Shown here one piece after another: positions 1 through 64,000 of a stretch of 64,000 nt of DNA. The translations under genes and the position numbers were made by a program. The stretch is from the sequence record KJ019143.1. One strand, written 5' to 3'. Positions within the stretch are counted from its first letter, which is position 1; each line of letters starts with the position of its first letter. The notes under the pieces are model-generated. The model was not told where the DNA came from and did no database searches. It saw only the letters and a list, made by a program, of their open reading frames with translations.

Positions 1-1
1 C

Positions 2-3000
2 TTTGATTCTGCCACTTCATTCATAACTGGTGATCTAATTTCATATAGAGTTATCTCAGTAGAAAGAACAGGTATTCCCCTTATCACTGAAGGTGAATAC
101 TTTGTAGAGGTTCTCAGCAACCCCAGAAAGATTAAACTATATGTATCACCTTCCTTTATTGGAAGTGATAACTTTGTTGGATTCGTGTATAACGATGCAG
201 TAGGTGCTCATGCATTCACTCTAGAGGAACAGAAAGATAGAAGAATCAATACTAAGAATGTATTCAAGAAGATTCCCTTCACAGCAACCAAACAGAATAT
301 CACTATCCCTAGAACACCCGATGTAACCCCCTCAGGTTCCCCTGTGGCAGTTCTTACTAATGGTGTAGAGGTATTGTCATATAAGTCACCAGATAAGGTG
401 TTCTTGGGTCCTTTAGAAGAAGTTGTTCCTGTTGCTTCTGGTGAGGGTTATAGTGTTATTGGACCACCCAATATCCTAATCACACCACCTAATATTCAAG
501 TTACAGATCCAACTGGTATTCCTACTGATGGTGGTGTTGCTAGAGTATCACCAGTTATCTCTGGTAGGTTGAAGAAGATCTATATCGATCCACAAGACTT
601 TGATATTGAGGAAGTATTCTCAATCACTGTTGTTGGTGGTAACAGTCGTGGTGCCACAGCAAAACCACAGATTTCTAAGAGAACTCGTTCTATCCCCTTT
701 GATACGAGACTTGATATCTACGGTGGTGGTATTAATCCAAATGAAGAGACCATCCTATTCTTAACTGAACACAAACTCGCCAAGGGTGATGCAATTATCT
801 ACGAAAACAACGATACACAAAGTATTGGTGTTAATGTTGCTGGTGGTAGTAACATCTATAATGGCCAGACACTATCTAACGGTGCTGTGTATTTTGCAGA
901 ACCCCTTAATAATGTAACCATTAAGATCTATGAGACTCTAGAAGATTTGAACTTGGGTATCAATACCGTTGGGTTCACTTCAAGTCAAACTGGGTTTGGT
1001 GTTCAGGACTTTACTACTATTCCTAGAAACCAACTCACTGGTGCTCTCATCACAGATGATGGTGGTGAGTTTGTATATCGTAAGATGGAGTTCCAACCAG
1101 AGAACATCTATCCTGAGTATGATGAGTTGAGATACGACGGTCATGGTTTCTCCAGTGGTGATTTGGTGGAGTATGGAACCTTTGGTTCTGTTGTTGGTGG
1201 TCTATCTACTGAGAAGCAATACTATGTTGATGCTTTAGATGAAAATATCATCAAACTATCTGATGCCGGTATTGGTGGAACAAGTAGGTTTGACTATGAT
1301 AGGAAGGACTATGTTGATTTCACCAACATTGGTGTTGGAACACAGTTTATCAAGTACCCTGATGTCACTGTCAATGTTGTAGTATCCTATGCCTCGTCTA
1401 TCACTGGTATCATTACAGCAACACCTATTATCCGCGGTGGTATTATTCAAACTTATGTTGATACTGGAGGATACTATGGTTCTGATATTCTCAACTTCGC
1501 CAAGACACCAGAAGTAACAGTTCAGACTGGTGAAGGTGCTAGAATCAAACCAGTTATTGTTAATGGTAAGGTTACCACAGTTCAGATTCTAAGTAAGGGT
1601 ATCAACTACCCACCCACACCAGATCTTCGTGTTATTGATAAGTCTCGTAAAGGTGCTGGTGCTCTTCTTCGCCCAGTAGTTATTGATGGTGCTATCCAGA
1701 GTGTTGTTGTTATTAGCACTGGTGAAAACTATGATCCATTGAATACTGATATTACAGTAATTGATACTGCTAGACGATGTATTCTTGTTCCTAGAATTAC
1801 ACCTCTCACAGTTAATACCTTTGCTAGATTTGGATTCGAAGGTCTATCTAATAATGACTACTCGGTTGTTGCCTATGACAGAAAGATTCGTGAGGATGTA
1901 TATGGTGACCTAGGTGCTTCCCACTCACCCATCATTGGTTGGGCAAACGATGGTAACCCCATCTATGGTGGTTTTGGTTTCGATGATCCAGAGAACTCCA
2001 GTTCTGGTTTCCGGGCGATGAGAACTTCCTATGAACTCTTCCCTGGTGAGATCTATGGTCGTCCCCCACTAACACTATATCCTGCTGGTTCTTTTGTTGA
2101 GGACTACAAGTTTACAGATAATGGTGATCTAGACATCTATAATGGTAGGTATGGTAGAACTCCTGAGTACCCTAATGGTGTGTATGCATACTTCGCTGGT
2201 ATCTCCACTGATACTCAGTCACTAGCAAGAGAACCACAATTCCCTTACTTCATTGGTCCTGAGTTTAGGGATGGATTGGGTATTCAAGATAATACTGTAT
2301 CCCAAGATTTTGATATTAATAATAAGGATATTTTCCGTAATACTTTCCCATATGCCGTAGGTAACCCTATTATCGGCAGTGAGTTCCTAGATCAATCATA
2401 CTTAGAGGATACTCAGGATTCTATTATACAATCTATCAATAATGGTACTGTTGATAACTTAACCATCGTTGGTGCTGGTGTTAGTTACTCTGTTGGTGAT
2501 ATTGTTAATTTTGATGATACTTTCGACTACATTAGTGTAGTTGTAGATCAGGTAGATGGTCCCGAGGTAACACAGATTCAAACTCTCATCAAGAGTTATG
2601 GTAAAGCAGAAACCAAAGTCATTAAAGTTGATAACACAACTGTTCGTGTTTATGTTGATCCCTTCCACGAGTATCTTGATGGAGATAAAGTTGTAATTAG
2701 TGGTCTATCAACAAACACAGATCAACTCAACGGGACTCATGAGATTAACTTCATGAGGGAGCAAATGACAATGTTTGCTCCTATTCCTCCTACTTTGTTT
2801 GAGACAGTATCTGATATCTTTGTCAATACTATTTCAGATAAGGTTTCTGTTGGTTCTAGTATTACTGTTGGTCTTGGCACTCTATCGGAGGATATGGAAG
2901 TTATCAACATCTTCCCTATTAATAAGGCACTTCGGGTTAAGAGACCAGTAGGTTATGGTTTCACACACCCAATTGGTGATGCTGTTAACATTGCTCCTAA

Positions 3001-6000
3001 TTACTTTGATATTAAGAAGAATGTAGATTCATTCCCGTCTGAGATTGATGTTGAGTACTACTTCAACCCACACCAAACAGTGGCAGTTGGATTGGAGACT
3101 GGTGTAAGTGTTGGTTTGGTGTATTCAATTGGTACTATCGATAAGAATATCTCAGTACAGACTCAAAGAATATATGCACCATCCCATGGTTTCAGAACTG
3201 GTGAGGAGATTACTTTTGAGAAGAATGATACTGATACTGCATTAGTTGTAACAGACGGTAGTACTGTATATACACTACCTGGTGTAGGTAATACAAGTAA
3301 TGCATATGTTGTATCACTATCCAAAAACTATATTGGTATTAGAACAGTAACAGATGGTCCTGATCTATTCTTCTCTACTGATGGTTCCGATTCTCCTCTA
3401 TATTCTATTAAGACTAATCGTTTCGCTGAGACTGCATTAGTAGATAGAATTCAGGCAGAAGTTAAAACGAAAACGGATCATAGGTTGGGGAATGACGATC
3501 AGATATTTACTGATGTTATTTCTTCTGGAAAATCAGGTGTCGGTACTAACCCCAACATCAAACTTGAGTTCGATGATTCATCACAATCACTTATTGTAGA
3601 TCCATACTTCACACAACCTAGTGATATTGATACGGTTAATAACCTAATTAATATCAATAACCACGGTTATACTAATGGGGATATTGTTCTATATCAAAAC
3701 TATGGAAGTTCTATTGGTGGTTTAACAACTCATCACAAATATTACACTATTCCCTTTGATAGGGATAAGTTCTATGTTGCTGAAACATTTGTTGATGTAA
3801 GACCCGGAACTAAACTACCTGTGAATCTAACTTCTGTTGGTATTGGTTCCCATAAGTTCTCCAAGGTCAATCCACCACTACTCATCACTAATAATAATGA
3901 TATTGAGTTTGATGTGTCATCACCAACTCTATTTGGTAAAACACTAGAATTCTTCTTTGATCGGACTCTAACTGAAATATTTGATAATAACAGTATAGAC
4001 AATGTATTTGTTGTTTCTGGTGTATCTACTGAGGGATACGAGGATGCTAGGAAGTCTATTAGATACTCTGATAACAATCCAGATGTATTCTTCTATGGTA
4101 TTACTGAAGGTGGTTATATTTCCACTGCAGATACTGAAGTATCTAGAAACAACTCTATTAGATATGAGGCAAGTGAGTACGCAATTGAAGGTAGAGTAAC
4201 CGTTATAGACGATAGCACCTTTACCTATACACTCAATACTATTCCCGAGAAGCCACTATACACTAATCCTGATACACAACTCTCATACAAGACTTCCTCT
4301 AGTACTGCTCTAGGTGGTGTTGGTAGATTGAATATCATCTTCAGTGGTAATAACTTCCCAGCTCTACCTGAGTTTGAGGGTATTCAAACTGAGTATGGGC
4401 AGAACGCAACTATCAGAGCAGAGTCTGATGATATTGGAACACTTGCTTCCTTCAGAATCCAGAACGCTGGTTGGGATTACTCCGCTGATAATACACTTCG
4501 CCCCTTTGGTGTTATTCAACCAACCATTAGATTTGATAATAGTGACTTTGTTACTGAGGTTACTGTTCTTGATGGTGGTAATGGATATCAGAACCCCCCT
4601 AATGCTGTTCTAGTAGACTCTGTAACAAGAGAAGTAGTAGATAATGGATCTATCATCCTAGAGGTACAATCATCCACCATCACAGATGTTATTGTTGAGG
4701 TTGCTCCTTCTGGTTTATCCAAGGATCTCCAAGAACTATGGACTGTCAATAATAGTAATGGTATTCCTATCCTACTAATTGGTAACATTGATAATGTTGC
4801 TGGTGTAGTTACATATACAGTACAGACTCCTATTGAGGGTTATGCGACACCACCATTCTCAGTTGGTGATAGAGTATTTGTTGAGAATATTCTAGTAGAT
4901 CAAGATGCTCCCCCCTCTAAACTCAATTCTGGTGATTATGGGTATCAGTTCTTGGAAGTTGTTGCCGTAACACCAACAAACCCAATCACTATTGGTATTC
5001 AGTATCCTGAAGAAGCTATTGGTAACCTAGGTTATGGTGTTACTTTCCAACAGGCTTTCTCTGGTATTGTTAACGAGGATATCTATCCTAAGTTTGCAGT
5101 ACAACAGACAACTGCAGTCTTCCTAGAGGGTGAGAGACTTTCTATCTTTGATTCCTTTGGTAATCTTGATGAGACTGACCTAGTTGTGGAAGAGTCCAAC
5201 ACTAGTTTCTTTAAAGTTACTGGAAACTATGATTTATTGGTTGGTGATGTACTCAAGGGTAACAATAGTGGTGTTATTTTAACTGTTACTGAAATTGACA
5301 GTAGTAGTTGTAGATATCTAGTTGATTCTATCTCCAGAATCAACACTGGTTGGAACGATAAGACAGGTTTCCTTAATGAGGAGACACAGAACCTACCAGA
5401 TAACGATTACTATCAGAATCTATCTTACTCAATTAAGAGTACAATTAACTTCGAGGAACTTATCAACCCAGTCAATAGATTAGTACACCCTTCCGGTCTA
5501 AAGAACTTCTCTGATACCAAGATTGAGTCTATCGGTGATATTGGTGTTGGTAGTAGTGAGAGCTCTGAGTCAACAGTTACTATTGACTTTATTGGTCTAA
5601 CTGATATAGCAGAAACTCCACTGAGAGTTGATCGCATCAATGTATTCGACTTGGGTTGGGATGCCAATGTCAATAACAACAGATCTAACGCCATTAGACT
5701 TCAGAGTAGAACTCCTAACAAGAGACTAACTGACTATATCGAAGTTCGTACTAACAGAGTATTGATGCATGACGACATCAGTAACGAGTTTATTGACTCA
5801 GATAATGCCTCTTCCAAGTCCCCCTATAGTGAGTTCAATATTATCACTGGTGAATATACCAGAGGATTGGTTCAGGCAAGAAATCCCTTCACTGATCAAG
5901 TTCAATTCACTGAGATTATTGTTTTATCAGTTGATAACAGTGCCTTCACTTTACAGAAGGCGAGTATCTCTGATAATGATCTTGGTTATGGTATCTTTGA

Positions 6001-9000
6001 GGGTAGATCTTTAGCTAGTAGTGAATATCAAATGAGATTCACTCCCTTCAACACAGATGATTTTGATATTGACCTAAAACTACTATCCCATAAGTTTATC
6101 TTTAGTGGTGAGTCAGCTGAAGAGATTGGATATGTAAACCTAGCCGGTAATACATTATCTACACCAGACGCTGCTAGTACTCAAATATATGGAGCTAGTA
6201 ATAGTAATAATAGAGCAGTTGTTGTTCACGCAAATATTACCACAATTGATGGTCTTCTTTATTACTATGAGATATATGCTTTTACTGATGGTACTGATGT
6301 ATACTATGCACCTTATGGTTATAGTAGTGATGTACTAAAGGGTTTCAATAGTGAGTTGGATGGTGATTTTAACGCCACACTACAAGGTGGTAAGTTGGCA
6401 ATCTACTTCACTAATAATACTGGTGGTCCAGTTAGTATCACCACCAAGTCTATTGAGTTCAAGCAGTCTTTCAGTGGAACATCACCTTATAGATTTAAGA
6501 AAAATAATGTTCCTGATACTGAAGAAAGAAGTATTATTCTAGACTCAGTATCCACTGCGGGTGTTAGTACACAAACCACTGAGGTATTCAGATACGACAC
6601 CACTCTATTCCAGAGTGTTAGATCTATCGTTCATATCTCTGGTACGGATGTTGGTGCCATTCATCAGGTAATGACTATCAATAGTGATGGTTCTACTTAT
6701 TGTGAAGTGTATCCTTTCATTACTGAGGGTGATGAGGTAGATTCTACTTCTGGTATTGGTACCTTTGGTTCATCAATTGATGGAACTGATATGGTTCTAA
6801 CTTTCTATCCAGATGCAGCTATTGGAAGTCAGGCACTAACTCTCACCTCCTATAACGAAACATTCTATAGAGAATTGGATGAAGTTAACTACACATTCGG
6901 TAGACCATTAGTTTATTCTGAGAGTGAGGAGAACTACTACCTAGAGAGGTATATTGCTCCTCTAGGTTTGAGAAACAACCTACTTAGATTCCCTCTGACA
7001 TACGAAGGTATTCCCATCTATGAGAAGGCATTTGATCCAGCAACTACAATTAGCATAAACAACGGTAATTTGACATTGTTCAACATTACTGAGCACTTCT
7101 TTAGTCCAGCTGAAGAACTATATTACCTACCAGATACAACTTTAGCTAACAACCTCAAATCTCCTATCGAGATTCAACCAGTTGTTGATTATAGAGGTAT
7201 AACAACTTCTACAATGCCTGACAGAGTGTATGCCATCAAGAGGGATCTAAATGTATTCCAACTAGCACCAACTGCATCTGATGCACTTGCTGGTCAAGCA
7301 ATTGTTATCACTGGGTTTGGTACTGGTATTTCCCATAGATTGGGTATGATGAAGAAGCTAGAGAAGACTATCATTACCATTGATGGTGTTATCCAGTCTC
7401 CTATTACTAGCGCACTCAAAACATTCAATCTAGATGCACCACTAGGTTTTGATGACGAATATGCAGTTCTAACTGGTATTGGTACTATTCGTGTTGGTGA
7501 TCTATTTCTAATTGATGAGGAGTACTTAAAGATTGATAATGTTGGATTATCTACATCACAGACTGGTCCTATTAGTAATACTGGTACTATTCCTCTAATT
7601 GAAATTAGTAGAGGTGTTGTTGGTTCTTCCGCAACTAGTCATACTAGTGGTTCTGATCTCGATCTATACAGAGGTAGCTTCAATATTGTTGAGAGTGACG
7701 TTGTATTCACCGAAGCACCTGCTGGTAGGGGTGAGATTAATATCAATGAGTCCAACCTAGTACAGGTTAACTCATCATTCCAAGGTAGAACATTCCTACA
7801 GAGAGAGTATGATCAGATTGCACTATTTGATGATATCAGTGATTTGTTCAATGGTTCAGATTATGAGTTCAACATTACTTCCGCTGGTAGTACTATTGGT
7901 GAGATTGAGAATGGTTCTGGTGTTCTAACCATCAACGATATCTACCAAACTCCAACTACCGATAACAACGCAGGTAACAACTATTTCTATAGTTATGGAG
8001 CACAAACTGGTATCAATACTCTAACCTTTACTGGTATTACTTCCACTAATGGTCAGAGAGTTGAGTCTAGATTTGATATCAATCAGAACCAGATTCCTCG
8101 CGGTGGTGTTATCGTATCACTAGGTTCTACACCTGGTTTGGGATACGCCCCACTCTATGGAGCAAAGATAACTCCAGTAGTTACTGGTGGTGTTATTACT
8201 GATATTGTAACAACCAATAGAGTTGGTTTTACAACTGATGTTCTTTGGGCAGACTATGATAACGAAACTGGTGACTTGGTTGTTTCTGGTATTGGATCGG
8301 CACTAACCACACAGTTCAACATCACAGATGCCGACTATCGTAACACCTCCGGCGTCCTAATTATCACGAGCGCAACTTCTCTAATATCTGCTGGTATCAA
8401 CCCAGGTGATATTATGTATCTGAGAGGTATGGACTTCTCCTGTACTTCAGGTGGAGCACCTGCCACACTTACATACCCAGACCAAGACCCAGTATACGCT
8501 GTGGATAGGATTGTAGATGAGTTTAGGTTCTCAGTGAACGCTGGAATATCTACTATTCCACATACTTATGTTTCTGGTGGTACCTGGCAAAAGTATTCAC
8601 CATTCCAGTTTGGAAGGGAACAGATTAACCCCAAACAGGTTTATCTAAATGGTTTGGAGTTTGATTGTACCAATAGTCCATTCATCACTACCAATATCTT
8701 CCCTGATAGTTTCGAGTCAGCATCTTTTGTTACTCGTGATGATGATGCACACTTCAGACTAAACGTTGGTATCGCAAGTTTCACACACGACTATGTTGGT
8801 AGTGGAATCTTTGGTCAGTATATTGAAAACAACCCAGGTTCTGGTTATATCGATAGAGTTTCTATCGCAGTTACTGATCCCAACCACTCTGGAACACCTG
8901 CAGAGATTGTGGGTATCCCAACTGCTGGTGGTGAGTTATCATTCACAATTATTGGTGGTGGTTCTGGATATAACCAACCAACCACAGATACCTTTGCTCC

Positions 9001-10855
9001 TGATCCAGCATACTTTAACCTTCCAGTTATTGGTGTATCTAGGAGAAATGTTGGATTCACAACTATCACTGGTAAGAATCTCTTTGTAACTGTTGAGGTA
9101 TCTGCAGCAACCACCACGGCAATCGGTCGTAGTGAGTTCTTTGAAGTTAGTGGTTACCAAATCACTAACCAGGGTTATGGTTTTGAAGAAGGTGATGTTA
9201 TTGAGGTTGTTGGTATTCCTACTGATAAGAATCTATCCCAACCAATTGAACCCTTCCAACTCACAGTTCTAGACACCTTCACCGATAACTTCTCCGCCTG
9301 GAACTTCGGTGAAACTGATTATATTGATAGTATCAAGACTCTACAGGATGGTTCAAGACTTAACTTCCCACTTTCATACAAAGGTGAGGAACTATCCTTC
9401 GAATCAAATCCCTCCAATGAAGACTCTGCGGCAATTGATTTAGACGCTATCCTCCTCATCTATGTGAATACAGTACTACAAGTACCTGGTGTAAGTTATG
9501 AGTTTACTGGTGGTAACACCTTTACATTCTCACAACCACCATTCCCACAGGATGATGTTGATATTTACTTCTATAGAGGTAAGAGGAATATTGATAGTAC
9601 AGTTATTACTGAAATTGATGAATCTATTAGACCTGGTGATCAGTTACAACTTGTTAAAAACAATAAGTACAATGACAATGTATTCATTGACCTAACCAGA
9701 ACACAGGACCTTAGAACAGTCACAGAGATTGCTTCTTCTGACACAGTTAGAACTAATATCTACTTTGGTAACAAAGACTTAGATACTCTAAGAGAAAGGC
9801 AAGTCGGTTGGGAAAAACAGAAGAGAGATATCTTCATCTATGGTGAACCAGCACCTAAGACTAGAGATAGTCTAGAACCTGTTATTGTACCAACAGCGGC
9901 AATCATCAGAGATACCTCCAAATCACAAACAGAACTCTTTGTTAGTAACTCTGAGATATTTGTTTATGAAGAAGATGTTCCTGGTTCTAGTATTGTTCTA
10001 ACCAATATCAGTGGTGAGATCTATAGACCAGTTGAGTATAAGTACAATCCACCAGTACTATTTGAACCCGCGTCAATACGCGCGAATGTAGATGGTAATG
10101 GTAAAGTAACTTCACTCACAATCCTAGACGCAGGACAAGGTTACCCAACAGGTACTGAAATCACTATTGGTATTTCTTCCACGGGTGATAGGGCAGAGGT
10201 TGGTACTACTATCCTCAATCCAATTGATGGTTCTATTATCTCTGTTATCCTATCTAAGAGTGGATCTGGTTACAATCAAAGTAACCCACCATTCGTTCTT
10301 ATTTCAGAACCACAGGTAGATATTGAACCTTTGGAACTTATTCCAAATATCCAAGGTTTCAGTGGTATTGTTACTGGTATTCAGGCAACTACAGGTTCCT
10401 CTGGGGCAACCAAGGGTATCCGGGTATTCTACACAGTAGATTCCACAGTTGTTGCTTCTGAACTAAATGCAGGTTACTCAGTTGTTCTATCTAATACTGT
10501 TGTTGGTAATGGTGTTGAAACTATCGGAACTAACGCAGCAACCGTGGTTGGTTTGGGAACACAGTTCCTAGATGCTGTTTATGAGATTAGGTCTAATGGT
10601 AACCTAGGAATAAATGGTGTATGGGAAGCAAATGTATCCAATGGAACTAACATATCTGGTATTGATATTTCTGGAGATAACCTCGGAAGTTTCAGCTGGG
10701 GTAGGTTATCCAATGTTCCAAGAGATATTGATTTGGCACTCTCATACAATGTAGATGGAACTACATACTCACCCAATATGGATAACTACCCAACTCTCAA
10801 GAGAAGTAGTGAAGGTCTCCGTAACGAAGGTGGTATCGCTAAGAGGGTTCTGTAG
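2..10855 (+). CDS. Giant baseplate wedge/structural protein (cyanophage gp7/VrlC-like), 5' truncated by window edge
   Basis: The frame is open from base 2 (FDSATSFITGDL...), so the true start is upstream of the track start at 185. It has repeated G-x-G-Y beta-rich motifs and a YHYH-like segment (HSPIIGWANDGNPIYG...GRTPEYPNGVYAYF), and lies directly before gp8. Confidence 0.7.
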   Translation, partial: FDSATSFITGDLISYRVISVERTGIPLITEGEYFVEVLSNPRKIKLYVSPSFIGSDNFVGFVYNDAVGAHAFTLEEQKDRRINTKNVFKKIPFTATKQNITIPRTPDVTPSGSPVAVLTNGVEVLSYKSPDKVFLGPLEEVVPVASGEGYSVIGPPNILITPPNIQVTDPTGIPTDGGVARVSPVISGRLKKIYIDPQDFDIEEVFSITVVGGNSRGATAKPQISKRTRSIPFDTRLDIYGGGINPNEETILFLTEHKLAKGDAIIYENNDTQSIGVNVAGGSNIYNGQTLSNGAVYFAEPLNNVTIKIYETLEDLNLGINTVGFTSSQTGFGVQDFTTIPRNQLTGALITDDGGEFVYRKMEFQPENIYPEYDELRYDGHGFSSGDLVEYGTFGSVVGGLSTEKQYYVDALDENIIKLSDAGIGGTSRFDYDRKDYVDFTNIGVGTQFIKYPDVTVNVVVSYASSITGIITATPIIRGGIIQTYVDTGGYYGSDILNFAKTPEVTVQTGEGARIKPVIVNGKVTTVQILSKGINYPPTPDLRVIDKSRKGAGALLRPVVIDGAIQSVVVISTGENYDPLNTDITVIDTARRCILVPRITPLTVNTFARFGFEGLSNNDYSVVAYDRKIREDVYGDLGASHSPIIGWANDGNPIYGGFGFDDPENSSSGFRAMRTSYELFPGEIYGRPPLTLYPAGSFVEDYKFTDNGDLDIYNGRYGRTPEYPNGVYAYFAGISTDTQSLAREPQFPYFIGPEFRDGLGIQDNTVSQDFDINNKDIFRNTFPYAVGNPIIGSEFLDQSYLEDTQDSIIQSINNGTVDNLTIVGAGVSYSVGDIVNFDDTFDYISVVVDQVDGPEVTQIQTLIKSYGKAETKVIKVDNTTVRVYVDPFHEYLDGDKVVISGLSTNTDQLNGTHEINFMREQMTMFAPIPPTLFETVSDIFVNTISDKVSVGSSITVGLGTLSEDMEVINIFPINKALRVKRPVGYGFTHPIGDAVNIAPNYFDIKKNVDSFPSEIDVEYYFNPHQTVAVGLETGVSVGLVYSIGTIDKNISVQTQRIYAPSHGFRTGEEITFEKNDTDTALVVTDGSTVYTLPGVGNTSNAYVVSLSKNYIGIRTVTDGPDLFFSTDGSDSPLYSIKTNRFAETALVDRIQAEVKTKTDHRLGNDDQIFTDVISSGKSGVGTNPNIKLEFDDSSQSLIVDPYFTQPSDIDTVNNLININNHGYTNGDIVLYQNYGSSIGGLTTHHKYYTIPFDRDKFYVAETFVDVRPGTKLPVNLTSVGIGSHKFSKVNPPLLITNNNDIEFDVSSPTLFGKTLEFFFDRTLTEIFDNNSIDNVFVVSGVSTEGYEDARKSIRYSDNNPDVFFYGITEGGYISTADTEVSRNNSIRYEASEYAIEGRVTVIDDSTFTYTLNTIPEKPLYTNPDTQLSYKTSSSTALGGVGRLNIIFSGNNFPALPEFEGIQTEYGQNATIRAESDDIGTLASFRIQNAGWDYSADNTLRPFGVIQPTIRFDNSDFVTEVTVLDGGNGYQNPPNAVLVDSVTREVVDNGSIILEVQSSTITDVIVEVAPSGLSKDLQELWTVNNSNGIPILLIGNIDNVAGVVTYTVQTPIEGYATPPFSVGDRVFVENILVDQDAPPSKLNSGDYGYQFLEVVAVTPTNPITIGIQYPEEAIGNLGYGVTFQQAFSGIVNEDIYPKFAVQQTTAVFLEGERLSIFDSFGNLDETDLVVEESNTSFFKVTGNYDLLVGDVLKGNNSGVILTVTEIDSSSCRYLVDSISRINTGWNDKTGFLNEETQNLPDNDYYQNLSYSIKSTINFEELINPVNRLVHPSGLKNFSDTKIESIGDIGVGSSESSESTVTIDFIGLTDIAETPLRVDRINVFDLGWDANVNNNRSNAIRLQSRTPNKRLTDYIEVRTNRVLMHDDISNEFIDSDNASSKSPYSEFNIITGEYTRGLVQARNPFTDQVQFTEIIVLSVDNSAFTLQKASISDNDLGYGIFEGRSLASSEYQMRFTPFNTDDFDIDLKLLSHKFIFSGESAEEIGYVNLAGNTLSTPDAASTQIYGASNSNNRAVVVHANITTIDGLLYYYEIYAFTDGTDVYYAPYGYSSDVLKGFNSELDGDFNATLQGGKLAIYFTNNTGGPVSITTKSIEFKQSFSGTSPYRFKKNNVPDTEERSIILDSVSTAGVSTQTTEVFRYDTTLFQSVRSIVHISGTDVGAIHQVMTINSDGSTYCEVYPFITEGDEVDSTSGIGTFGSSIDGTDMVLTFYPDAAIGSQALTLTSYNETFYRELDEVNYTFGRPLVYSESEENYYLERYIAPLGLRNNLLRFPLTYEGIPIYEKAFDPATTISINNGNLTLFNITEHFFSPAEELYYLPDTTLANNLKSPIEIQPVVDYRGITTSTMPDRVYAIKRDLNVFQLAPTASDALAGQAIVITGFGTGISHRLGMMKKLEKTIITIDGVIQSPITSALKTFNLDAPLGFDDEYAVLTGIGTIRVGDLFLIDEEYLKIDNVGLSTSQTGPISNTGTIPLIEISRGVVGSSATSHTSGSDLDLYRGSFNIVESDVVFTEAPAGRGEININESNLVQVNSSFQGRTFLQREYDQIALFDDISDLFNGSDYEFNITSAGSTIGEIENGSGVLTINDIYQTPTTDNNAGNNYFYSYGAQTGINTLTFTGITSTNGQRVESRFDINQNQIPRGGVIVSLGSTPGLGYAPLYGAKITPVVTGGVITDIVTTNRVGFTTDVLWADYDNETGDLVVSGIGSALTTQFNITDADYRNTSGVLIITSATSLISAGINPGDIMYLRGMDFSCTSGGAPATLTYPDQDPVYAVDRIVDEFRFSVNAGISTIPHTYVSGGTWQKYSPFQFGREQINPKQVYLNGLEFDCTNSPFITTNIFPDSFESASFVTRDDDAHFRLNVGIASFTHDYVGSGIFGQYIENNPGSGYIDRVSIAVTDPNHSGTPAEIVGIPTAGGELSFTIIGGGSGYNQPTTDTFAPDPAYFNLPVIGVSRRNVGFTTITGKNLFVTVEVSAATTTAIGRSEFFEVSGYQITNQGYGFEEGDVIEVVGIPTDKNLSQPIEPFQLTVLDTFTDNFSAWNFGETDYIDSIKTLQDGSRLNFPLSYKGEELSFESNPSNEDSAAIDLDAILLIYVNTVLQVPGVSYEFTGGNTFTFSQPPFPQDDVDIYFYRGKRNIDSTVITEIDESIRPGDQLQLVKNNKYNDNVFIDLTRTQDLRTVTEIASSDTVRTNIYFGNKDLDTLRERQVGWEKQKRDIFIYGEPAPKTRDSLEPVIVPTAAIIRDTSKSQTELFVSNSEIFVYEEDVPGSSIVLTNISGEIYRPVEYKYNPPVLFEPASIRANVDGNGKVTSLTILDAGQGYPTGTEITIGISSTGDRAEVGTTILNPIDGSIISVILSKSGSGYNQSNPPFVLISEPQVDIEPLELIPNIQGFSGIVTGIQATTGSSGATKGIRVFYTVDSTVVASELNAGYSVVLSNTVVGNGVETIGTNAATVVGLGTQFLDAVYEIRSNGNLGINGVWEANVSNGTNISGIDISGDNLGSFSWGRLSNVPRDIDLALSYNVDGTTYSPNMDNYPTLKRSSEGLRNEGGIAKRVL

Positions 10856-10860
10856 GGTGT

Positions 10861-10868
10861 TATAAATA
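10861..10868 (+). promoter_or_regulatory. T4-type late promoter (TATAAATA)
   Basis: Exact TATAAATA ~36 nt upstream of the gp8 ATG, followed by a 10-bp inverted repeat (10868-10895). Confidence 0.8.
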
Positions 10869-10904
10869 GGGTTTAGGTACTGTATCCTAAATCCTGTATA
10901 TACA

Positions 10905-12449
10905 ATGGCTGCTTTAATCACAGATGATTTTAGGCTGTTTAACGCCGACAACTTCATCGAATCTGTAACTGATCCGAATAACTCATATTATATCTTTGTA
11001 GGTCTTCCCAACCCGGTTGGTGGAGGCTATGGTAGATCCCTTAATTGGAATAATGATCCACCACAACCCATCGATAACTTCGCATACCTCCGTCATTGTT
11101 ATGACACTATGATGTATGGACGAAGAATCACGCCTGGAAATGTCAAGAGGGTGATTCGTCGTATCAACTGGGTCAAGGGGACCAGATACGATCAGTATCG
11201 AGATGACTATAGTGTGAATAACGTTTCACCTAATACTGGTTCCACCAGACTATACGATGCCAACTATTACATTATTAATAGTGAGTTTAAAGTATATACT
11301 TGTTTGAGTAATGGTTCTAACGGCAATAACCCTAAGGGTGCTGGATCTGAGGATGAACCTAACTTTGTAGACACTGAACCGTCCGCAGCAGGTTCCAGTG
11401 GTGATGGATACATATGGAAGTATTTGTTTACAGTATCTCCTTCCGACGTTATCAAGTTCGATAGTACCGACTACATCACTGTACCCAATGACTGGGGTAC
11501 AACTGATAACTCACAGATTGTTGCCATTAGAGAAAGTGGAGACTCCCTCATCAATGATAGTCAACTAAAACAAGTTTATGTTGATATCCAAGGTGTTGGA
11601 TATGCTGGAGGTATAGGTCAGGAGTTACCTATTATTGGTGATGGTGAAGGTGCTAGAGCCATTGTTGATGTCAACTCTGGACGTGTTACTAACGCTATTA
11701 TTGCCAAGGGTGGTAAGAACTATAGTTGGGGTTTGGTTGATCTTGGTACTATCAATCAGAGTGCTACAACAGCAGCCAAACTAGATGTTATCATCCCACC
11801 CTCAAGAGGACATGGTTATGATATCTACCAAGAACTAGGTACCGACAGGGTTCTAGTATATGCTAGATTTGATGACTCTACTCAAGACTTCCCTATTGAT
11901 ACTAAGTTTGCTCAGATTGGTTTAGTTAGAAACCCAACAGTTAATGGATCTAACCAGATCTTCACTGAGAACACATTCACTTCCTGTGAATCACTCAAGA
12001 TGTTATCTTTCAGTGGTGGTGTAGAAGTTGGTGATATTATCAATCAAGATACTACAGAAGGTACCGCTAGAGGATATGTTGTTTCCTTTGATGAGGAAAC
12101 AAAGGTTATGAAGTATATCCAGGATAGGTCACTATACTATAACCCCAATACATATGATAATACTGACTATGTTGGTATTACTACTAGTGGAAAGAAGATA
12201 TCCTTTGAGTCTAATCTAAACCCAGTTATTACTAACGACGGTTTCCTATCTACTATTGATACAACCTTTAATGGATCTACCGAAACAGTGGGTGCCAAAT
12301 CAGTAGAACTCGGTGTAGAATTCACAAATGGGGTTGCAGTATCGGAGATAAATACTCAGAGTGGTGAGATACTTTACTTGGATAACAGACCAGTAGTACC
12401 CAGGAATCCACGACAAAAAGAAGACGTTAAGATCATCTTGGAATTCTAA
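10905..12449 (+). CDS. gp8: Baseplate wedge subunit gp8
   Basis: MAALITDDFR start, YYIFVG, RRINW..GTRYDQYR, DGYIWKYLFT and the C-terminal SGEILYLDNR...QKEDVKIILEF are typical of gp8. Confidence 0.9.
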   Translation: MAALITDDFRLFNADNFIESVTDPNNSYYIFVGLPNPVGGGYGRSLNWNNDPPQPIDNFAYLRHCYDTMMYGRRITPGNVKRVIRRINWVKGTRYDQYRDDYSVNNVSPNTGSTRLYDANYYIINSEFKVYTCLSNGSNGNNPKGAGSEDEPNFVDTEPSAAGSSGDGYIWKYLFTVSPSDVIKFDSTDYITVPNDWGTTDNSQIVAIRESGDSLINDSQLKQVYVDIQGVGYAGGIGQELPIIGDGEGARAIVDVNSGRVTNAIIAKGGKNYSWGLVDLGTINQSATTAAKLDVIIPPSRGHGYDIYQELGTDRVLVYARFDDSTQDFPIDTKFAQIGLVRNPTVNGSNQIFTENTFTSCESLKMLSFSGGVEVGDIINQDTTEGTARGYVVSFDEETKVMKYIQDRSLYYNPNTYDNTDYVGITTSGKKISFESNLNPVITNDGFLSTIDTTFNGSTETVGAKSVELGVEFTNGVAVSEINTQSGEILYLDNRPVVPRNPRQKEDVKIILEF

Positions 12450-12452
12450 TCA

Positions 12453-15400
12453 ATGTCTCAGATTAACCTAGATACCAGCCCATACTTTGACGACTTCGAT
12501 CCGTCAAAGGACTACTATAAAGTACTCTTCAAGCCAGGATTCCCGGTTCAAGCAAGAGAACTTACCACTCTGCAATCAATTTTACAGAACCAGGTAAGTA
12601 ACTTTGGAAAGCACCTCTTCAAAGAGGGATCCATGGTTATCCCTGGTAGTATAACTTATAATGCAAAGTATGAGTCTATTGTCATAAACAAACAACAGGG
12701 GGGTATCGACGTTTCTCTATATGCTTCTCGACTAGTTGGTAAAACTATTCAGGGTAAAACTAGCGGAGTTACCGCTAAGGTTATTAACTTCCTACTACCA
12801 CCAAATAACGGAGTAACAAGCCCAACAATCTTTGTTTCATATATCAATAGTGGTTCGGATGCGGCAACAACTGTTTTCGACAATAACGAGGAGTTAATTT
12901 CCACTTCCGACATTGTATATGGTAATACTACAATTACTGCCGGGACTACATTTGCTAGTACTATTTCAACTCTATCCACAGCGGTAGGTTCTGCTGCCCA
13001 GATCAGAGATGGTATCTACTTCATTCGGGGTTTCTTTGCTCAGGTTCGTGAAAGTGTAGTAATCTTAGAACCTTTTAGTAATACTCCTTCATATAGAGTT
13101 GGTCTACAGATCACTGAACAGGTTATTACTGCTGGTCAGGACAACTCACTATACGATAACGCCAAGGGGTTCAATAACTTCTCAGCACCAGGTGCAGATA
13201 GACTAAAAATATCCACCAAACTTATTAAGAAACCACTAGACGATTATAATGATACTAACTTTGTAGAGTTATTACGTGTTGATAACGGTGAAGTTAAGAA
13301 AATTGCGGAGAATAGTGACTATAATATCATTAAGGACTACCTAGCACAAAGAACCTATGAGGAGTCTGGTGACTATACCCTGTTTGGTATGGGTATTAAA
13401 GTTGCAGAGTCATTAAGTGATAACTTAGGTAACGGTGGTGTATATCAGTTTGATCAGAAAACAGAGCAAGGGGGAACACCCACTGACGATCTAGCGGTAG
13501 TTAAAGTATCTGCTGGTAAGGCATATGTTCGAGGTTATGACATCAATAATCCTGGAACTGTTAACCTAGACATCAACAAACCCAGAACAACAGAGAACGT
13601 CGAAGCAAGTTCCGTTCCCTTTGAGATGGGAAGTAAGTTCTTCATCAATAACGTTACAGGAACTCCTGTTATTGGTCTAGACGTTAATGATAATATCGTC
13701 GAACTATACAATGGTCGTGTAGATGGTGCAGGATCCTCTACAGGAGACCTTATCGGTGAGTCTCGTGTATATTCCTATTCCCTAGAAGACGCACCCTATA
13801 CAGGTCCTTCTACACCTTGGAACCTATATCTATATGATACTCAGATCTTTACCAAACTAACTCTAAATGTAGATGCAACTGGTAATATCCTAACTTCATA
13901 TAAGGTGAGGGGTCTCAGTAGTAACGCTACTGGTTATGTTCGTTCTGTTAGTACCACAGAAGTAGTTCTAACTCAGGTATCTGGTGAATTTATCAGAAAC
14001 GAAGCTATTTCTGTTAATGGAAAGATATCCAGTTCACTTAGTGTATCTTTAGTTGATAGTTACAGGAATAACGATGTTAGATCCATTAGCCAGGCAAGTT
14101 CCTCACTAGATCCAAACATTGAAGTTGACTTTAGTGCAGATACTCTCCAATACTCTGCTATTCCAACTGGTTTCACAGCTTCAGATTCAGTTACAATCAC
14201 TACTGGTGGTGTTGTTACTTGTCCTGGTAGAATATTTGATGCTTTCCGAGTTGGTGATGTTATTGGATATCAGAAAGCTGGATCAGAAGTAATTACATAC
14301 AATCAAGTATTATCACTCAACGCCACTAACACCAGTATTACTGTTGATGCAGTTGCAAATGTTGCTGGTGTTTGTGATGGAACTTTACCTTCATCCGAAA
14401 CTAGATCTGGTATTAGGTTATACAACTCTAGACTCCTTAACCAAGAGATTTCTCAGTTATATGCAACTTTAGAAGAGAGGAATATTTCCAGTGTTGATTT
14501 GGCATCATCGTCATTAACCTTCGCCAAACAGATCAACAACTTATCTACAGATGCTAGTGGTGTTCTAACTGTAAATGTATCCGACCTAGATGTTTCTGGT
14601 GCGGTATTTGAAGCCTTTGATCAAGAGAGATATAGTATTCATTATTCCAATGGAACTACACAATCTCTTAGTTCTAGTCAGGTAACTATTACATCCTCAA
14701 CAGCAGAATTTACAAACTTACTCCCAAGTCAGACAACCAACGTAACACTCAATTGTACTGCTATCAAGACTGGTATTAAGTCTAAGACTAAAGTTCTACT
14801 TAGGTCTCAACTATTAGAAGTTACCAAGGCAAGCAGTGGTATTTCTACTGTGGCTCAGGGTTTGGGACAAAATGACTACTATGGTTTAAGGGTTGATGAT
14901 GAAGAGATCTCACTAAATGTATCAGATGTAACTAATATTGTTGCTGTATATGAGTCATTGGATGATGGTACCCCAACGTTTGATGTTCTAGGTTTTGTCA
15001 ATGGTTTAGAACTAGACACTAGAGTTGCAGTTGGAGAACAGATCAAGGGTGATGTATCTGGTGCTATTGCTCGGGTTGTTACAGTTGCAACACCTGCTTC
15101 AGTCAATATTGTATACCTAACTGAATCAACTTTTGAAGTTGGTGAATTAGTTACGTTTATGGAATCCAAGATTGAAACTAATCTTCAATCTATTACAGAA
15201 GGTAACTACAGTAACATTACAAACAGATTTACACTTGATAAAGGACAACGTGAACAGTTCTATGACTATTCTCGTCTAGTCAGGAATAAGAATGCTAAAG
15301 CACCTAACAAGAGAATACTAATCATCTATGATAGATTCGCTGTTCCAGTGAATGACAAAGGTGATTTCTACACTGCCAATAGTTACTCCGAAGAAGACTT

Positions 15401-18400
15401 CAGTAAAGGTGTTCCTATGTTGGCTGGTGGAACTCTCCGTGCCTCGGACACCCTAGATTTTAGACCCAGAGTCGCCGCCTTTACCTCACTCAACTCCTCA
15501 CCATTTAACTACACTTCTCGTGACTTTGGTGACAATGGTAATACTGTTATCCTAGTTACCAAACCAAGTGAAAGTATGGTTCTAGGTTATAGTTACTTTG
15601 TTGGAAGAAGGGATCGTATTGTACTAGGATCTAATGGAAAATTCAGTGTAATTGAAGGTACACCCGCTGAGTTCCCAACATTACCCACAATTGGTGATGG
15701 TGTAATGGAACTCGCCCAAATAACTTATCCACCATACCTATACTACATCGAAGACGTTCAAATTATCGAGGTTGATAATAGACGATATACGATGAGAGAT
15801 ATTGGTAAGTTGGAAGATCGTATTGAGAACTTAGAAGAAGTTACGTCACTTTCACTACTAGAAAGGGAAACAGAATCACTACAAGTTTTGGATGAAGATG
15901 GTAACGACAGATTTAAATCTGGTTTCTTTGCCGATGATTTCACGAATGCAGAATTTATTGATAATGATTATGAAGATACCAACATTGATGTTGAACCTGC
16001 AACTTCTTCCCTAGTCACTAGACAGTTATTTTCCACCATTCCATTAAGAGCTCAACTATCAGAAAGTATTGATGAGAACATAGTTGATTTGAGTGATAAC
16101 TTACCTCTAGTAGATACTAATCTACAAAAGACTGGTGATATAGTTACCCTATCATATGTTGAAGTTCCTTGGATTACACAACCACTATCTTCGAGAACAG
16201 AAAATGTTAACCCATTCAATGTTATTCTATTCAATGGTAGTATTACATTAAACCCAGCTTCTGATGATTTTGTTATTACTAGACAGATTCCAGGCAATAC
16301 TCAAACTATTGATGTATTTGGTGATGGAAACAGTTCTAATTTCGATCAGACGTTTGTTGAGAGTGTAGAAACTGCTCAGTGGATGAGATCACGTAACATT
16401 GCTTTCCACGGTCGTGGAATCAAACCCTTCACTCAGTTCTATGCGTTCTTTGACGGAACTTCTGGTATTGATATTATCCCCAAACTTATTGAAATCACCA
16501 TGACTAACGGTGCTTTCTCCGTTGGGGAGAGGGTTGTTGGTACTACTGGAGGTAGAAGAATCTTTGCAGCTAGAGTAGCTACACCTAATCATAAGGAAGG
16601 TACTTTCAATAGTCCAGATAGAACTTTTGAGACAAATCCATATAATAGGGACGCTCAGTTGGCGTCTTCATACTCAGCCTCGTCTACAGTTCTCAATATT
16701 GATACCAACTCACTAGCAGATATCACTGACTCACGTTTCTTTGGTTATATCACACCAGGAACTAGATTAGTTGGTCAGTCTAGTGGAGCTATTGCTGATG
16801 TTACAGAAGTAAAATTAATCGCTGATACATTTGCTGAACTATATGGTGCTATTTGGTTGAGGGATCCATACGCATCCCCAACACCATCATTCAGACTTGC
16901 TACCGGTGTTCGTACACTAAAACTAACCTCTAGTACAACTAACGCACAATCTACACTTGGTGGAACAACGATCTCCTTTGCAGAGTCTAACTTCCAATCT
17001 AGTGGTTTGGTTCAGAACAGGCAGACTGATACTACTGTGGTAACAGTTAGACCCCTACCACCACCACCCCCACCAATTATTATTGACCAAACAGTTACTA
17101 TTGTCAATAACAATACGACAGTTATCGATAATACTGTTACTCAAAATATCGATAATACTCAAACTATTATCCGAGAAGTGGAAGTTGACGATGACGACCC
17201 ATTGGCACAGACCTTTATGGTTGATGAGACCGGTGCGTTCCTAACCAGTATTGATCTGTTTATGGCTACTAAGTCTGAAACAGATAACTTAATTGTTCAG
17301 GTTAGAACTACTGAGTTGGCAACTCCAACCAACCTTCTTATTCAAGATTTTGCTGAGGTTGTTCTATCACCTGATCAAGTTAATGTATCAGAAGATGGGA
17401 CTGCGGTAACTAAAGTTACTTTCCCCTCTCCCATATATCTTGAGTCAGGTATAACATATGCCGTTGTACTACTTGCCCCAACTACTGACGAATACACTTC
17501 GTTTATTGCTGTTATGGGTGAGGAAAATATCTCTGGTGAGATTGATCCTAACTTAGATCTAAACGCAACACTACCTGAAGGTTCTACTCAGAGTAACTCC
17601 AATATCCCAGGAACTGCTATTATTTCTCAGCAGTATCTAGGAGGATCACTCTTTAAGTCTCAGAATGGTACTATCTGGACACCAACTCAGTTTGAGGATC
17701 TTAAGTTCACTCTCAACAAAGCACAGTTTAACCAGACTCCAGGAACTCTATTCCTCAACAATCCACCACTAACTGAGACCGGAATTCTACCACCTGATCC
17801 AATTGAAACACTACCTAGAAAACTCAAGGTATCTGTAAGTTCTAATACTTACAACTTCAGTGAAGGTGATATCATTTCTTCTGTTGGTTCAGGTGCTACC
17901 AATACCGCTTTGGTAACTGGTGACCTAGAGACCCTAGGTGGTCCACTAGCAACACTCGATGTAACTGACCCTGGTGTTGGTTTCATTGATGGTTCCTACA
18001 GTAGTGTAACTGTATATCCAATTACCAGTTCTGGTTCAGGTGCTGAACTCAATGTTACCATTTCTGGTAATGTAATTACAGCAGCAACAGTAACTACTGG
18101 TGGTTCTGGTTATAGAGTTGGAGATACCATTGGTATTACAACCGCTGATGTTGGTGCCGCTGGTGGTGACTCTGTATTGACTCTCGATACCATTGGTGAT
18201 ACAGATACACTATTCCTCACTAACGTACAAGGTGAGAAGATGGTTATAACAGAGAGTATTAAGGTATACGATACTGTTACTGAATCCCTAAGGACAACTG
18301 GTGTAGATATTACAACAGAATCTGAAGTTCTCAATCCAATGTATAATGGTAGTATCTTTGTTGCTAACATACCCAATCATGGTATGGAAGCAGACAACAA

Positions 18401-19673
18401 TGTGGTTAGTATCACAGATATCCAACCAGATACAATTGGTAGCCCACTAACACAGAGAGTTGATGTTTCCTCTAGTAGTTTGACAATTCAGGACTCTTCC
18501 TCATTCTCCACCTTTGAGGGTATTACTACCAGTATTGGTTATGCTCTAGTTGGTGGTGAGATTATTGAATACTCCAACAGTGGTAGTGGTACTATTGGTA
18601 TTACTTCTAGAGGTGTAGATAATAGTATTATTTCTACTCATAACGCTGGTGAGAGAGTATTCAAGTATGAACTCAGTGGTGTATCACTAAGGCGTATCAA
18701 TAGGGAACATTTGATTCCTAATGATAGTCTCTTAGGTAATACTAGAGAGATTAATAACTTACCCATACAGATTAGTAGAAGTCCAAGAGTATCTGGTAGA
18801 GATCAATTGAGCTTCAATCAGGAACAGACCGCAGGTGGAGCATTTGGTAGATCCTCTCAAAACTATGAGTATACTAGAATCCTACCCAATCTAGCAGCCT
18901 TTGGTTTCGGTGATTCTACTAGTATTAGATCCGTAGCAAGAACCATATCAGGTACAAGTGCTGGTGGTTCTGAAGTATCTTTCCTAGATCAGGGAAGTAT
19001 ACCTGTGAATCTAAACACCTGGAACACTTTCCCCAGTGTGAGAATGGTTGCTTCTCAGGTCAATGAGATTGAATATCTACAAGATCTTCCTAGACAGAAG
19101 TCGTTTACACTAGGGTTGACACTAACCAGTACAGATCCCAACCTCTCTCCAGTAGTTGATCTTCAACAGGTTAGTTTGATTACCTCTAGAAACTCCCTAA
19201 ACAAACCAATCACCAACTACGCAGATGATTCAAGAGTTAACTTACTAGTAGGTGATCCTCACGCTTCTATCTATGTTTCACAGGTGATCAACTTAGAAAC
19301 ACCAGCTACCTCACTTGAGGTCATCATTAGTGCTTATCGTGATGTATCAGCTGACTTCCGTGTTCTCTATAGGTTGTATGGTCCCAACTCCAATAACTCC
19401 ACAGAACCAACTTGGGAGTTATTCCCTGGTTACACCAACATGCTAGATACTACTGGTGATGGTGTTGGTAATAGAATTATTGATCCTTCCAAGAACAATG
19501 GTTTACCAAATGCAAGAGTTAGGGATAGTAACATTGGTGAAGTTCTAGAGTATGGTTACCACGTAGATGAGTTATCTGAGTTTTCTGGTTTCCAACTTAA
19601 GATTGTCTTTAGTGGAACCAATGAAGCAAGACCACCACTATTTACCGATATTAGAGCAATCGCGTTGGCTTAA
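12453..19673 (+). CDS. Large virion structural protein, VrlC-like (DUF4815-type N-terminus)
   Basis: N-terminus PYFDDFDPSKDYYKVLFKPGFPVQARELTTLQSILQNQ; DPLAQTF motif; poly-Pro linker; position after gp8 as in cyanomyoviruses. Confidence 0.8.
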   Translation: MSQINLDTSPYFDDFDPSKDYYKVLFKPGFPVQARELTTLQSILQNQVSNFGKHLFKEGSMVIPGSITYNAKYESIVINKQQGGIDVSLYASRLVGKTIQGKTSGVTAKVINFLLPPNNGVTSPTIFVSYINSGSDAATTVFDNNEELISTSDIVYGNTTITAGTTFASTISTLSTAVGSAAQIRDGIYFIRGFFAQVRESVVILEPFSNTPSYRVGLQITEQVITAGQDNSLYDNAKGFNNFSAPGADRLKISTKLIKKPLDDYNDTNFVELLRVDNGEVKKIAENSDYNIIKDYLAQRTYEESGDYTLFGMGIKVAESLSDNLGNGGVYQFDQKTEQGGTPTDDLAVVKVSAGKAYVRGYDINNPGTVNLDINKPRTTENVEASSVPFEMGSKFFINNVTGTPVIGLDVNDNIVELYNGRVDGAGSSTGDLIGESRVYSYSLEDAPYTGPSTPWNLYLYDTQIFTKLTLNVDATGNILTSYKVRGLSSNATGYVRSVSTTEVVLTQVSGEFIRNEAISVNGKISSSLSVSLVDSYRNNDVRSISQASSSLDPNIEVDFSADTLQYSAIPTGFTASDSVTITTGGVVTCPGRIFDAFRVGDVIGYQKAGSEVITYNQVLSLNATNTSITVDAVANVAGVCDGTLPSSETRSGIRLYNSRLLNQEISQLYATLEERNISSVDLASSSLTFAKQINNLSTDASGVLTVNVSDLDVSGAVFEAFDQERYSIHYSNGTTQSLSSSQVTITSSTAEFTNLLPSQTTNVTLNCTAIKTGIKSKTKVLLRSQLLEVTKASSGISTVAQGLGQNDYYGLRVDDEEISLNVSDVTNIVAVYESLDDGTPTFDVLGFVNGLELDTRVAVGEQIKGDVSGAIARVVTVATPASVNIVYLTESTFEVGELVTFMESKIETNLQSITEGNYSNITNRFTLDKGQREQFYDYSRLVRNKNAKAPNKRILIIYDRFAVPVNDKGDFYTANSYSEEDFSKGVPMLAGGTLRASDTLDFRPRVAAFTSLNSSPFNYTSRDFGDNGNTVILVTKPSESMVLGYSYFVGRRDRIVLGSNGKFSVIEGTPAEFPTLPTIGDGVMELAQITYPPYLYYIEDVQIIEVDNRRYTMRDIGKLEDRIENLEEVTSLSLLERETESLQVLDEDGNDRFKSGFFADDFTNAEFIDNDYEDTNIDVEPATSSLVTRQLFSTIPLRAQLSESIDENIVDLSDNLPLVDTNLQKTGDIVTLSYVEVPWITQPLSSRTENVNPFNVILFNGSITLNPASDDFVITRQIPGNTQTIDVFGDGNSSNFDQTFVESVETAQWMRSRNIAFHGRGIKPFTQFYAFFDGTSGIDIIPKLIEITMTNGAFSVGERVVGTTGGRRIFAARVATPNHKEGTFNSPDRTFETNPYNRDAQLASSYSASSTVLNIDTNSLADITDSRFFGYITPGTRLVGQSSGAIADVTEVKLIADTFAELYGAIWLRDPYASPTPSFRLATGVRTLKLTSSTTNAQSTLGGTTISFAESNFQSSGLVQNRQTDTTVVTVRPLPPPPPPIIIDQTVTIVNNNTTVIDNTVTQNIDNTQTIIREVEVDDDDPLAQTFMVDETGAFLTSIDLFMATKSETDNLIVQVRTTELATPTNLLIQDFAEVVLSPDQVNVSEDGTAVTKVTFPSPIYLESGITYAVVLLAPTTDEYTSFIAVMGEENISGEIDPNLDLNATLPEGSTQSNSNIPGTAIISQQYLGGSLFKSQNGTIWTPTQFEDLKFTLNKAQFNQTPGTLFLNNPPLTETGILPPDPIETLPRKLKVSVSSNTYNFSEGDIISSVGSGATNTALVTGDLETLGGPLATLDVTDPGVGFIDGSYSSVTVYPITSSGSGAELNVTISGNVITAATVTTGGSGYRVGDTIGITTADVGAAGGDSVLTLDTIGDTDTLFLTNVQGEKMVITESIKVYDTVTESLRTTGVDITTESEVLNPMYNGSIFVANIPNHGMEADNNVVSITDIQPDTIGSPLTQRVDVSSSSLTIQDSSSFSTFEGITTSIGYALVGGEIIEYSNSGSGTIGITSRGVDNSIISTHNAGERVFKYELSGVSLRRINREHLIPNDSLLGNTREINNLPIQISRSPRVSGRDQLSFNQEQTAGGAFGRSSQNYEYTRILPNLAAFGFGDSTSIRSVARTISGTSAGGSEVSFLDQGSIPVNLNTWNTFPSVRMVASQVNEIEYLQDLPRQKSFTLGLTLTSTDPNLSPVVDLQQVSLITSRNSLNKPITNYADDSRVNLLVGDPHASIYVSQVINLETPATSLEVIISAYRDVSADFRVLYRLYGPNSNNSTEPTWELFPGYTNMLDTTGDGVGNRIIDPSKNNGLPNARVRDSNIGEVLEYGYHVDELSEFSGFQLKIVFSGTNEARPPLFTDIRAIALA

Positions 19674-19897
19674 TGGGAAAGAAAAGGGTACAGGGTTACA
19701 ATAACCTTTATCGTAACGAATCCGGTGCTATCGTTAATACCGATACCACTGGTTATGTTGCATACAAAAAGAAAAGAGATTCCTCCAAACTGAAACAGGA
19801 TCAAATTGAATCCTTAGGAACTCAGTTAGAGGAAGCAAAGAATGAGATCAATGAGCTCAAGGATCTGGTCAAACAGATGATTAATAAGAACGTCTAA
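19673..19897 (+). CDS. Conserved small hypothetical protein (coiled-coil C-terminus)
   Basis: 74-aa ORF coupled to the upstream stop (TAATG overlap); LYRNESGAIVNTD motif; heptad C-terminus. Confidence 0.65.
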   Translation: MGKKRVQGYNNLYRNESGAIVNTDTTGYVAYKKKRDSSKLKQDQIESLGTQLEEAKNEINELKDLVKQMINKNV

Positions 19898-19900
19898 ATA
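19894..19900 (+). promoter_or_regulatory. Late promoter variant (CTAAATA)
   Basis: CTAAATA 25 nt upstream of the ORF at 19925. Confidence 0.6.
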
Positions 19901-19924
19901 TTAGAGTAATACTAGCTAATTCTC

Positions 19925-20458
19925 ATGGCAAGTGCCTACGTATCAAATATAACTATTGATCAGGGTGCTGACTTTTCTGCTTATTTCACATTAGATGATG
20001 CTGGAACCTCGGTTCCTATCAATCTAACTAGATTTACTGCATATGGGCAACTTAGGAAACATCCTACTGCCCCTTTTGGTGTGCAGTTTGATATTAAGAT
20101 CGCTAAGCCAAAAACTGGCGAGATTATTATCTCATTGAACTCAGCACAGACCTCCGCTTTAGATGAGGGTCGTTATGTATATGATGTATATCTCAGAAGC
20201 ACCACGAACGCTAAAGTGTATCGTGTTGTGGAGGGAATGGCACTAGTTAACCCCGGTGTAACCGACATGCAAACTGGAATTATCCCACCATCATACCCAC
20301 CCGTCGCTATCGGACCAACTCCACCCGAAGATCCCATCGAAGGGAATCTCTGGTGGAACTCTGAAGATGGGCGTATGTATATCTACTATATTGATAAAGA
20401 CTCAGCACAGTGGGTACAGACCAATCCAAGTAGTAAAGACACAGAGAGGACTAACTGA
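19925..20458 (+). CDS. Virion-associated hypothetical protein (BppU-like beta domain plus fibre-type C-terminal module)
   Basis: IDQGADF...GRYVYDV...RVVEG..VNPGVT domain followed by a GNLWWNSEDGRMYIYY module. Confidence 0.6.
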   Translation: MASAYVSNITIDQGADFSAYFTLDDAGTSVPINLTRFTAYGQLRKHPTAPFGVQFDIKIAKPKTGEIIISLNSAQTSALDEGRYVYDVYLRSTTNAKVYRVVEGMALVNPGVTDMQTGIIPPSYPPVAIGPTPPEDPIEGNLWWNSEDGRMYIYYIDKDSAQWVQTNPSSKDTERTN

Positions 20459-20715
20459 TGGCAAACTTACTCGATCAAATCGGTCAGAGAAATGTTGTTA
20501 GGGTAGTATCCCAAGGTGTCCCAGCAACACTATCTGGACTTTCAGATACAGACTTTAGTGGTATTGGTACTGGAATGGTACCAGTATGGGATGGTGATGC
20601 TTTCACACCAATAGTAGGAGGTGCCAACCAAAGTGTCTCCAATATCATTCTAACGACAAACCCAGTCACACACGCAACTGCATGGACTGATACTATTGAT
20701 GGTGGATTCTTCTAA
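20458..20715 (+). CDS. Small hypothetical structural protein
   Basis: 85-aa ORF coupled to both neighbours; ends IDGGFF. Confidence 0.55.
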   Translation: MANLLDQIGQRNVVRVVSQGVPATLSGLSDTDFSGIGTGMVPVWDGDAFTPIVGGANQSVSNIILTTNPVTHATAWTDTIDGGFF

Positions 20716-21608
20716 TGGCAAAACCTCACACACGACAAGAACTTGTCAATTATGGATTGAGGCAGTTGGGCGCTCCAGTTCTAGAGATTAATATTGCAGA
20801 TGAGCAAATTGATGATCTACTAGACGATACTATCCAACACTTCCAAGAAAGGCACTACGATGGTGTTGTTAGAACATATCTAAAGTATGAACTAACAAAA
20901 GAAGATATTGCACGCGGTGGTGACATCAATCCAATGGTGAATCCAGGTATCACTACAGTAGGACCAGTAACATATCCAAACCCACCCAAACAAGTAGAAG
21001 ACAGGTACATAGAGAACTCCAATTGGATTCATCTACCTGATTATGTTATCGGTGTTGAGAAGGTCTATGTACCCCGAGAAGCGACTGGTGGTGTAGGTGG
21101 ATATATAAACCTGATTGGTCCCGATGGGGGTCTTGGAGGAGGTTGTGGCGGTGGCGGACTCGGTGGTGGTGGTCTAGCCGGTATGGGTTATCTTGGTGGT
21201 GGAGATATAATTTCATATTTTATGGCTAAGCAATGGATGGCAACATATGACTATATGTTCAACCCAGACGCTGCTATTCGGTTCAATAAGAGAATGGATC
21301 GTCTATATCTTGACATCAACTGGCGTCGCCTAACAGCAGGTGAGCTTATTGTTGTTGATTGCTACAGAGCACTTGATCCTGAACAATTTGTAGAAGTCTA
21401 CAATGATAGTTGGGTGAAGAAGTGGTTTACTGCTCTATTGAAAAAGCAATGGGGTCAGAACCTAATGAAGTTCAAAGGAACTAGACTTGCTGGTGGCATT
21501 GAGATGAATGGTAGAGAAATCTACGATGAAGGTGTCAAAGAACTTGAGATCATTAAGAATGATATGTCTAGTCATTATGAACTTCCTCCATTGGATATGA
21601 TTGGTTAA
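20715..21608 (+). CDS. gp13: Neck protein gp13
   Basis: LRQLGAPVLEINIADEQIDD, HYDG, KQWGQNLMKF.G..LAGGIEMNGREIY, LPPLDMIG. Confidence 0.92.
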   Translation: MAKPHTRQELVNYGLRQLGAPVLEINIADEQIDDLLDDTIQHFQERHYDGVVRTYLKYELTKEDIARGGDINPMVNPGITTVGPVTYPNPPKQVEDRYIENSNWIHLPDYVIGVEKVYVPREATGGVGGYINLIGPDGGLGGGCGGGGLGGGGLAGMGYLGGGDIISYFMAKQWMATYDYMFNPDAAIRFNKRMDRLYLDINWRRLTAGELIVVDCYRALDPEQFVEVYNDSWVKKWFTALLKKQWGQNLMKFKGTRLAGGIEMNGREIYDEGVKELEIIKNDMSSHYELPPLDMIG

Positions 21609-21613
21609 GTAAA

Positions 21614-23092
21614 ATGGTTGTTAATCCCTTTTTCCTACATGGTTCCACTCAGGAACAAAACCTGATGCAGAATCTGGTCAATGAACAGATTCAAATGTAC
21701 GGGATCGATGTATATTACATCCCTCGTACATTTATTAGGGATGCGACCATCATGCGGGAGGTCACTTCCTCTGCATTTCGATCATACTTTGTTCTAGAAG
21801 CATACCTAGAGAACTTTGATGGATATGGTGGTCAAGGAGACCTCATGTCCAAGTTTGGTATTCAAGTCAAAGATGAAGTTACACTTACTATCTCTAGGGA
21901 TAGGTATGAGAATTATATTGCCCCATTCCTGAACTCCAGGATGTTGTATTTGATGGACTCACCCCAAGATGATGGGCAAATGATGACCATCCAGAGACCC
22001 AAGGAGGGGGATCTAATCTACTTCCCACTGGGTAGAAGACTATTTGAGATTAAGTTTGTAGAGCATGAGAAACCCTTCTATCAGTTAGGTAAGGGATATG
22101 TTTATGAACTTCAGTGCGAACTATTTGAGTATGAAGATGAAGTCCTCGATACAAGTGTCGATGAGATCGATAGTACTCTACTTAATAAGGGTTATATTAC
22201 AACTATTAACCTTGTCCCCGTTAGTAACAGAGCTGTTGTTACACCCAAAACTGGCACTGGATACATCACAGAACTAACTATCTTCAATGAGGGTAGTGGA
22301 TATAAGTCACCACCTAGTATTGTTATTGATCCACCACAACTGGGAACAGATCCTAGTGTTGTTGCACTACTCACTAGACCAGATTCTAGTACCCCCGAAC
22401 CTGCCATCAAACAGGTTGTAGTATTTAATAGTGGTTCTGGATATGTGGAACCACCTAGTGTTATTGCAGTTGGTGGTGAAGGAGAGGGTTCTATTATTAG
22501 AGCAGGTATCAATAGCCTATCTGATGGTATTATTGATTTTGTTGTATCTGAGAAGGGTGCTGGTTATCCAGAAGATGTGGATATCATTGTATATGATGAT
22601 GACAATAATATTGTGGCACAGGGTAAAGGGCTATCTGATGGTGATCAGATTGTATCTGCTATTATCACAAACCCAGGAAAAGACCTACCATCCAGTGTGA
22701 GGGCTATTGTGGCAAAACCAGCAGATGAGGGTGATGGTGTCTTTGTCTACAATGAGATTGTAGTGGGACAACAGTCCGGTATGAGAGCGAGAGTTCGTGG
22801 ATGGGATCAACCCAATTACCAACTACATATCACTAACTTAGATCCCACTCAGAAGTCTATTAACTTCCAAGCAGGTGAGACTATTGTTGGTGAAACCAGT
22901 GGTGCCAAGTATTCCCTCAAGAACTTTGTGGATACACAATCCAAAGCAGACTTCTACTCCGATAACGATAATATTGGAAATGAGGGTGAGGATATTGTCA
23001 ATACAGATGACGAATATAACCAATTCTTTGATACTAATAGGAACTACTTTAACCCTGATTTCAGTAACAACGATCCCTTCGGTGAACAGTAA
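21614..23092 (+). CDS. gp14: Neck protein gp14 (cyanophage extended form)
   Basis: NPFFLHGS..EQNLMQNLVNEQIQMYG, PKEGDLIYFP, FYQLGKGYVYELQCELFEY, ends NDPFG. Confidence 0.92.
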   Translation: MVVNPFFLHGSTQEQNLMQNLVNEQIQMYGIDVYYIPRTFIRDATIMREVTSSAFRSYFVLEAYLENFDGYGGQGDLMSKFGIQVKDEVTLTISRDRYENYIAPFLNSRMLYLMDSPQDDGQMMTIQRPKEGDLIYFPLGRRLFEIKFVEHEKPFYQLGKGYVYELQCELFEYEDEVLDTSVDEIDSTLLNKGYITTINLVPVSNRAVVTPKTGTGYITELTIFNEGSGYKSPPSIVIDPPQLGTDPSVVALLTRPDSSTPEPAIKQVVVFNSGSGYVEPPSVIAVGGEGEGSIIRAGINSLSDGIIDFVVSEKGAGYPEDVDIIVYDDDNNIVAQGKGLSDGDQIVSAIITNPGKDLPSSVRAIVAKPADEGDGVFVYNEIVVGQQSGMRARVRGWDQPNYQLHITNLDPTQKSINFQAGETIVGETSGAKYSLKNFVDTQSKADFYSDNDNIGNEGEDIVNTDDEYNQFFDTNRNYFNPDFSNNDPFGEQ

Positions 23093-23099
23093 CTAAATA
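23093..23099 (+). promoter_or_regulatory. Late promoter variant (CTAAATA)
   Basis: Located in the gp14-gp15 gap. Confidence 0.6.
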
Positions 23100-23127
23100 A
23101 CTTATCTAGTTATTATCATTAATACCC

Positions 23128-23928
23128 GTGGGTGAATATTTTTATCATGAGATCATCAAGAGAACTGTTGTCGGTTTCGGCAATCTCTTCAATGGTCTTA
23201 CTATCCAAAAGGTAGACAAGAAGCAAAACGTCATTAACGTGATGAAGGTGCCTCTTGCATATGGTCCTACCCAGAAGTTTCTGGCAAAGATTACTCAGCA
23301 GGGTGAGTTAAACCAACCTACTGAGATTACTTTACCACGTATGTCTTTTGAGATGAACTCTCTTGCATATGACGGATCGCGGAAGACCGCACCCACTCAG
23401 ATGTTTAAGACACTAGATAACGGGGAGACACTTAAAAAGGTTTATCTTCCAGTTCCATATAATATTGGTTTTGAACTTAATATTATGACCAAGTTGAATG
23501 AGGATGCTCTACAACTTGTCGAACAAATTCTTCCATATTTCCAACCTTCCTTTAATATTACTGTCGATCTAGTTGATCAGATTGGTGAGAAGAGAGATAT
23601 CCCTGTGGTACTCGACTCCATCAACTTCACTGACGACTATGAAGGAGACTTCACAGGTAGACGTATTCTAATCTATACTCTATCATTCACTGCCAAATCC
23701 TACATGTTTGGACCTGTCAGTGAATCTGGGGATGGTCTTATTCGTAAGGTTCAGGTTGATTATCATACTTCAACCGAGAGGGATTCACCTCGTGAGGTTC
23801 GTTACACAGCCACACCAGACCCAGTTGATGCCGAACCCACTGATGACTTTGGGTTTAGTGAAGAAACTGTAGTATACTTTGATTCTAAAGTATACAGTCC
23901 AACTCAAGGTGAGGATTACACTCCATGA
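23128..23928 (+). CDS. gp15: Tail sheath stabilizer / tail terminator gp15
   Basis: YFYHEIIKRTVVGFGNLFN, KVPLAYGP.QKF, LPRMSFE, EQILPYFQP; GTG start. Confidence 0.92.
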   Translation: MGEYFYHEIIKRTVVGFGNLFNGLTIQKVDKKQNVINVMKVPLAYGPTQKFLAKITQQGELNQPTEITLPRMSFEMNSLAYDGSRKTAPTQMFKTLDNGETLKKVYLPVPYNIGFELNIMTKLNEDALQLVEQILPYFQPSFNITVDLVDQIGEKRDIPVVLDSINFTDDYEGDFTGRRILIYTLSFTAKSYMFGPVSESGDGLIRKVQVDYHTSTERDSPREVRYTATPDPVDAEPTDDFGFSEETVVYFDSKVYSPTQGEDYTP

Positions 23929-24350
23929 GCTTTGAATCAATAGATGATGCACTGGATATTGAATCCAGTATTGTGAAAAAAGAAGAAGAGGTGGAGGTTA
24001 CTCCTACCAATTCTAAAGAGAAACCATCTACTCCCCAAACTGAACAAGATTACAACTATAGTAGGGGACAACTCTATTCTCTCATTGAGAAGGGACAAGA
24101 GGCGGTTAACAACGCATTAGAACTCGCCAACGAAGGTTCTAGTGCTAGATCATATGAGGTTGTTGGTGGTCTTATTAAGAATGTCGCAGACGTTACTGAT
24201 AAACTACTAGATCTCCAAAAGAAGGTTAAGGATCTGGATGAAATTTCAGTTACTAATAACCAAACCAATGTAACCAACAATTCGGTATTCGTCGGATCAA
24301 CTACTGAACTCCAGAAGATGTTGAAAGAAGGATTGTTGAATAACGATTAA
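23925..24350 (+). CDS. gp16: Terminase small subunit gp16
   Basis: DYNYSRGQLYSLIEKGQEA...SARSYEV, NNSVFVGSTTELQKMLK. Confidence 0.9.
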   Translation: MSFESIDDALDIESSIVKKEEEVEVTPTNSKEKPSTPQTEQDYNYSRGQLYSLIEKGQEAVNNALELANEGSSARSYEVVGGLIKNVADVTDKLLDLQKKVKDLDEISVTNNQTNVTNNSVFVGSTTELQKMLKEGLLNND

Positions 24351-24355
24351 CTACT

Positions 24356-24769
24356 ATGGCTTACGAAGAAGAAAATCAGTGTAACTCTACACCTGAGGGT
24401 GAAGATTGCCCTAAGCACAAGAAGAAGTGCTGCAATTCTGAGGAAAAGAAACGCAAAAAGGGGATGTACGGTCTCCAGGATGAGGATAGTGAAGGCGATG
24501 AGTCCTCACAAGAGAATGGTGGCATGCCTCAGGATAGTGCCAATGAGGAAAGACAACTTAACCCAGACACTGACCTGAAGGACATGTCCAGTGATAGTAA
24601 GAAGAGGGCTATGGATTCTTTCCGTGAAAGAAGTTCTGAAGCTAAGAAAAGAAAATCAGATAAAGATAAGAAGGATGAATTGGCAACTGAACGCATGACA
24701 AAGGGCATAAGGTTCTTTGACAAACAGGGTTCAGGTTATATTAAAAAAGGTAAAAAGAGTTACGACTAA
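24356..24769 (+). CDS. Charged hypothetical protein with N-terminal Cys cluster
   Basis: 137-aa ORF; QCNSTPEGEDCPKHKKKCC; C-terminal KGIRFFDKQGSGYIKKGK. Confidence 0.6.
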   Translation: MAYEEENQCNSTPEGEDCPKHKKKCCNSEEKKRKKGMYGLQDEDSEGDESSQENGGMPQDSANEERQLNPDTDLKDMSSDSKKRAMDSFRERSSEAKKRKSDKDKKDELATERMTKGIRFFDKQGSGYIKKGKKSYD

Positions 24770-24771
24770 CC

Positions 24772-25383
24772 ATGACACTAATTAACGAACATAATCTTGG
24801 AGCTTGGAAAGCTTTAAACCCCCAAGACAAAAGACTACAAGCATTAACACTCTCAGAACTATTGGAGAATGCCGATCCAACTAGCGTAGATTTCAGTAGT
24901 ATTACCTTTAAGGGTCGTACAGACGGTCTACTCGGAGATGGTCTCGATTGTGCTGAAAGTATTGGTTTTGTTGTATTTGATTGTGTATGTCTGTTCCTAG
25001 GAGCAGCAACACTAAGAGCTTCAGCCACTGCTGAGGTAGCCGAAGATATGGCTAAAGCTGCAGAACCTGTTGTTAACCAACTAACACAGTATATTAGAAC
25101 CATTTCTGATTCAGCATCATCAACATATGATGTTGCTTATGCTGTGTTTAAGGTAATCTCTACCATCTACAGTGGAGGTGCTTTAGGTGCTGTTTGTGGT
25201 GTGTTCTTCACGTCCCTAACTTGGTACAACGCTATTCTCTATGGAATGACTGCTGTTGGTACTATTATGGCTGCTTTGGCAACTGATGGTGCTGCTGAAA
25301 TTGGTATTATTGTTGTGGAAATAGCAACAGCTGGTTTCCTAATTTCCGACAGTGTTGCCTGCTCTAAAGCATGCAACTACTGA
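24772..25383 (+). CDS. Hydrophobic, Cys-containing hypothetical membrane protein
   Basis: 203-aa ORF with several Ala/Gly-rich hydrophobic helices and 6 Cys. Confidence 0.6.
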   Translation: MTLINEHNLGAWKALNPQDKRLQALTLSELLENADPTSVDFSSITFKGRTDGLLGDGLDCAESIGFVVFDCVCLFLGAATLRASATAEVAEDMAKAAEPVVNQLTQYIRTISDSASSTYDVAYAVFKVISTIYSGGALGAVCGVFFTSLTWYNAILYGMTAVGTIMAALATDGAAEIGIIVVEIATAGFLISDSVACSKACNY

Positions 25384-25387
25384 GTTG

Positions 25388-25394
25388 CTAAATA
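25388..25394 (+). promoter_or_regulatory. Late promoter variant (CTAAATA)
   Basis: Upstream of the 936-aa ORF. Confidence 0.55.
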
Positions 25395-25484
25395 TATCTG
25401 AAAGGCAATCTAGTCGTGGGCGGTATTTTAATATCGTTAACAATTGTCCATTGAAGCCTTTCCCACATTTACGGTTCAATAGAT

Positions 25485-28295
25485 ATGGGTAATCTACACA
25501 AATGGTTTTCAGGTTCCAAGTCCAAAGACGGCAAGTCTGGATGGGTGAATGTAAAGACTGGTGGTACCTGTGCAAGTGATGAACCCGGAGAGGGCACACC
25601 CAAGTGTGTGTCTTCATCTAAAAGAGCTAGTATGACCAAATCCGAAAGGGAGTCTGCTTCTCGTAGAAAGAAAGCTGCTGACCCTGGACAACAACAAAAG
25701 TCAGGTGCTGCTAAACCAACTTACGTATCTACCGACAAGCCTAAGAAGATGAAAAAAGAACATTTTTCTAATTGGAGGGATGATACACCAGAACCAATGG
25801 TCAATGAACTCTTTGGATTGGGTAAGAAGAAGGAAAAGAAAAACAACGGTTCTGGTGGTTCTTTCTCAGCTTCTACGGCAGAGGCGAATGCTAGATCCAG
25901 GGGGTGGAAACCTGAAAACGAAAAACCAAAACCCATGGGTGCTTTTGGTCCAGAAAAGGGAACGAGCAAATCCCCAGACCAATTCAGAAATGTGAAGAAA
26001 GCTTTGGGTATTCGTCCAAAACCAGAACCCAAAGTTACAAGTCAAACAAAACCAGAACCCAAAGTTACAAGTCAAACAAAACCAGAACCCAAAGTTACAA
26101 GTCAAACAAAACCAGATCCTACACCCAAGTCCAATCCATATTCTGGAAAGGATAAGTTAAAACCCCAAAGTTTTAGTACTGCAGTTAAATCTGGTACTAA
26201 AATGAAAAAGAGTACTCCATCAGCCCCAGGTAAAATTGTGACTCAACAAGGTAATCAAAAAGAGCAGTTTTCTAACTGGAGAGATAACTACGTAGCCACT
26301 GAGCACGAGTTCATCGATCTCATCAAACCAGAACCTATGGTAGGCATTTCAGAAACCAAGGAAGGTCAGATGAAAGCTGGTAGGGAGCAGTATAAGAAAG
26401 AGAAGGAGGAAGGTCGTTATGGTGGAACCAAACCTTCTAATGAGAGAGTCGCAAAACTCATGAAGAAGCTGAAGGAGGAGACCAAGCAAGATGGTCCCGA
26501 ACCTACAACGAAACAGACTCGTGGTGCTATGAAGAACATTCGTAGTAAAATGAATACTGCAAGTCACAAAGACCCAGATAAGAAGAAGACAAAGCAAGAA
26601 CTAGCTTTCCAAAAGGCTAGAGCTAAGGCTTGGGGTATGACTGAAGGAAAGGAAGAGAAGAGAAAGGATGCAATGCCCGAGGGTGATGTTGGATATGAGA
26701 TTCATAAGAAAGCAGTTGCCCAATACAACAAACAGAACCCTAGTAAGAAGGTGAAGGAGGAAGTAGAAATCTCCGAAGAGGATAAGAAAGGTTCAGGTAG
26801 TGGTAAGAAAGACGCCTGTTACAATAAGGTGAAGGCATCAGCTTCTGTATGGCCATCAGCTTATGCTTCTGGTCGTTTAGTTCAGTGCCGTAAGAAAGGT
26901 GCTGCCAACTATGGTAAATCCAAGAATGAGGAGTTTATCAGTATTGTAGCCTCCGAGTATTTCATCAATGAAGGACTCAATGATGAGGGAGTGGCGGAAC
27001 TAGTTGATTTGTTGGGACCCATTCAGTTTGGTGAATTGGTTAATGAGATTGCTGAGGGTGTAGAAGAAGATCTACTTACTGAAGCTAGAGCTGGTGGAGT
27101 TAAGATTGAACCCAAGAATAAGTCTGGTACTAGAGTTTCAGATCTATCCAAGGGAGCTAGAACTAGAGCTATTAACACACTCCGTAAAGAGAAGGCAGCT
27201 AAGAGAGCTGGTGAAGGTGAAGGTGGCAAGGGCAGTCTAAAGGACTCCCTAAAATCACAAGCAAAGGCAGCTAAGAAACCAGAACCCAAAAAGGCTAAGA
27301 AGGAAGAACCCAAAAAGGAAGCAGCTAAACCAGCAGTTGAGAAGGCTAAAGCCACTCAACCTAAGAAGAGAGGTTTCTTAGATTCTGTAGCCCGTCAAGT
27401 TAATAAGGGTATGGATCGTCATAGAAAGGCAATGGAACTAGCCCGTGAAACTGGTAAGGTAGCTAAGAAGGCAGCCAATATTGGTGGTCAAGTTGCTAAA
27501 GGTGCAGTTCAAGGTGTTAAGGACACCGCCAAGACAACCAAAAACGTAGCTGATAAACTAAAAGAAGAATACGTATTGGTTGTATCTGAAGAGTGGAAGC
27601 CTGACCCCACTGAGAAACGTGAAAAGAAAGCGGCTAAGCTAGGTAGGGATGAAGAGATCGAGAAAGGCAAGTCCAAGAAATATGGACGCGATGAATCCAA
27701 GATTGACAAACTCTACAAGCGTCGTATGGCTGTTCAGTTCAAAAAGAAAATGAGTGAGGAAAGACTAGACGAACTCAAGTGTTGGAAAGGTTACAAGCGT
27801 AAGAAGGGTTCTACACCTGGAGCTCCTGGTTCCTGTGTGAAAGAAGGTTTCTCCAGTTGGAGAGACGACCTTGACCTTATGGAAGGTGTTGCAGCTTGGC
27901 AACGTAAGTTTGTTTCTGAAGAATCCAAAAGAGAACTTCAGATTCGTGCTTCGAAGGGTGACAAGGCAGCCATGAAGAAACTTCATCAACTTCGTGCCGA
28001 TGGTAAGATTGGTAAAGAACCTGGTTTTGAACCTAAGAGAGATCTTCCTGAAGGTGCAGCATGGACACGTAAAGAGGGAAAGAATAAAGCCGGGGGGCTT
28101 AACGAGAAGGGACGTAAGTCTTACGAACGAGAGAACCCCGGCAGTGACCTCAAAGCACCACAACCTGAGGGTGGTAGTCGCAAGAAGTCGTTTTGCGCAC
28201 GTATGAGCGGAATGAAGAAGAAACTAACCTCTTCTAAGACTGCTAACGATCCCGATTCAAGAATCAATAAGTCACTAAGAAAATGGAACTGCTGA
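25485..28295 (+). CDS. Lys/Glu-rich modular hypothetical protein (candidate capsid-internal polyprotein)
   Basis: 936-aa ORF; short basic Cys/Trp modules; FS(N/S)WRD motif three times; internal tandem repeat. Confidence 0.7.
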   Translation: MGNLHKWFSGSKSKDGKSGWVNVKTGGTCASDEPGEGTPKCVSSSKRASMTKSERESASRRKKAADPGQQQKSGAAKPTYVSTDKPKKMKKEHFSNWRDDTPEPMVNELFGLGKKKEKKNNGSGGSFSASTAEANARSRGWKPENEKPKPMGAFGPEKGTSKSPDQFRNVKKALGIRPKPEPKVTSQTKPEPKVTSQTKPEPKVTSQTKPDPTPKSNPYSGKDKLKPQSFSTAVKSGTKMKKSTPSAPGKIVTQQGNQKEQFSNWRDNYVATEHEFIDLIKPEPMVGISETKEGQMKAGREQYKKEKEEGRYGGTKPSNERVAKLMKKLKEETKQDGPEPTTKQTRGAMKNIRSKMNTASHKDPDKKKTKQELAFQKARAKAWGMTEGKEEKRKDAMPEGDVGYEIHKKAVAQYNKQNPSKKVKEEVEISEEDKKGSGSGKKDACYNKVKASASVWPSAYASGRLVQCRKKGAANYGKSKNEEFISIVASEYFINEGLNDEGVAELVDLLGPIQFGELVNEIAEGVEEDLLTEARAGGVKIEPKNKSGTRVSDLSKGARTRAINTLRKEKAAKRAGEGEGGKGSLKDSLKSQAKAAKKPEPKKAKKEEPKKEAAKPAVEKAKATQPKKRGFLDSVARQVNKGMDRHRKAMELARETGKVAKKAANIGGQVAKGAVQGVKDTAKTTKNVADKLKEEYVLVVSEEWKPDPTEKREKKAAKLGRDEEIEKGKSKKYGRDESKIDKLYKRRMAVQFKKKMSEERLDELKCWKGYKRKKGSTPGAPGSCVKEGFSSWRDDLDLMEGVAAWQRKFVSEESKRELQIRASKGDKAAMKKLHQLRADGKIGKEPGFEPKRDLPEGAAWTRKEGKNKAGGLNEKGRKSYERENPGSDLKAPQPEGGSRKKSFCARMSGMKKKLTSSKTANDPDSRINKSLRKWNC
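26017..26116 (+). repeat. Perfect 30-bp in-frame tandem repeat, 3.3 copies (KPEPKVTSQT)
   Basis: caaaaccagaacccaaagttacaagtcaaa x3 followed by caaaaccaga. Confidence 0.95.
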
Positions 28296-28306
28296 GAACC
28301 GCCCTG

Positions 28307-28332
28307 TCCCACACTTGGTTTGTGGGAATTTT
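28307..28332 (+). terminator. Possible intrinsic terminator after the 936-aa gene
   Basis: Stem tcccaca/tgtggga with a 7-nt loop and only a short T tract (atttt). Confidence 0.4.
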
Positions 28333-28349
28333 GTCATACTTACTGGTAA

Positions 28350-28377
28350 CAATTCCCGTTATTGGAATTGATATAAT
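28350..28377 (+). promoter_or_regulatory. Sigma70-type extended -10 promoter with upstream inverted repeat
   Basis: caattcc-N7-ggaattg, then TGaTATAAT at 28369-28377, 24 nt before the ATG at 28402. Confidence 0.6.
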
Positions 28378-28401
28378 CCACAGACAAGAAAACAACTAAC
28401 A

Positions 28402-29613
28402 ATGTCTATCCTAACTCACACTAATAATAACTACGAAAGGTACGATGAGGACAATGTTCTAGCGTCACCTCAGCCTGCATTTAGGAGTGAGAGTATGGAT
28501 GCAGTTGGTTGGACTAATTTTACCTGGAAAGATTTTGATGGTGATTATGTCAAGACTCTAGTGGGTGGTGGTATAACTTCTATTAATGAGTATGTGAAGA
28601 GAGACGTAGATAATAATATAGTCACTCAACCCCAATACATCAGGCACGATATAGACAATAACCCAGTAGGTAGTTTGAATCCACTAGAAATTGTAGGTGT
28701 TGGTAATATCACAGCACCTAACGGATTTGCTGTCGGTAGGGATATGGCTGGTCAGGTTGCTGGTTATCAGGGTGGTACTGAACCCATCACTGTTGAAGGT
28801 CAGTTACAGAAACAAGAAACCCCTGGTGGTGCTTGGATTGGTATTAGTCCTTGGACGGCAGTTGATACTGCAGTAAAAGAAATAGACTCTTCTTTGGTGG
28901 GAGCTAAACTTCGTATTTCTACTAGAATTCAAGATGCCATAATCGCTCCATCATATCTCACTACCAATACTCCTGCTTCGGATGTTGTTGTTGGTGAGAT
29001 GACTCCCGATGTGAAAGGTACTCTTACTTCTAGTGGAGCGGACCCTGCATATCCAGGAGATGTACTTACTCAGACAGAAGGCACTATAACCGGTGGTATC
29101 GCTCCATTTGCTAAGTCATATCAATGGTTTAGAAGAGAAACTGGCACCACGAATGCGTATGCATTCTTTGGTGCTCCAGATGGATTGACTTATACTATTC
29201 AGTATAGTGATATTGGTTATGATGTTAAAGCAAGAACTAGGTGGCAAGATTCATATAACTATCTTAGAACCGTCGGTACGATTCCAAACCACATTGAGGT
29301 TATAGCAGAACCACTAGAATTGGTATCAAAGGGAACTCTCGATGGAGTTGGTCAGTCAGGCACAGTCCTAACACAAACTGCAGCAGTATTCAGTGGTGGT
29401 GTTCCCCCATTCACTTATAGATATGAATGGGTTAGGAGAGTGACTGGTGAGTCTGGATTCTTCGAGTTTGGTGCTCCAGATGGTCTTCAGTATATTATTA
29501 GGTCTTCTGATATCGGTTATGATATTAGAGGAAGAACCGAAATCTTTGACTCCCTAGGAAATTCGAAGAGTAGTAGTTCTACTATTCCTGGAGATGTTTC
29601 AGTAACATCATAA
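28402..29613 (+). CDS. Ig-like repeat protein (three ~100-aa beta-sandwich repeats after a short N-terminal domain)
   Basis: Repeats GDVLTQT...GG..PF..SYQW.RR...FGAPDGL.Y.I..SDIGYD occur twice clearly, plus one degenerate copy. Confidence 0.65.
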   Translation: MSILTHTNNNYERYDEDNVLASPQPAFRSESMDAVGWTNFTWKDFDGDYVKTLVGGGITSINEYVKRDVDNNIVTQPQYIRHDIDNNPVGSLNPLEIVGVGNITAPNGFAVGRDMAGQVAGYQGGTEPITVEGQLQKQETPGGAWIGISPWTAVDTAVKEIDSSLVGAKLRISTRIQDAIIAPSYLTTNTPASDVVVGEMTPDVKGTLTSSGADPAYPGDVLTQTEGTITGGIAPFAKSYQWFRRETGTTNAYAFFGAPDGLTYTIQYSDIGYDVKARTRWQDSYNYLRTVGTIPNHIEVIAEPLELVSKGTLDGVGQSGTVLTQTAAVFSGGVPPFTYRYEWVRRVTGESGFFEFGAPDGLQYIIRSSDIGYDIRGRTEIFDSLGNSKSSSSTIPGDVSVTS

Positions 29614-29615
29614 CC

Positions 29616-29636
29616 CCTACATAAGGTAGGTATAAT
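29616..29636 (+). promoter_or_regulatory. Hairpin plus TATAAT just upstream of gp17
   Basis: cctac-ataag-gtagg immediately followed by TATAAT (29631-29636); ATG at 29643. Confidence 0.4.
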
Positions 29637-29642
29637 ATTATT

Positions 29643-31289
29643 ATGGCGGATACTAAGTATCTTGGGAATCCAAACCTGAAGAAGGCGAACGTTGCTGTCA
29701 ACTTCACTTTGGAACAGGTGAAGGAGTATGTTAGATGTAAAGAAGACCCAATCTTTTTTGCCAGGAACTACATTAAGATTGTGTCCCTGGACCATGGTCT
29801 TGTGCCATTTAAGTTGTATGATTTCCAGGAAGACTTAGTTAGAAGTTTCCATGAGAAGAGATTTACTATCTGTAAGATGCCTAGACAGACAGGTAAGTCT
29901 ACAACCTGTGTGGCGTTTCTTCTCCACTACTTGGTATTCAATGATAATGTCAACGTCGGTATCCTAGCAAACAAAGCAGCAACTGCTAGAGAGATTCTAG
30001 GACGACTACAGATTGCATATGAAAACTTACCGTCGTGGATGCAACACGGTATTGTTTCTTGGAATAAAGGTTCAGTGGAGTTGGAGAATGGCAGTAAGAT
30101 ATTGGCAGCTTCTACGTCTGCAAGTGCTGTCCGAGGTATGTCTTTTAATATCATCTTCCTCGATGAATTTGCGTTCGTTCAGAACAATATTGCAGAGCAG
30201 TTCTTTGCCTCTGTTTATCCTACTATTACTTCTGGTAAATCAACGAAAGTAATCATCGTTTCCACGCCACATGGTATGAACCACTTCTACCGAATGTGGC
30301 ATGATGCTGAGAGGGGTATAAATGAGTACAATCCAATTGAAGTTCACTGGTCTCAGGTACCGGGAAGAGACTCCATATGGAAAGAACAAACTATTAAGAA
30401 CACTTCTGCTGAACAGTTCAAGGTTGAGTTTGAGTGTGAATTCATTGGTTCTGTTGATACTTTGATTGCTCCATCTGTTCTCAGGGCGATGGAATACAGA
30501 GAACCAATTAGGAAGCAAAAGAGTTTAGATATATTCTACGAACCAGAAAAAGATAACATCTATGTAATCACCGTAGATGTCGCCAGAGGGGTCGGAAAGG
30601 ATTACTCTGCCTTTGTGGTGTTTGATGTCACAAAGTTCCCCTACAAGGTCGTGGCGAAGTATAGAGACAACGAAATCAAGCCAATGGTATTCCCCAGTAT
30701 CATTGAGAGGGTGGCAAAGTCATATAATAGGGCGTGGTGTCTTATTGAGGTGAATGATATTGGTGACCAAGTTGCCTCTATCCTAAACTATGATTTGGAG
30801 TATCCCAACCTCATGATGTGTGCTATGAGAGGTAGGGCTGGTCAGCAACTAGGTGCGGGTTTCAGTGGGTCCAAGACTCAGTTGGGTGTGAAGATGAGTG
30901 TTGCCACCAAGAAACTAGGTTGCTCCAACCTCAAGACTCTGGTGGAGGAAACTAAACTAATCTTTGAAGACTACAATATTGTTCAGGAACTGACGACCTT
31001 TATTCAAAAGAACAACTCATTCCAAGCGGAAGAGGGGTGTAATGATGACTTGGCTATGTGCTTGGTTATCTTCTCTTGGGTAGTGGCTCAGGACTACTTC
31101 AAAGAGATGACTAACAATGATGTGAGAAAGGAGATATACAATGAAAAGGAGAACCAGATTGAACAGGATATGTCACCATTTGGTTTCTTCTCTGACGGAA
31201 CTGAAGAGGGTACCTTTGTAGATAATAGTGGGGACGTGTGGCACACTGATGAATATGGGGATATGAGCCACATGTGGGAATATATGTAG
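29643..31289 (+). CDS. gp17: Terminase large subunit gp17
   Basis: YLGNPNLKKAN, Walker A PRQTGKST, Walker B IIFLDEFAF, nuclease DVARGVGKDYS and DDLAMCL. Confidence 0.97.
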   Translation: MADTKYLGNPNLKKANVAVNFTLEQVKEYVRCKEDPIFFARNYIKIVSLDHGLVPFKLYDFQEDLVRSFHEKRFTICKMPRQTGKSTTCVAFLLHYLVFNDNVNVGILANKAATAREILGRLQIAYENLPSWMQHGIVSWNKGSVELENGSKILAASTSASAVRGMSFNIIFLDEFAFVQNNIAEQFFASVYPTITSGKSTKVIIVSTPHGMNHFYRMWHDAERGINEYNPIEVHWSQVPGRDSIWKEQTIKNTSAEQFKVEFECEFIGSVDTLIAPSVLRAMEYREPIRKQKSLDIFYEPEKDNIYVITVDVARGVGKDYSAFVVFDVTKFPYKVVAKYRDNEIKPMVFPSIIERVAKSYNRAWCLIEVNDIGDQVASILNYDLEYPNLMMCAMRGRAGQQLGAGFSGSKTQLGVKMSVATKKLGCSNLKTLVEETKLIFEDYNIVQELTTFIQKNNSFQAEEGCNDDLAMCLVIFSWVVAQDYFKEMTNNDVRKEIYNEKENQIEQDMSPFGFFSDGTEEGTFVDNSGDVWHTDEYGDMSHMWEYM

Positions 31290-31307
31290 TTCTAAAATAC
31301 ATATTTC

Positions 31308-31315
31308 TATAAATA
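31308..31315 (+). promoter_or_regulatory. Late promoter (TATAAATA)
   Basis: Exact consensus upstream of gp18. Confidence 0.8.
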
Positions 31316-31357
31316 TTTCTAGATTAATTTCGGACTTTCAAAAGGGAGAACCAAAAG

Positions 31358-33553
31358 ATGCCAGTAAACTTAGCATCGCCCGGAATTGTCGTAAGAGAGG
31401 TGGACCTTACCCTAGGTAATGTACAGACTTCTACGGACAAGACCGGCGCAATTGTTGCCTCTTTCGCAAGAGGACCTGTTGATAAGCCAACCCTAATCGC
31501 AAGCGAGAACGAGCTTCTCGATGTCTTCGGACAACCCTCATCTACTGATAGGCAGTATGAAGGATGGCTATCCATTTCTTCTTATTTGTCATATGGCGGT
31601 ATTATGCAGGTTGTTCGTTCTGACAACGAGAAACTCAATAATAGCTTTGTGGGCACGGCCAGCAGCATTAAAATTAAAAGCTTAGAGGATTATAACGATC
31701 TAGCTTATGATGAGAACCAGATTCCTGGTGTCACGGTAGCATCCAGAAACCCAGGATCCTGGGCAAACGGTATTAAGGTAGCGTTTATTGATGGTAAAGC
31801 TGACCAATATGTCAGTTCAGTGGGTCTTGGCACTTCAGCCACTTCTTCCATTGCTCTAGGACAGGGTGTAATTCAAACTATCAGCAAAGTTGCTGCTGGT
31901 GCGGGTACTACACAATTAGTAGAAGGAGACCTTAAGGGTATTATTACTGGAGTAAACACCTCCACGGATCAACTAGAAGTTAAAGTCCTTTCATTCACTC
32001 CCTCAACTGGTTCAAACGCAGGTGTACAATTCGAAGTTGATTATCAACAGGGTGGTACTTGGTCGTTTGTAACTGGACTCTTCCAGGTATATTCTAGCGT
32101 AGGTCTAGTGACCTCAGTAGTAGCCGGTGGAGCATCAGATTGGTTTGATGATCAAACTATCTCCGTTCAAGGTGGTAGAACAACAGTTAATTGGAACTCC
32201 CTAGCCAACAGACCAACCACAACTGAGTTCGCAAGAACTAGAAACGCTCGTTTCGATGAATTCCACATTGTCATTTTTGATGACACAGGTGATGTTACTG
32301 GTAATGCCGGTACTATTCTAGAGAAGAATATTGGAATGTCCAAGGGTACAGATGCTGAGTTCTCAGCTGGTACTCCTTCTTACTGGAGAAAGTATCTAGC
32401 TAACACTTCTTCTTATCTCTTTGGTGGATCATCCCCAGTTGGTGTTGTTACAACTTCCTTTGAGCCCGATAACGGTAATGGTTTCGTTCCTGAAACTGGC
32501 GGTGAGTGGGATCAACAGACCCGTAATAAGAACTTCTATTCCTGTGGTAACCTAGCGGTAACTATGGAGGGTGGTAAGAACTACGACGGTGGAACTGATA
32601 TCGATGCAATCGGTGCGTTAAGAGTAGATGTTGGTGATATCGCAGCAGGTTACGACAACTTTGAGTCCGATGACGAGACTGATATTGATTTCCTAATTAT
32701 GGGATCAGCAGCCTACAACGAACCTGAAACTCAGTCACTAGCTAACAAGATCATCTCGATCGCAGAACTACGTAAAGACGCTATGGCGTTCATTTCACCT
32801 TACAGAGGTTCTCAGATTACTGATTCTGGATCAGGTGCTCAGGTTACTATCAACTCTAACAAGATTACTGATAACCTAATCAGTTTCTACTCAACTGTAG
32901 CTTCTTCCAGTTACGCCGTATTGGACACTGGTTACAAGTACATGTATGATAGGTTCGCAGACAAGTTCAGATATGTTCCTATGAACGGGGACATCGCTGG
33001 ATGTTGTGCAAGAACCGATCAAGTAGCTTTCCCTTGGTTCTCACCAGCAGGAACTACAAGAGGAGCAATCCTCAATGGTGTAAGACTAGCTTACAACCCA
33101 ACACAACAACAGAGAGATCGCCTCTACTCCGCTAGAATCAATCCTGTCATCTTCGCTAATGATGTTGGTGGTATTGTTCTCTTCGGTGATAAGACAGCCC
33201 TATCAGCCTCTTCCGCTTTCGATAGAATCAACGTTCGTCGTTTGTTTATCTACGTAGAAGACGCTGTTAGTTCAGCCGCCAAGGATCAACTCTTTGAATT
33301 TAACGATGAAGTTACTAGAACTAACTTCGTGAATATTGTAGAACCTTTCCTTCGTGATGTTCAAGCGAAAAGAGGTATTACAGACTTCATTGTAGTTTGT
33401 GACGAAACCAATAACACACCTGCTGTTGTTGATAGAAACGAGTTCGTCGCTGACATCTTCATCAAACCAACCCGTTCCATTAACTTCATCGGTCTAACGT
33501 TTGTTGCTACCCGCACTGGCGTAAGTTTCGAAGAGGTTGTTGGTACTGTTTAA
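31358..33553 (+). CDS. gp18: Tail sheath protein gp18
   Basis: LASPGIVVREVDLT, WFSPAG..RG, FDRINVRRLF, FIKPTRSINFI. Confidence 0.97.
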   Translation: MPVNLASPGIVVREVDLTLGNVQTSTDKTGAIVASFARGPVDKPTLIASENELLDVFGQPSSTDRQYEGWLSISSYLSYGGIMQVVRSDNEKLNNSFVGTASSIKIKSLEDYNDLAYDENQIPGVTVASRNPGSWANGIKVAFIDGKADQYVSSVGLGTSATSSIALGQGVIQTISKVAAGAGTTQLVEGDLKGIITGVNTSTDQLEVKVLSFTPSTGSNAGVQFEVDYQQGGTWSFVTGLFQVYSSVGLVTSVVAGGASDWFDDQTISVQGGRTTVNWNSLANRPTTTEFARTRNARFDEFHIVIFDDTGDVTGNAGTILEKNIGMSKGTDAEFSAGTPSYWRKYLANTSSYLFGGSSPVGVVTTSFEPDNGNGFVPETGGEWDQQTRNKNFYSCGNLAVTMEGGKNYDGGTDIDAIGALRVDVGDIAAGYDNFESDDETDIDFLIMGSAAYNEPETQSLANKIISIAELRKDAMAFISPYRGSQITDSGSGAQVTINSNKITDNLISFYSTVASSSYAVLDTGYKYMYDRFADKFRYVPMNGDIAGCCARTDQVAFPWFSPAGTTRGAILNGVRLAYNPTQQQRDRLYSARINPVIFANDVGGIVLFGDKTALSASSAFDRINVRRLFIYVEDAVSSAAKDQLFEFNDEVTRTNFVNIVEPFLRDVQAKRGITDFIVVCDETNNTPAVVDRNEFVADIFIKPTRSINFIGLTFVATRTGVSFEEVVGTV

Positions 33554-33593
33554 TTCACTTCTACCTAAACAAATTTTCAAGGAGCAACCCTAA

Positions 33594-34190
33594 ATGGCAA
33601 GCACAAGATCTCAGGTAGAGGGTCCAGTATTGAGGACGCTGAGTGACTTTAAAGCTAAAATGACTGGTGGCGGTGCCCGCCCCAATCTATTTGAAGTCGT
33701 TCTTCAGTTCCCAATCTCAGCACCTACCGATACCGATACACTACAGAAAACACGTTTCTTAGTTAAGGCAGCTGCACTTCCAGCTTCAAACATTGGTCCC
33801 ATCGAAGTTCCCTTCCGTGGTCGTGTTTTGAAACTAGCAGGTGACAGAACCTTCGATACCTGGACTATTACAGTTCTAAACGACACGGATTTCTCAATCC
33901 GTTCAGCGTTCGAGAAGTGGATGAACTCCATGAATCGTATGGAAGACGCAACTGGTACTCAGGATCCAGCTTTCTATCAGTCAGACGCATATGTCTATCA
34001 GTTAGACAGAGATGGTTCAACTCTACGTACCTATCGTTTCCACGACGTGTTCCCCAATAACCTATCTTCTATGGATCTCAACTATGAGACCACAGATAGC
34101 ATCCACGAATTCACAGTGGAAATGCAGGTTCAGTGGTGGGAAGCAATCAGAGGAACCGGACGTAATGCCGGTGGTGAAGATATCTTCTAA
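33594..34190 (+). CDS. gp19: Tail tube protein gp19
   Basis: GGGARPNLFEV, FRGR.LKLAGDRTFDTWTITVLND, EFTVEMQVQWW. Confidence 0.96.
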   Translation: MASTRSQVEGPVLRTLSDFKAKMTGGGARPNLFEVVLQFPISAPTDTDTLQKTRFLVKAAALPASNIGPIEVPFRGRVLKLAGDRTFDTWTITVLNDTDFSIRSAFEKWMNSMNRMEDATGTQDPAFYQSDAYVYQLDRDGSTLRTYRFHDVFPNNLSSMDLNYETTDSIHEFTVEMQVQWWEAIRGTGRNAGGEDIF

Positions 34191-34207
34191 ACCTAGTTCA
34201 GTACAAG

Positions 34208-34236
34208 AGACCTCCTCAAAAAGGGGGTCTTTTTTT
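34208..34236 (+). terminator. Intrinsic terminator after gp19
   Basis: agacctcct-caaaa-agggggtct followed by a T run. Confidence 0.8.
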
Positions 34237-34241
34237 ATGCG

Positions 34242-34248
34242 CTAAATA
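34242..34248 (+). promoter_or_regulatory. Late promoter variant (CTAAATA)
   Basis: Between the gp19 terminator and gp20. Confidence 0.65.
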
Positions 34249-34298
34249 TATTCACGGGTCGTACCCATACATGTTATTATAGGAAGAAAATACTCGTT

Positions 34299-36059
34299 AT
34301 GGGAAGGTTATTCGGTTTTTCAATTGAAGAAGACGACATCCAACGCCCTGGATCGATAAGTCCGGTTCCCGAAAATAACCAGGATGGTGTAGATTACTAT
34401 GCCTCTGGTGGTGCGTTTGGTTCTTCTTACGTTGATATTGAAGGTGTATTTAGAACAGAGTATGATCTGATTCGTAGATACAGAGAAATGGCACTCTACC
34501 CCGAAGTGGATTGTGCGGTAGAAGATATTGTCAATGAAGCAATTGTTAGTGACCTATATGAATCACCAGTTCAGATTGAACTCAGTAATGTAGATGCTAG
34601 TGAGAAAGTAAAGAATATTATTCGTGATGAGTTCAAATACATCAAGGAGATGTTGGACTTTGATAAGAGAGCACACGAGATTTTCCGTAACTGGTATATC
34701 GACGGTCGTATGCACTACCTAAAGGTTATCGACTTCGAGAGACCCCAAGATGGTATTATGGATCTACGATATATTGATCCTATGAAGATCAAGTTTGTTC
34801 GTAAGATCAATAATAAAGCACAAAATAGTCCCATTGCGAGTAAGGTACTAACACTAAACAATACTGGAGCACAGATTCCTAACGGTAGAAACGATGCTTT
34901 CAGTGCTGGTATTGATGAGTATTATGTTTATACTCCTGGTGCATCTACTGGTGGTTGTGGAACTGCGGGTATGGCAGTTGGTAACTCAGCACAATCATCT
35001 ATCAAGATTGCTAAAGATTCAATTGCCTACTGTAACTCTGGTCTAGTTGATAGAAACGCACAGACAGTTTTATCCTGGATTCACAAGGCAATCAAAGCGG
35101 CCAATCAACTCCGTATGATTGAAGACTCTATTGTTATCTACAGACTATCAAGAGCACCAGAAAGAAGAATCTTCTATATTGATGTTGGTAATCTACCCAA
35201 AGTAAAGGCAGAGCAATACCTACACCAGGTGATGCAGAGATATAGAAATAAGATGACGTATAACGCATCTACTGGTGAGATGAAGAGTGATAAGAAAGTA
35301 CTTTCTATGTTGGAAGACTTCTGGTTGCCTAGAAGAGAAGGTGGTAGAGGAACAGAAATCTCTACACTTCCCGGTGGTCAGAACCTAGGTGAGATCAGTG
35401 ACCTAGAGTATTTTAGGAATAGACTATATGATTCCCTAAACGTACCTCGTTCCAGACAACCTGGTTCCAGCGATGGTTTTAGTTTGGGACGTTCCAGTGA
35501 AATTCTAAGGGATGAAGTTAAGTTCTCCAAGTTCGTAGCTAGACTCCGTAAGAGATTTGCTGGTCTATTCAATGATATCCTAAAGACTCAACTGATTCTC
35601 AAGAATATCATTACTCCCGAAGATTGGGAGATGTTAAAGGATAACATCCAGTATGATTTCCTCTATGACAACCATTTTGCCGAACTCAAAGATACTGAAC
35701 TTATGCAGGAGAGATTCAATCTCCTAGCACAGGCAGAACCTTATATCGGTAAGTATTATTCTCAACAGTATATCAGAACTAAAATCCTCCGTCAAACTGA
35801 CGGTGAGATGGTAGAGGAAGATAAGCAGATTGAGAAAGAGATTGAGAGTGGGGCTATTCCAGATCCCGCTCTTATTGATCCCATTACTGGGGAACAAATG
35901 ATTCCTGGTGGTGAATCTCCACCTGTTCCAGGAGAAGATCAACCTCAAGATGGTGTTGGTGGTAAAGCTGAAATGGGAGCCCCTATTCAAGATAATGATG
36001 TAAAGGTTAACATTGATCGGTCTACCAAAATGCCTGAAAAGGGATTAGGTGAAATCTAA
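34299..36059 (+). CDS. gp20: Portal protein gp20
   Basis: IYRLSRAPERRIFYIDVGNLPKVKAEQYL, MLEDFWLPRREGGRGTEISTLPGGQNLGE. Confidence 0.98.
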   Translation: MGRLFGFSIEEDDIQRPGSISPVPENNQDGVDYYASGGAFGSSYVDIEGVFRTEYDLIRRYREMALYPEVDCAVEDIVNEAIVSDLYESPVQIELSNVDASEKVKNIIRDEFKYIKEMLDFDKRAHEIFRNWYIDGRMHYLKVIDFERPQDGIMDLRYIDPMKIKFVRKINNKAQNSPIASKVLTLNNTGAQIPNGRNDAFSAGIDEYYVYTPGASTGGCGTAGMAVGNSAQSSIKIAKDSIAYCNSGLVDRNAQTVLSWIHKAIKAANQLRMIEDSIVIYRLSRAPERRIFYIDVGNLPKVKAEQYLHQVMQRYRNKMTYNASTGEMKSDKKVLSMLEDFWLPRREGGRGTEISTLPGGQNLGEISDLEYFRNRLYDSLNVPRSRQPGSSDGFSLGRSSEILRDEVKFSKFVARLRKRFAGLFNDILKTQLILKNIITPEDWEMLKDNIQYDFLYDNHFAELKDTELMQERFNLLAQAEPYIGKYYSQQYIRTKILRQTDGEMVEEDKQIEKEIESGAIPDPALIDPITGEQMIPGGESPPVPGEDQPQDGVGGKAEMGAPIQDNDVKVNIDRSTKMPEKGLGEI

Positions 36060-36064
36060 ACCTA

Positions 36065-36071
36065 ATAAATA
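36065..36071 (+). promoter_or_regulatory. Late promoter (ATAAATA)
   Basis: In the gap after gp20. Confidence 0.6.
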
Positions 36072-36090
36072 AAACATATATCTTTTTATT

Positions 36091-36318
36091 ATGGAAATCG
36101 ACACATCGGTTGTGGATGCCATTGTGAGTGGTGAAACACCCGCAGGTATTACACAATCCATTAAGGATCTTCTGTATGCAAAAGCAAGCGAAAGGGTTGA
36201 TACCTATCGTGATGTAGTAGCAGACAGAATGTTTGGTGGTTCCGAAGTTCCCGAAGGGGAAACAGAAGAACCAGTAGCCGAACTTGAGAGTGATGAGGAA
36301 GGGGTAGAAGAAGAGTGA
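36091..36318 (+). CDS. Small acidic prohead-core-like protein (gp67 position)
   Basis: 75 aa with a Glu-rich tail; lies between the portal and protease genes. Confidence 0.55.
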   Translation: MEIDTSVVDAIVSGETPAGITQSIKDLLYAKASERVDTYRDVVADRMFGGSEVPEGETEEPVAELESDEEGVEEE

Positions 36319-36572
36319 TTAAGATTGTATTCTCCGAGGTTGATAGTCCAACGGACTCTGACCAGGCAATCAGTCTCAACAACTCTAGTGGTGTTAGGGC
36401 AATTAATTGTTCTAAAAAACCATATCTACTCTACCTAATCGATAACATAAGTGGAGAGACTAGATCACTTACATTAGTGAGTAATGAAAGTCTTATCCTC
36501 AAAAAACACAGTTACGATAAGGTATATGCTTCATCGAAAACTGTTCGTATCGCTGGAGTAAGCATCTACTAA
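36315..36572 (+). CDS. Small hypothetical protein
   Basis: 85-aa GTG-start ORF overlapping the previous stop; directly before gp21. Confidence 0.55.
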   Translation: MIKIVFSEVDSPTDSDQAISLNNSSGVRAINCSKKPYLLYLIDNISGETRSLTLVSNESLILKKHSYDKVYASSKTVRIAGVSIY

Positions 36573-36573
36573 C

Positions 36574-37224
36574 ATGAAACTAATTACAGAAGAAATTAAC
36601 AAGGTTGAATTTATTGTCGAAGAAAACAATGGCAAACAGTCATGTTTTATTGAGGGAAACTTCCTTCAGGGCAATATTAAAAACCGAAATGGTCGTGTCT
36701 ATAGAACCGAGACACTAGCTCGTGAAGTTGCTCGTTACAATGAACAGTATGTTCAGAACGGACGAGCTCTCGGTGAACTTGGGCATCCTGATGGACCCAC
36801 AGTTAACTTGGACCGAGTATCACATAACATTATTTCACTTCGTCAAGAGGGGAATAATTTCATAGGTAAGGCAAAACTTCTTGATACTCCTATGGGAAAT
36901 ATCGCTAAGAGCCTTATTGGTGAAGGTGTTAAACTTGGAGTTTCTTCTCGTGGTGTTGGTTCCATTAGTGAAACGAAGCAAGGATATAAGCTTGTTGGTG
37001 AAGACTTTATGTTGGCAACCGCAGCTGATATTGTAGCTGATCCTAGTGCCCCAGACGCTTTTGTTCAGGGTATCATGGAAGGAAAAGAGTGGGTTTTTGT
37101 TAATGGACTCTTGAGAGAGAGTGACATTAAGAGCACACAGTCTACAATTGACAAACTAGTTGTCACAAAGGAACTTGAGGAGAAGAAGATTCAACTTTTT
37201 CAAGATTTTCTTTCAAATCTATAA
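36574..37224 (+). CDS. gp21: Prohead protease gp21
   Basis: NRNGRVY, RALGELGHP, GVSSRGVGS, DIVADPSAPDAFV. Confidence 0.97.
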   Translation: MKLITEEINKVEFIVEENNGKQSCFIEGNFLQGNIKNRNGRVYRTETLAREVARYNEQYVQNGRALGELGHPDGPTVNLDRVSHNIISLRQEGNNFIGKAKLLDTPMGNIAKSLIGEGVKLGVSSRGVGSISETKQGYKLVGEDFMLATAADIVADPSAPDAFVQGIMEGKEWVFVNGLLRESDIKSTQSTIDKLVVTKELEEKKIQLFQDFLSNL

Positions 37225-37228
37225 ACTC

Positions 37229-37236
37229 TATAAATA
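37229..37236 (+). promoter_or_regulatory. Late promoter (TATAAATA)
   Basis: Exact consensus upstream of gp22/gp23. Confidence 0.8.
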
Positions 37237-37292
37237 AACATAGATTTATATTATATAAATTACACTCGTCGGTAGCAATCTAATTACAAGAC

Positions 37293-38396
37293 ATGGAAAA
37301 CGTAGTAACGAAAGGTGCTAAGTCGGCTGAGGCTATGGATAAAGTCTCACCCAGCGTAGTACCCGGACAGTCAATCACCGATCTCGGTGGTCCTACTCCC
37401 GAAAACTATACTAATGAGCCTGACGGCTCTGCGAAGCTTAATGATGCCGGTGGTCCCCTCAAGAAAGTTGAGGATGTGGTCACCAAAGGCGCTAAGAAGT
37501 CAGAAGGTATGGAAAAGGCATCCCCAGAACCACCATCTGGTGGAACAACTGATGCCCGATCCGCTTCTTCACAAGCTGAGAAAGTAACAACCAAACCCCC
37601 CGGTCAAACCACTAAGGAAGAGACTGAGGTAGAGGAAGAGGAAGTTCTTATTTCAGAAATTGATATTGAAGAAGACGTAACTGCACTTCTAAGTGGTGAG
37701 GAGCTCTCTGAAGAATTTCAGAGTAAGGCTCGTACCATCTTTGAAGCGGCCATCCGTAACAAGGTTGCTATCGCTAAAGAAGAACTCCAAGTAGCATACG
37801 AAACTCGCCTAGTTGAAGAACTAGAGCTAGTACGTGAGTCAGTCGCTAGTCGAGTTGACGCATACTTAGAGTACGTAGCCGATGAGTGGATGGCTGAAAA
37901 TGCCATCGCCGTCGAACATGGACTAAGAACTGAAATGACAGAGAGCTTTATCTCTGGCATGAAGCAACTATTTGACAGTCACTATGTTTCAATCCCTGAA
38001 GAGAGATTTGATGTAGTAGAGTCCATGGTTGAGAAACTTGATGAAATGGAAGAAAAACTCAATGAGCAAATTGAGCGTAACATCACCCTAAACAGCCGTT
38101 TAGGTCAAACTGTTGCTGAAGGTATCTTCATAGAAGTATCTGAAGGATTAGCTGAAACCCAAAAGGATAAGCTTATCGCCCTTGCTGAAAACGTTGAGTT
38201 TGATAGTGAAGCAGGTTATCGTGAGAAACTAGAGAGTCTCAAGGAATCTTATTTCCCTGGTAGACCCTCAACTATCGCGAGCAGAAACAGTGTAGAGGAC
38301 CTTACTGAAGAGGTTAACGTTGGTGGGGAAGCCCGTCAGGTTACCGGTTCAATGGCCGCCTACCTACAGACACTCGATAGAGTTTCTAAAAAGTGA
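37293..38396 (+). CDS. gp22: Prohead scaffold protein gp22
   Basis: DLGGPTPENY, Glu-rich coiled coil, YLEYVADEWMAEN; between gp21 and gp23. Confidence 0.93.
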   Translation: MENVVTKGAKSAEAMDKVSPSVVPGQSITDLGGPTPENYTNEPDGSAKLNDAGGPLKKVEDVVTKGAKKSEGMEKASPEPPSGGTTDARSASSQAEKVTTKPPGQTTKEETEVEEEEVLISEIDIEEDVTALLSGEELSEEFQSKARTIFEAAIRNKVAIAKEELQVAYETRLVEELELVRESVASRVDAYLEYVADEWMAENAIAVEHGLRTEMTESFISGMKQLFDSHYVSIPEERFDVVESMVEKLDEMEEKLNEQIERNITLNSRLGQTVAEGIFIEVSEGLAETQKDKLIALAENVEFDSEAGYREKLESLKESYFPGRPSTIASRNSVEDLTEEVNVGGEARQVTGSMAAYLQTLDRVSKK

Positions 38397-38449
38397 ATTC
38401 TAAATTATTAGATCAAACAAAACATTTTTAACAATAGGTTTTAAAACAA

Positions 38450-39853
38450 ATGTACAATTCCGCAAACTCCGAATTTCTCCAGGAGAAGTGGGCACCAATC
38501 CTCGAGCACGGTGAGTCCATCCAGGACGCACACAAGCGTGCCGTAACTGCCCAACTTCTAGAGAACCAGGAAGTAGCCCTTTCCGAAGAGCGTGCTTTCC
38601 TTTCAGAAGCTCCAACAGTAAACACCGACCCTAACGCAACTGGCAACGCTGGTTTCTCTGGTAATGGTGATCAATCAGTAGCTGGTTTCGATCCAGTACT
38701 CATCAGCCTCATCCGTCGTTCAATGCCTAACTTGATGGCATACGACCTTTGTGGTGTTCAGCCAATGAACGGTCCTACCGGTCTTATCTTCGCGATGAGA
38801 AGCCGTTATGACTCACAGACAGGCGACGAGACCTTCTACAACGAAGTCAACTCTGCCTTCTCCGCACAGAACCAGTCCGGTACAGCTACTCAGGGTAACT
38901 ACTCTGGTCAGGTTGGCGCTGGTAACACAGTTGGTTTCGGTACAACCGCACAACGTGGTTCTAACCCTTCTATCCTCAACCCCGAGCCCGGTGACCAAGT
39001 TGGTTACAACGTAGGCCAGGGTATGTTGACCCAGGACGCTGAGAACCTTGGCGAAACTGGTACAGAGTTCAATGAGATGGGCTTCTCAATCGAGAAGGTC
39101 ACCGTAACTGCTAAGTCACGGGCACTCAAGGCTCAGTACAGCATGGAATTGGCTCAGGATCTCAAAGCGATCCACGGTCTAAACGCCGAAGCTGAACTAT
39201 CTAACATCCTCGCCTCTGAAATTCTTTCAGAGATCAACAGAGAAGTTGTTAGAACTATCTACAAGTCAGCTGTATTCGGTGCTCAGAACAACGTAGCCAC
39301 TCCTGGTGTATTTGACCTAGACGTTGATTCCAACGGTAGATGGTCAGTTGAGAAGTTCAAAGGACTTATCTTCCAGATCGAAAGAGACGCTAACGCGATC
39401 GCGCAACAAACTCGTAGAGGAAAGGGTAACTTCATCCTTTGTTCCGCGGATGTTGCTTCAGCTCTAACCATGGCTGGTGTACTTGACTACACCCCAGCAC
39501 TCAACGCTAACCTTAACGTTGATGACACCGGTAACACCTTCGCTGGTGTTCTACAAGGTAAGTATAGAGTCTACATTGACCCATACGCAGCTAACGTCAG
39601 CAACAACCAGTACTATGTCGCTGGTTACAAAGGTTCCTCACCTTATGACGCTGGTCTCTTTTATTGCCCCTACGTGCCATTGCAGATGGTCCGTTCAGTT
39701 GGACAGGACACCTTCCAGCCACGTATCGGATTCAAGACCCGTTACGGAATGGTCGCAAACCCATTCGCAGAAGGTCTTGAAGCTGGCTATGGCCGCATCA
39801 CTCCTAACAGTAACGTCTACTACAGACGCGTTCAAGTGAAGAACTTGATGTGA
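38450..39853 (+). CDS. gp23: Major capsid protein gp23
   Basis: DPVLISLIRRSMPNLMAYDLCGVQPMNGPTGLIFAMRS, KSRALKAQY, GFKTRYG, YYRRVQVKNL. Confidence 0.99.
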   Translation: MYNSANSEFLQEKWAPILEHGESIQDAHKRAVTAQLLENQEVALSEERAFLSEAPTVNTDPNATGNAGFSGNGDQSVAGFDPVLISLIRRSMPNLMAYDLCGVQPMNGPTGLIFAMRSRYDSQTGDETFYNEVNSAFSAQNQSGTATQGNYSGQVGAGNTVGFGTTAQRGSNPSILNPEPGDQVGYNVGQGMLTQDAENLGETGTEFNEMGFSIEKVTVTAKSRALKAQYSMELAQDLKAIHGLNAEAELSNILASEILSEINREVVRTIYKSAVFGAQNNVATPGVFDLDVDSNGRWSVEKFKGLIFQIERDANAIAQQTRRGKGNFILCSADVASALTMAGVLDYTPALNANLNVDDTGNTFAGVLQGKYRVYIDPYAANVSNNQYYVAGYKGSSPYDAGLFYCPYVPLQMVRSVGQDTFQPRIGFKTRYGMVANPFAEGLEAGYGRITPNSNVYYRRVQVKNLM

Positions 39854-39895
39854 TCCAATAGCTCCGACGAGTTTTATCACATCAAACACTTACTG

Positions 39896-39904
39896 TGTTA
39901 TACT
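39896..39904 (+). promoter_or_regulatory. Extended -10 promoter (TGtTATACT) abutting the gp23 terminator
   Basis: The motif lies immediately 5' of the terminator stem, so +1 would fall inside the stem. Confidence 0.5.
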
Positions 39905-39905
39905 T

Positions 39906-39930
39906 GGGGGACTTCGGTCCCCCTTTTTTT
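39906..39930 (+). terminator. Intrinsic terminator after gp23
   Basis: ggggac-ttcg-gtcccc (cUUCGg loop) followed by T8. Confidence 0.92.
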
Positions 39931-39935
39931 GTGCT

Positions 39936-40295
39936 ATGGATGAGTTTAGTTGGTTTGTAGGTATATACGAGGGAGAGGGTTGCTTCGGCTCCCGTATCTG
40001 TAAGAAGAAATATAAGGATAGGGAGTATAGGAATGCCGGTATCTACCTCACTATCAAGATGACCGATGAGGACACTATTGCCAGAGTTGCAAAGTTCCTA
40101 GGTCAGTCCTATGGTGTAGTGGATAAGAAAGTCACGGAGAAACTGGGTAGAAAGACCTTATACAGGGTTAGACAGATGGGAGGGGCTAGTAATGGCAAAC
40201 TATATGACTTAGCCCAAAGGATGCTCCCACACCTATCACAGAGGAGACAGGAACAGATCAGAGGACATATTGAGAAGGCTCAGAACCTAATATAA
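39936..40295 (+). CDS. Free-standing single-motif LAGLIDADG homing endonuclease
   Basis: N-terminal WFVGIYEGEGCF helix motif, later IKMTDEDTI..VAKFLG; ends with an RRQEQI-type tail. Confidence 0.75.
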   Translation: MDEFSWFVGIYEGEGCFGSRICKKKYKDREYRNAGIYLTIKMTDEDTIARVAKFLGQSYGVVDKKVTEKLGRKTLYRVRQMGGASNGKLYDLAQRMLPHLSQRRQEQIRGHIEKAQNLI

Positions 40296-40341
40296 GTGGT
40301 GATATCCCTACATCATGTTGCCGGACGCAAATACTTAATGT

Positions 40342-40382
40342 TATAAATACTAGGAATACATACCTAGTGTATGTGTTATACT
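40342..40382 (+). promoter_or_regulatory. Tandem late (TATAAATA 40342-40349) and sigma70-type (TGtTATACT 40374-40382) promoters
   Basis: Both motifs lie in the gap upstream of the ORF at 40410. Confidence 0.6.
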
Positions 40383-40409
40383 TAACAGTCCGTATTCGGA
40401 GAAGAATTA

Positions 40410-40817
40410 ATGAGTCTTAAAATGATTGCGCTAGCTAGTCTAGCTGCCCCCGCTGCACTACTAGCAGCACCTTCAGCACAAGCTGAAGTAATCTTTGCTG
40501 GCGAACCACAAGAACTAAGTGGTTTCTATGTAACCACCGAAGCCAACTCTGGTTGGACCGGTGATGACTACAGAGGATCCATCATTGATGTTCGCGCTGG
40601 TTACGAAGCCGCACTTACAGACACAATCGACGCATATGTCGAAGTAGGTCCTGCCTTCCTAATGCCTGATGGTAGTGACAACACAACCGAAGTCGGAGCT
40701 GAGGTAGGTGCATCTATTGCCGCCACCGATCACCTAGAATTCTACGGAGAATTCGAAGTCATCTCTGGTGATCTTAATGATTATGGCACCAAGTTTGGCG
40801 CAACATATCGCTTTTAG
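40410..40817 (+). CDS. Small outer-membrane beta-barrel protein of cyanobacterial type
   Basis: Signal peptide ending AQA; alternating amphipathic strands; EANSGWTGDDY motif; C-terminal GATYRF (aromatic BAM-type end). Confidence 0.75.
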   Translation: MSLKMIALASLAAPAALLAAPSAQAEVIFAGEPQELSGFYVTTEANSGWTGDDYRGSIIDVRAGYEAALTDTIDAYVEVGPAFLMPDGSDNTTEVGAEVGASIAATDHLEFYGEFEVISGDLNDYGTKFGATYRF

Positions 40818-40826
40818 TGTTATAAT
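40818..40826 (+). promoter_or_regulatory. Extended -10 promoter (TGtTATAAT)
   Basis: Perfect TGnTATAAT right after the beta-barrel stop codon. Confidence 0.65.
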
Positions 40827-40854
40827 GTAAGTAGCTTGGGAAGCTGAGTTACTC

Positions 40855-40882
40855 ACCCCTACCCAAGCGGTGGGGGTTTTTT
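40855..40882 (+). terminator. Intrinsic terminator
   Basis: acccctacc-caagc-ggtgggggt followed by a T run. Confidence 0.8.
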
Positions 40883-40901
40883 ATTGCCTAGATAAACAAC
40901 T

Positions 40902-41162
40902 ATGAACGGATCATTAGACCCAGACGAAAGAGTGTTGAGTGCTAACTCCAAACTATCAGAAGTACCAGTATCCCTACAAAGGGCTATTGATATTCTTGGT
41001 TGGGATGATGTAGACGACATTCGTGTAGAGATTGGTGGATGTGCTACTAGTGGTATTCACCAGAAAGAAGACGCAAACCCAAAGTGGTCTCGTGAATTTG
41101 GTGATACTGTCTATAACAAGGACGCGTTTATTGTTATCAAAAATAGAAGCAGAAGTCAATGA
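40902..41162 (+). CDS. Hypothetical protein
   Basis: 86-aa ORF overlapping the gp3 start (ATGA). Confidence 0.65.
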   Translation: MNGSLDPDERVLSANSKLSEVPVSLQRAIDILGWDDVDDIRVEIGGCATSGIHQKEDANPKWSREFGDTVYNKDAFIVIKNRSRSQ

Positions 41163-41740
41163 CCAACATCTACTACAAACAACTAGATAATAGAAACTTT
41201 ATGAGTCCTATTGGATTCCAGTTTTCTATTGCTAGATATCCTAAAGTTTCTTTCTTTAGTAATAAAGCAGGACTACCTGAGATTCGTTTGGGTGGGGCAG
41301 AACAAGCCAACTATCTAAAACAGATTATGCACCCTGGAGACAGGGTAGAGTATGGTGAACTCAATATTGAGTTCCTAGTTGACGAAGATATGTTGAACTA
41401 TACTCTCATTCATAACTGGATTACTGGATTGGGATTCCCAGAGACTCCCCAACAATTCAAAGATATCACCACCAATCAAAAAGGTGAAGATGATATGAAG
41501 ATCCAGTATAGTGATGGAACACTTGCTATTTTGAATAGTAACTATAATACTATTGCGAAAGTTAAGTTCTGGGATCTATATCCCACTTCACTATCAACTC
41601 TTGAGTTCTCTGCTACAGATGCTGATATCAATTACTTCATTGCAAGTACAACATTCAGTTTCTTGTACTATCAGATCTTGGGTAAGGATAATGAACCCCT
41701 AACTCCTGAATTTGTAAACCAATCATTGAATACTCGATGA
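41159..41740 (+). CDS. gp3: Tail completion / sheath stabilizer gp3
   Basis: NRNFMSPIGFQF, PGDRVEYGEL.IEFLVDEDMLNY, LYPTSLSTLEF. Confidence 0.88.
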   Translation: MTNIYYKQLDNRNFMSPIGFQFSIARYPKVSFFSNKAGLPEIRLGGAEQANYLKQIMHPGDRVEYGELNIEFLVDEDMLNYTLIHNWITGLGFPETPQQFKDITTNQKGEDDMKIQYSDGTLAILNSNYNTIAKVKFWDLYPTSLSTLEFSATDADINYFIASTTFSFLYYQILGKDNEPLTPEFVNQSLNTR

Positions 41741-42171
41741 ACCTTGATGAACTTCAATCCATGTGGGAGCGTGACTCCAAGATGGATATGGATAACTTAC
41801 ACGATGAATCACTAAAGATACCCCAACTTCACCAGAAATACTTTACCCTGTATACTACTACCAAACTTCTAAAGAAGAAGGCAGAGGATACTATCAGTAA
41901 GGTGAGGTTGGAACGCCACAACTACTATAGTGGCAAAGCTTCCGCAGAGGTATATGTGGAGGAACCCTTTCCATATAAGGTAAGGGACAAAGAATCTATG
42001 AACCTACACCTGAACGCAGATGAAAAACTGACGAAGGTGAAGTTGAAAATACAGTATTACGAAATGATGTTGGAGTATCTTGAGGATGTCCTCAGGATGA
42101 TTCATGCACGTGGATACCAAATTAAAAACAGTATAGATTTCCTCCGGTTCCAGAGTGGTCAGGGTTTCTAA
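41737..42171 (+). CDS. uvsY: Recombination mediator UvsY
   Basis: DMDNLHDESLKIPQLHQKY, YYSGKA, RGYQIKNSIDF. Confidence 0.9.
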   Translation: MNLDELQSMWERDSKMDMDNLHDESLKIPQLHQKYFTLYTTTKLLKKKAEDTISKVRLERHNYYSGKASAEVYVEEPFPYKVRDKESMNLHLNADEKLTKVKLKIQYYEMMLEYLEDVLRMIHARGYQIKNSIDFLRFQSGQGF

Positions 42172-42188
42172 TAAATACGTGTTATAAT
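42170..42188 (+). promoter_or_regulatory. Adjacent late (AATAAATA) and extended -10 (TGtTATAAT) promoter motifs
   Basis: ctaataaatacgtgttataatac directly before the ATG at 42194. Confidence 0.55.
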
Positions 42189-42193
42189 ACACT

Positions 42194-42700
42194 ATGGGAA
42201 AGTATTACACCTACGCATATCTCCGTAAAGACAACACCCCCTACTATATTGGTAAGGGGTGTGGTGACAGGATAGACGACTGCATGCACGCTCTAAAACT
42301 ACCACCAAAGAATAAGAGAGTGTATTTAGAAGAAAACCTCACAGAGGAAGAAGCATACCAGCACGAGATTGCTATGATTGCCTTCTATGGTAGGAAAGAT
42401 ATTGGCACAGGTATACTACGAAATCTAACTGATGGCGGCGATTCTCCACCAAGTTGGTTGGGTAAGAACCACACAGAAGAAAGTAGAAAGAAGATGAGTA
42501 GGAAGAAGATGGGAAATACTAACAGATTGGGTCACAGACTCCCCCCAGAGAGACTGAAACCTAAGAAAGAGTATATACCTGTTACTAACAACAAAGCAAA
42601 GAAAGTAGGTGTGGAGAGGACGGAGGCACAAAAGATTGCCGCCGAAAAACATTCACAACGAATGAAACTATATTATGCTAACAAAAGGAAACAAGCATAA
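42194..42700 (+). CDS. GIY-YIG (Seg-like) homing endonuclease with NUMOD3 motif
   Basis: YTYAY...YYIGKG..R, AYQHE, RNLTDGG, then NUMOD3-like KNHTEESRKKMS. Confidence 0.8.
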   Translation: MGKYYTYAYLRKDNTPYYIGKGCGDRIDDCMHALKLPPKNKRVYLEENLTEEEAYQHEIAMIAFYGRKDIGTGILRNLTDGGDSPPSWLGKNHTEESRKKMSRKKMGNTNRLGHRLPPERLKPKKEYIPVTNNKAKKVGVERTEAQKIAAEKHSQRMKLYYANKRKQA

Positions 42701-42705
42701 CAACT

Positions 42706-42894
42706 ATGAAACAATACGACTACTCAGTAGATCTCACAATAGCTGATGTAAAACTCATCCACCATTGTGTAACCAAGAGGATTGAAATGTGGGAGGGTTC
42801 TCCTGCACGTCCCCCAGAAGAACAAGAACACTTGTGGGCACTAAGGGATGGGTTTTTCACTATCATCCTAGAAGAAACATTTAATAGAAAGTAA
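42706..42894 (+). CDS. Small hypothetical protein
   Basis: 62-aa ORF; WEGSPARPPEEQEHLW motif. Confidence 0.6.
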   Translation: MKQYDYSVDLTIADVKLIHHCVTKRIEMWEGSPARPPEEQEHLWALRDGFFTIILEETFNRK

Positions 42895-42941
42895 TACTAT
42901 TTGATGGCATATACATACTAATAGGTTATGCCTATTACATT

Positions 42942-44405
42942 ATGTCATCTGACTTGACTATAACCAAAGTTAATGAAGTATATTTAAAAGTAGATTGTGA
43001 CCCTCATATTCAGTATGAGTTGAGGGATGCCTTCTGCTTTGAAGTTCCTGGTGCTAAATTCCATCCGTCATACAGAAAGAAGTTCTGGGATGGAAATATT
43101 CACCTGTTCTCACCACAGACTAGACAACTATACGTAGGTCTATTGGATAGACTGATTGCCTTCTGTGATCAGTATGGGTATACGTATGCCTTTAAAGATA
43201 ATAAGTTCTATGGTCTCCCATATGAGATTAACGAGAACATCTCCCCAGAAGGGGTTACAGACTGGGTGAAGTCTATTACCAGTTATAAACCCCGTGACTA
43301 CCAGTTGCATGGTATCTACGCCGCTCTAAGGTCCAATAGGAAGTTGATTGTATCTCCTACTGCATCTGGTAAGTCATTGATGATCTATGCCTTGGTGGCA
43401 TACTACACACAAAAACACGAAAATATATTGATTGTTGTTCCTACTACATCCCTAGTGGAACAGATGTATAAGGATTTTGCAGACTACGGGTTTGATGTGG
43501 GAACGAACTGCCATAAGATATACGCTGGTAGAGAAAACACAACAGATAAACAAGTAACTATTACAACCTGGCAGTCTATCTACAAGTTACCTAAGACATA
43601 CTTTCAGAAGTATAGTGTAGTGATTGGGGATGAGGCACACAACTTCAAGTCCAAGTCTCTAGTATCCATTATGAGCAAGTTGTGTGATGCAAAGTATAGA
43701 TATGGGTTCACAGGTACTTTAGACGGGTCACAGACCCATAAGTGGGTGTTAGAGGGGTTGTTTGGTCCTTCATACAATACCATCAGAACAAAAGAGTTGA
43801 TGGAGGCGGGTCATGTTGCCAAACTAGATATCAAAGTTCTTCTACTAAAACATGATGAACAAATCTTTCCAAGATTTGAGGATGAAATCCAATATCTAAT
43901 TGGACATGAGAAGAGAAACAAGTTTATCAGTAACTTATCTTTAGATCTAAAAGGTAACACTCTAGTTCTCTTTGCTAGGGTGGAGAAACACGGAGAGGTC
44001 CTCTACAATCTAATAAATAGTAAGGCAGAAGAGGGTAGAAACGTCTTCTTCGTTCATGGTGGTGTTGATGTAGAGTCCAGAGAACAGGTACGAACTATTA
44101 CTGAGAGGGAGAACAATGCTATTATCATTGCCTCTTATGGAGTTTATAGTACGGGTATTAACATTAAAAACCTACACAACGTTATCTTTGCTTCCCCATC
44201 TAAGTCCAGGATCAGGAACCTGCAATCGATTGGTAGGGTACTGAGAAAGGGAACAAATAAAGATAAGGCAATGTTATATGACATTGCTGATGACTGCACA
44301 AAAGGATCAAGAAGAAACTACACACTTAATCATCTTATAGAGAGGATCAAGATTTACAACAATGAAAAGTTCAATTATGACATAGTAAATATCAATCTAA
44401 GGTAA
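42942..44405 (+). CDS. uvsW: DNA helicase UvsW
   Basis: SPTASGKS, IGDEAH, GFTGT, STGINI, QSIGRVLR (SF2 motifs). Confidence 0.96.
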   Translation: MSSDLTITKVNEVYLKVDCDPHIQYELRDAFCFEVPGAKFHPSYRKKFWDGNIHLFSPQTRQLYVGLLDRLIAFCDQYGYTYAFKDNKFYGLPYEINENISPEGVTDWVKSITSYKPRDYQLHGIYAALRSNRKLIVSPTASGKSLMIYALVAYYTQKHENILIVVPTTSLVEQMYKDFADYGFDVGTNCHKIYAGRENTTDKQVTITTWQSIYKLPKTYFQKYSVVIGDEAHNFKSKSLVSIMSKLCDAKYRYGFTGTLDGSQTHKWVLEGLFGPSYNTIRTKELMEAGHVAKLDIKVLLLKHDEQIFPRFEDEIQYLIGHEKRNKFISNLSLDLKGNTLVLFARVEKHGEVLYNLINSKAEEGRNVFFVHGGVDVESREQVRTITERENNAIIIASYGVYSTGINIKNLHNVIFASPSKSRIRNLQSIGRVLRKGTNKDKAMLYDIADDCTKGSRRNYTLNHLIERIKIYNNEKFNYDIVNINLR

Positions 44406-44409
44406 TCTT

Positions 44410-44814
44410 ATGAATGAGGTAAGACTAGCAGCAATCAAATTAGATAGTGGTGAAGAAATTATATGCTATGTCGTAGACGTAGTAGATAGGGGTTTGAATA
44501 AGAACCTTATAATTAAAGATCCACTTAAAGTTGAATATGTAGAAAGTACTAGAAAGAAAGCATATAAATTTACTCCATGGTTTCTACTAACTACAAGTAG
44601 GGAACATGAAATAGACATGAATAAGATCTTTGCTATCACAGGTGTCTATGATGAAGAAGTTAAAAAAGAATACACTAAATCATTTCACTTACAAATTGGA
44701 CCACATAGTTTCAACCATACCAGTGAAACTGGTTATGTTGGATCAGTGAATAGGTTTAGAAAGCTTCTGGAGAAGATATATAAGGAGGTGCCAAGTTCTC
44801 CTGATGAATGCTAA
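44410..44814 (+). CDS. Hypothetical protein, Sm-like fold candidate
   Basis: IKLDSGEEII...DP...FTPW pattern; usual position between uvsW and gp55. Confidence 0.65.
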   Translation: MNEVRLAAIKLDSGEEIICYVVDVVDRGLNKNLIIKDPLKVEYVESTRKKAYKFTPWFLLTTSREHEIDMNKIFAITGVYDEEVKKEYTKSFHLQIGPHSFNHTSETGYVGSVNRFRKLLEKIYKEVPSSPDEC

Positions 44815-44841
44815 GCGACCCCTTTTCAACTCCACAAGAGT

Positions 44842-44870
44842 ATTATAACGACCACCGGTCCAAATGGCAA
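44842..44870 (-). promoter_or_regulatory. Minus-strand sigma70 promoter (TTGCCA-17-TATAAT)
   Basis: Plus-strand attata (44842-44847) and tggcaa (44865-44870) are separated by exactly 17 nt. Confidence 0.5.
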
Positions 44871-44893
44871 GTATGAACCCCAAGGTATTCGTG

Positions 44894-44902
44894 TGTTATA
44901 AT
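44894..44902 (+). promoter_or_regulatory. Extended -10 promoter for gp55
   Basis: TGtTATAAT 30 nt upstream of the ATG. Confidence 0.7.
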
Positions 44903-44932
44903 ATAAACATACTCAGATCCTAAGGAAATGAC

Positions 44933-45409
44933 ATGGCAAAGGCTAAATCAGAACACTACGTAAACAATAAAGAGTTGCTAGCAGCACTCATCGATTATCG
45001 TGATAGGTTGGATATCGCAAGAAGAAGAGATTTACCTAAACCACGTATCAGTAACTACGTAGGAGAGTGTTTCCTTAAGATTGCCACTCACCTTTCATAC
45101 AAACCCAACTTCGTTAACTACATGTTCCGTGAGGACATGATCTCGGATGGTATCGAGAACTGCGTACAATACATTCACAACTTTGACCCCAATAAGTCCA
45201 GAAACCCCTTTGCCTACTTCACTCAGATCATTCACTATGCTTTTCTGCGTAGGATCCAAAGAGAGAAGAGACAACTAGACATCAAGAACAAGATTGTCGA
45301 GAAGACTGGTTTTGAGTCTCTGATGACAAGTGACACTAACTTGACAAACGAGTATAGGAACGATTATAATGCCATCAGGGAAAACATTATTAACAAACTG
45401 AACTCATGA
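44933..45409 (+). CDS. gp55: Late transcription sigma factor gp55
   Basis: HYVNNKE, YVGECFLKIATHLSYKPNF, NPFAYFTQIIHYAFLRRIQREK. Confidence 0.96.
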   Translation: MAKAKSEHYVNNKELLAALIDYRDRLDIARRRDLPKPRISNYVGECFLKIATHLSYKPNFVNYMFREDMISDGIENCVQYIHNFDPNKSRNPFAYFTQIIHYAFLRRIQREKRQLDIKNKIVEKTGFESLMTSDTNLTNEYRNDYNAIRENIINKLNS

Positions 45410-45570
45410 ATCAGTACCCCACATCTTCTGATAATAGAAGGAATGATGCACATCAAGAAGGCAGAACAACTTATATCAGTGAATCTGAATGCAAGGAATG
45501 TGGGTGTGTAGTCAAACTCGTATGGTCCAATAGGTGTCATTTCTGCACCATCAATAAATCAAACTCATAA
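45406..45570 (+). CDS. 54-aa microprotein with two CxxC pairs (not in the ORF track)
   Basis: MNQYPTSSDNRRNDAHQEGRTTYISESECKECGCVVKLVWSNRCHFCTINKSNS; ATGA overlap with the gp55 stop. Confidence 0.55.
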   Translation: MNQYPTSSDNRRNDAHQEGRTTYISESECKECGCVVKLVWSNRCHFCTINKSNS

Positions 45571-45585
45571 AGGGAACAAACTAGA

Positions 45586-45879
45586 ATGACATGGATGAGA
45601 CCAAAACAAGAGTATAGATTCGGTCTGAGTGAGAAAACTGTGGTGAAGACATTAGCAGTTGTTGGTGTTTCATCAACAGTCGCAACCACCATCACTGGAC
45701 TTCACTTCGTTCTTGATGGGTTCAAACCACGAAGTGGACTTGATCAAATTATTGGTTTAGTTCTTTGTTTCGGAGTGTTCTGGCTTGCAGCTAAGGCGTT
45801 TTATCCGGCTATGGATATAACGGCAAAAGTTCTCACAAAGGGTGATAAAGAAAACATTCACAAAGGTAATCGACTCTAA
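45586..45879 (+). CDS. Small two-TM membrane protein
   Basis: 97 aa with two hydrophobic stretches and a basic C-terminus; coupled to gp47 (TAATG). Confidence 0.55.
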   Translation: MTWMRPKQEYRFGLSEKTVVKTLAVVGVSSTVATTITGLHFVLDGFKPRSGLDQIIGLVLCFGVFWLAAKAFYPAMDITAKVLTKGDKENIHKGNRL

Positions 45880-46928
45880 TGGCATTGATCGCAGTTATAA
45901 CTGACACTCACTATGGGGCGAGAAAGGGTGCTCAGTATCTTCATGATCACTTTGAGAAGTTCTACTCTGAGGTATTCTTCCCCACACTAAAGGAGAGAGG
46001 TGTTAAAACCATTCTCCACATGGGTGACGCCTTTGATAGTAGGAAGTCTATTGGGTTTGAGGTACTCAACTGGGCAAAGAGAGTTGTATTCGATCCTATG
46101 GCAGAATACGATGTACATATGATCGTGGGAAATCATGATTGTTATTACAAATCTACCAACAGAACTAACTCTCCAGACCTACTACTCAAAGACTACGACA
46201 ATATCACCACCTATCATAGACCTACAGAGGTAACTCTAGAGGGTATGGATACACTCCTACTCCCTTGGATTTGTGATGACAACAGGGAAGAGTCCCTGAA
46301 GATGATCAAGTCTTCCAAGTCTAAGTTTGCTGCTGGTCACTTAGAACTAGATGGGTTTGAGGCATATAGGGGACATACTTACAGAGATGGTAAGTTGGAC
46401 AATGGGGTATTCAATAACTTCGATAAAGTATTCTCTGGACACTTCCATACTCGTTCAGACAACGGAAAGATTTTCTATGTGGGTAACCCTTATGAGATGT
46501 TCTGGAACGATGTAAATGATCCCAGAGGGTTTGTTCTACTGGATACTGAAACTCTAGAGGTTGAGTATATCAACAACCCACATACCCTTTTCTCCGTTAT
46601 CTACTATGAAGATACCAACTATAAACTCTTCAATGCCAAAGAGTATGAAGGTAAGATTGTAAAGGTTATTGTCAGAAAGAATACTGACAGGAAACTCTTT
46701 GATAAGTTTCTAGACAAACTTATGAAGACCAATATCCTAGACATGAAGATCGTAGAGAACTTCAATATTCAGGAGGGGGAGGACTTCCAGGTAGAAGATA
46801 TCGAAGAGAACACCCTATCAATTCTCAACCGATATGTAGATGAAGCAGACTATGAAGATAGTTCTATTCAGAAAGATGATATTAAGAATCTTATCTCTCA
46901 AATCTACCGAGAGGCATGTGAAGTATGA
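45879..46928 (+). CDS. gp47: Recombination endonuclease gp47 (Mre11/SbcD-like)
   Basis: ITDTHYG, GDAFD, VGNHD, GHLE, SGHFH. Confidence 0.95.
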   Translation: MALIAVITDTHYGARKGAQYLHDHFEKFYSEVFFPTLKERGVKTILHMGDAFDSRKSIGFEVLNWAKRVVFDPMAEYDVHMIVGNHDCYYKSTNRTNSPDLLLKDYDNITTYHRPTEVTLEGMDTLLLPWICDDNREESLKMIKSSKSKFAAGHLELDGFEAYRGHTYRDGKLDNGVFNNFDKVFSGHFHTRSDNGKIFYVGNPYEMFWNDVNDPRGFVLLDTETLEVEYINNPHTLFSVIYYEDTNYKLFNAKEYEGKIVKVIVRKNTDRKLFDKFLDKLMKTNILDMKIVENFNIQEGEDFQVEDIEENTLSILNRYVDEADYEDSSIQKDDIKNLISQIYREACEV

Positions 46929-47218
46929 GAGACGCATGTTATATCATTACTGCATCAGAAGCAAAGGGTATGGATGTATACACCATCAAATCTGAGGGTG
47001 TGAAGAATGTTCTAATCTTTGAGAAAGGTGAAGACGCTGAGAGGTATGTTATAATGTTGAATGAAGATGAAGGATACATTGTGGGTGAAACACTAGAACT
47101 GGAAGTTTTTGAGGTTCCACTATCTGCCGTGGTAGAATCCCTGAACGAGAAAGGCTATAGTTACATCTATGTTAAACCCGATGACCTGTTTATTCCACCT
47201 GATGCCAAGAAAGTTTAA
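46925..47218 (+). CDS. Hypothetical protein
   Basis: 97-aa ORF between gp47 and gp46; FEKGEDAERYVIML. Confidence 0.65.
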   Translation: MRDACYIITASEAKGMDVYTIKSEGVKNVLIFEKGEDAERYVIMLNEDEGYIVGETLELEVFEVPLSAVVESLNEKGYSYIYVKPDDLFIPPDAKKV

Positions 47219-47220
47219 TT

Positions 47221-48948
47221 ATGTTGTTGTTTAAGAAACTAAGATGGCAGAACTTCCTATCCACTGGAGACAAGGGTATTGAAGTTGATTTCCTAATGAA
47301 CAATACCAATCTTATCATTGGTAGTAATGGTGCTGGTAAGAGTACCCTTTTGGATGCTCTTACCTTTGTTCTATTCAATAAGCCATTCAGGAAGATCACC
47401 AAACCTCAACTAGTTAATAGTATCACTGAGAAGAGGTGTGTAGTTGAGATTGAGTTTGAAACAAACAATAAGAGTTACTTGGTTCGCCGTGGAATCAAAC
47501 CTAATGTATTTGATATCGTAGTAGATGGGAAACTATTAGACAAGCGTGGTGATGACAGGGATAACCAGAAACTATTAGAAGAGAATATTCTTAAGGTTAA
47601 TTATAAATCATTCACTCAGGTGATTATCCTTGGGGCATCTACCTTCGTCCCCTTTATGCAACTCACTGCCTCCAATCGTAGAGATGTGATTGAGGATCTA
47701 CTAGACATCCGTGTATTTAGTCAGATGTCAGGTATCGTCAAGGATCGTATCAGGCAACTCCGTGAAGATATCAAGATTCTAGATCTCAAGAGGGGATCTC
47801 TTAGAGATAAGTCTGAGATGCAGAAGAACTTTATCAATGAGATTACTAAGAAGGGTGAGAGTAATATTGAATCCAAAGGAGAGAAGATCAAGACTCTATT
47901 GTTTGAGAAGCAAACTCTAGAAACCGAGAACATCACAACTCTAACTAAACTGAAAGAACTTCAGGATGAGTTGGAAGGATTAGAAGACGCTTCTGATAAA
48001 CTACGTAAGTTGGGTAGTCTAAGGGGTAAGATTTCCCAGAAGATTACTACACTCACTAAGGAACACAAGTTCTTCAAAGACAATGCTTCCTGTCCTACCT
48101 GTACTCAGGATATTGATGAAGAGTTTCGTAGTGTCAGACTAAGTGAGTTGGGTGACAAAGCAAAGGAGATGAACAAAGGGTTTAAAGAACTAGAAGATAC
48201 TATTGAACGAGAAGAGAACCGAGAGAATGAGTTTAAGAGTATCTCCAAACAGATTCTAGAACTCAACACCCAGGTAAGTACCAATAATACAAAGAACACC
48301 AGTATCAGTATGAATATTGGTGATCTCGAAAGTGAGATTGGATCTATCAGGCACTCCATTGATAACCAAACAGAGGAGAAAGAGAAACTAGATCGTTTCC
48401 AAGATGACCTGAGTCGAGTATTTGATACTCTCTCCACCAGAAACTCTGAGATGGATAACAATAAGTTTATCTATGAGTTACTAAAAGATGGTGGAGTGAA
48501 GACTAATATCATCCGCAAGTATATTCCCTTCATCAACAAACAGGTGAATAGGTATCTCCAGATGATGGAGTTCTATATTAACTTCGAGTTAGATGAAGAG
48601 TTTAATGAGACTGTAGTATCACCTATTCATGAGAACTTCTCATACTCTTCCTTCTCTGAGGGTGAGAAGATGAGAATTGACTTGGCACTTCTATTCACCT
48701 GGAGAGAAGTTGCTAGGGTTAGAAACTCTGTGAATACAAACCTCCTAATTATGGATGAGGTGTTTGATAGTTCTCTAGATGGTTTTGGAACAGAAGAGTT
48801 CCTCAAAATCATCAGATATGTTGTACAAGATGCTAATGTATTCATTATTAGTCACAAACAAGAACTCCACGAACGTTTCGATAGTGTTCTACGATTTGAA
48901 AAGGATAGAGGGTTCTCCAAACTAACTCTAAATAAAACAAACGATTAA
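47221..48948 (+). CDS. gp46: Recombination ATPase gp46 (Rad50/SbcC-like)
   Basis: GSNGAGKS, coiled coil with CPTC hook, FSEGEK, LIMDEVFD. Confidence 0.96.
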   Translation: MLLFKKLRWQNFLSTGDKGIEVDFLMNNTNLIIGSNGAGKSTLLDALTFVLFNKPFRKITKPQLVNSITEKRCVVEIEFETNNKSYLVRRGIKPNVFDIVVDGKLLDKRGDDRDNQKLLEENILKVNYKSFTQVIILGASTFVPFMQLTASNRRDVIEDLLDIRVFSQMSGIVKDRIRQLREDIKILDLKRGSLRDKSEMQKNFINEITKKGESNIESKGEKIKTLLFEKQTLETENITTLTKLKELQDELEGLEDASDKLRKLGSLRGKISQKITTLTKEHKFFKDNASCPTCTQDIDEEFRSVRLSELGDKAKEMNKGFKELEDTIEREENRENEFKSISKQILELNTQVSTNNTKNTSISMNIGDLESEIGSIRHSIDNQTEEKEKLDRFQDDLSRVFDTLSTRNSEMDNNKFIYELLKDGGVKTNIIRKYIPFINKQVNRYLQMMEFYINFELDEEFNETVVSPIHENFSYSSFSEGEKMRIDLALLFTWREVARVRNSVNTNLLIMDEVFDSSLDGFGTEEFLKIIRYVVQDANVFIISHKQELHERFDSVLRFEKDRGFSKLTLNKTND

Positions 48949-48953
48949 ATCTT

Positions 48954-49082
48954 ATGAAAAGGTTCTTGTTATTTGGTGCTATATTTGCACTAGTTGGGGC
49001 TGGACTATCACATGGTCAGTTCCACCTCTACAACTCTTCTGTTCCACATGTTCATGAAAATGGAGTAATTCATTCACACTAA
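48954..49082 (+). CDS. 42-aa secreted/membrane microprotein with His-rich tail (not in the ORF track)
   Basis: MKRFLLFGAIFALVGAGLSHGQFHLYNSSVPHVHENGVIHSH; fills the gp46-oxygenase gap. Confidence 0.6.
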   Translation: MKRFLLFGAIFALVGAGLSHGQFHLYNSSVPHVHENGVIHSH

Positions 49083-49086
49083 TATT

Positions 49087-49809
49087 ATGCAAGGTCTAGA
49101 TCTAGTTATTGAATACCCAAACGTATTTCCCGATGATCTATGTGATGAGATGATCGAGAGGTTTGAGAAGGATGATAGGAAAAGTAAGGGACATAACGGC
49201 TCCTTTGGACCTGAATTTACAACAGATAAGGTATCAATAGACCTATACTATACAGGACTACCCGAATGGGTTGATATTGATACTAAATCATTTGAGTTAA
49301 TAACACCCTATGTTGCGGAATATGTGAATTTATTGAGTGATAACTTCCACATGAAGGAAACTGCTTTTATAAATGACCAGGGATATCAGATACAGAGAAC
49401 TGATCCTGGTGGTTTCTTTAGTTGGCACTGTGACCATACTTCATATCCAATACTAGACCAACGCCTTATCAATACGCAGGGTGGTGATTCATATTGTATT
49501 CGTGATAGGATAGCTACCTATATCATATACTTAAATGACAGAACTGGACTATCTGATGGAGTTACAGAGTTTGGGTTTGGTGATAACTTGAAGACAGTCA
49601 CTGCAGAAAAAGGAAAACTCATCATGTTTCCTGCTAACATTTTATATCCACATAGGGGAACTACCCTGGAAAATGGAGTAAAATACTTAATGACAGGTTG
49701 GGTAGTCCGTGACGCAGTGATGAGATCTGAAATTTCACCACAAGATTATGAAGAAAGGTTTGAGAGATACGAGAGGATGCCCTACCTCACTCCAGTGGAC
49801 AATCGATAA
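49087..49809 (+). CDS. 2OG-Fe(II) oxygenase (prolyl-hydroxylase-like)
   Basis: WHCD (HxD), YIIYLND, YPHRG, KYLMTGW. Confidence 0.85.
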   Translation: MQGLDLVIEYPNVFPDDLCDEMIERFEKDDRKSKGHNGSFGPEFTTDKVSIDLYYTGLPEWVDIDTKSFELITPYVAEYVNLLSDNFHMKETAFINDQGYQIQRTDPGGFFSWHCDHTSYPILDQRLINTQGGDSYCIRDRIATYIIYLNDRTGLSDGVTEFGFGDNLKTVTAEKGKLIMFPANILYPHRGTTLENGVKYLMTGWVVRDAVMRSEISPQDYEERFERYERMPYLTPVDNR

Positions 49810-49853
49810 ACTGTCCACCCCCACCAGTCATGGGGGTTTTTCTATGCCATAAT
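49795..49853 (+). promoter_or_regulatory. Palindrome + hairpin + extended -10 promoter
   Basis: gtggaca-N10-tgtccac; accccca/tgggggt stem with T run; TGcCATAAT at 49845-49853. Confidence 0.65.
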
Positions 49854-49877
49854 AGGTTCATACCAAGGGAAACACCT

Positions 49878-52022
49878 ATGATCAACCTAGAAGTCAAAGG
49901 ACAACTAGCGAAGCTCCTAGCAACTGAGGATCTTATTGTGGAACACCGCAATGTAGATACCGCTATGTTCAATGTAGATACTCGTGTCCTGACTCTTCCT
50001 AGGTGGGAAAAGGCAAGTAATACTGTATTTGATCTTCTAATCTCACATGAGGTTGGCCACGCTCTCTTCACTCCCAATGAAGACTGGACTAGTAAGGTAT
50101 CTTGTCCAAAGATGTTTGTGAATGTAACTGAAGATGCTCGTATTGAGTCTCTGATGAAGCGTAGGTTTGGTGGACTACCCAAGACTTTCTATAACGGATA
50201 TAAAGAGTTATACAATGAAGACTTCTTTGGTATTGGTGATGAAGATCCATCTGGTATGCAGATCGCAGATAGGGTAAACCTACACTTCAAAGTTGGCAAC
50301 TTTATCAAGATCCCCTTCACTAAAGAGGAACAGGTTGTTGTTGATCAGATTGCTAGTGCAAAGACTTTCAAAGACGCATTAGAATCCGCTGAAGCGTTAT
50401 ACGCCCTTCATAAAATAGAGAAAGAAGAGAAGGAGAAAGAGGTGGTGGCACCAATATCAGGTGATGATGGTGGCGGTGAATCTGATCAAGAAGATACAGA
50501 TGGTGAGGAAGAAACAATCCAAACAGAAACTGATAGTGGGGTTGAGGGTGGAGATAATACTGATGATGAACCAGGAGATTCTGAATCTAATACAGAAGAC
50601 ACAGTAGATAGTTCTGGTGGTGGAGATCAGAGTGATATAGATGATGACATAGTGAAGACTATGGAGAATGTGGAGGATAAACTAAAAGATCTAACCAACC
50701 CAAACCTCAGTGGTGAACCAATATATCTTACCCACCCTAAGATTGATTTGGATAAAGTTGTTATTTCCAATGAAACAGTTCACGAACGCATTGCCAGACA
50801 CTGGAATATTCGTTTGTCACTACTCAAAACTGAGGATGAATCGAAACTAAAGGAAGTTGAATACTTTATCCATAGGGATTATGGTAGACATGAAGAAAGT
50901 TTCAGGAAGTTTAGGAAAGATATTCAACCTGAAGTTAACTATATGGTGAAAGAGTTTGAGTGTAAGAAGTCCGCAGATGCATACTCACGAGCAACAGTTT
51001 CTAAGACTGGTGTTCTGGATTGCACCAAACTACATACTTATAGATACAATGAAGATCTGTTCAGGAAAGTTACCACTCTCCCTGAAGGTAAGAACCATGG
51101 TTTGATATTTGTTCTTGACTGGAGTGGTTCCATGTGTGAGGTTCTTTCCAACACTGTGAAGCAACTCCTATCACTGGTTATGTTCTGTGATAAAGTTGGT
51201 ATTCCTTTTGATGTGTATACCTTCACCAATGACTACAACAAATATGATCCATATGCTCCCAGAGAACTTGGGGAGGTGAATACCTTTGATCTAGGTGGCA
51301 ATTTCAATATGGTGAATATTCTAACCAGTAAGGTTAACCGTAAGACTCTAACCAAACAGATGGAGAGAATCTATATGATTGCCGAAATGTTTACCTATGG
51401 TAACTATGGATGTGTTCCTGATTGTATGTGCCTCTCAGGAACTCCCCTGAATGAAGCTATCCTTACTCTTCACTCAATTCTCCCTAAGTTTCAGAGTGAA
51501 AACAATGTTCAGAAAACACATACTATCATTCTTACTGATGGTGAAGCGGGTGGTTCTAGATGTGTAAAGGAAAATAACCAGGAAGGTGGACGTGGTAAGT
51601 ATGTTAGTCGTTTTGTTGGTAACCATACTTACCTCCGTAATAGGAAAACAGGTGTAACTCGTAAGATTGAAACCTTTGGTGTTACTAAAGACCTATTAGA
51701 AGATCTCCGTGAAACCTTCCCCCACAGCACTTTCACCGGGTTTCGTATTCTAGAAATTGGTGGTAGTTGGTTTGTTCGTCAGGCTGTTGGTTATGATCAA
51801 CAGAAACTAACAGAATGGAAAAAGAACAAATCAATTTGTTTAGAAAACCAAGGTTATAATAAATACTTTGTTATACAATCAAACAAACTCAAGTATGATA
51901 CTGAGTTTGATGTTGATGAAGGAGCTACAAAGGCGAAGATCAAATCCTCATTCGCCAAGTCCCTTAAAGGGAAGAAGAACAACAAACGTATCCTAGGTGA
52001 TTTTATTGGAATGATCGCCTGA
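49878..52022 (+). CDS. Metallopeptidase-like (HExxH) plus VWA domain protein, CobT-like partner of CobS
   Basis: SHEVGH, NVTEDARIE, acidic linker, MIDAS DWSGS, LSGTPL, LTDGE. Start moved to MINLEVK (49878) because the track start overlaps the promoter. Confidence 0.8.
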   Translation: MINLEVKGQLAKLLATEDLIVEHRNVDTAMFNVDTRVLTLPRWEKASNTVFDLLISHEVGHALFTPNEDWTSKVSCPKMFVNVTEDARIESLMKRRFGGLPKTFYNGYKELYNEDFFGIGDEDPSGMQIADRVNLHFKVGNFIKIPFTKEEQVVVDQIASAKTFKDALESAEALYALHKIEKEEKEKEVVAPISGDDGGGESDQEDTDGEEETIQTETDSGVEGGDNTDDEPGDSESNTEDTVDSSGGGDQSDIDDDIVKTMENVEDKLKDLTNPNLSGEPIYLTHPKIDLDKVVISNETVHERIARHWNIRLSLLKTEDESKLKEVEYFIHRDYGRHEESFRKFRKDIQPEVNYMVKEFECKKSADAYSRATVSKTGVLDCTKLHTYRYNEDLFRKVTTLPEGKNHGLIFVLDWSGSMCEVLSNTVKQLLSLVMFCDKVGIPFDVYTFTNDYNKYDPYAPRELGEVNTFDLGGNFNMVNILTSKVNRKTLTKQMERIYMIAEMFTYGNYGCVPDCMCLSGTPLNEAILTLHSILPKFQSENNVQKTHTIILTDGEAGGSRCVKENNQEGGRGKYVSRFVGNHTYLRNRKTGVTRKIETFGVTKDLLEDLRETFPHSTFTGFRILEIGGSWFVRQAVGYDQQKLTEWKKNKSICLENQGYNKYFVIQSNKLKYDTEFDVDEGATKAKIKSSFAKSLKGKKNNKRILGDFIGMIA

Positions 52023-52082
52023 TGTGACACTCCACAAACTGGCACAATGGGGGGTTGCAGGAATCCCCTTCCCGTGTATAAT
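52023..52082 (+). promoter_or_regulatory. Palindrome + hairpin + sigma70 promoter
   Basis: tgtgaca-N10-tggcaca; TTGCAG within a gggggtt/aatcccc stem; TATAAT at 52077-52082. Confidence 0.65.
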
Positions 52083-52115
52083 AGTTGTATACCAAACAAG
52101 GAAACCACAAACTCA

Positions 52116-53249
52116 ATGGCCCGACTCGCTATGACAACTGATCAAATTGTTGAGAAACTGAAAGAGACCTATGGTGAGAACGTAACTACAGCTGAACTCA
52201 AAGCCTTCTGTGCTATGAATGATTGTGGTTACCCTACAGTCACTCGTCGATTGGAAGAATATAAGTCTGGTCGTGGTCGTTGGAATCTAACCCTAAACGA
52301 GAAGTTGGAACAAACCTATCAAGGACCATCCGGTGTCCCTGCTGTTATGGATATTTCAGAAACAAACCTTGTTCCAGACAAAGATAGTAACTTTGTTTCA
52401 TTCGGTAACTTCACTGATTTGAAACAAGTCATCAAGTCTGGTATCTTCTATCCTACCTTTATCACTGGTTTATCTGGTAACGGAAAAACCTTTGGTGTAG
52501 AACAAGCTTGTGCTCAACTTGGTAGGGAACTGATTCGAGTAAATATTACAATTGAAACCGATGAAGACGATCTTATTGGTGGTTTCCGTCTCATTGATGG
52601 TGCTACTGTTTGGCATAATGGTCCAGTCATCGAGGCTCTGGAACGGGGAGCTGTTCTTCTTCTAGATGAGATTGATCTGGCTTCTAACAAGATTCTTTGT
52701 CTTCAATCTATCCTAGAAGGTAAGGGAGTATTCCTCAAGAAGATTGGTAAGTTTGTGAGACCTACCAATGGGTTCAACGTGATTGCAACCGCAAACACAA
52801 AAGGTAAGGGTTCTGACGATGGTAGGTTTATTGGAACTAATGTTCTGAATGAAGCATTCCTAGAACGTTTCCCTGTAACCTTTGAGCAGGAATATCCAGT
52901 AGCATCAGTAGAAACCAAACTCCTGAAGAAGTACGCTTCTTCATTGGGTATCGTAGATGATAAGTTTTGTAAGTATCTGGCAGACTGGGGTGATATTATC
53001 CGTAAAACATTCTATGATGGTGGTGTAGATGAGGTTATCTCCACACGACGTTTGGTTCACATCCTTAGGGCATATAGTATCTTTGATGACAAATCAAAGG
53101 CAGTTGCTATCTGTCTAAACAGGTTTGATGATGAAACCAAACAAGCCTTTATGGATCTTTACGACAAGATTGACAACGAAGTCACCTTTCAATTTGGTGA
53201 AGGTACAGATAACGTTCAGTACTCTGAAACACCAGATACAAACTTCTAA
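52116..53249 (+). CDS. cobS: CobS-like MoxR-family AAA+ ATPase
   Basis: Walker A GLSGNGKT, Walker B LLLDEID, ATANTKG, AFLERF, STRRL. Start placed at MARL (52116), downstream of the promoter. Confidence 0.85.
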   Translation: MARLAMTTDQIVEKLKETYGENVTTAELKAFCAMNDCGYPTVTRRLEEYKSGRGRWNLTLNEKLEQTYQGPSGVPAVMDISETNLVPDKDSNFVSFGNFTDLKQVIKSGIFYPTFITGLSGNGKTFGVEQACAQLGRELIRVNITIETDEDDLIGGFRLIDGATVWHNGPVIEALERGAVLLLDEIDLASNKILCLQSILEGKGVFLKKIGKFVRPTNGFNVIATANTKGKGSDDGRFIGTNVLNEAFLERFPVTFEQEYPVASVETKLLKKYASSLGIVDDKFCKYLADWGDIIRKTFYDGGVDEVISTRRLVHILRAYSIFDDKSKAVAICLNRFDDETKQAFMDLYDKIDNEVTFQFGEGTDNVQYSETPDTNF

Positions 53250-53690
53250 ATGATTTATCCTACTATGAACTCCTGGTCTATGTTATTCGATGAAATTGGT
53301 GAAATCCATTTTGATGACTCCGAATACACTGAAGACGTTATTATTCAACCCAACACTATGAAAGAAACAACTAAAGACGAAACATTTTGGAGGTATGATG
53401 AGGGTAAAATTCTCCGTGAAGTAGAAGCTTACCTCTCAAGTACATACAAAGGTCACTACGTTGGTGGTGAAACCAAGATTCAAACACTAGACCTTATTGA
53501 TTCCATTGGTGACTCTGAGTCATTTTGTAGATCTAACGCAATCAAATACCTCTCTAGGTTTGGGAAGAAGGAGGGTAAAAACCAGAAGGATCTCCTAAAG
53601 GTTATTCACTATGCCATCCTCCTTTACCACTTCGCAGGACTACCCTTCACAGAAGATGCTGTGGAAACTCACTCGCCTACTGGGCGTTAA
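53250..53690 (+). CDS. Conserved hypothetical protein (DUF3310-like)
   Basis: TYKGHY, FCRSNAIKYLSRFGKK, DLLKVIHY. Confidence 0.7.
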   Translation: MIYPTMNSWSMLFDEIGEIHFDDSEYTEDVIIQPNTMKETTKDETFWRYDEGKILREVEAYLSSTYKGHYVGGETKIQTLDLIDSIGDSESFCRSNAIKYLSRFGKKEGKNQKDLLKVIHYAILLYHFAGLPFTEDAVETHSPTGR

Positions 53691-53700
53691 CCCATATCTG

Positions 53701-53709
53701 TGTTATAAT
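53701..53709 (+). promoter_or_regulatory. Extended -10 promoter for gp45
   Basis: TGtTATAAT upstream of the ATG at 53747. Confidence 0.65.
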
Positions 53710-53746
53710 ACACAGGAAACCATCTCATCCTTTATCTTTTATATTA

Positions 53747-54415
53747 ATGAAACTATCTGACGAAACTATTGCAGTGTTGAAGAACTTCTCTTCTATCAAC
53801 CAGAGTATTATTGTGGGTGAGGGTAACACCTTAAGAACTATCTCAGTGATGAAGAACATCCTTGCTGAGGCAAAAGTCTCTGAGAACTTTGAGAAGTCCT
53901 TTGCTATCTACGACCTCAATGAGTTTCTAAATGGTTTATCACTTCATGACAACTACGCATTGGATTTCACCAATGACACATTCGTTGTTATCCGTGAAGG
54001 TCGTCGCCGTGTGAACTATCACTTCGCAGACCCTGAAGTTATTGTTGCTCCACCTGATAAGCAACTCCAACTTCCCTCTGAGGATGTATGTTTCCAATTG
54101 GATCACAGCCAACTCCTACAACTAGTGAAAGCTGCTTCTATCTACAAACTCCCTGATCTATCTGTTGTTGGTGAGAATGGTACTATCTCCCTAGTTGTTC
54201 GTGATAAGAAGAACGACTCATCTAACGTGTATTCTGTGGATGTTGGTGAGACTACCGATGACTTCACCTTCAACTTCAAGGTTGAGAATACTAACAAGAT
54301 TCTCGCTGGTAACTACGATGTGGTTATCTCCCAGAAACTACTCGCCAAGTTCACTGGACAGAAGAACAATGTTGAGTATTTTATCGCTTTAGAACCAGAC
54401 AGCACCTTTGGGTGA
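53747..54415 (+). CDS. gp45: Sliding clamp gp45
   Basis: MKLSDETIAVLKNFSSINQSI, FAIYDLNEFL, GNYDV, YFIALEPDS. Confidence 0.95.
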   Translation: MKLSDETIAVLKNFSSINQSIIVGEGNTLRTISVMKNILAEAKVSENFEKSFAIYDLNEFLNGLSLHDNYALDFTNDTFVVIREGRRRVNYHFADPEVIVAPPDKQLQLPSEDVCFQLDHSQLLQLVKAASIYKLPDLSVVGENGTISLVVRDKKNDSSNVYSVDVGETTDDFTFNFKVENTNKILAGNYDVVISQKLLAKFTGQKNNVEYFIALEPDSTFG

Positions 54416-54421
54416 TATTAT

Positions 54422-54446
54422 GGGAGGGTAACACCTCCCTTTTTTT
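54422..54446 (+). terminator. Intrinsic terminator after gp45
   Basis: gggagg-gtaaca-cctccc followed by T7. Confidence 0.8.
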
Positions 54447-54974
54447 ATGAACATATTCGTTACAGATCACTCACCCTATGCTAGTGCAGTTGTATTACCT
54501 GACCGCCATGTAAATAAAATGGGTTTAGAAGCATGTCAGATGGTGGCTATCATCTACTCTCACTGGTATTACAACTGGGGTGAGATACACAAAGCGAACG
54601 GAGAACCATACTCTACTGAGAAGGGGGCGTTTCGCAACCACCCCTGCACCAAGTGGGCAGCAGAGAGTATGTACAACACAGCCTGGTTGATCGCTCATGG
54701 TCTAGCACTCTGTACTGAATACACTGCTAGGTATGGTAAGGTCCACTCTTGTGCTAAGACCTTGTTTGAAGCCAAGAAGATGTTCCATAGATACACTGGT
54801 GAGACCATCCTATGTTACAATATGGTGGAGGACTTCACCCGTGCCATGCCTGATGAGTTCAAGCTTGACACTGGTATCTCTACCTTTGATGCGTATAAGA
54901 TGTATATTTCATCCAAACCTTGGGTGAAAGACAACTATCTCCGCAAACCTGAACGCAAACCCTCTTGGGTTTGA
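54447..54974 (+). CDS. denV: Pyrimidine-dimer DNA glycosylase (DenV/Pyr_excise-like)
   Basis: MNIFVTD.SP..SA..LPDRHVNKM.LE.CQM, NHPCTKW, KPERKPSWV. Confidence 0.75.
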   Translation: MNIFVTDHSPYASAVVLPDRHVNKMGLEACQMVAIIYSHWYYNWGEIHKANGEPYSTEKGAFRNHPCTKWAAESMYNTAWLIAHGLALCTEYTARYGKVHSCAKTLFEAKKMFHRYTGETILCYNMVEDFTRAMPDEFKLDTGISTFDAYKMYISSKPWVKDNYLRKPERKPSWV

Positions 54975-54995
54975 TTACTTTATTATCTTTTTATT

Positions 54996-55946
54996 ATGAA
55001 CGAACGCACTGATTTCCTATGGACAGAGAAATACCGCCCACAGGTTATTGATGATTGTATTCTCCCCGATCACGTAAAGAATACATTCAAGGAGTTTGTT
55101 GCTAAGGGTGAGATCCCTAACCTCTTGTTATCTGGTCCTCCTGGTATTGGTAAGACCACAATTGCCAAAGCTCTTTGTAATGAGATTGGTGCCGACTACT
55201 ATGTAATCAATGGATCCGATGAGGGAAGATTCCTTGATACAGTCCGTAACCAAGCAAAGAACTTTGCTTCCACAATGTCCCTTACCTCGGAAGCAAAACA
55301 CAAGGTCATCATTATCGATGAGGCAGATAACACAGGTAGTGATGTTCAGATGTTGCTTCGTGCAAACATCGAAGCATTCTACAAGAACTGTCGTTTCATC
55401 TTTACCTGCAACTATAAGAACAAGATCATTGAACCCCTCCACAGTAGGTGTGCAGTGGTTGAGTTCTCCGCTAAGGGTAAGGATAGACAACAGATCGCCG
55501 CGTCCTTCTTCCAGAGACTCTCTGGTATCTTAGAAAAGGAACATGTAGAGGCTGACAAGAAGGTTCTGGTAGAACTAGTTCAGAAACACTTCCCTGACTT
55601 CAGGAGGGTTCTAAATGAGGTTCAGAGGTATTCCAGTAGTGGTAAGATCGACTCTGGTATCCTAGCAACCTTCTCTGAAGTTAAGGTAGAGGACCTTATC
55701 AAACACCTTCGTGAGAAGAACTTTGTTGAAGTCCGTAAGTGGGTTGTTGCTAACTTAGATAACGATACTAATAGTATCCTCCGTAAGTTATACGACACCC
55801 TATCTACACAACTAAAAGGTCCTTCTATCGCTGCTGCTGTATTGGTTATCGCCAAGTATCAGTATCAGGGAGCCTTTGTAGCTGACCAGGAGATCAACCT
55901 CCTAGCAGCTCTAACCGAAATTATGATTGAATGTGAGTTTTCCTAA
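54996..55946 (+). CDS. gp44: Clamp loader large subunit gp44
   Basis: WTEKYRP, GPPGIGKT, IIDEAD, LHSRC, FPDFRR. Confidence 0.96.
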   Translation: MNERTDFLWTEKYRPQVIDDCILPDHVKNTFKEFVAKGEIPNLLLSGPPGIGKTTIAKALCNEIGADYYVINGSDEGRFLDTVRNQAKNFASTMSLTSEAKHKVIIIDEADNTGSDVQMLLRANIEAFYKNCRFIFTCNYKNKIIEPLHSRCAVVEFSAKGKDRQQIAASFFQRLSGILEKEHVEADKKVLVELVQKHFPDFRRVLNEVQRYSSSGKIDSGILATFSEVKVEDLIKHLREKNFVEVRKWVVANLDNDTNSILRKLYDTLSTQLKGPSIAAAVLVIAKYQYQGAFVADQEINLLAALTEIMIECEFS

Positions 55947-55948
55947 TT

Positions 55949-56239
55949 ATGAATGTCAAACTAATCCGTATGAACTCTGGCGAAGATGTTATCGCCGACC
56001 TCATCAGTGAGACTGATGATACACTAGTTCTATCCAACCCTATTGTTTTAGTTCCTGGTCAAGGTGGAACACTAGGTTTCGCACCATGGTCACCAGTTAT
56101 CTCCCCAGATGTTAAAGAGATTACTATTCGGGCTAACTATGTTGTATTCATGAGTGAGCCAAATGAGGATGTAGTGGATAACTACAACCAAATCTTTTCC
56201 CCCATTGTCACACCAAGCAGTAAAGGATTAATCTTATGA
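55949..56239 (+). CDS. Hypothetical protein, Sm-like fold candidate
   Basis: VKLIRMNSGEDVIA...NP...FAPW. Confidence 0.65.
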   Translation: MNVKLIRMNSGEDVIADLISETDDTLVLSNPIVLVPGQGGTLGFAPWSPVISPDVKEITIRANYVVFMSEPNEDVVDNYNQIFSPIVTPSSKGLIL

Positions 56240-56478
56240 TGGATACAGTTGTACTCTATACAAACAACGGTCAGGAGTCGGAGAGAATCCAACAACTACT
56301 GACTAGTGTAGGTGGTGAGTTTCATATCTATACCTTAGATCAAGACTTCACACAGGACCAATTCCGTAAGGAGTTTGGTGTATCTGCGGAATACCCACAG
56401 GTCGCCATAGGTTATAATCATATTGGGGGTCTCAAGGAAACCCTACATTATCTAACGGACGAAGGACTTATTAAATGA
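56236..56478 (+). CDS. Glutaredoxin-like small protein lacking CxxC
   Basis: VVLYT...FG..AEYPQVAIGYNHIGG (Grx cis-Pro and GG motifs). Confidence 0.65.
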   Translation: MMDTVVLYTNNGQESERIQQLLTSVGGEFHIYTLDQDFTQDQFRKEFGVSAEYPQVAIGYNHIGGLKETLHYLTDEGLIK

Positions 56479-56885
56479 CCCTGGAACTCAAAGACTGGTT
56501 GAATAGTTTAAACATGAGTAAGGAAGACCTTATTGATGGAGATCCTGATGTGGAGAAAGAGTATCCACCATTCATTGTCAATAAGTGTATGTCTGGTCAG
56601 ATGGACGCACTTATGTTTGCTAATGAGATGAATAAGTTCCCCTCACTAGATAAAAAGTTACAATATGATTTTTATCTAAATAGTTTGCGGAAGAGAAAGC
56701 GTTTCTCTCCTTGGTTAAGGAAGGATAAGATTAAACACCTTGAGACCGTTCGTAAGTTTTATGGCTTTTCCACTGAAAAAGCAGAACAAGCTTTGAATAT
56801 TTTATCCAATGAACAACTTGACTTTATCTATGATAAGCTTGACACTGGGGGAACCAAACCATGCAAACGGACGAAAGGGGGGTAG
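56475..56885 (+). CDS. gp62: Clamp loader small subunit gp62
   Basis: ELKDWLNS, YPPFIVNKCMS, LQYDFYLNSLRKRKRFSPW. Confidence 0.93.
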   Translation: MTLELKDWLNSLNMSKEDLIDGDPDVEKEYPPFIVNKCMSGQMDALMFANEMNKFPSLDKKLQYDFYLNSLRKRKRFSPWLRKDKIKHLETVRKFYGFSTEKAEQALNILSNEQLDFIYDKLDTGGTKPCKRTKGG

Positions 56886-57289
56886 TATCTTGGGACCCCT
56901 CATATATGATAGAAGTATTTTTGTCAGAACCTGACGACTTCCTAAAGGTACGAGAAACTCTTACTCGTATTGGTGTGGCATCTCGCAAAGAAAAGAAGAT
57001 ATACCAGTCTTGTCATATTCTACATAAACAGGGAAGATACTTTATAGTTCATTTTAAGGAACTCTTTGCCCTTGATGGTAAGCATACTACAATTACCTTG
57101 AATGATATACAGAGACGCAATCGTATTGTTAAACTACTATCCGATTGGAACTTGATTGAAGTTTCAGATAGTATCGATATTACAGATGTTGCCCCTCTGA
57201 ATCAAATAAAGGTTCTCTCATATAAAGAAAAGGAAGACTGGATACTAGAACCGAAATATAACATTGGAAGTGTGAAACGTTCAGAATAA
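56861..57289 (+). CDS. regA: Translational repressor RegA
   Basis: PDDFLKVRETLTRIGVAS, QSCHILHKQGRYFIVHFKELF, KYNIG. Confidence 0.97.
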   Translation: MQTDERGVVSWDPSYMIEVFLSEPDDFLKVRETLTRIGVASRKEKKIYQSCHILHKQGRYFIVHFKELFALDGKHTTITLNDIQRRNRIVKLLSDWNLIEVSDSIDITDVAPLNQIKVLSYKEKEDWILEPKYNIGSVKRSE

Positions 57290-57294
57290 CAGGG

Positions 57295-57321
57295 AGGGGG
57301 GGTATCCACACCCCCTTTTTT
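57295..57321 (+). terminator. Intrinsic terminator after regA
   Basis: gggggt-atccac-accccc followed by a T run. Confidence 0.75.
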
Positions 57322-57342
57322 GTGCTTTTTTGTAATTTGGGC

Positions 57343-57349
57343 ATAAATA
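57343..57349 (+). promoter_or_regulatory. Late promoter (ATAAATA) for hsp20
   Basis: Downstream of the regA terminator, ~60 nt before the hsp20 ATG. Confidence 0.6.
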
Positions 57350-57408
57350 GATGAGTAGTTGCCACTCAGGGACTACACCTTATACATCTCGCTTATTAGG
57401 AGAAACAC

Positions 57409-57852
57409 ATGTCTGGATTAGCACGCTATTATGGTTCTGGGGATATTGAGAAGTTCCTCAAGGACGTTGATAAGTATTCAATCGGAATGGATGAATGGTT
57501 CCATAGGTTCGGAGCACTTCACCAAACAGAAGCAAACTACCCACCCTACAACGTTATTCAGGAGAATGCAGTCTCCTATCGTGTAGAGGTTGCAGTTGCT
57601 GGATTTGCAACAAAAGAACTAGAAGTATTCACAGAGAACAACAAACTCTACGTGGAGGGTCAGAAGGAACTGGCGGAACCTAAGGAGGGTGAGTCCTACG
57701 TTCATCGTGGAGTGGCTGCAAGGTCCTTTAAGAGGGTCTGGACCATCTCTGACGACGTGGAAGTGAAGGACGTGGAGGTTTCTAATGGTCTCCTCACCAT
57801 CCGACTCTCTCGTATCGTTCCTGACCACCAGAAGAGACGTTCCTATCTCTGA
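57409..57852 (+). CDS. hsp20: Small heat-shock protein Hsp20
   Basis: NYPPYNVI, EVAVAGF, HRGVAARSF, NGLLTIRL..IVPDHQK. Confidence 0.95.
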   Translation: MSGLARYYGSGDIEKFLKDVDKYSIGMDEWFHRFGALHQTEANYPPYNVIQENAVSYRVEVAVAGFATKELEVFTENNKLYVEGQKELAEPKEGESYVHRGVAARSFKRVWTISDDVEVKDVEVSNGLLTIRLSRIVPDHQKRRSYL

Positions 57853-57912
57853 CCTATATACCAGTGAGACTATTTTCTCCGGGAGTATTGATCTCCCAAA
57901 TATCGTCGCACC

Positions 57913-57965
57913 TGGGGGGTCCTGTCACAAAACAGGGTTGCCCCCTTTTTGGTGCATGTTATAAT
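57913..57965 (+). promoter_or_regulatory. GC hairpin/terminator plus extended -10 promoter of the gp43 operon
   Basis: G-rich/C-rich inverted repeat containing tgtcaca with a T run; TGtTATAAT at 57957-57965. Confidence 0.6.
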
Positions 57966-57980
57966 ATAGTATAAACTAAA

Positions 57981-58367
57981 ATGAACAATGATTATGATAG
58001 GGAACTTCCTTCCCCAACCGGATCTACGGGGGCAGTTGAACTAATGATTGAATCTATTGACCAGATGAGCAACAATGATCCAGTAGTAAAACTAGTTCTA
58101 CTGAAGAATAATGAAACTATTATTGCTGAGGTTCGTGAGAGTATCGATGGAAGTAGTGTTCAGCTCATTGACCCTCGTGTAGTTCTACTACAGGCAGCAA
58201 GACCATCTGATGACGGACAGACCACAACAACTGCCATCTCATATACCGACTGGTTACCTTTGTCTGAGAGTAGAAACTTCACTATTGCTGGTGATTATGT
58301 GGTCCTTATCACTGATCCCATTGAAAGTTTAGTAGAAAGTTATACACAGGCACGACAAAATGGATGA
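57981..58367 (+). CDS. Hypothetical protein, Sm-like fold candidate
   Basis: VKLVLLKNNETIIAEV...DP...YTDW. Confidence 0.65.
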   Translation: MNNDYDRELPSPTGSTGAVELMIESIDQMSNNDPVVKLVLLKNNETIIAEVRESIDGSSVQLIDPRVVLLQAARPSDDGQTTTTAISYTDWLPLSESRNFTIAGDYVVLITDPIESLVESYTQARQNG

Positions 58368-58641
58368 AACTATTAGAGTATTGGTCTTGACCAATGGAAA
58401 AGTCCTTATCAGTAAGATCGAAGAGATAGGAGGTGCTGATATCGGGGAGCCAGACTGCCGTCTAACCGACCCAGTATGGTATAATGATGAGGTGGAGGAA
58501 ATGACTGAAGGGTTCAAACGCTTTCCTGGTAAGGGGATAACACCCGATACCAAGTTGGCCATCTCTTCTGTCAATATCTTGACTCTGGTTACCCCAGATA
58601 ATAAACTCCTCAGTGAATACCTCGTGTTTATTAGTGATTAA
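58360..58641 (+). CDS. Hypothetical protein, Sm-like fold candidate
   Basis: IRVLVLTNGKVLISKIEE...DP; coupled to the gp43A start. Confidence 0.65.
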   Translation: MDETIRVLVLTNGKVLISKIEEIGGADIGEPDCRLTDPVWYNDEVEEMTEGFKRFPGKGITPDTKLAISSVNILTLVTPDNKLLSEYLVFISD

Positions 58642-60116
58642 TGTCTAACAAGTTCTACACCAATGTTCAGCTTTATGGTAACAACATCCTCCTACGCGGG
58701 TATGAGAACGGAGAGAAGTTTCACACTAGGGAACAATACTCTCCCACACTATATGTGAGTTCTAAGAAACCTAGTGAGTGGAAAACACTTACTGGTGAGA
58801 ATGTTCAACCAGTGAAACCCGGATCTATTAGAGATTGTAGGGATTTTATCAAGAAGTATAAAGATGTAGAGAACTTTAATGTGTTTGGTAATGAGAGGTT
58901 TGCCTTTCAATACATTGCAGACAACTATCCTGGGGAGATTGAATATGATCCTCAGTTGATTAATATCTTGAGTTTGGATATTGAGGTTGAGTCTGAACAT
59001 GGTTTCCCAGATCCAGAGTCTGCTAATGAGGAAGTACTACTCATTACTATTCAGGACTATGTTACCAAACAAATCATTACTTGGGGTCAGATAAAGCATG
59101 GGGAGTTTGATAACCAACAGGATAATGTAGATTTCCGTCCCTGTGAGAGTGAGTATCACCTACTGAGTGCCTTTATTCAGTGGTGGCAACAGAACCCACC
59201 TGATGTTATCACTGGGTGGAACATTGACTATTACGATATTCCATACCTCGTTAGACGTATGAAGAGGGTGTTGGGTGATAAACTAGCAAGCACTATCTCC
59301 CCTTGGAAGTTCGTAACAGACGAAGAGCACTTCTTCAAGGGTATGAATAAACTATATTATAATATCGCTGGTATCACCCAACTAGACTACCTAGTTTTAT
59401 ACACTAAGTTCACATATACGAACCAAGAGTCATACAGACTAGACCACATTGCTAATGTGGAGTTGGGTCAGCAGAAGTTAGACCACTCTGAGTTTGAAAC
59501 TTTCAAAGACTTCTACCGAAAAGGTTGGCAGAAGTTCGTAGAATATAACATCGTTGACGTGGAACTGGTTGATAGGATGGAAGAGAAGTTGAAACTCATT
59601 GACCTTGCCATCACTATGGCGTTTGATGCCAAGGTTAACTTCCAGGATGTATTCTCACAGGTGAGACTATGGGATACTATTATCTATAACTATCTCAGGG
59701 ATAGGAACATTGTTATCCCTCAGAAGGAACAGACTAGTAAGAGTGAGAAGTTCGCTGGAGCATATGTAAAAGAACCCAAACCCGGTCTATATGAATGGGT
59801 GGTGTCCTTTGACCTTAACTCCCTGTATCCTCACCTACTAATGCAATACAACATCTCTCCAGAAACATTGATGGAAGAGAGGTGTCCTAATATCTCCATT
59901 GAAAAGGTTCTCAATGAAGAAGTAACCTTTGAGATGTATAAAGACTATGCTGTTTGTCCTAATGGGGCAATGTATCGCAAAGATGTCCGCGGGTTCCTAC
60001 CAACCCTAATGGAAAAGATGTATGATGAACGAAAGGCGTTCAAACAAAAGATGTTGAAGTCCAAACAAATCCTCGTTGATATCGAGGCTGAAATGAAAAG
60101 AAGAGGTGTATTATGA
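58641..60116 (+). CDS. gp43: DNA polymerase gp43, N-terminal subunit (gp43A: exonuclease, motif A, first fingers helix)
   Basis: ExoI LDIEVESE, ExoII GWNIDYYDIPY, ExoIII YNIVDVELV, motif A SFDLNSLYP; TGA stop at 60114-60116. Confidence 0.93.
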   Translation: MSNKFYTNVQLYGNNILLRGYENGEKFHTREQYSPTLYVSSKKPSEWKTLTGENVQPVKPGSIRDCRDFIKKYKDVENFNVFGNERFAFQYIADNYPGEIEYDPQLINILSLDIEVESEHGFPDPESANEEVLLITIQDYVTKQIITWGQIKHGEFDNQQDNVDFRPCESEYHLLSAFIQWWQQNPPDVITGWNIDYYDIPYLVRRMKRVLGDKLASTISPWKFVTDEEHFFKGMNKLYYNIAGITQLDYLVLYTKFTYTNQESYRLDHIANVELGQQKLDHSEFETFKDFYRKGWQKFVEYNIVDVELVDRMEEKLKLIDLAITMAFDAKVNFQDVFSQVRLWDTIIYNYLRDRNIVIPQKEQTSKSEKFAGAYVKEPKPGLYEWVVSFDLNSLYPHLLMQYNISPETLMEERCPNISIEKVLNEEVTFEMYKDYAVCPNGAMYRKDVRGFLPTLMEKMYDERKAFKQKMLKSKQILVDIEAEMKRRGVL

Positions 60117-60271
60117 GTTTTCGTCACAAAACATATGGTGGTCTAGTTCATTATGACCACAATGATAAGATTATAGTCATTGAACGTCGATTGAATCCAA
60201 TGCAACACCACGCTATGCTTGTGAGTAAGTTGAAGGAAGAGTATCCAGAGTATCAAGTAGTTACTGGATAG
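60113..60271 (+). CDS. 52-aa intercistronic ORF within split gene 43 (not in the ORF track)
   Basis: MSFRHKTYGGLVHYDHNDKIIVIERRLNPMQHHAMLVSKLKEEYPEYQVVTG; ATGA overlap with the gp43A stop; GAGGTG Shine-Dalgarno. Confidence 0.6.
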   Translation: MSFRHKTYGGLVHYDHNDKIIVIERRLNPMQHHAMLVSKLKEEYPEYQVVTG

Positions 60272-60486
60272 TGAGTGGTTTAGTTGCTGAGATTATGCAA
60301 GTCGTTACTATGATTACTATGCTATTCAATATGTGCAATAGTAATGAGTTCAACAGACAAGCATGTATGAAAGACTGGGATACTTGGTTATTACCTGAGA
60401 TATCCCGTGCGTGGCAAATTAAAACAGGTCAGGAAGCCCCTTACCAAAACGAGGAAGATGTGGTAGAATGGCACCAACAGCAGTGA
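60271..60486 (+). CDS. Second intercistronic ORF within split gene 43 (hydrophobic N-terminus, two Cys)
   Basis: 71 aa from GTG 60271 (or ATG 60295); MQVVTMITMLFNMCNSNEFNRQACMKDW. Confidence 0.6.
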   Translation: MSGLVAEIMQVVTMITMLFNMCNSNEFNRQACMKDWDTWLLPEISRAWQIKTGQEAPYQNEEDVVEWHQQQ

Positions 60487-60487
60487 G

Positions 60488-61657
60488 GTGTTTATCGGTT
60501 ATCTTATTGGTGGTTCGAGTGAAGGACCCGATGAGGAGATTGTACAATCAGATAGTGACTATTCTAAACTATCTGATAAGCAACTGCAATACCTAAGAGC
60601 ACAAACCATAAAGGATATTGCTAAGTTTTATAACTTCCAGCAAGTAAGGAAAATTACCCTAAACTCCGCTTATGGTGCTTTGGGTAACCAATACTTCAGA
60701 TACTACAAACTGGCGAACGCGGAGGCAGTGACCTTCTCTGGTCAGTTAAGTATCCGTTGGATTGAGAATAAGATGAATGGATTCATCAATGAGATTCTAA
60801 AAACAGAGGGTAAGGATTATGTGATCGCCTCTGATACTGACTCTATCTACATTAACTTTGGTGATGTGGTAGATAAGTTCTTGAAGAAGTTTGATGGTGA
60901 TAAGGAGAAGACTGTATCAATGGTAGATAAGATCTGTAAGGATCAACTAGAACCCTTCATTGATAAGTGCTATTCTCAGTTGGGTGAGTATGTGAATGCA
61001 TACGAACAGAAGATGCAGATGAAGAGAGAGAATATTGCAGATAGGGGTATATGGACAGCGAAGAAGAGATATATCCTGAACGTGTGGGATAGTGAAGGTG
61101 TTCGTTATGAGGAACCTAAACTGAAGATGATGGGTATTGAGGCTGTGAAGTCATCTACACCTGCCCCTTGTAGAACTATGATCAAGGATGCTCTCCGTAT
61201 TATCATTGAGAAATCTGAGGATGAAGTCATTGACTACATTGATGATTGTAGGAAGAAGTTCAAACAGATGAAACCAGAGGAGATCGCGTTTCCTCGTTCC
61301 GTTAGTGATATGATCAAGTTTCGTTCTGGGACAACAATATATGCTAAGAGTACTCCTATGCATGTGAGGGGGGCGTTACTATTCAATCATCACATTAAGA
61401 AGGGTGGGTTGGAGAACAAGTATTCTCTCATCAATAGTGGTGAGAAGATCAAGTTCTGCTACCTCAAGATTCCTAATCTAATTGGTGAGAATGTTATCTC
61501 ATTCATCTCCGACTTTCCTAGGGAACTTAAGTTGGAGAAGTATGTTGATTATGATACCCAATTCAATAAAGCATTCCTAGATCCACTCAAGATCATCTTG
61601 GATGCTATTGGTTGGAACTGTGAGAAGCAGATGTCCTTGGAGTCATTTTTTACCTGA
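60488..61657 (+). CDS. gp43: DNA polymerase gp43, C-terminal subunit (gp43B: motifs B and C, thumb, clamp-binding tail)
   Basis: Motif B KITLNSAYG, motif C ASDTDSIY, KKRY, C-terminal QMSLESFF. The exact start codon is uncertain. Confidence 0.92.
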   Translation: MFIGYLIGGSSEGPDEEIVQSDSDYSKLSDKQLQYLRAQTIKDIAKFYNFQQVRKITLNSAYGALGNQYFRYYKLANAEAVTFSGQLSIRWIENKMNGFINEILKTEGKDYVIASDTDSIYINFGDVVDKFLKKFDGDKEKTVSMVDKICKDQLEPFIDKCYSQLGEYVNAYEQKMQMKRENIADRGIWTAKKRYILNVWDSEGVRYEEPKLKMMGIEAVKSSTPAPCRTMIKDALRIIIEKSEDEVIDYIDDCRKKFKQMKPEEIAFPRSVSDMIKFRSGTTIYAKSTPMHVRGALLFNHHIKKGGLENKYSLINSGEKIKFCYLKIPNLIGENVISFISDFPRELKLEKYVDYDTQFNKAFLDPLKIILDAIGWNCEKQMSLESFFT

Positions 61658-61685
61658 TATATAAAACCCCCAGAGGAGATCACCA

Positions 61686-61844
61686 ATGGAAAAACAAAAT
61701 CTAGCGATGGATCTATTCATCGAGTCTGTAATCAAACCAGACAGTGACCTTAGGGGTCAAGCATCAGAACAGGGTTGTCTAGAAGAACTATTGCAAATCC
61801 GTGATGATGTGATAAAATATCTTTATAACGAGAGGAAAAACTAG
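61686..61844 (+). CDS. 52-aa hypothetical protein (not in the ORF track)
   Basis: MEKQNLAMDLFIESVIKPDSDLRGQASEQGCLEELLQIRDDVIKYLYNERKN; GAGGAG upstream. Confidence 0.55.
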   Translation: MEKQNLAMDLFIESVIKPDSDLRGQASEQGCLEELLQIRDDVIKYLYNERKN

Positions 61845-61847
61845 TTT

Positions 61848-62081
61848 ATGGCGTTATCCCAATCAGTGGAGAATTCCCTCAGGGAGGCAAGTTCGTCCCT
61901 GAGGAATGCTCTAGCTTTTGCTGCCAGACAGGAGAGATCACATACCTGTCAGCATATTGCTAAAGTATTAAACGATATTGATCTTATTCAGAGAACGGAT
62001 GAGATGTTTGATACCCTTGATAGTATCAAGGATGGTAAGGGTGGTAGCAACCCATTTGGTAAATTTGGTTTTGATGAATAA
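61848..62081 (+). CDS. Conserved small hypothetical protein
   Basis: MALSQSVENSLREASSSLRNALAFAARQER; coupled to uvsX. Confidence 0.65.
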   Translation: MALSQSVENSLREASSSLRNALAFAARQERSHTCQHIAKVLNDIDLIQRTDEMFDTLDSIKDGKGGSNPFGKFGFDE

Positions 62082-63088
62082 TGGATTTCTTAAAGGATAT
62101 TGTAAATGAAATTGGTGGCGACTTCACTCAGATTGCCTCAGAGATTGAAGAAAACGAAACATACGTGGACACTGGTTCGTTCATCTTTAATGCTCTTGTA
62201 TCTGGGTCTATCTATGGTGGTGTATCTGGTAACAAGATTACTGCAATTGCTGGGGAAAGTTCTACTGGAAAGACTTTCTTCTCACTCGCCGTGGTCAAGA
62301 ACTTCTTGGATACTAATCCCGATGCATATTGCCTTTATTTTGATACTGAAGCTGCAATCAATAGAAACCTTCTTGAGTCACGAGGTATTGACCTTAAGCG
62401 GTTGGTTGTCGTCAATGTCGTTACAGTAGAAGAGTTTAGGATGAAGGCACTTAAGTGTGTCGATATCTACCAGAAGAAACCAGAAGACGAACGCAAACCT
62501 TGTATGTTTGTCCTAGATTCTCTGGGTATGTTGTCTACAGAGAAAGAGATCAATGATGCTCTGAATGACAAGAACGTTCGTGATATGACTAAATCACAAC
62601 TCATCAAGGGGGCGTTCAGGATGTTGACCTTGAAACTAGGTCAGGCTAAGATACCAATGATTGTTACTAACCATACCTATGATGTGATTGGTGCCTATGT
62701 TCCTACTAAGGAAATGGGTGGTGGTTCAGGTCTTAAGTATGCCGCCTCTACTATTATTCACCTCACTAAGAAGAAAGAGAAAGACGGTAAGGATGTTATT
62801 GGTAACATTATCAAGTGTAAGACAGCTAAGTCCAGACTCTCCAAAGAGAATACAGACGTAGGTGTTAGACTATTCTATGATGAACGGGGTTTGGATAAGT
62901 ACTATGGTCTCCTAGAACTTGGTGAGCTTGGTGGTATGTGGAAGAACGTAGCTGGTCGTTATGACTTGGGTGATGGTAAGAAGATCTACGCTAAAGAGAT
63001 ACTAAAGGATCCAGAGAAGTACTTCACCGAAGAAGTTATGGAGAAACTAGATGTTGTTGCTAGGGGAACATTCTCATATGGGTCATAA
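62081..63088 (+). CDS. uvsX: RecA-like recombinase UvsX
   Basis: AGESSTGKT, FVLDSLGML, TNHTY, MGGGSGLKYAAS. Confidence 0.95.
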   Translation: MDFLKDIVNEIGGDFTQIASEIEENETYVDTGSFIFNALVSGSIYGGVSGNKITAIAGESSTGKTFFSLAVVKNFLDTNPDAYCLYFDTEAAINRNLLESRGIDLKRLVVVNVVTVEEFRMKALKCVDIYQKKPEDERKPCMFVLDSLGMLSTEKEINDALNDKNVRDMTKSQLIKGAFRMLTLKLGQAKIPMIVTNHTYDVIGAYVPTKEMGGGSGLKYAASTIIHLTKKKEKDGKDVIGNIIKCKTAKSRLSKENTDVGVRLFYDERGLDKYYGLLELGELGGMWKNVAGRYDLGDGKKIYAKEILKDPEKYFTEEVMEKLDVVARGTFSYGS

Positions 63089-63093
63089 ACAAT

Positions 63094-63624
63094 ATGAGTG
63101 AGTATATCAAACACTATAGGGGAGTTCTAACAGATACATCTTGTGATGTTCTGATAGATGCTCTTCTGAGTGTAGATAGAAAGCATATAAAGGAACATCG
63201 AACAGATCGTAAAACATTTGATCAGGTGTTTCTTAATGCTGCAAATATGGATCTGATTCCAGGTATTACTAAAATAGTTGGTAATGTAATCAAACAATAC
63301 AAGATGGATGTTCCATACTTCACACAGTTCTTTCCCAAGGGACTGGAGATTGAAACACCAAAGGTCAAAGGTTACAGTCCTGGGGGACAATTCAAACCAC
63401 ATTGTGATGTAGATGCTACTTCCTGTCCAAGGTATCTTGCCTTTCTATTTTATCTTAATGATAATTTTACAGGTGGACAAACAGAGTTCTTACCTGGTAT
63501 AATGGTGGAACCTGTGAAAGGTTCAGTGGTGGTATTTCCACCCAACTGGCAACACCCTCATTGTGGATTACCAGTGGAGACTGGTAACAAATATATTATG
63601 TCAACTTATCTAAGATACGTTTAA
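63094..63624 (+). CDS. 2OG-Fe(II) oxygenase (prolyl-hydroxylase-like)
   Basis: PHCD, FLFYLNDNFTGGQTEF, FPPNWQHPHCG, KYIMSTY. Confidence 0.85.
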   Translation: MSEYIKHYRGVLTDTSCDVLIDALLSVDRKHIKEHRTDRKTFDQVFLNAANMDLIPGITKIVGNVIKQYKMDVPYFTQFFPKGLEIETPKVKGYSPGGQFKPHCDVDATSCPRYLAFLFYLNDNFTGGQTEFLPGIMVEPVKGSVVVFPPNWQHPHCGLPVETGNKYIMSTYLRYV

Positions 63625-64000
63625 TGGATCGAATTGAGAATTTAATACTAAGATCACTCTCACATAGTGAAGGGTTTTCTAGGAAGGTTATCCCCTTCAT
63701 CAAACCAGATTATTTCCATGATAATGCTGAGAAAGTTCTCTTCGAAGAAATTGCACAATACATTGTCAAGTACAACTCCAATGTTACTGTACAGGCTCTA
63801 AGTATTGAGGTGGAACAGAGAACCGATTTATCTGATAGTGATGTCAAAACTATCAGAACCATCCTAGATGACTTTGATGCAGTCACAGGAACTGATGAGT
63901 GGATGATTGATTCCACTGAGAAGTGGTGTAAGAAACAAGCAATCTACAACGCTCTTATGGAGTCTGTGAGTATTGCTAATGGAGATAGTCAGACTAAGGC
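63624..64000 (+). CDS. gp41: Replicative helicase gp41, 3' truncated by window edge
   Basis: MDRIENLILRSL...RKVIPFIKPDYF...TEKWCKKQAIYNALMES; TAATG coupling to the oxygenase. Confidence 0.9.
   Translation, partial: MDRIENLILRSLSHSEGFSRKVIPFIKPDYFHDNAEKVLFEEIAQYIVKYNSNVTVQALSIEVEQRTDLSDSDVKTIRTILDDFDAVTGTDEWMIDSTEKWCKKQAIYNALMESVSIANGDSQTK

Follow-up and report, generated by a model that had tools for sequence, protein, structure and literature searches.

What does a phage gain from placing a long, lysine-rich reading frame between its two terminase genes, and could such a gene supply several small head proteins at once? The question is raised by P0001, a 936-residue frame in the gp16-gp17 island of Synechococcus phage ACG-2014f, which is the source of the 64,000-nucleotide stretch of record KJ019143.1 analyzed here (the window). 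A sequence-only reading had described this frame as a string of basic Cys modules and had proposed that its product is packaged and cut by the prohead protease into a cassette of peptides that might bind DNA or serve host takeover. The description is borne out and extends to a whole family. The proposal stands in part, with a family-wide junction motif, T4-type leaders, and virion-detected relatives in its favor, while P0001 itself lacks an N-terminal leader. On balance, we favor P0001 as a gp21-processed polyprotein of internal head proteins; as such, it would probably represent a variation on the internal proteins of T4.

Family and architecture of the island protein

By sequence and position, P0001 is a member of the cyanophage cluster T4-GC119 (the "structural protein" of Sullivan et al. 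2010), equivalent here to PHROG 3477 and including DUF6321: its match to phrog_3477 spans residues 1-936 (E=0), residues 865-934 match PF19846 (DUF6321) in Pfam at 8.8e-21, and the homologue set comprises at least 4773 sequences. The cluster is known to vary in length from 276 to 2985 nt. A family gene is found downstream of gp16 in ACG-2014f, S-SM1 (SSM1_115, the positional orthologue of P0001, assigned to T4-GC119), Syn9 (gp114), S-P4, and S-SCSM1 (S-SCSM1_29).

The unprocessed translation product would have a mass of 103 kDa and a pI of 9.87, with 17.7% Lys (K+R 23%) and eight Cys arranged as four pairs (29/41, 445/468, 766/784, and 904/936). Each pair falls in one of four conserved modules (A, B, C, and DUF6321; Table 1), which occur as independent genes in other phages; the linkers between them are predicted to be disordered. 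The AF2 model is accordingly one of beads on a string, with pLDDT below 50 for 51% of residues and a confidently predicted helical hairpin (aa 812-838) in the inserted segment. One linker holds a 30-bp repeat (KPEPKVTSQT) whose copy number differs from strain to strain. Because the Lys-rich linkers align everywhere, composition correction was needed for the BLAST coverage map.

Table 1. Features discussed in the text and their positions in the window
Feature	Position	Strand	Remark
gp16 small terminase	23925..24350	+	left edge of the gp16-gp17 island containing P0001
ORF P0001, 936 aa, Lys-rich mosaic protein	25485..28295	+	T4-GC119 / PHROG 3477 family
Module A, aa 2-88, GNLHKWF...C29...C41	25488..25748	+	begins right after Met1
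Junction copy 1, KEHFSNWRDDTPEPMVNE/L, aa 91-108	25755..25808	+	left edge of 168-aa cassette
30-bp tandem repeat, perfect, x3.3 (KPEPKVTSQT)	26017..26116	+	within disordered linker
Junction copy 2, KEQFSNWRD...EHEFIDLIKPEPMVGISE/T, aa 259-290	26259..26354	+	
KLKE331/ site	26466..26477	+	right edge of 42-aa cassette
EISE431/ site, two residues ahead of module B	26766..26777	+	
Module B, aa 433-482, DKKGSGSGKKDACYNKVK..WPSAYASG..C468	26781..26930	+	block with highest conservation
Acidic helical segment, aa 483-533, with leader-like SEYFINE/G and LLTE/A	26931..27083	+	
RLDE763/ site, three residues ahead of module C	27762..27773	+	
Module C, aa 766-787, CWKGYKRKKG....SCVKE	27780..27845	+	
Junction copy 3, FSSWRDDLDLME800/G, aa 788-800	27846..27884	+	
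Inserted segment, aa 801-856: second AAWQRK start, helical hairpin, DLPE856/G	27885..28052	+	
DUF6321 module, aa 857-936, ...RKWNC at end	28053..28292	+	
gp17 large terminase	29643..31289	+	right edge of the gp16-gp17 island
gp21 prohead protease, Peptidase_S77	36574..37224	+	
gp23 L51-S52-E53, predicted maturation site FLSE/APT	38600..38608	+	aligned with T4 FLTE65/AEIG

Searches for remote likeness returned little. Beyond DUF6321, Pfam gave only a weak, sub-threshold DUF5872 likeness for module B, a PDB sequence search produced chance-level matches only, and module A as a query of the ESM Atlas recovered unnamed viral clusters only. Since the DUF6321 model matched nothing in the PDB (Foldseek) and only DUF6321 relatives in BFVD, the fold gives no clue to function.

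Junction motifs ahead of the modules

The raw enrichment of cleavage-type motifs in P0001 is modest: 11 copies of [IL]xE compare with 5.7 in shuffled sequences (p about 0.02), and 23 copies of the looser [ILVMF]xE compare with 13.7 (p about 0.006); part of this excess is owed to one acidic helix (residues 494-533). Site placement, rather than raw count, is the strong signal. Strict sites end 2-3 residues ahead of the cores of modules B and C, of the duplicated AAW start, and of DUF6321, a placement of the 11 sites with a chance of 5 in 10^6 under random placement. Six of the 11 lie in segments of the AF2 model with pLDDT below 50; module B, the duplicated AAW start, and DUF6321 each have their site among the six.

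The same pattern holds in homologues. When distinct homologue contexts are counted (de-duplicated, with kinship among phages ignored), the 8 aa upstream of modules A, B, C, and D (DUF6321) contain [ILVMF]xE in 93, 76, 97, and 63% of cases, respectively, against 7.6% for control windows, and the junction Glu sits at a fixed offset, 0-4 residues before the module. In homologues, h-x-E/G stands before module A; where a module is located at the protein N-terminus, as in M/GNLHKWF of P0001, the junction motif is absent. Across the aligned family, Glu431 hardly varies, junction copy 2 directly adjoins module B in some homologues, and the junction copy 3 element directly precedes DUF6321 in homologues. 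Matching FSxWR with a cleavage-type site after it gave 19/48, a count that is only partly informative. The KE-x-FS(N/S)WRD element that the sequence-only reading had counted three times in P0001 is indeed present at residues 91-99, 259-267, and 785-793.

Strain variation is placed likewise. Shuffling at the Glu sites had been predicted, and strain indels are in fact flanked by junction motifs. The 168-aa cassette starting at junction copy 1 is missing from some strains, the 42-aa cassette (aa 290-331, between GISE290/ and KLKE331/) is missing in other ACG-2014f strains, and the inserted segment is missing in other strains through a deletion of aa 807-861. All seven junctions quoted earlier were found in the sequence, some of them away from module borders, and GMTE/G, put forward as a recurring junction, turned out to lie in a stretch common to few homologues. 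The earlier list did not contain EISE431/E, ahead of module B, or GISE290/ and KLKE331/, the edges of the 42-aa strain-variable cassette.

Leaders and the prohead protease

Mullaney and Black reportedly described, in 1996, the T4 internal proteins IPI, IPII, and IPIII with a capsid targeting sequence. The T4 leader M-K-T-[YF]-x-x-F-[IL]-x-E is cut by gp21 after Glu, and its residues 4, 7, 8, and 10 control targeting and processing (PMC9026906). IPII and IPIII begin MKTYQEFIAE/A; stand-alone DUF6321 proteins from the gp16-gp17 locus of other T4-like cyanophages start MKTYKDFITE/VA, a close match in which residues 4, 7, 8, and 10 are kept. Such leader-bearing genes are located just upstream of gp17 on T4-like contigs that also encode Peptidase_S77, and leader-bearing DUF6321 likewise occurs in cultured phages (S-CREM1_179, S-SZBM1_192, and P-SSM7_194). 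The DUF6321 forms of podoviruses and of another non-T4-like phage are without a T4-type leader. Outside this family, the leader goes with packaging as well: the cytidylyltransferase family GC190 bears it in S-SM1 (MKKFSAFLNE) and was detected in the virions of both S-SM1 and S-SZBM1.

P0001 starts MGNLHKWF, with no N-terminal capsid-targeting leader, and no ORF start in the 64-kb window bears one (aromatic residues at 4 and 7, I/L at 8, E at 10); the search for this pattern also took in an almost identical RefSeq entry and the genomes of five further cyanophages. The leader-like motifs of P0001 are internal only (FSNWRD..., SEYFINE/G, and the internal element FSSWRDDLDLME). A Peptidase_S77 protease is encoded in the window: the gp21 of ACG-2014f has His and Ser opposite residues 85 and 140 of T4, two positions taken to be catalytic. 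The gp23 site that had been matched to the junctions, FLSE53/APT, is present as described and aligns with T4 FLTE65/AEIG.

Alternative readings, known systems, and a possible route

Packaging need not entail processing. P0001 could be a packaged, disordered, multi-module virion-internal protein that is left uncut or is trimmed at one site, in which case hydrophobic-x-Glu-Gly would be a module N-cap, or a relic or recombination scar of leaders. The very short leaders MNE/G and MQE/G retain the Glu, so the junction Glu may belong to module A; strain indels arise by recombination between repeated junction sequences, and homologous head proteins of giant phages are processed in one phage and unprocessed in another (PMC5694885). 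We nevertheless hold an uncut product to be unlikely, as one three-residue motif stands ahead of four unrelated modules in linker contexts that are otherwise unrelated, is dispensable where a module opens a protein, and matches the site in ACG-2014f gp23. It is scarcely credible that the pattern means nothing and merely follows by accident from the composition of a low-complexity ORF rich in Lys and Glu: an accident would fit the modest [IL]xE excess and the crowding of several sites in one acidic helix, but neither the placement relative to the modules nor the keeping of the motif in homologues that number in the thousands and differ in context.

Evidence for packaging itself comes from relatives. 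S-SM1 virions yielded T4-GC119 at 13 peptide counts (PMC3037559 Table S8), and S-SCSM1_29, with the order A-B-C-DUF6321, is annotated "virion protein," a label that we infer to reflect virion mass spectrometry in the source paper. Published virion proteomes are tryptic searches that report presence only, with no peptide-level data bearing on cleavage in their supplements. If these detections were merely sticky basic proteins that co-purify, the family could act instead in the cytoplasm, as a non-virion nucleic-acid-binding or regulatory protein of infection. Such a role would accommodate Syn9 gp114 and the stand-alone, leader-bearing S-SZBM1_192, neither of which was detected in the virions of its phage, as well as P-SSM3 and P-SSM7, in which homologous modules lie near the primase gene, adjoining replication genes and outside the structural region; proteome authors also note that highly expressed proteins can persist through CsCl purification. 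It is made quite improbable by the independence of the two virion detections, by the T4-type head-targeting leaders of stand-alone relatives, and by gene position, P0001 being within the head/packaging block and DUF6321-family genes adjoining capsid genes in three podoviruses. A tail fibre or tape-measure-like protein was rejected as unsupported. An external capsid decoration protein was also rejected; the related podovirus P-SCSP1u has an icosahedral capsid without decoration proteins, and in its relative P-SCSP1a a DUF6321 gene adjoins the capsid gene.

The gp21-processed polyprotein that we prefer has partial counterparts. T4 core protein fragments remain as internal peptides. Like T4 IPI-III, the P0001 family would provide small basic head-interior proteins (in P0001 itself, only the predicted fragments are small), and both systems have a locus with hypervariable gene content; P0001 differs in fusing several cargo modules with internal motifs and no N-terminal leader, in its gp16-gp17 locus, unlike the T4 internal-protein loci, and in modules that do not resemble IPI-III in sequence. 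T4 gp21 also cuts at internal or C-terminal [IL]-x-E, in Alt at ITE-6 and LTE-619 and in gp22 at many sites (PMC5694885). Alt, gp22, gp67, and gp68 are multi-site gp21 substrates, as proposed for P0001, but they represent one enzyme or degraded scaffold proteins, whereas each predicted fragment of P0001 is a separately conserved module that is also an independent gene. In the phiKZ-like phages 201phi2-1, phiKZ, and SPN3US, a gp21-related protease cuts head and inner-body proteins at several sites, after the Glu of a three-residue motif (PMC5694885); there, in contrast, the motif is S/A/G-x-E, and its substrates, unrelated to P0001, do not consist of mini-proteins that also occur independently. 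In the searchable literature, T4-GC119 appears as a hypothetical or structural protein only, and neither leaders nor protease sites nor a polyprotein reading were found to be mentioned.

A possible route can be outlined. P0001 would be made late, alongside the neighboring head and tail genes, a timing that is drawn from gene position only since the late-promoter motif ATAAATA was not found directly upstream. It would be taken into the prohead core, possibly with the three FSxWRD motifs as its targeting signal, and gp21 would then cut it in the prohead after the Glu of hydrophobic-x-Glu motifs, in disordered linkers immediately ahead of each conserved module. Cutting would yield about eight or nine fragments with predicted sizes of 37-230 aa; the four very basic two-Cys fragments (A, B, C, and DUF6321) would remain in the head with the DNA, and internal fragments may leave together with the DNA on ejection. 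In other T4-like cyanophages, the modules are encoded separately, and every one of these genes has a T4-like leader; in P0001, they are fused, and former leaders would have turned into internal junctions.

Few ocean viruses are as abundant as T4-like cyanophages, and marine metagenomes contain thousands of DUF6321-type mini-proteins that have no assigned role. If the polyprotein reading is true, many marine phage proteins now called "hypothetical" would form a large class of capsid cargo with T4-type loading, the injected protein set could be predictable from a leader or junction motif, and a polyprotein processed by a protease would be shown to encode capsid cargo, with cassettes that vary among close strains, a difference that would point to an arms-race function. 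A broader and more doubtful suggestion, offered tentatively, is that T4-like cyanophages use their gp16-gp17 island as a locus for shuffling cargo. A junction element that is portable and combines a head-targeting motif with a gp21 site might allow small injected proteins to be fused, split, and swapped by recombination; the polyprotein might deliver strain-specific DNA-protecting or anti-defense peptides into the host along with the genome; and the leader rule might reveal the packaged cargo of marine T4-like phages, including enzymes such as the cytidylyltransferase, from sequence alone.

A basic multi-module protein in the late block

Synechococcus phage ACG-2014f (family Kyanoviridae, genus Atlauavirus) encodes P0001, a candidate gp21-processed polyprotein, in the late morphogenesis block of the window, where the order runs gp13, gp14, gp15, gp16, two small ORFs, P0001, a 403-aa ORF, gp17, gp18, gp19, gp20, gp21, gp22, and gp23. 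Across the P0001 ORF, the window and the phage record (KJ019143.1) agree at 100% identity. PHROG 3477 (function unknown) covers the protein end to end, and DUF6321 is the sole domain recognized by Pfam. Its eight Cys are arranged as four pairs, and every sequence feature quoted in the sequence-only reading, which had proposed a cassette of small basic peptides released by the prohead protease, was found in it. No ATAAATA (T4 late-promoter-like) lies directly upstream of P0001; the window has 10 matches, a total not above chance, every one of them on the + strand, and several fall just 5' of late genes.

The window's gp21 is a Peptidase_S77 protein whose His and Ser align with T4 gp21 residues 85 and 140, which we take to be catalytic, and gp23 of this phage carries FLSE53/APT (slash, predicted or known cut after Glu), aligned with the T4 maturation site FLTE65/AEIG. 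A T4-like [IL]-x-Glu specificity is therefore likely for this gp21. The start of gp21 itself resembles LIE-9, a motif near the T4 gp21 N-terminus at which autocleavage has been discussed.

Coordinates of P0001, its parts, neighbors, and related features (window positions unless stated)
Feature	Location	Strand	Details
gp16	23925-24350		
Small ORF	24356-24769		137 aa; acidic/basic low-complexity, Cys-containing; no Pfam match
Small ORF	24772-25383		203 aa; very hydrophobic, Cys-rich; phrog_3518; no Pfam match
P0001	25485-28295	+	936 aa; 17.7% Lys; pI 9.87
Block A	P0001 residues 2-88		
Block B	P0001 residues 444-about 500		
Block C	P0001 residues 766-808		
Block D (DUF6321)	P0001 residues 853-936		Pfam match 865-934
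Indel	P0001 residues 91-258		bounded by two KExFSNWRD copies
Indel	P0001 residues 290-331		bounded by GISE/ and KLKE/
Indel	P0001 residues 807-861		bounded by two AAW[QT]RK starts
Tandem repeat	26017-26116		perfect, 30 bp, 3.3 copies; encodes KPEPKVTSQT
403-aa ORF	28402-29613		phrog_3552; no Pfam match; ~55-aa internal duplication (…PPF..Y.W.RR.TG…GAPDGL.Y.I..SDIGYD…)
gp17	29643-31289		
gp21	36574-37224		start MKLITE/E at 36574-36594
ATAAATA just 5' of late genes	10862, 31309, 36065, 37230	+	
S-SZBM1_194	L018 2502-4625		707 aa
~105-aa protein	L015 2397-2726, L018 5249-5566, L019 9216-9536		S-CREM1, S-SZBM1, S-SCSM1
Cytidylyltransferase	NC_026927.1 142791-144005		outside the window; T4-like head-targeting leader

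Placement of junction motifs

A composition-corrected BLAST coverage map of 110 long homologues defines the four conserved blocks and the poorly conserved stretches between them. An AlphaFold2 model (67-sequence alignment) resembles beads on a string, with confident modules, pLDDT below 50 for 51% of residues, and 6 of the 11 strict [IL]xE sites in low-confidence linkers. Counted across P0001 alone, hydrophobic-x-Glu is modestly enriched ([IL]xE, 11 vs 5.7, p ~0.02), and one acidic helix holds several such sites. The real signal is placement: a strict [IL]xE ends 2-3 residues ahead of the core of B, of C, of the duplicated AAW start, and of D, an alignment that random placement of 11 sites matches 5 times in 10^6.

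Across the family, some 350 homologues were anchored on each module and distinct upstream contexts alone were counted (de-duplicated, without phylogenetic correction). [ILVMF]xE lies within 8 residues upstream of A in 93% of contexts, B in 76%, C in 97%, and D in 63%; the corresponding figure for control windows taken from these homologues is 7.6%. The distance from Glu to module is fixed (A, 0; B, 1-2; C, 1-4; D, 2-3 residues) while the rest of the upstream context ranges between Gly/Asn runs and Lys-rich stretches, and Glu431 is nearly invariant across the family alignment. The motif is missing where a module begins a protein, as in P0001 (Met directly before GNLHKWF); in P-SSM3, module A is internal and ELVKE/GNLHKWF is found. 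The junction Glu might nonetheless be part of the modules themselves, since MNE/G-type mini-leaders retain it.

The sequence-only reading had also predicted module shuffling at the junctions, and this fits both the clean indels that distinguish the gene among ACG-2014f strains and the N-terminal module, of which the family has at least six types. Copy number of the 30-bp repeat inside P0001 also differs among strains.

T4-like leaders and virion content of relatives

The strongest new evidence is the presence on relatives of sequences resembling T4 capsid-targeting leaders. In the T4 record, IPII and IPIII begin MKTYQEFIAE/A and IPI begins MKTFKEF...ITE/A; targeting to the prohead depends on residues 4 and 7 of the leader, and its cleavage on residues 8 and 10 (PMC9026906). 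Metagenomic stand-alone DUF6321 proteins of 90 aa begin MKTYKDFITE/VAAW, MKCYKEFISE/VA, MTFDEFITE/A, or MKTFKELRKQLEE/S, and one such gene, immediately 5' of gp17 in T4-like contigs with portal, Peptidase_S77, and scaffold genes, occupies the locus of P0001. Among cultured cyanomyoviruses, S-CREM1_179 begins MKTYNDFITE/VA, S-SZBM1_192 MKTFKQYITE/A, and P-SSM7_194 (a T4-GC119 member, the family of P0001) MKTYSQFIEE/G. S-SZBM1_194, a Lys-rich multi-module protein with a DUF3008-like start, has an internal ITYREFIAE/G (8/9 identical to the IPII/IPIII leader) and is a second polyprotein-like case.

P0001 itself has no N-terminal leader, nor do the podovirus DUF6321 proteins (HTVC115P, P-SCSP1a, S-CBP4) or the abundant MPGAALRG... 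form from a non-T4-like phage. In three podoviruses (loci L006, L007, L008) the stand-alone DUF6321 gene lies within a block of capsid, scaffold, and tail-tube genes. Some homologues map outside the structural region. In P-SCSP1a and S-CBP4 a small GLYANIHAKRKR-type protein gene follows the DUF6321 gene, and in P-SSM7_194 a GLYANIHAKRKR-type module is fused behind the T4-like leader. S-CREM1, S-SZBM1, and S-SCSM1 share, in their gp16-gp17 islands, a conserved ~105-aa protein that is absent from the window; it begins MK[ST]FKQF[LM]SE/SVNISGDFNG and is a candidate for further head-targeted cargo.

In five cyanomyovirus genomes, the DNA pattern M-x-x-[FY]-x-x-[FY]-h-x-E (h, hydrophobic) gave 11 matches vs 2 control matches, all 11 on a single strand within each genome. 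One falls at the beginning of the S-SM1 cytidylyltransferase SSM1_190 (family GC190; MKKFSAFLNE), and the ACG-2014f RefSeq record has a single match, at the start region of an annotated cytidylyltransferase (MAMRSFLTFLTE/A). P-SSM7_191 begins similarly (MKKFSAFLTE), and a Syn9 match reads MKKFSAFLSE. Though an enzyme, GC190 was detected in S-SM1 virions with 25 peptide counts (PMC3037559 Table S8), and the published S-SZBM1 virion proteome includes a cytidylyltransferase.

Virion detection is not universal across the family members examined. T4-GC119 gave 13 peptide counts, a presence-level result, in purified S-SM1 virions and was undetected in Syn9 virions (PMC3037559 Table S8); the S-SM1 member, SSM1_115, shares the position of P0001. 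S-SZBM1_192 is not among the 30 proteins detected in S-SZBM1 virions. S-SCSM1_29 (517 aa; modules A, B, C, and DUF6321, with h-x-E ahead of each) is labelled "virion protein" in its phage record, a label that presumably stems from the published 45-protein S-SCSM1 virion proteome.

Proposed processing and function

The P0001 gene would be co-transcribed late with the structural genes. Its product would join the prohead core and be processed by gp21, with cuts following Glu at the linker sites, so that module-sized basic fragments would stay in the head. In the open literature, searches turned up no paper that connects cyanophages with capsid-targeting sequences or with internal proteins, nor any on DUF6321. 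DUF6321 is modelled as a small helical domain (pLDDT 80), for which the PDB gave no match; on charge alone, the modules are favored to be DNA-associated internal proteins. In each of the three FSxWRD elements of P0001, two aromatic residues are spaced as Tyr4 and Phe7 are in the T4 leader (aromatic-x-x-aromatic), and h-x-E comes after them; speculatively, these elements are candidate internal targeting signals.

Follow-up and report, generated by a model that had tools for sequence, protein, structure and literature searches.

In the T4 relatives of Aeromonas and Acinetobacter, gene 43, which encodes the replicative DNA polymerase, can be divided into two cistrons. This bicistronic form (43A and 43B) has been reported for Aeromonas phages 44RR, 25, 31 and 65 and for Acinetobacter phage 133 (Petrov et al. 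2006, 2010, as cited in PMC3061061 and PMC2988022). The polymerase is cut there at the fingertip, between the fingers' two helices, and the cistrons are adjacent and co-oriented; as given in the citing literature, the gap between them ranges from 2 bp to 3 kb and sometimes holds a GIY-YIG endonuclease gene. The 43A and 43B proteins of Aeromonas phage 25 are cited as co-purifying and showing polymerase activity (PMC2988022, citing Petrov 2010). Moreover, Pfu polymerase engineered with a split near the fingertip, and made by termination-reinitiation at overlapping stop and start codons, is wild-type-like and fully keeps its activity (PMC3061061), although this is an artificial construct of an archaeal enzyme whose fingertip is short and whose halves lack terminal extensions. 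Another family-B polymerase of two polypeptides is PolB of Methanothermobacter thermautotrophicus (Kelman et al. 1999, cited in PMC3061061). However, as PMC3061061 cites that case, the palm is the site of the split, which falls ~83 residues C-terminal to the one engineered in Pfu, and 85 kb separate the genes.

The window that we analysed, 64,000 nucleotides of sequence record KJ019143, comes from Synechococcus phage ACG-2014f. Its gene 43 consists of two ORFs on the plus strand, gp43A (58641-60116, 491 aa) and gp43B (60488-61657, 389 aa from a GTG start), with gp43B in frame +2 relative to gp43A and a gap of 371 nt (60117-60487) between them. An earlier note on this DNA had described two gp43 ORFs of 491 and ~389 aa in different frames and 371 nt apart; the ORF listing agrees, and the termini quoted in the note match. 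The GenBank entry already carries two CDS named 'gp43 DNA polymerase' at the locus. The replicative DNA polymerase gene of this phage is present as two separate, intact cistrons, cut at the fingertip.

A split gp43 of this kind is known from the Aeromonas and Acinetobacter phages, and the cyanophage case adds a member. The note had placed the two in one class, a comparison that holds for Aeromonas phage AS-zj, in which gp43A ends and gp43B starts at the same alignment columns. However, the AS-zj proteins are just ~38% identical to the cyanophage halves, and their tail sequences are unrelated and their head sequences different. The junction also differs, being filled in ACG-2014f by two small conserved genes that do not encode endonucleases. 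Because the cyanophage halves are 56-95% identical to unsplit cyanophage gp43, as against ~38% to AS-zj, the split is nested in the cyanophage lineage, and on these sequence comparisons it may have arisen independently of the Aeromonas split. Within the collection of papers that we searched, none describes a split gp43 in cyanophages, and the papers on phages S-CREM2 and S-N03, both of which have one, are silent on it.

Two halves of one polymerase

The two products together account for a whole polymerase. Pfam assigns DNA_pol_B_exo1 (5e-25) and positions 19-142 of the DNA_pol_B profile to gp43A, and positions 148-254 of the same profile to gp43B. Against the full-length family phrog_262 in PHROGs, gp43A covers positions 7-495 and gp43B positions 499-851, so that no part of the polymerase is missing or doubled. 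Each half also belongs to a half-size family of its own, gp43A to the polymerase family phrog_2062 (8e-233) and gp43B to phrog_1918 (2e-177). Both align to T4/RB69 gp43 structures (4e-79 for gp43A and 5e-67 for gp43B). The earlier claim that every catalytic motif is kept is confirmed by these alignments: Exo I, II and III and motif A lie in gp43A (aligned to the T4 gp43 structure chain 9e5y_A), and motif B, motif C, KKRY and the C-terminal tail lie in gp43B (aligned to RB69 gp43). The polymerase and KKRY motifs are invariant columns among 52 B halves and 20 A halves. The cut falls where the note had put it, between the two fingers helices, with gp43A aligned up to residue 493 of RB69 gp43 and gp43B from residue 531, and with motif B ~30 residues further on. 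The gp43B alignment runs to residue 901 (standard RB69 chains have 903) and includes the hydrophobic C-terminal tail, which is a predicted clamp-binding tail.

A broken gene, whether a decaying pseudogene or an assembly or sequencing error, in a phage that uses another polymerase, is one alternative. Breaks of this sort do occur in public records. The gp43 of metaG-MbCM1 is in four pieces, but its Hsp20 and UvsX genes are each in two, and because neighbouring genes are also fragmented this candidate split is best read as a sequencing artefact. Likewise, gp43A is in two pieces in a low-coverage long-read contig, L028. However, one layout is shared by 45 of 45 ACG-2014f records (41 cultured isolates and four RefSeq copies) at 96-100% nucleotide identity, and the same half-sizes recur in hundreds of independent metagenomic clusters. 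Both halves are under strong purifying selection, with pN/pS values among seven isolates of 0.02 for the gp43A core and 0.05 for gp43B codons 26-389. Given also that all catalytic motifs are intact, a broken gene has next to no credibility, and the split is neither decay nor artefact; the note had likewise argued against decay.

Our preferred reading, to which we assign a probability of about 0.85, is that ACG-2014f makes its family-B replicase by translating two polypeptides separately, which then associate with no covalent link. The N-terminal domain, the proofreading 3'-5' exonuclease, motif A of the palm and the first helix of the fingers would come from gp43A. The second helix, which bears motif B, would come from gp43B, as would motif C of the palm, the thumb and the predicted clamp-binding tail. 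The inferred enzyme is a non-covalent gp43A/gp43B heterodimer.

Two other routes would yield one continuous protein. In the first, the 371 nt would be a self-splicing intron, possibly with degenerate ORFs, and the spliced mRNA would encode an uninterrupted gp43. The interrupted gene is a conserved one, and group I introns are known from the polymerase genes of phages, among them gene 43 in Aeromonas phage 25 and in phage JSE (PMC2993671). However, the two frames differ, and a permissive Rfam scan of 59600-61000 (E<=1) returned no intron, its sole match being a chance snoRNA. The C-terminal extension of gp43A, with its stop codon, and the N-terminal extension of gp43B are conserved under purifying selection, and the proteins encoded by the two genes in the gap are conserved and turn up at other loci as well. 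Furthermore, the halves overlap by 1 nt in many relatives, which leaves nothing to splice. We therefore regard an intron as very improbable.

The second route is protein trans-splicing by a split intein. In the 'fractured genes' of marine metagenomes (PMC2677866), replication genes of marine cyanophage type are in two, with a free-standing endonuclease gene between the halves, and relatives do have endonuclease genes at the gp43A/gp43B junction. The fractured halves carry split inteins and are ligated, whereas in ACG-2014f Pfam detected only polymerase domains, and no intein or endonuclease domain, in gp43A, gp43B and the small ORFs. The extensions amount to just 15 and 23 residues, and in the lineages with a short head gp43B gains no more than one to three residues, the initiator methionine included. 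Ligation by an intein thus has scarcely any likelihood, and two polypeptides joined non-covalently remain the preferred form of the enzyme.

Both extensions, noticed earlier as extra terminal segments of the halves, are genuine, and purifying selection acts on them. The A tail (60069-60113, plus strand), the final 15 codons of gp43A, is missing from the aligned unsplit gp43 of phages Bellamy and S-T4. Its residues L478, E482, E484, M485 and R488 are invariant among 20 A halves, and pN/pS across 10 lineages is 0.23 at a pS of 0.86, where synonymous sites are saturated. The tail is predicted to lengthen the first fingers helix: in an AF2 model of gp43A, residues 452-487 form a single unbroken helix, with a tail pLDDT of ~70. 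AF2 runs on each half singly gave poor models (mean pLDDT 49 and 57), and we used them for this helix only. The B head (60488-60556, plus strand), the first 23 codons of gp43B, is not found in unsplit alleles; conservation of its residues 4-9 (G4-G9) reaches at least 90% across 52 B halves. Among isolates its pN is 0.12 and its pS 0.50; a pN/pS of 0.25 at such a pS indicates that the segment is translated, yet is an exchange hot spot. The N-terminal part of the head is absent from the S-CREM2, S-N03 and L009 lineages and hence is not generally needed for assembly.

Tail and head could nevertheless help gp43A to assemble with gp43B. A parallel is offered by nrdA of Aeromonas phage Aeh1 (PMC3045599; PMC2988022), an essential enzyme gene cut by an insertion tied to a free-standing homing endonuclease, mobE, where the halves of NrdA reassemble non-covalently via terminal segments that arrived with the insertion. 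The parallel is limited, since the enzyme is a different one, the ACG-2014f gap holds no endonuclease gene, and a role for the tail there is only proposed.

The junction genes and the start of gp43B

The 371-nt gap is no mere spacer, as it holds two conserved small genes on the plus strand, orf52 (60113-60271) and orf71 (60271-60486). The ATG of orf52 overlaps the gp43A stop codon (ATGA) and is preceded at 6 nt by AGAGG, which lies within the A tail. The product belongs to phrog_3538 (6e-43), and seven isolates differ at 16 synonymous and 0 non-synonymous positions (pN/pS 0). A homologue with 50% identity occupies the same location in L009; in genomes of the S-N03 type, homologues are found at another locus, adjoining a DNA adenine methylase gene. 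The GTG of orf71 overlaps the orf52 stop codon by 1 nt, and the TGA of orf71 ends 1 nt ahead of the gp43B GTG. Its product matches phrog_3571 (8e-55) and phrog_703 (8e-9), has a pN/pS of 0.11 among isolates, and is 46% identical to the ORF that separates the A and B halves in S-N03 and MC09; orf71 is found in L028 too. An ORF of S-CREM2, orf98, was considered as a relative of orf71 and rejected, the two being unrelated on comparison.

With orf52 and orf71 at the junction, four cistrons are chained by overlapping or abutting stop and start signals (ATGA; TAGTG; TGA-g-GTG). They are probably co-transcribed and, judging from these signals, translationally coupled. In 58300-62100, sites resembling promoters or terminators occur no more often than in shuffled sequence, which fits a single transcript.

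How gp43B starts is less straightforward. KJ019143 offers two candidate starts, GTG at 60488 and ATC at 60494, the latter occupying the position of the ATG used in relatives, and a GAGG lies at 60485-60488. In all six of the other ACG-2014f isolates that we read, the codon at 60488 is GTT, and gp43B has neither ATG nor GTG before motif B; five, all of them lacking a CDS over the B head, have no canonical start of any kind before that motif, and the sixth, KJ019146, offers nothing but an in-frame TTG, at codon 6. The lack of a canonical gp43B start in most isolates read is a new puzzle, and it counts against the two-polypeptide reading, in which gp43B would have to be made in step with gp43A. 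Such an essential gene provides a natural case for the study of non-canonical or coupled initiation. The predicted RNA fold around the start is not a compelling one (z = -1.76). In the annotations, the first 37 codons of gp43B have no CDS in 26 of 45 ACG-2014f records, and the annotated gene begins after motif B in all five records whose annotation was read.

It is conceivable that gp43B is not started independently, and that ribosomes either shift by +1 where orf71 ends, giving an orf71-gp43B fusion, or bypass the gap from gp43A. The GTT at 60488 in the six isolates, together with the lack of a canonical in-frame start before motif B in five of them, would agree with this. In addition, the gp43B frame is open for seven codons 5' of 60488, overlapping the end of orf71, and the 28 nt from 60462 to 60489, through the first two bases of codon 60488, are identical in all seven sequences. 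However, the orf71 stop has no slippery motif, and the P-site CAG would be unable to re-pair in the +1 frame; a 371-nt bypass with stops in all frames is without precedent. Moreover, ATT or ATC is retained at the codon that matches the relatives' ATG, and GAGG precedes it by 5 nt. The relative L028, with the same insert, shows an ordinary TAA-ATG junction, and gp43B of S-N03 has an ATG of its own. Overall, we consider a shift or bypass unlikely, and separate translation of gp43B remains the reading that we favor.

Spread of the split and the fingertip module

The note had regarded the split as unusual in a cyanophage and had proposed a survey of marine g43 for the same breakpoint. The relatives that we examined contradict the first point, because the split is common in marine cyanophages. 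Other isolates are cut at the same column, namely S-CREM2 (annotated 'subunit A/B'), S-N03/S-H34 and MA01/MA10/ME01/MC09, and among the closest metagenomic relatives roughly one in five has a split gp43. In a neighbour-joining tree, split cyanophage alleles are interleaved with unsplit ones. Identity between the two kinds of allele reaches 95% in the A core, and at the DNA level they differ by a single indel of ~134 nt. Split replicases are thus a common and stable polymorphism in one of the ocean's most abundant virus groups, well beyond a few Aeromonas phages, and split and unsplit alleles that are nearly identical provide a natural series for asking how a polymerase tolerates a cut in its nucleotide-binding fingers.

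On the preferred reading, the split forms part of a compact fingertip module of ~134 nt, common to many marine cyanomyoviruses, that encodes the conserved A tail, a stop/start junction and, in some lineages, the conserved B head. The simplest relatives have two cistrons with a one-base overlap, and ACG-2014f carries orf52 and orf71 exactly at that junction. Across the split loci examined, the junction ranges from -1 nt to ~680 nt. Nothing but the 1-nt stop/start overlap separates the halves in L010, L011, L013, L014, L016, L018, L019 and 12 IMG/VR loci, and other relatives have small ORFs or endonuclease genes there, of the GIY-YIG type in L012 and L075 (phrog_314, 8e-40 and 7e-37) and of the HNH type in L045 (phrog_374, 1e-56). 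Small genes and two homing endonuclease families have thus repeatedly used the junction as a landing site.

It is tempting to go further and to view the ~134-nt module as a mobile gene-splitting cassette, spread from one cyanophage gp43 allele to another by free-standing GIY-YIG or HNH homing endonucleases landing at the junction, with tail and head kept as assembly aids as in Aeh1 NrdA and with gp43B reinitiated at AUU or AUC after orf71 in most ACG-2014f isolates. We offer this larger scenario tentatively, as a possibility with the odds somewhat against it. A search of the cassette borders for terminal direct or inverted repeats found none, and the 371-nt gap of the window has no endonuclease similarity and no detectable remnant of the L012 endonuclease.

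Because g43 is a marker gene, surveys and pangenomes that expect one gene of ~830 aa will mis-count split phages. The note's warning of g43 mis-annotation was well founded: in S-N03 the A half carries the label 'adhesin', and several gp43B entries are truncated. In MC09, the product names look offset by one gene.

A complete polymerase in two cistrons

The window is identical (100%) to the Syn7803C12 isolate of Synechococcus phage ACG-2014f (KJ019143.1; Kyanoviridae, Atlauavirus), with window positions equal to record positions minus 62000. In the ORF listing, gp43A lies at 58641-60116 (+ strand, 491 aa) and gp43B at 60488-61657 (+ strand, 389 aa, GTG start), 371 nt further on and in the +2 frame relative to gp43A; the terminal residues quoted for the two halves in the earlier note match the sequence exactly. 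GenBank already names both halves 'gp43 DNA polymerase' and annotates two hypothetical proteins between them, where orf52 (60113-60271) and orf71 (60271-60486) are found. Upstream of gp43A, two adjoining small genes (128 and 93 aa; 57981-58641) stand where relatives carry DUF6561 proteins, and the gp43A start overlaps the end of the 93-aa gene by 1 nt. The order Hsp20, two small genes, gp43, small ORFs, UvsX is conserved in all loci inspected.

Together the halves cover the enzyme. Pfam assigns DNA_pol_B_exo1 and DNA_pol_B profile positions 19-142 to gp43A and DNA_pol_B positions 148-254 to gp43B, and in PHROG the full-length family phrog_262 is covered from 7 to 495 by gp43A and from 499 to 851 by gp43B; the half-size families phrog_2062 (gp43A) and phrog_1918 (gp43B) are matched too. 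Solved T4 and RB69 gp43 structures align with the halves at 4e-79 and 5e-67, placing Exo I-III and motif A in gp43A, and motifs B, C, KKRY and the C-terminal tail in gp43B. The last residue aligned for gp43A is RB69 493 and the first for gp43B is 531, which puts the cut in the fingertip, with one fingers helix on either side. The 16 unaligned residues ending gp43A and the 25 beginning gp43B total 41, versus 37 in RB69; the tip of unsplit cyanophage gp43 (Bellamy, S-T4) is much shorter. Predicted structures of each half folded alone were poor models.

Artefact and decay are ruled out as causes of the split, in agreement with the earlier claim that the gene is not decaying. The four-gene layout is the same in all 45 ACG-2014f records (41 isolates, the other 4 being RefSeq copies; 96-100% nucleotide identity), and a comparison of seven isolates gives pN/pS values of 0.02 (A core) and 0.05 (codons 26-389 of gp43B). 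In the same isolates all 16 coding differences in orf52 are synonymous and the pN/pS of orf71 is 0.11, so both are real genes (orf52 in phrog_3538; orf71 in phrog_3571 and phrog_703). Homologues of orf52 with 43-47% identity occur at unrelated loci in other cyanophages (S-CREM2 record 5117-5221; S-N03 record 70519-70659), and orf52 thus behaves like a small gene that can move. In S-N03-type phages its homologues lie beside a gene for DNA adenine methylase. Elsewhere, metaG-MbCM1 (L003:1986-4490) has gp43 broken into four pieces and both Hsp20 and UvsX into two, and a 2.7x long-read contig (L028:1148-2624) has gp43A in two; these breaks are probably sequencing artefacts and not biological.

Occurrence of the split and content of the junction

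Fingertip-split, bicistronic gp43 is established in the T4-related phages 44RR, 25, 31, 65 and 133, with spacers of 2 bp to 3 kb; in phage 25 a GIY-YIG gene lies between the halves, and the proteins 43A and 43B purify together and show activity (PMC3061061, PMC2988022). These papers bear out the precedent in Aeromonas-type T4 relatives that was named in the earlier note. In Aeromonas phage AS-zj the cut falls at the same alignment columns as here, but identity to the window is only ~38% and the tails are unrelated. The window holds a further case of the known bicistronic gp43, in a different phage family.

The earlier view that such a split is unusual in a cyanophage does not hold. The same split column occurs in the cultured phages S-CREM2 (halves annotated 'DNA polymerase subunit A/B'), S-N03/S-H34 and MA01/MA10/ME01/MC09. 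Among the best 120 clusters at 90% identity in a gp43A search, 23 are half-size (487-520 aa), all with a C-terminus closely resembling the A tail of the window (the last 15 codons of gp43A); stand-alone B halves of 384-392 aa make up 118 of the best 120 clusters for gp43B, some on contigs of 181-183 kb. The best 80 IMG/VR loci comprise 16 split, 55 unsplit and 9 unclassifiable examples. The split is thus common in marine cyanomyoviruses, and our literature search found no published description of it there. Annotation is uneven: the S-N03 A half (L006:2005-3471) is labelled 'adhesin', and in MC09 (L008:2005-5207) the naming seems displaced by one gene: an 81-aa ORF and the ORF that follows B are called 'DNA polymerase', and A and B themselves hypothetical.

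What lies between the halves varies widely. There is no spacer, only a 1-base stop/start overlap, in L010, L011, L013, L014, L016, L018, L019 and 12 IMG/VR loci. Because the halves abut in these relatives, RNA splicing to join them is unneeded, and an Rfam scan of window positions 59600-61000 detected no intron. In the window, L009 and L028 the junction holds an orf52-like gene and a second small ORF; an orf71-like gene occurs there in S-N03, MC09 and L028 (46% identity), and S-CREM2 has an unrelated 98-aa ORF. Three metagenomic relatives carry free-standing endonuclease genes at the junction: SegE-like GIY-YIG genes of 234 aa at L012:3021-3725 (phrog_314, 8e-40) and L075:4605-5309 (phrog_314, 7e-37), and an HNH gene of 153 aa at L045:4226-4687 (phrog_374, 1e-56).

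Expression and the start of gp43B

The orf52 start overlaps the gp43A stop (ATGA, 60113-60116; AGAGG 6 nt upstream), the orf71 start overlaps the orf52 stop (TAGTG, 60269-60273), and GTG 60488 comes one base after the orf71 TGA (60484-60486). Since stops and starts are chained and promoter-like and terminator-like sites were at chance level in a scan of the window region, we infer that gp43A, orf52, orf71 and gp43B would be co-transcribed and translationally coupled.

In place of that GTG, the other six isolates read (L021-L025, L027; positions 2001-2009) all have GTT, and five of them have no in-frame ATG, GTG or TTG before motif B. In KJ019146, the sixth, a TTG at codon 6 of the B frame is also the annotated start. 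The first 37 codons of this frame are without an annotated CDS in 26 of the 45 records; in the five such records whose annotation was read, the GenBank start falls after motif B, and essential residues would be lost. The frame nevertheless stays open, with a pN/pS of 0.25 over the first 25 codons (seven isolates). Relatives L010, L013 and L028, the last sharing the window's junction insert, have ATG where ACG-2014f has ATC or ATT (60494-60496), with GAGG 5 nt and the orf71 stop 7 nt upstream. In our view gp43B is most likely made by initiation or reinitiation at the ATC/ATT codon; a +1 shift out of orf71 is less likely, since there is no slippery site.

A polymorphic fingertip module

In a neighbour-joining tree built on the A core, split and unsplit alleles are interleaved. 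Over this region the split P0013 shares 95.5% identity with the unsplit P0091 and only 83.9% with the nearest other split allele. At the DNA level, L016 (split) and L017 (unsplit) differ by a single indel of ~135 nt with flanks 72-99% identical, and L018 and L020 (84.6% identical) by a single 134-nt indel. This module codes for the A tail and junction, plus, in long-head lineages, the B head (the first 23 codons of gp43B). Its history may involve transfer, perhaps helped by endonucleases, or repeated gain and loss; the tree at hand is distance-based.

Substitution patterns show that the A tail is under protein-level constraint. Across ten lineages pS is 0.86, pN 0.20 and pN/pS 0.23, with Leu and Arg codons varying freely, and 20 A halves share L478, E482, E484, M485 and R488 without exception. 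In eight of ten loci its Arg-Gly codons also provide the cistron that follows with a purine run resembling a Shine-Dalgarno sequence. The nearest analogue for insertion-borne tails that help assembly would be Aeh1 nrdA/mobE (PMC3045599).

In 52 sequences, residues 4-9 of the B head show 90% conservation or more; this part is absent altogether in the S-CREM2, S-N03 and L009 lineages. Among the seven isolates the B head is a divergence hot spot, with a pS of 0.50 over the first 25 codons of gp43B (60488-60562) versus 0.06-0.16 elsewhere in gp43A and gp43B, a local peak that probably arose by exchange between alleles. The B-head coding region also holds an inverted repeat (60547-60577) whose 10-nt arms match perfectly around an 11-nt loop; at this site the RNA fold gives z = -1.76.
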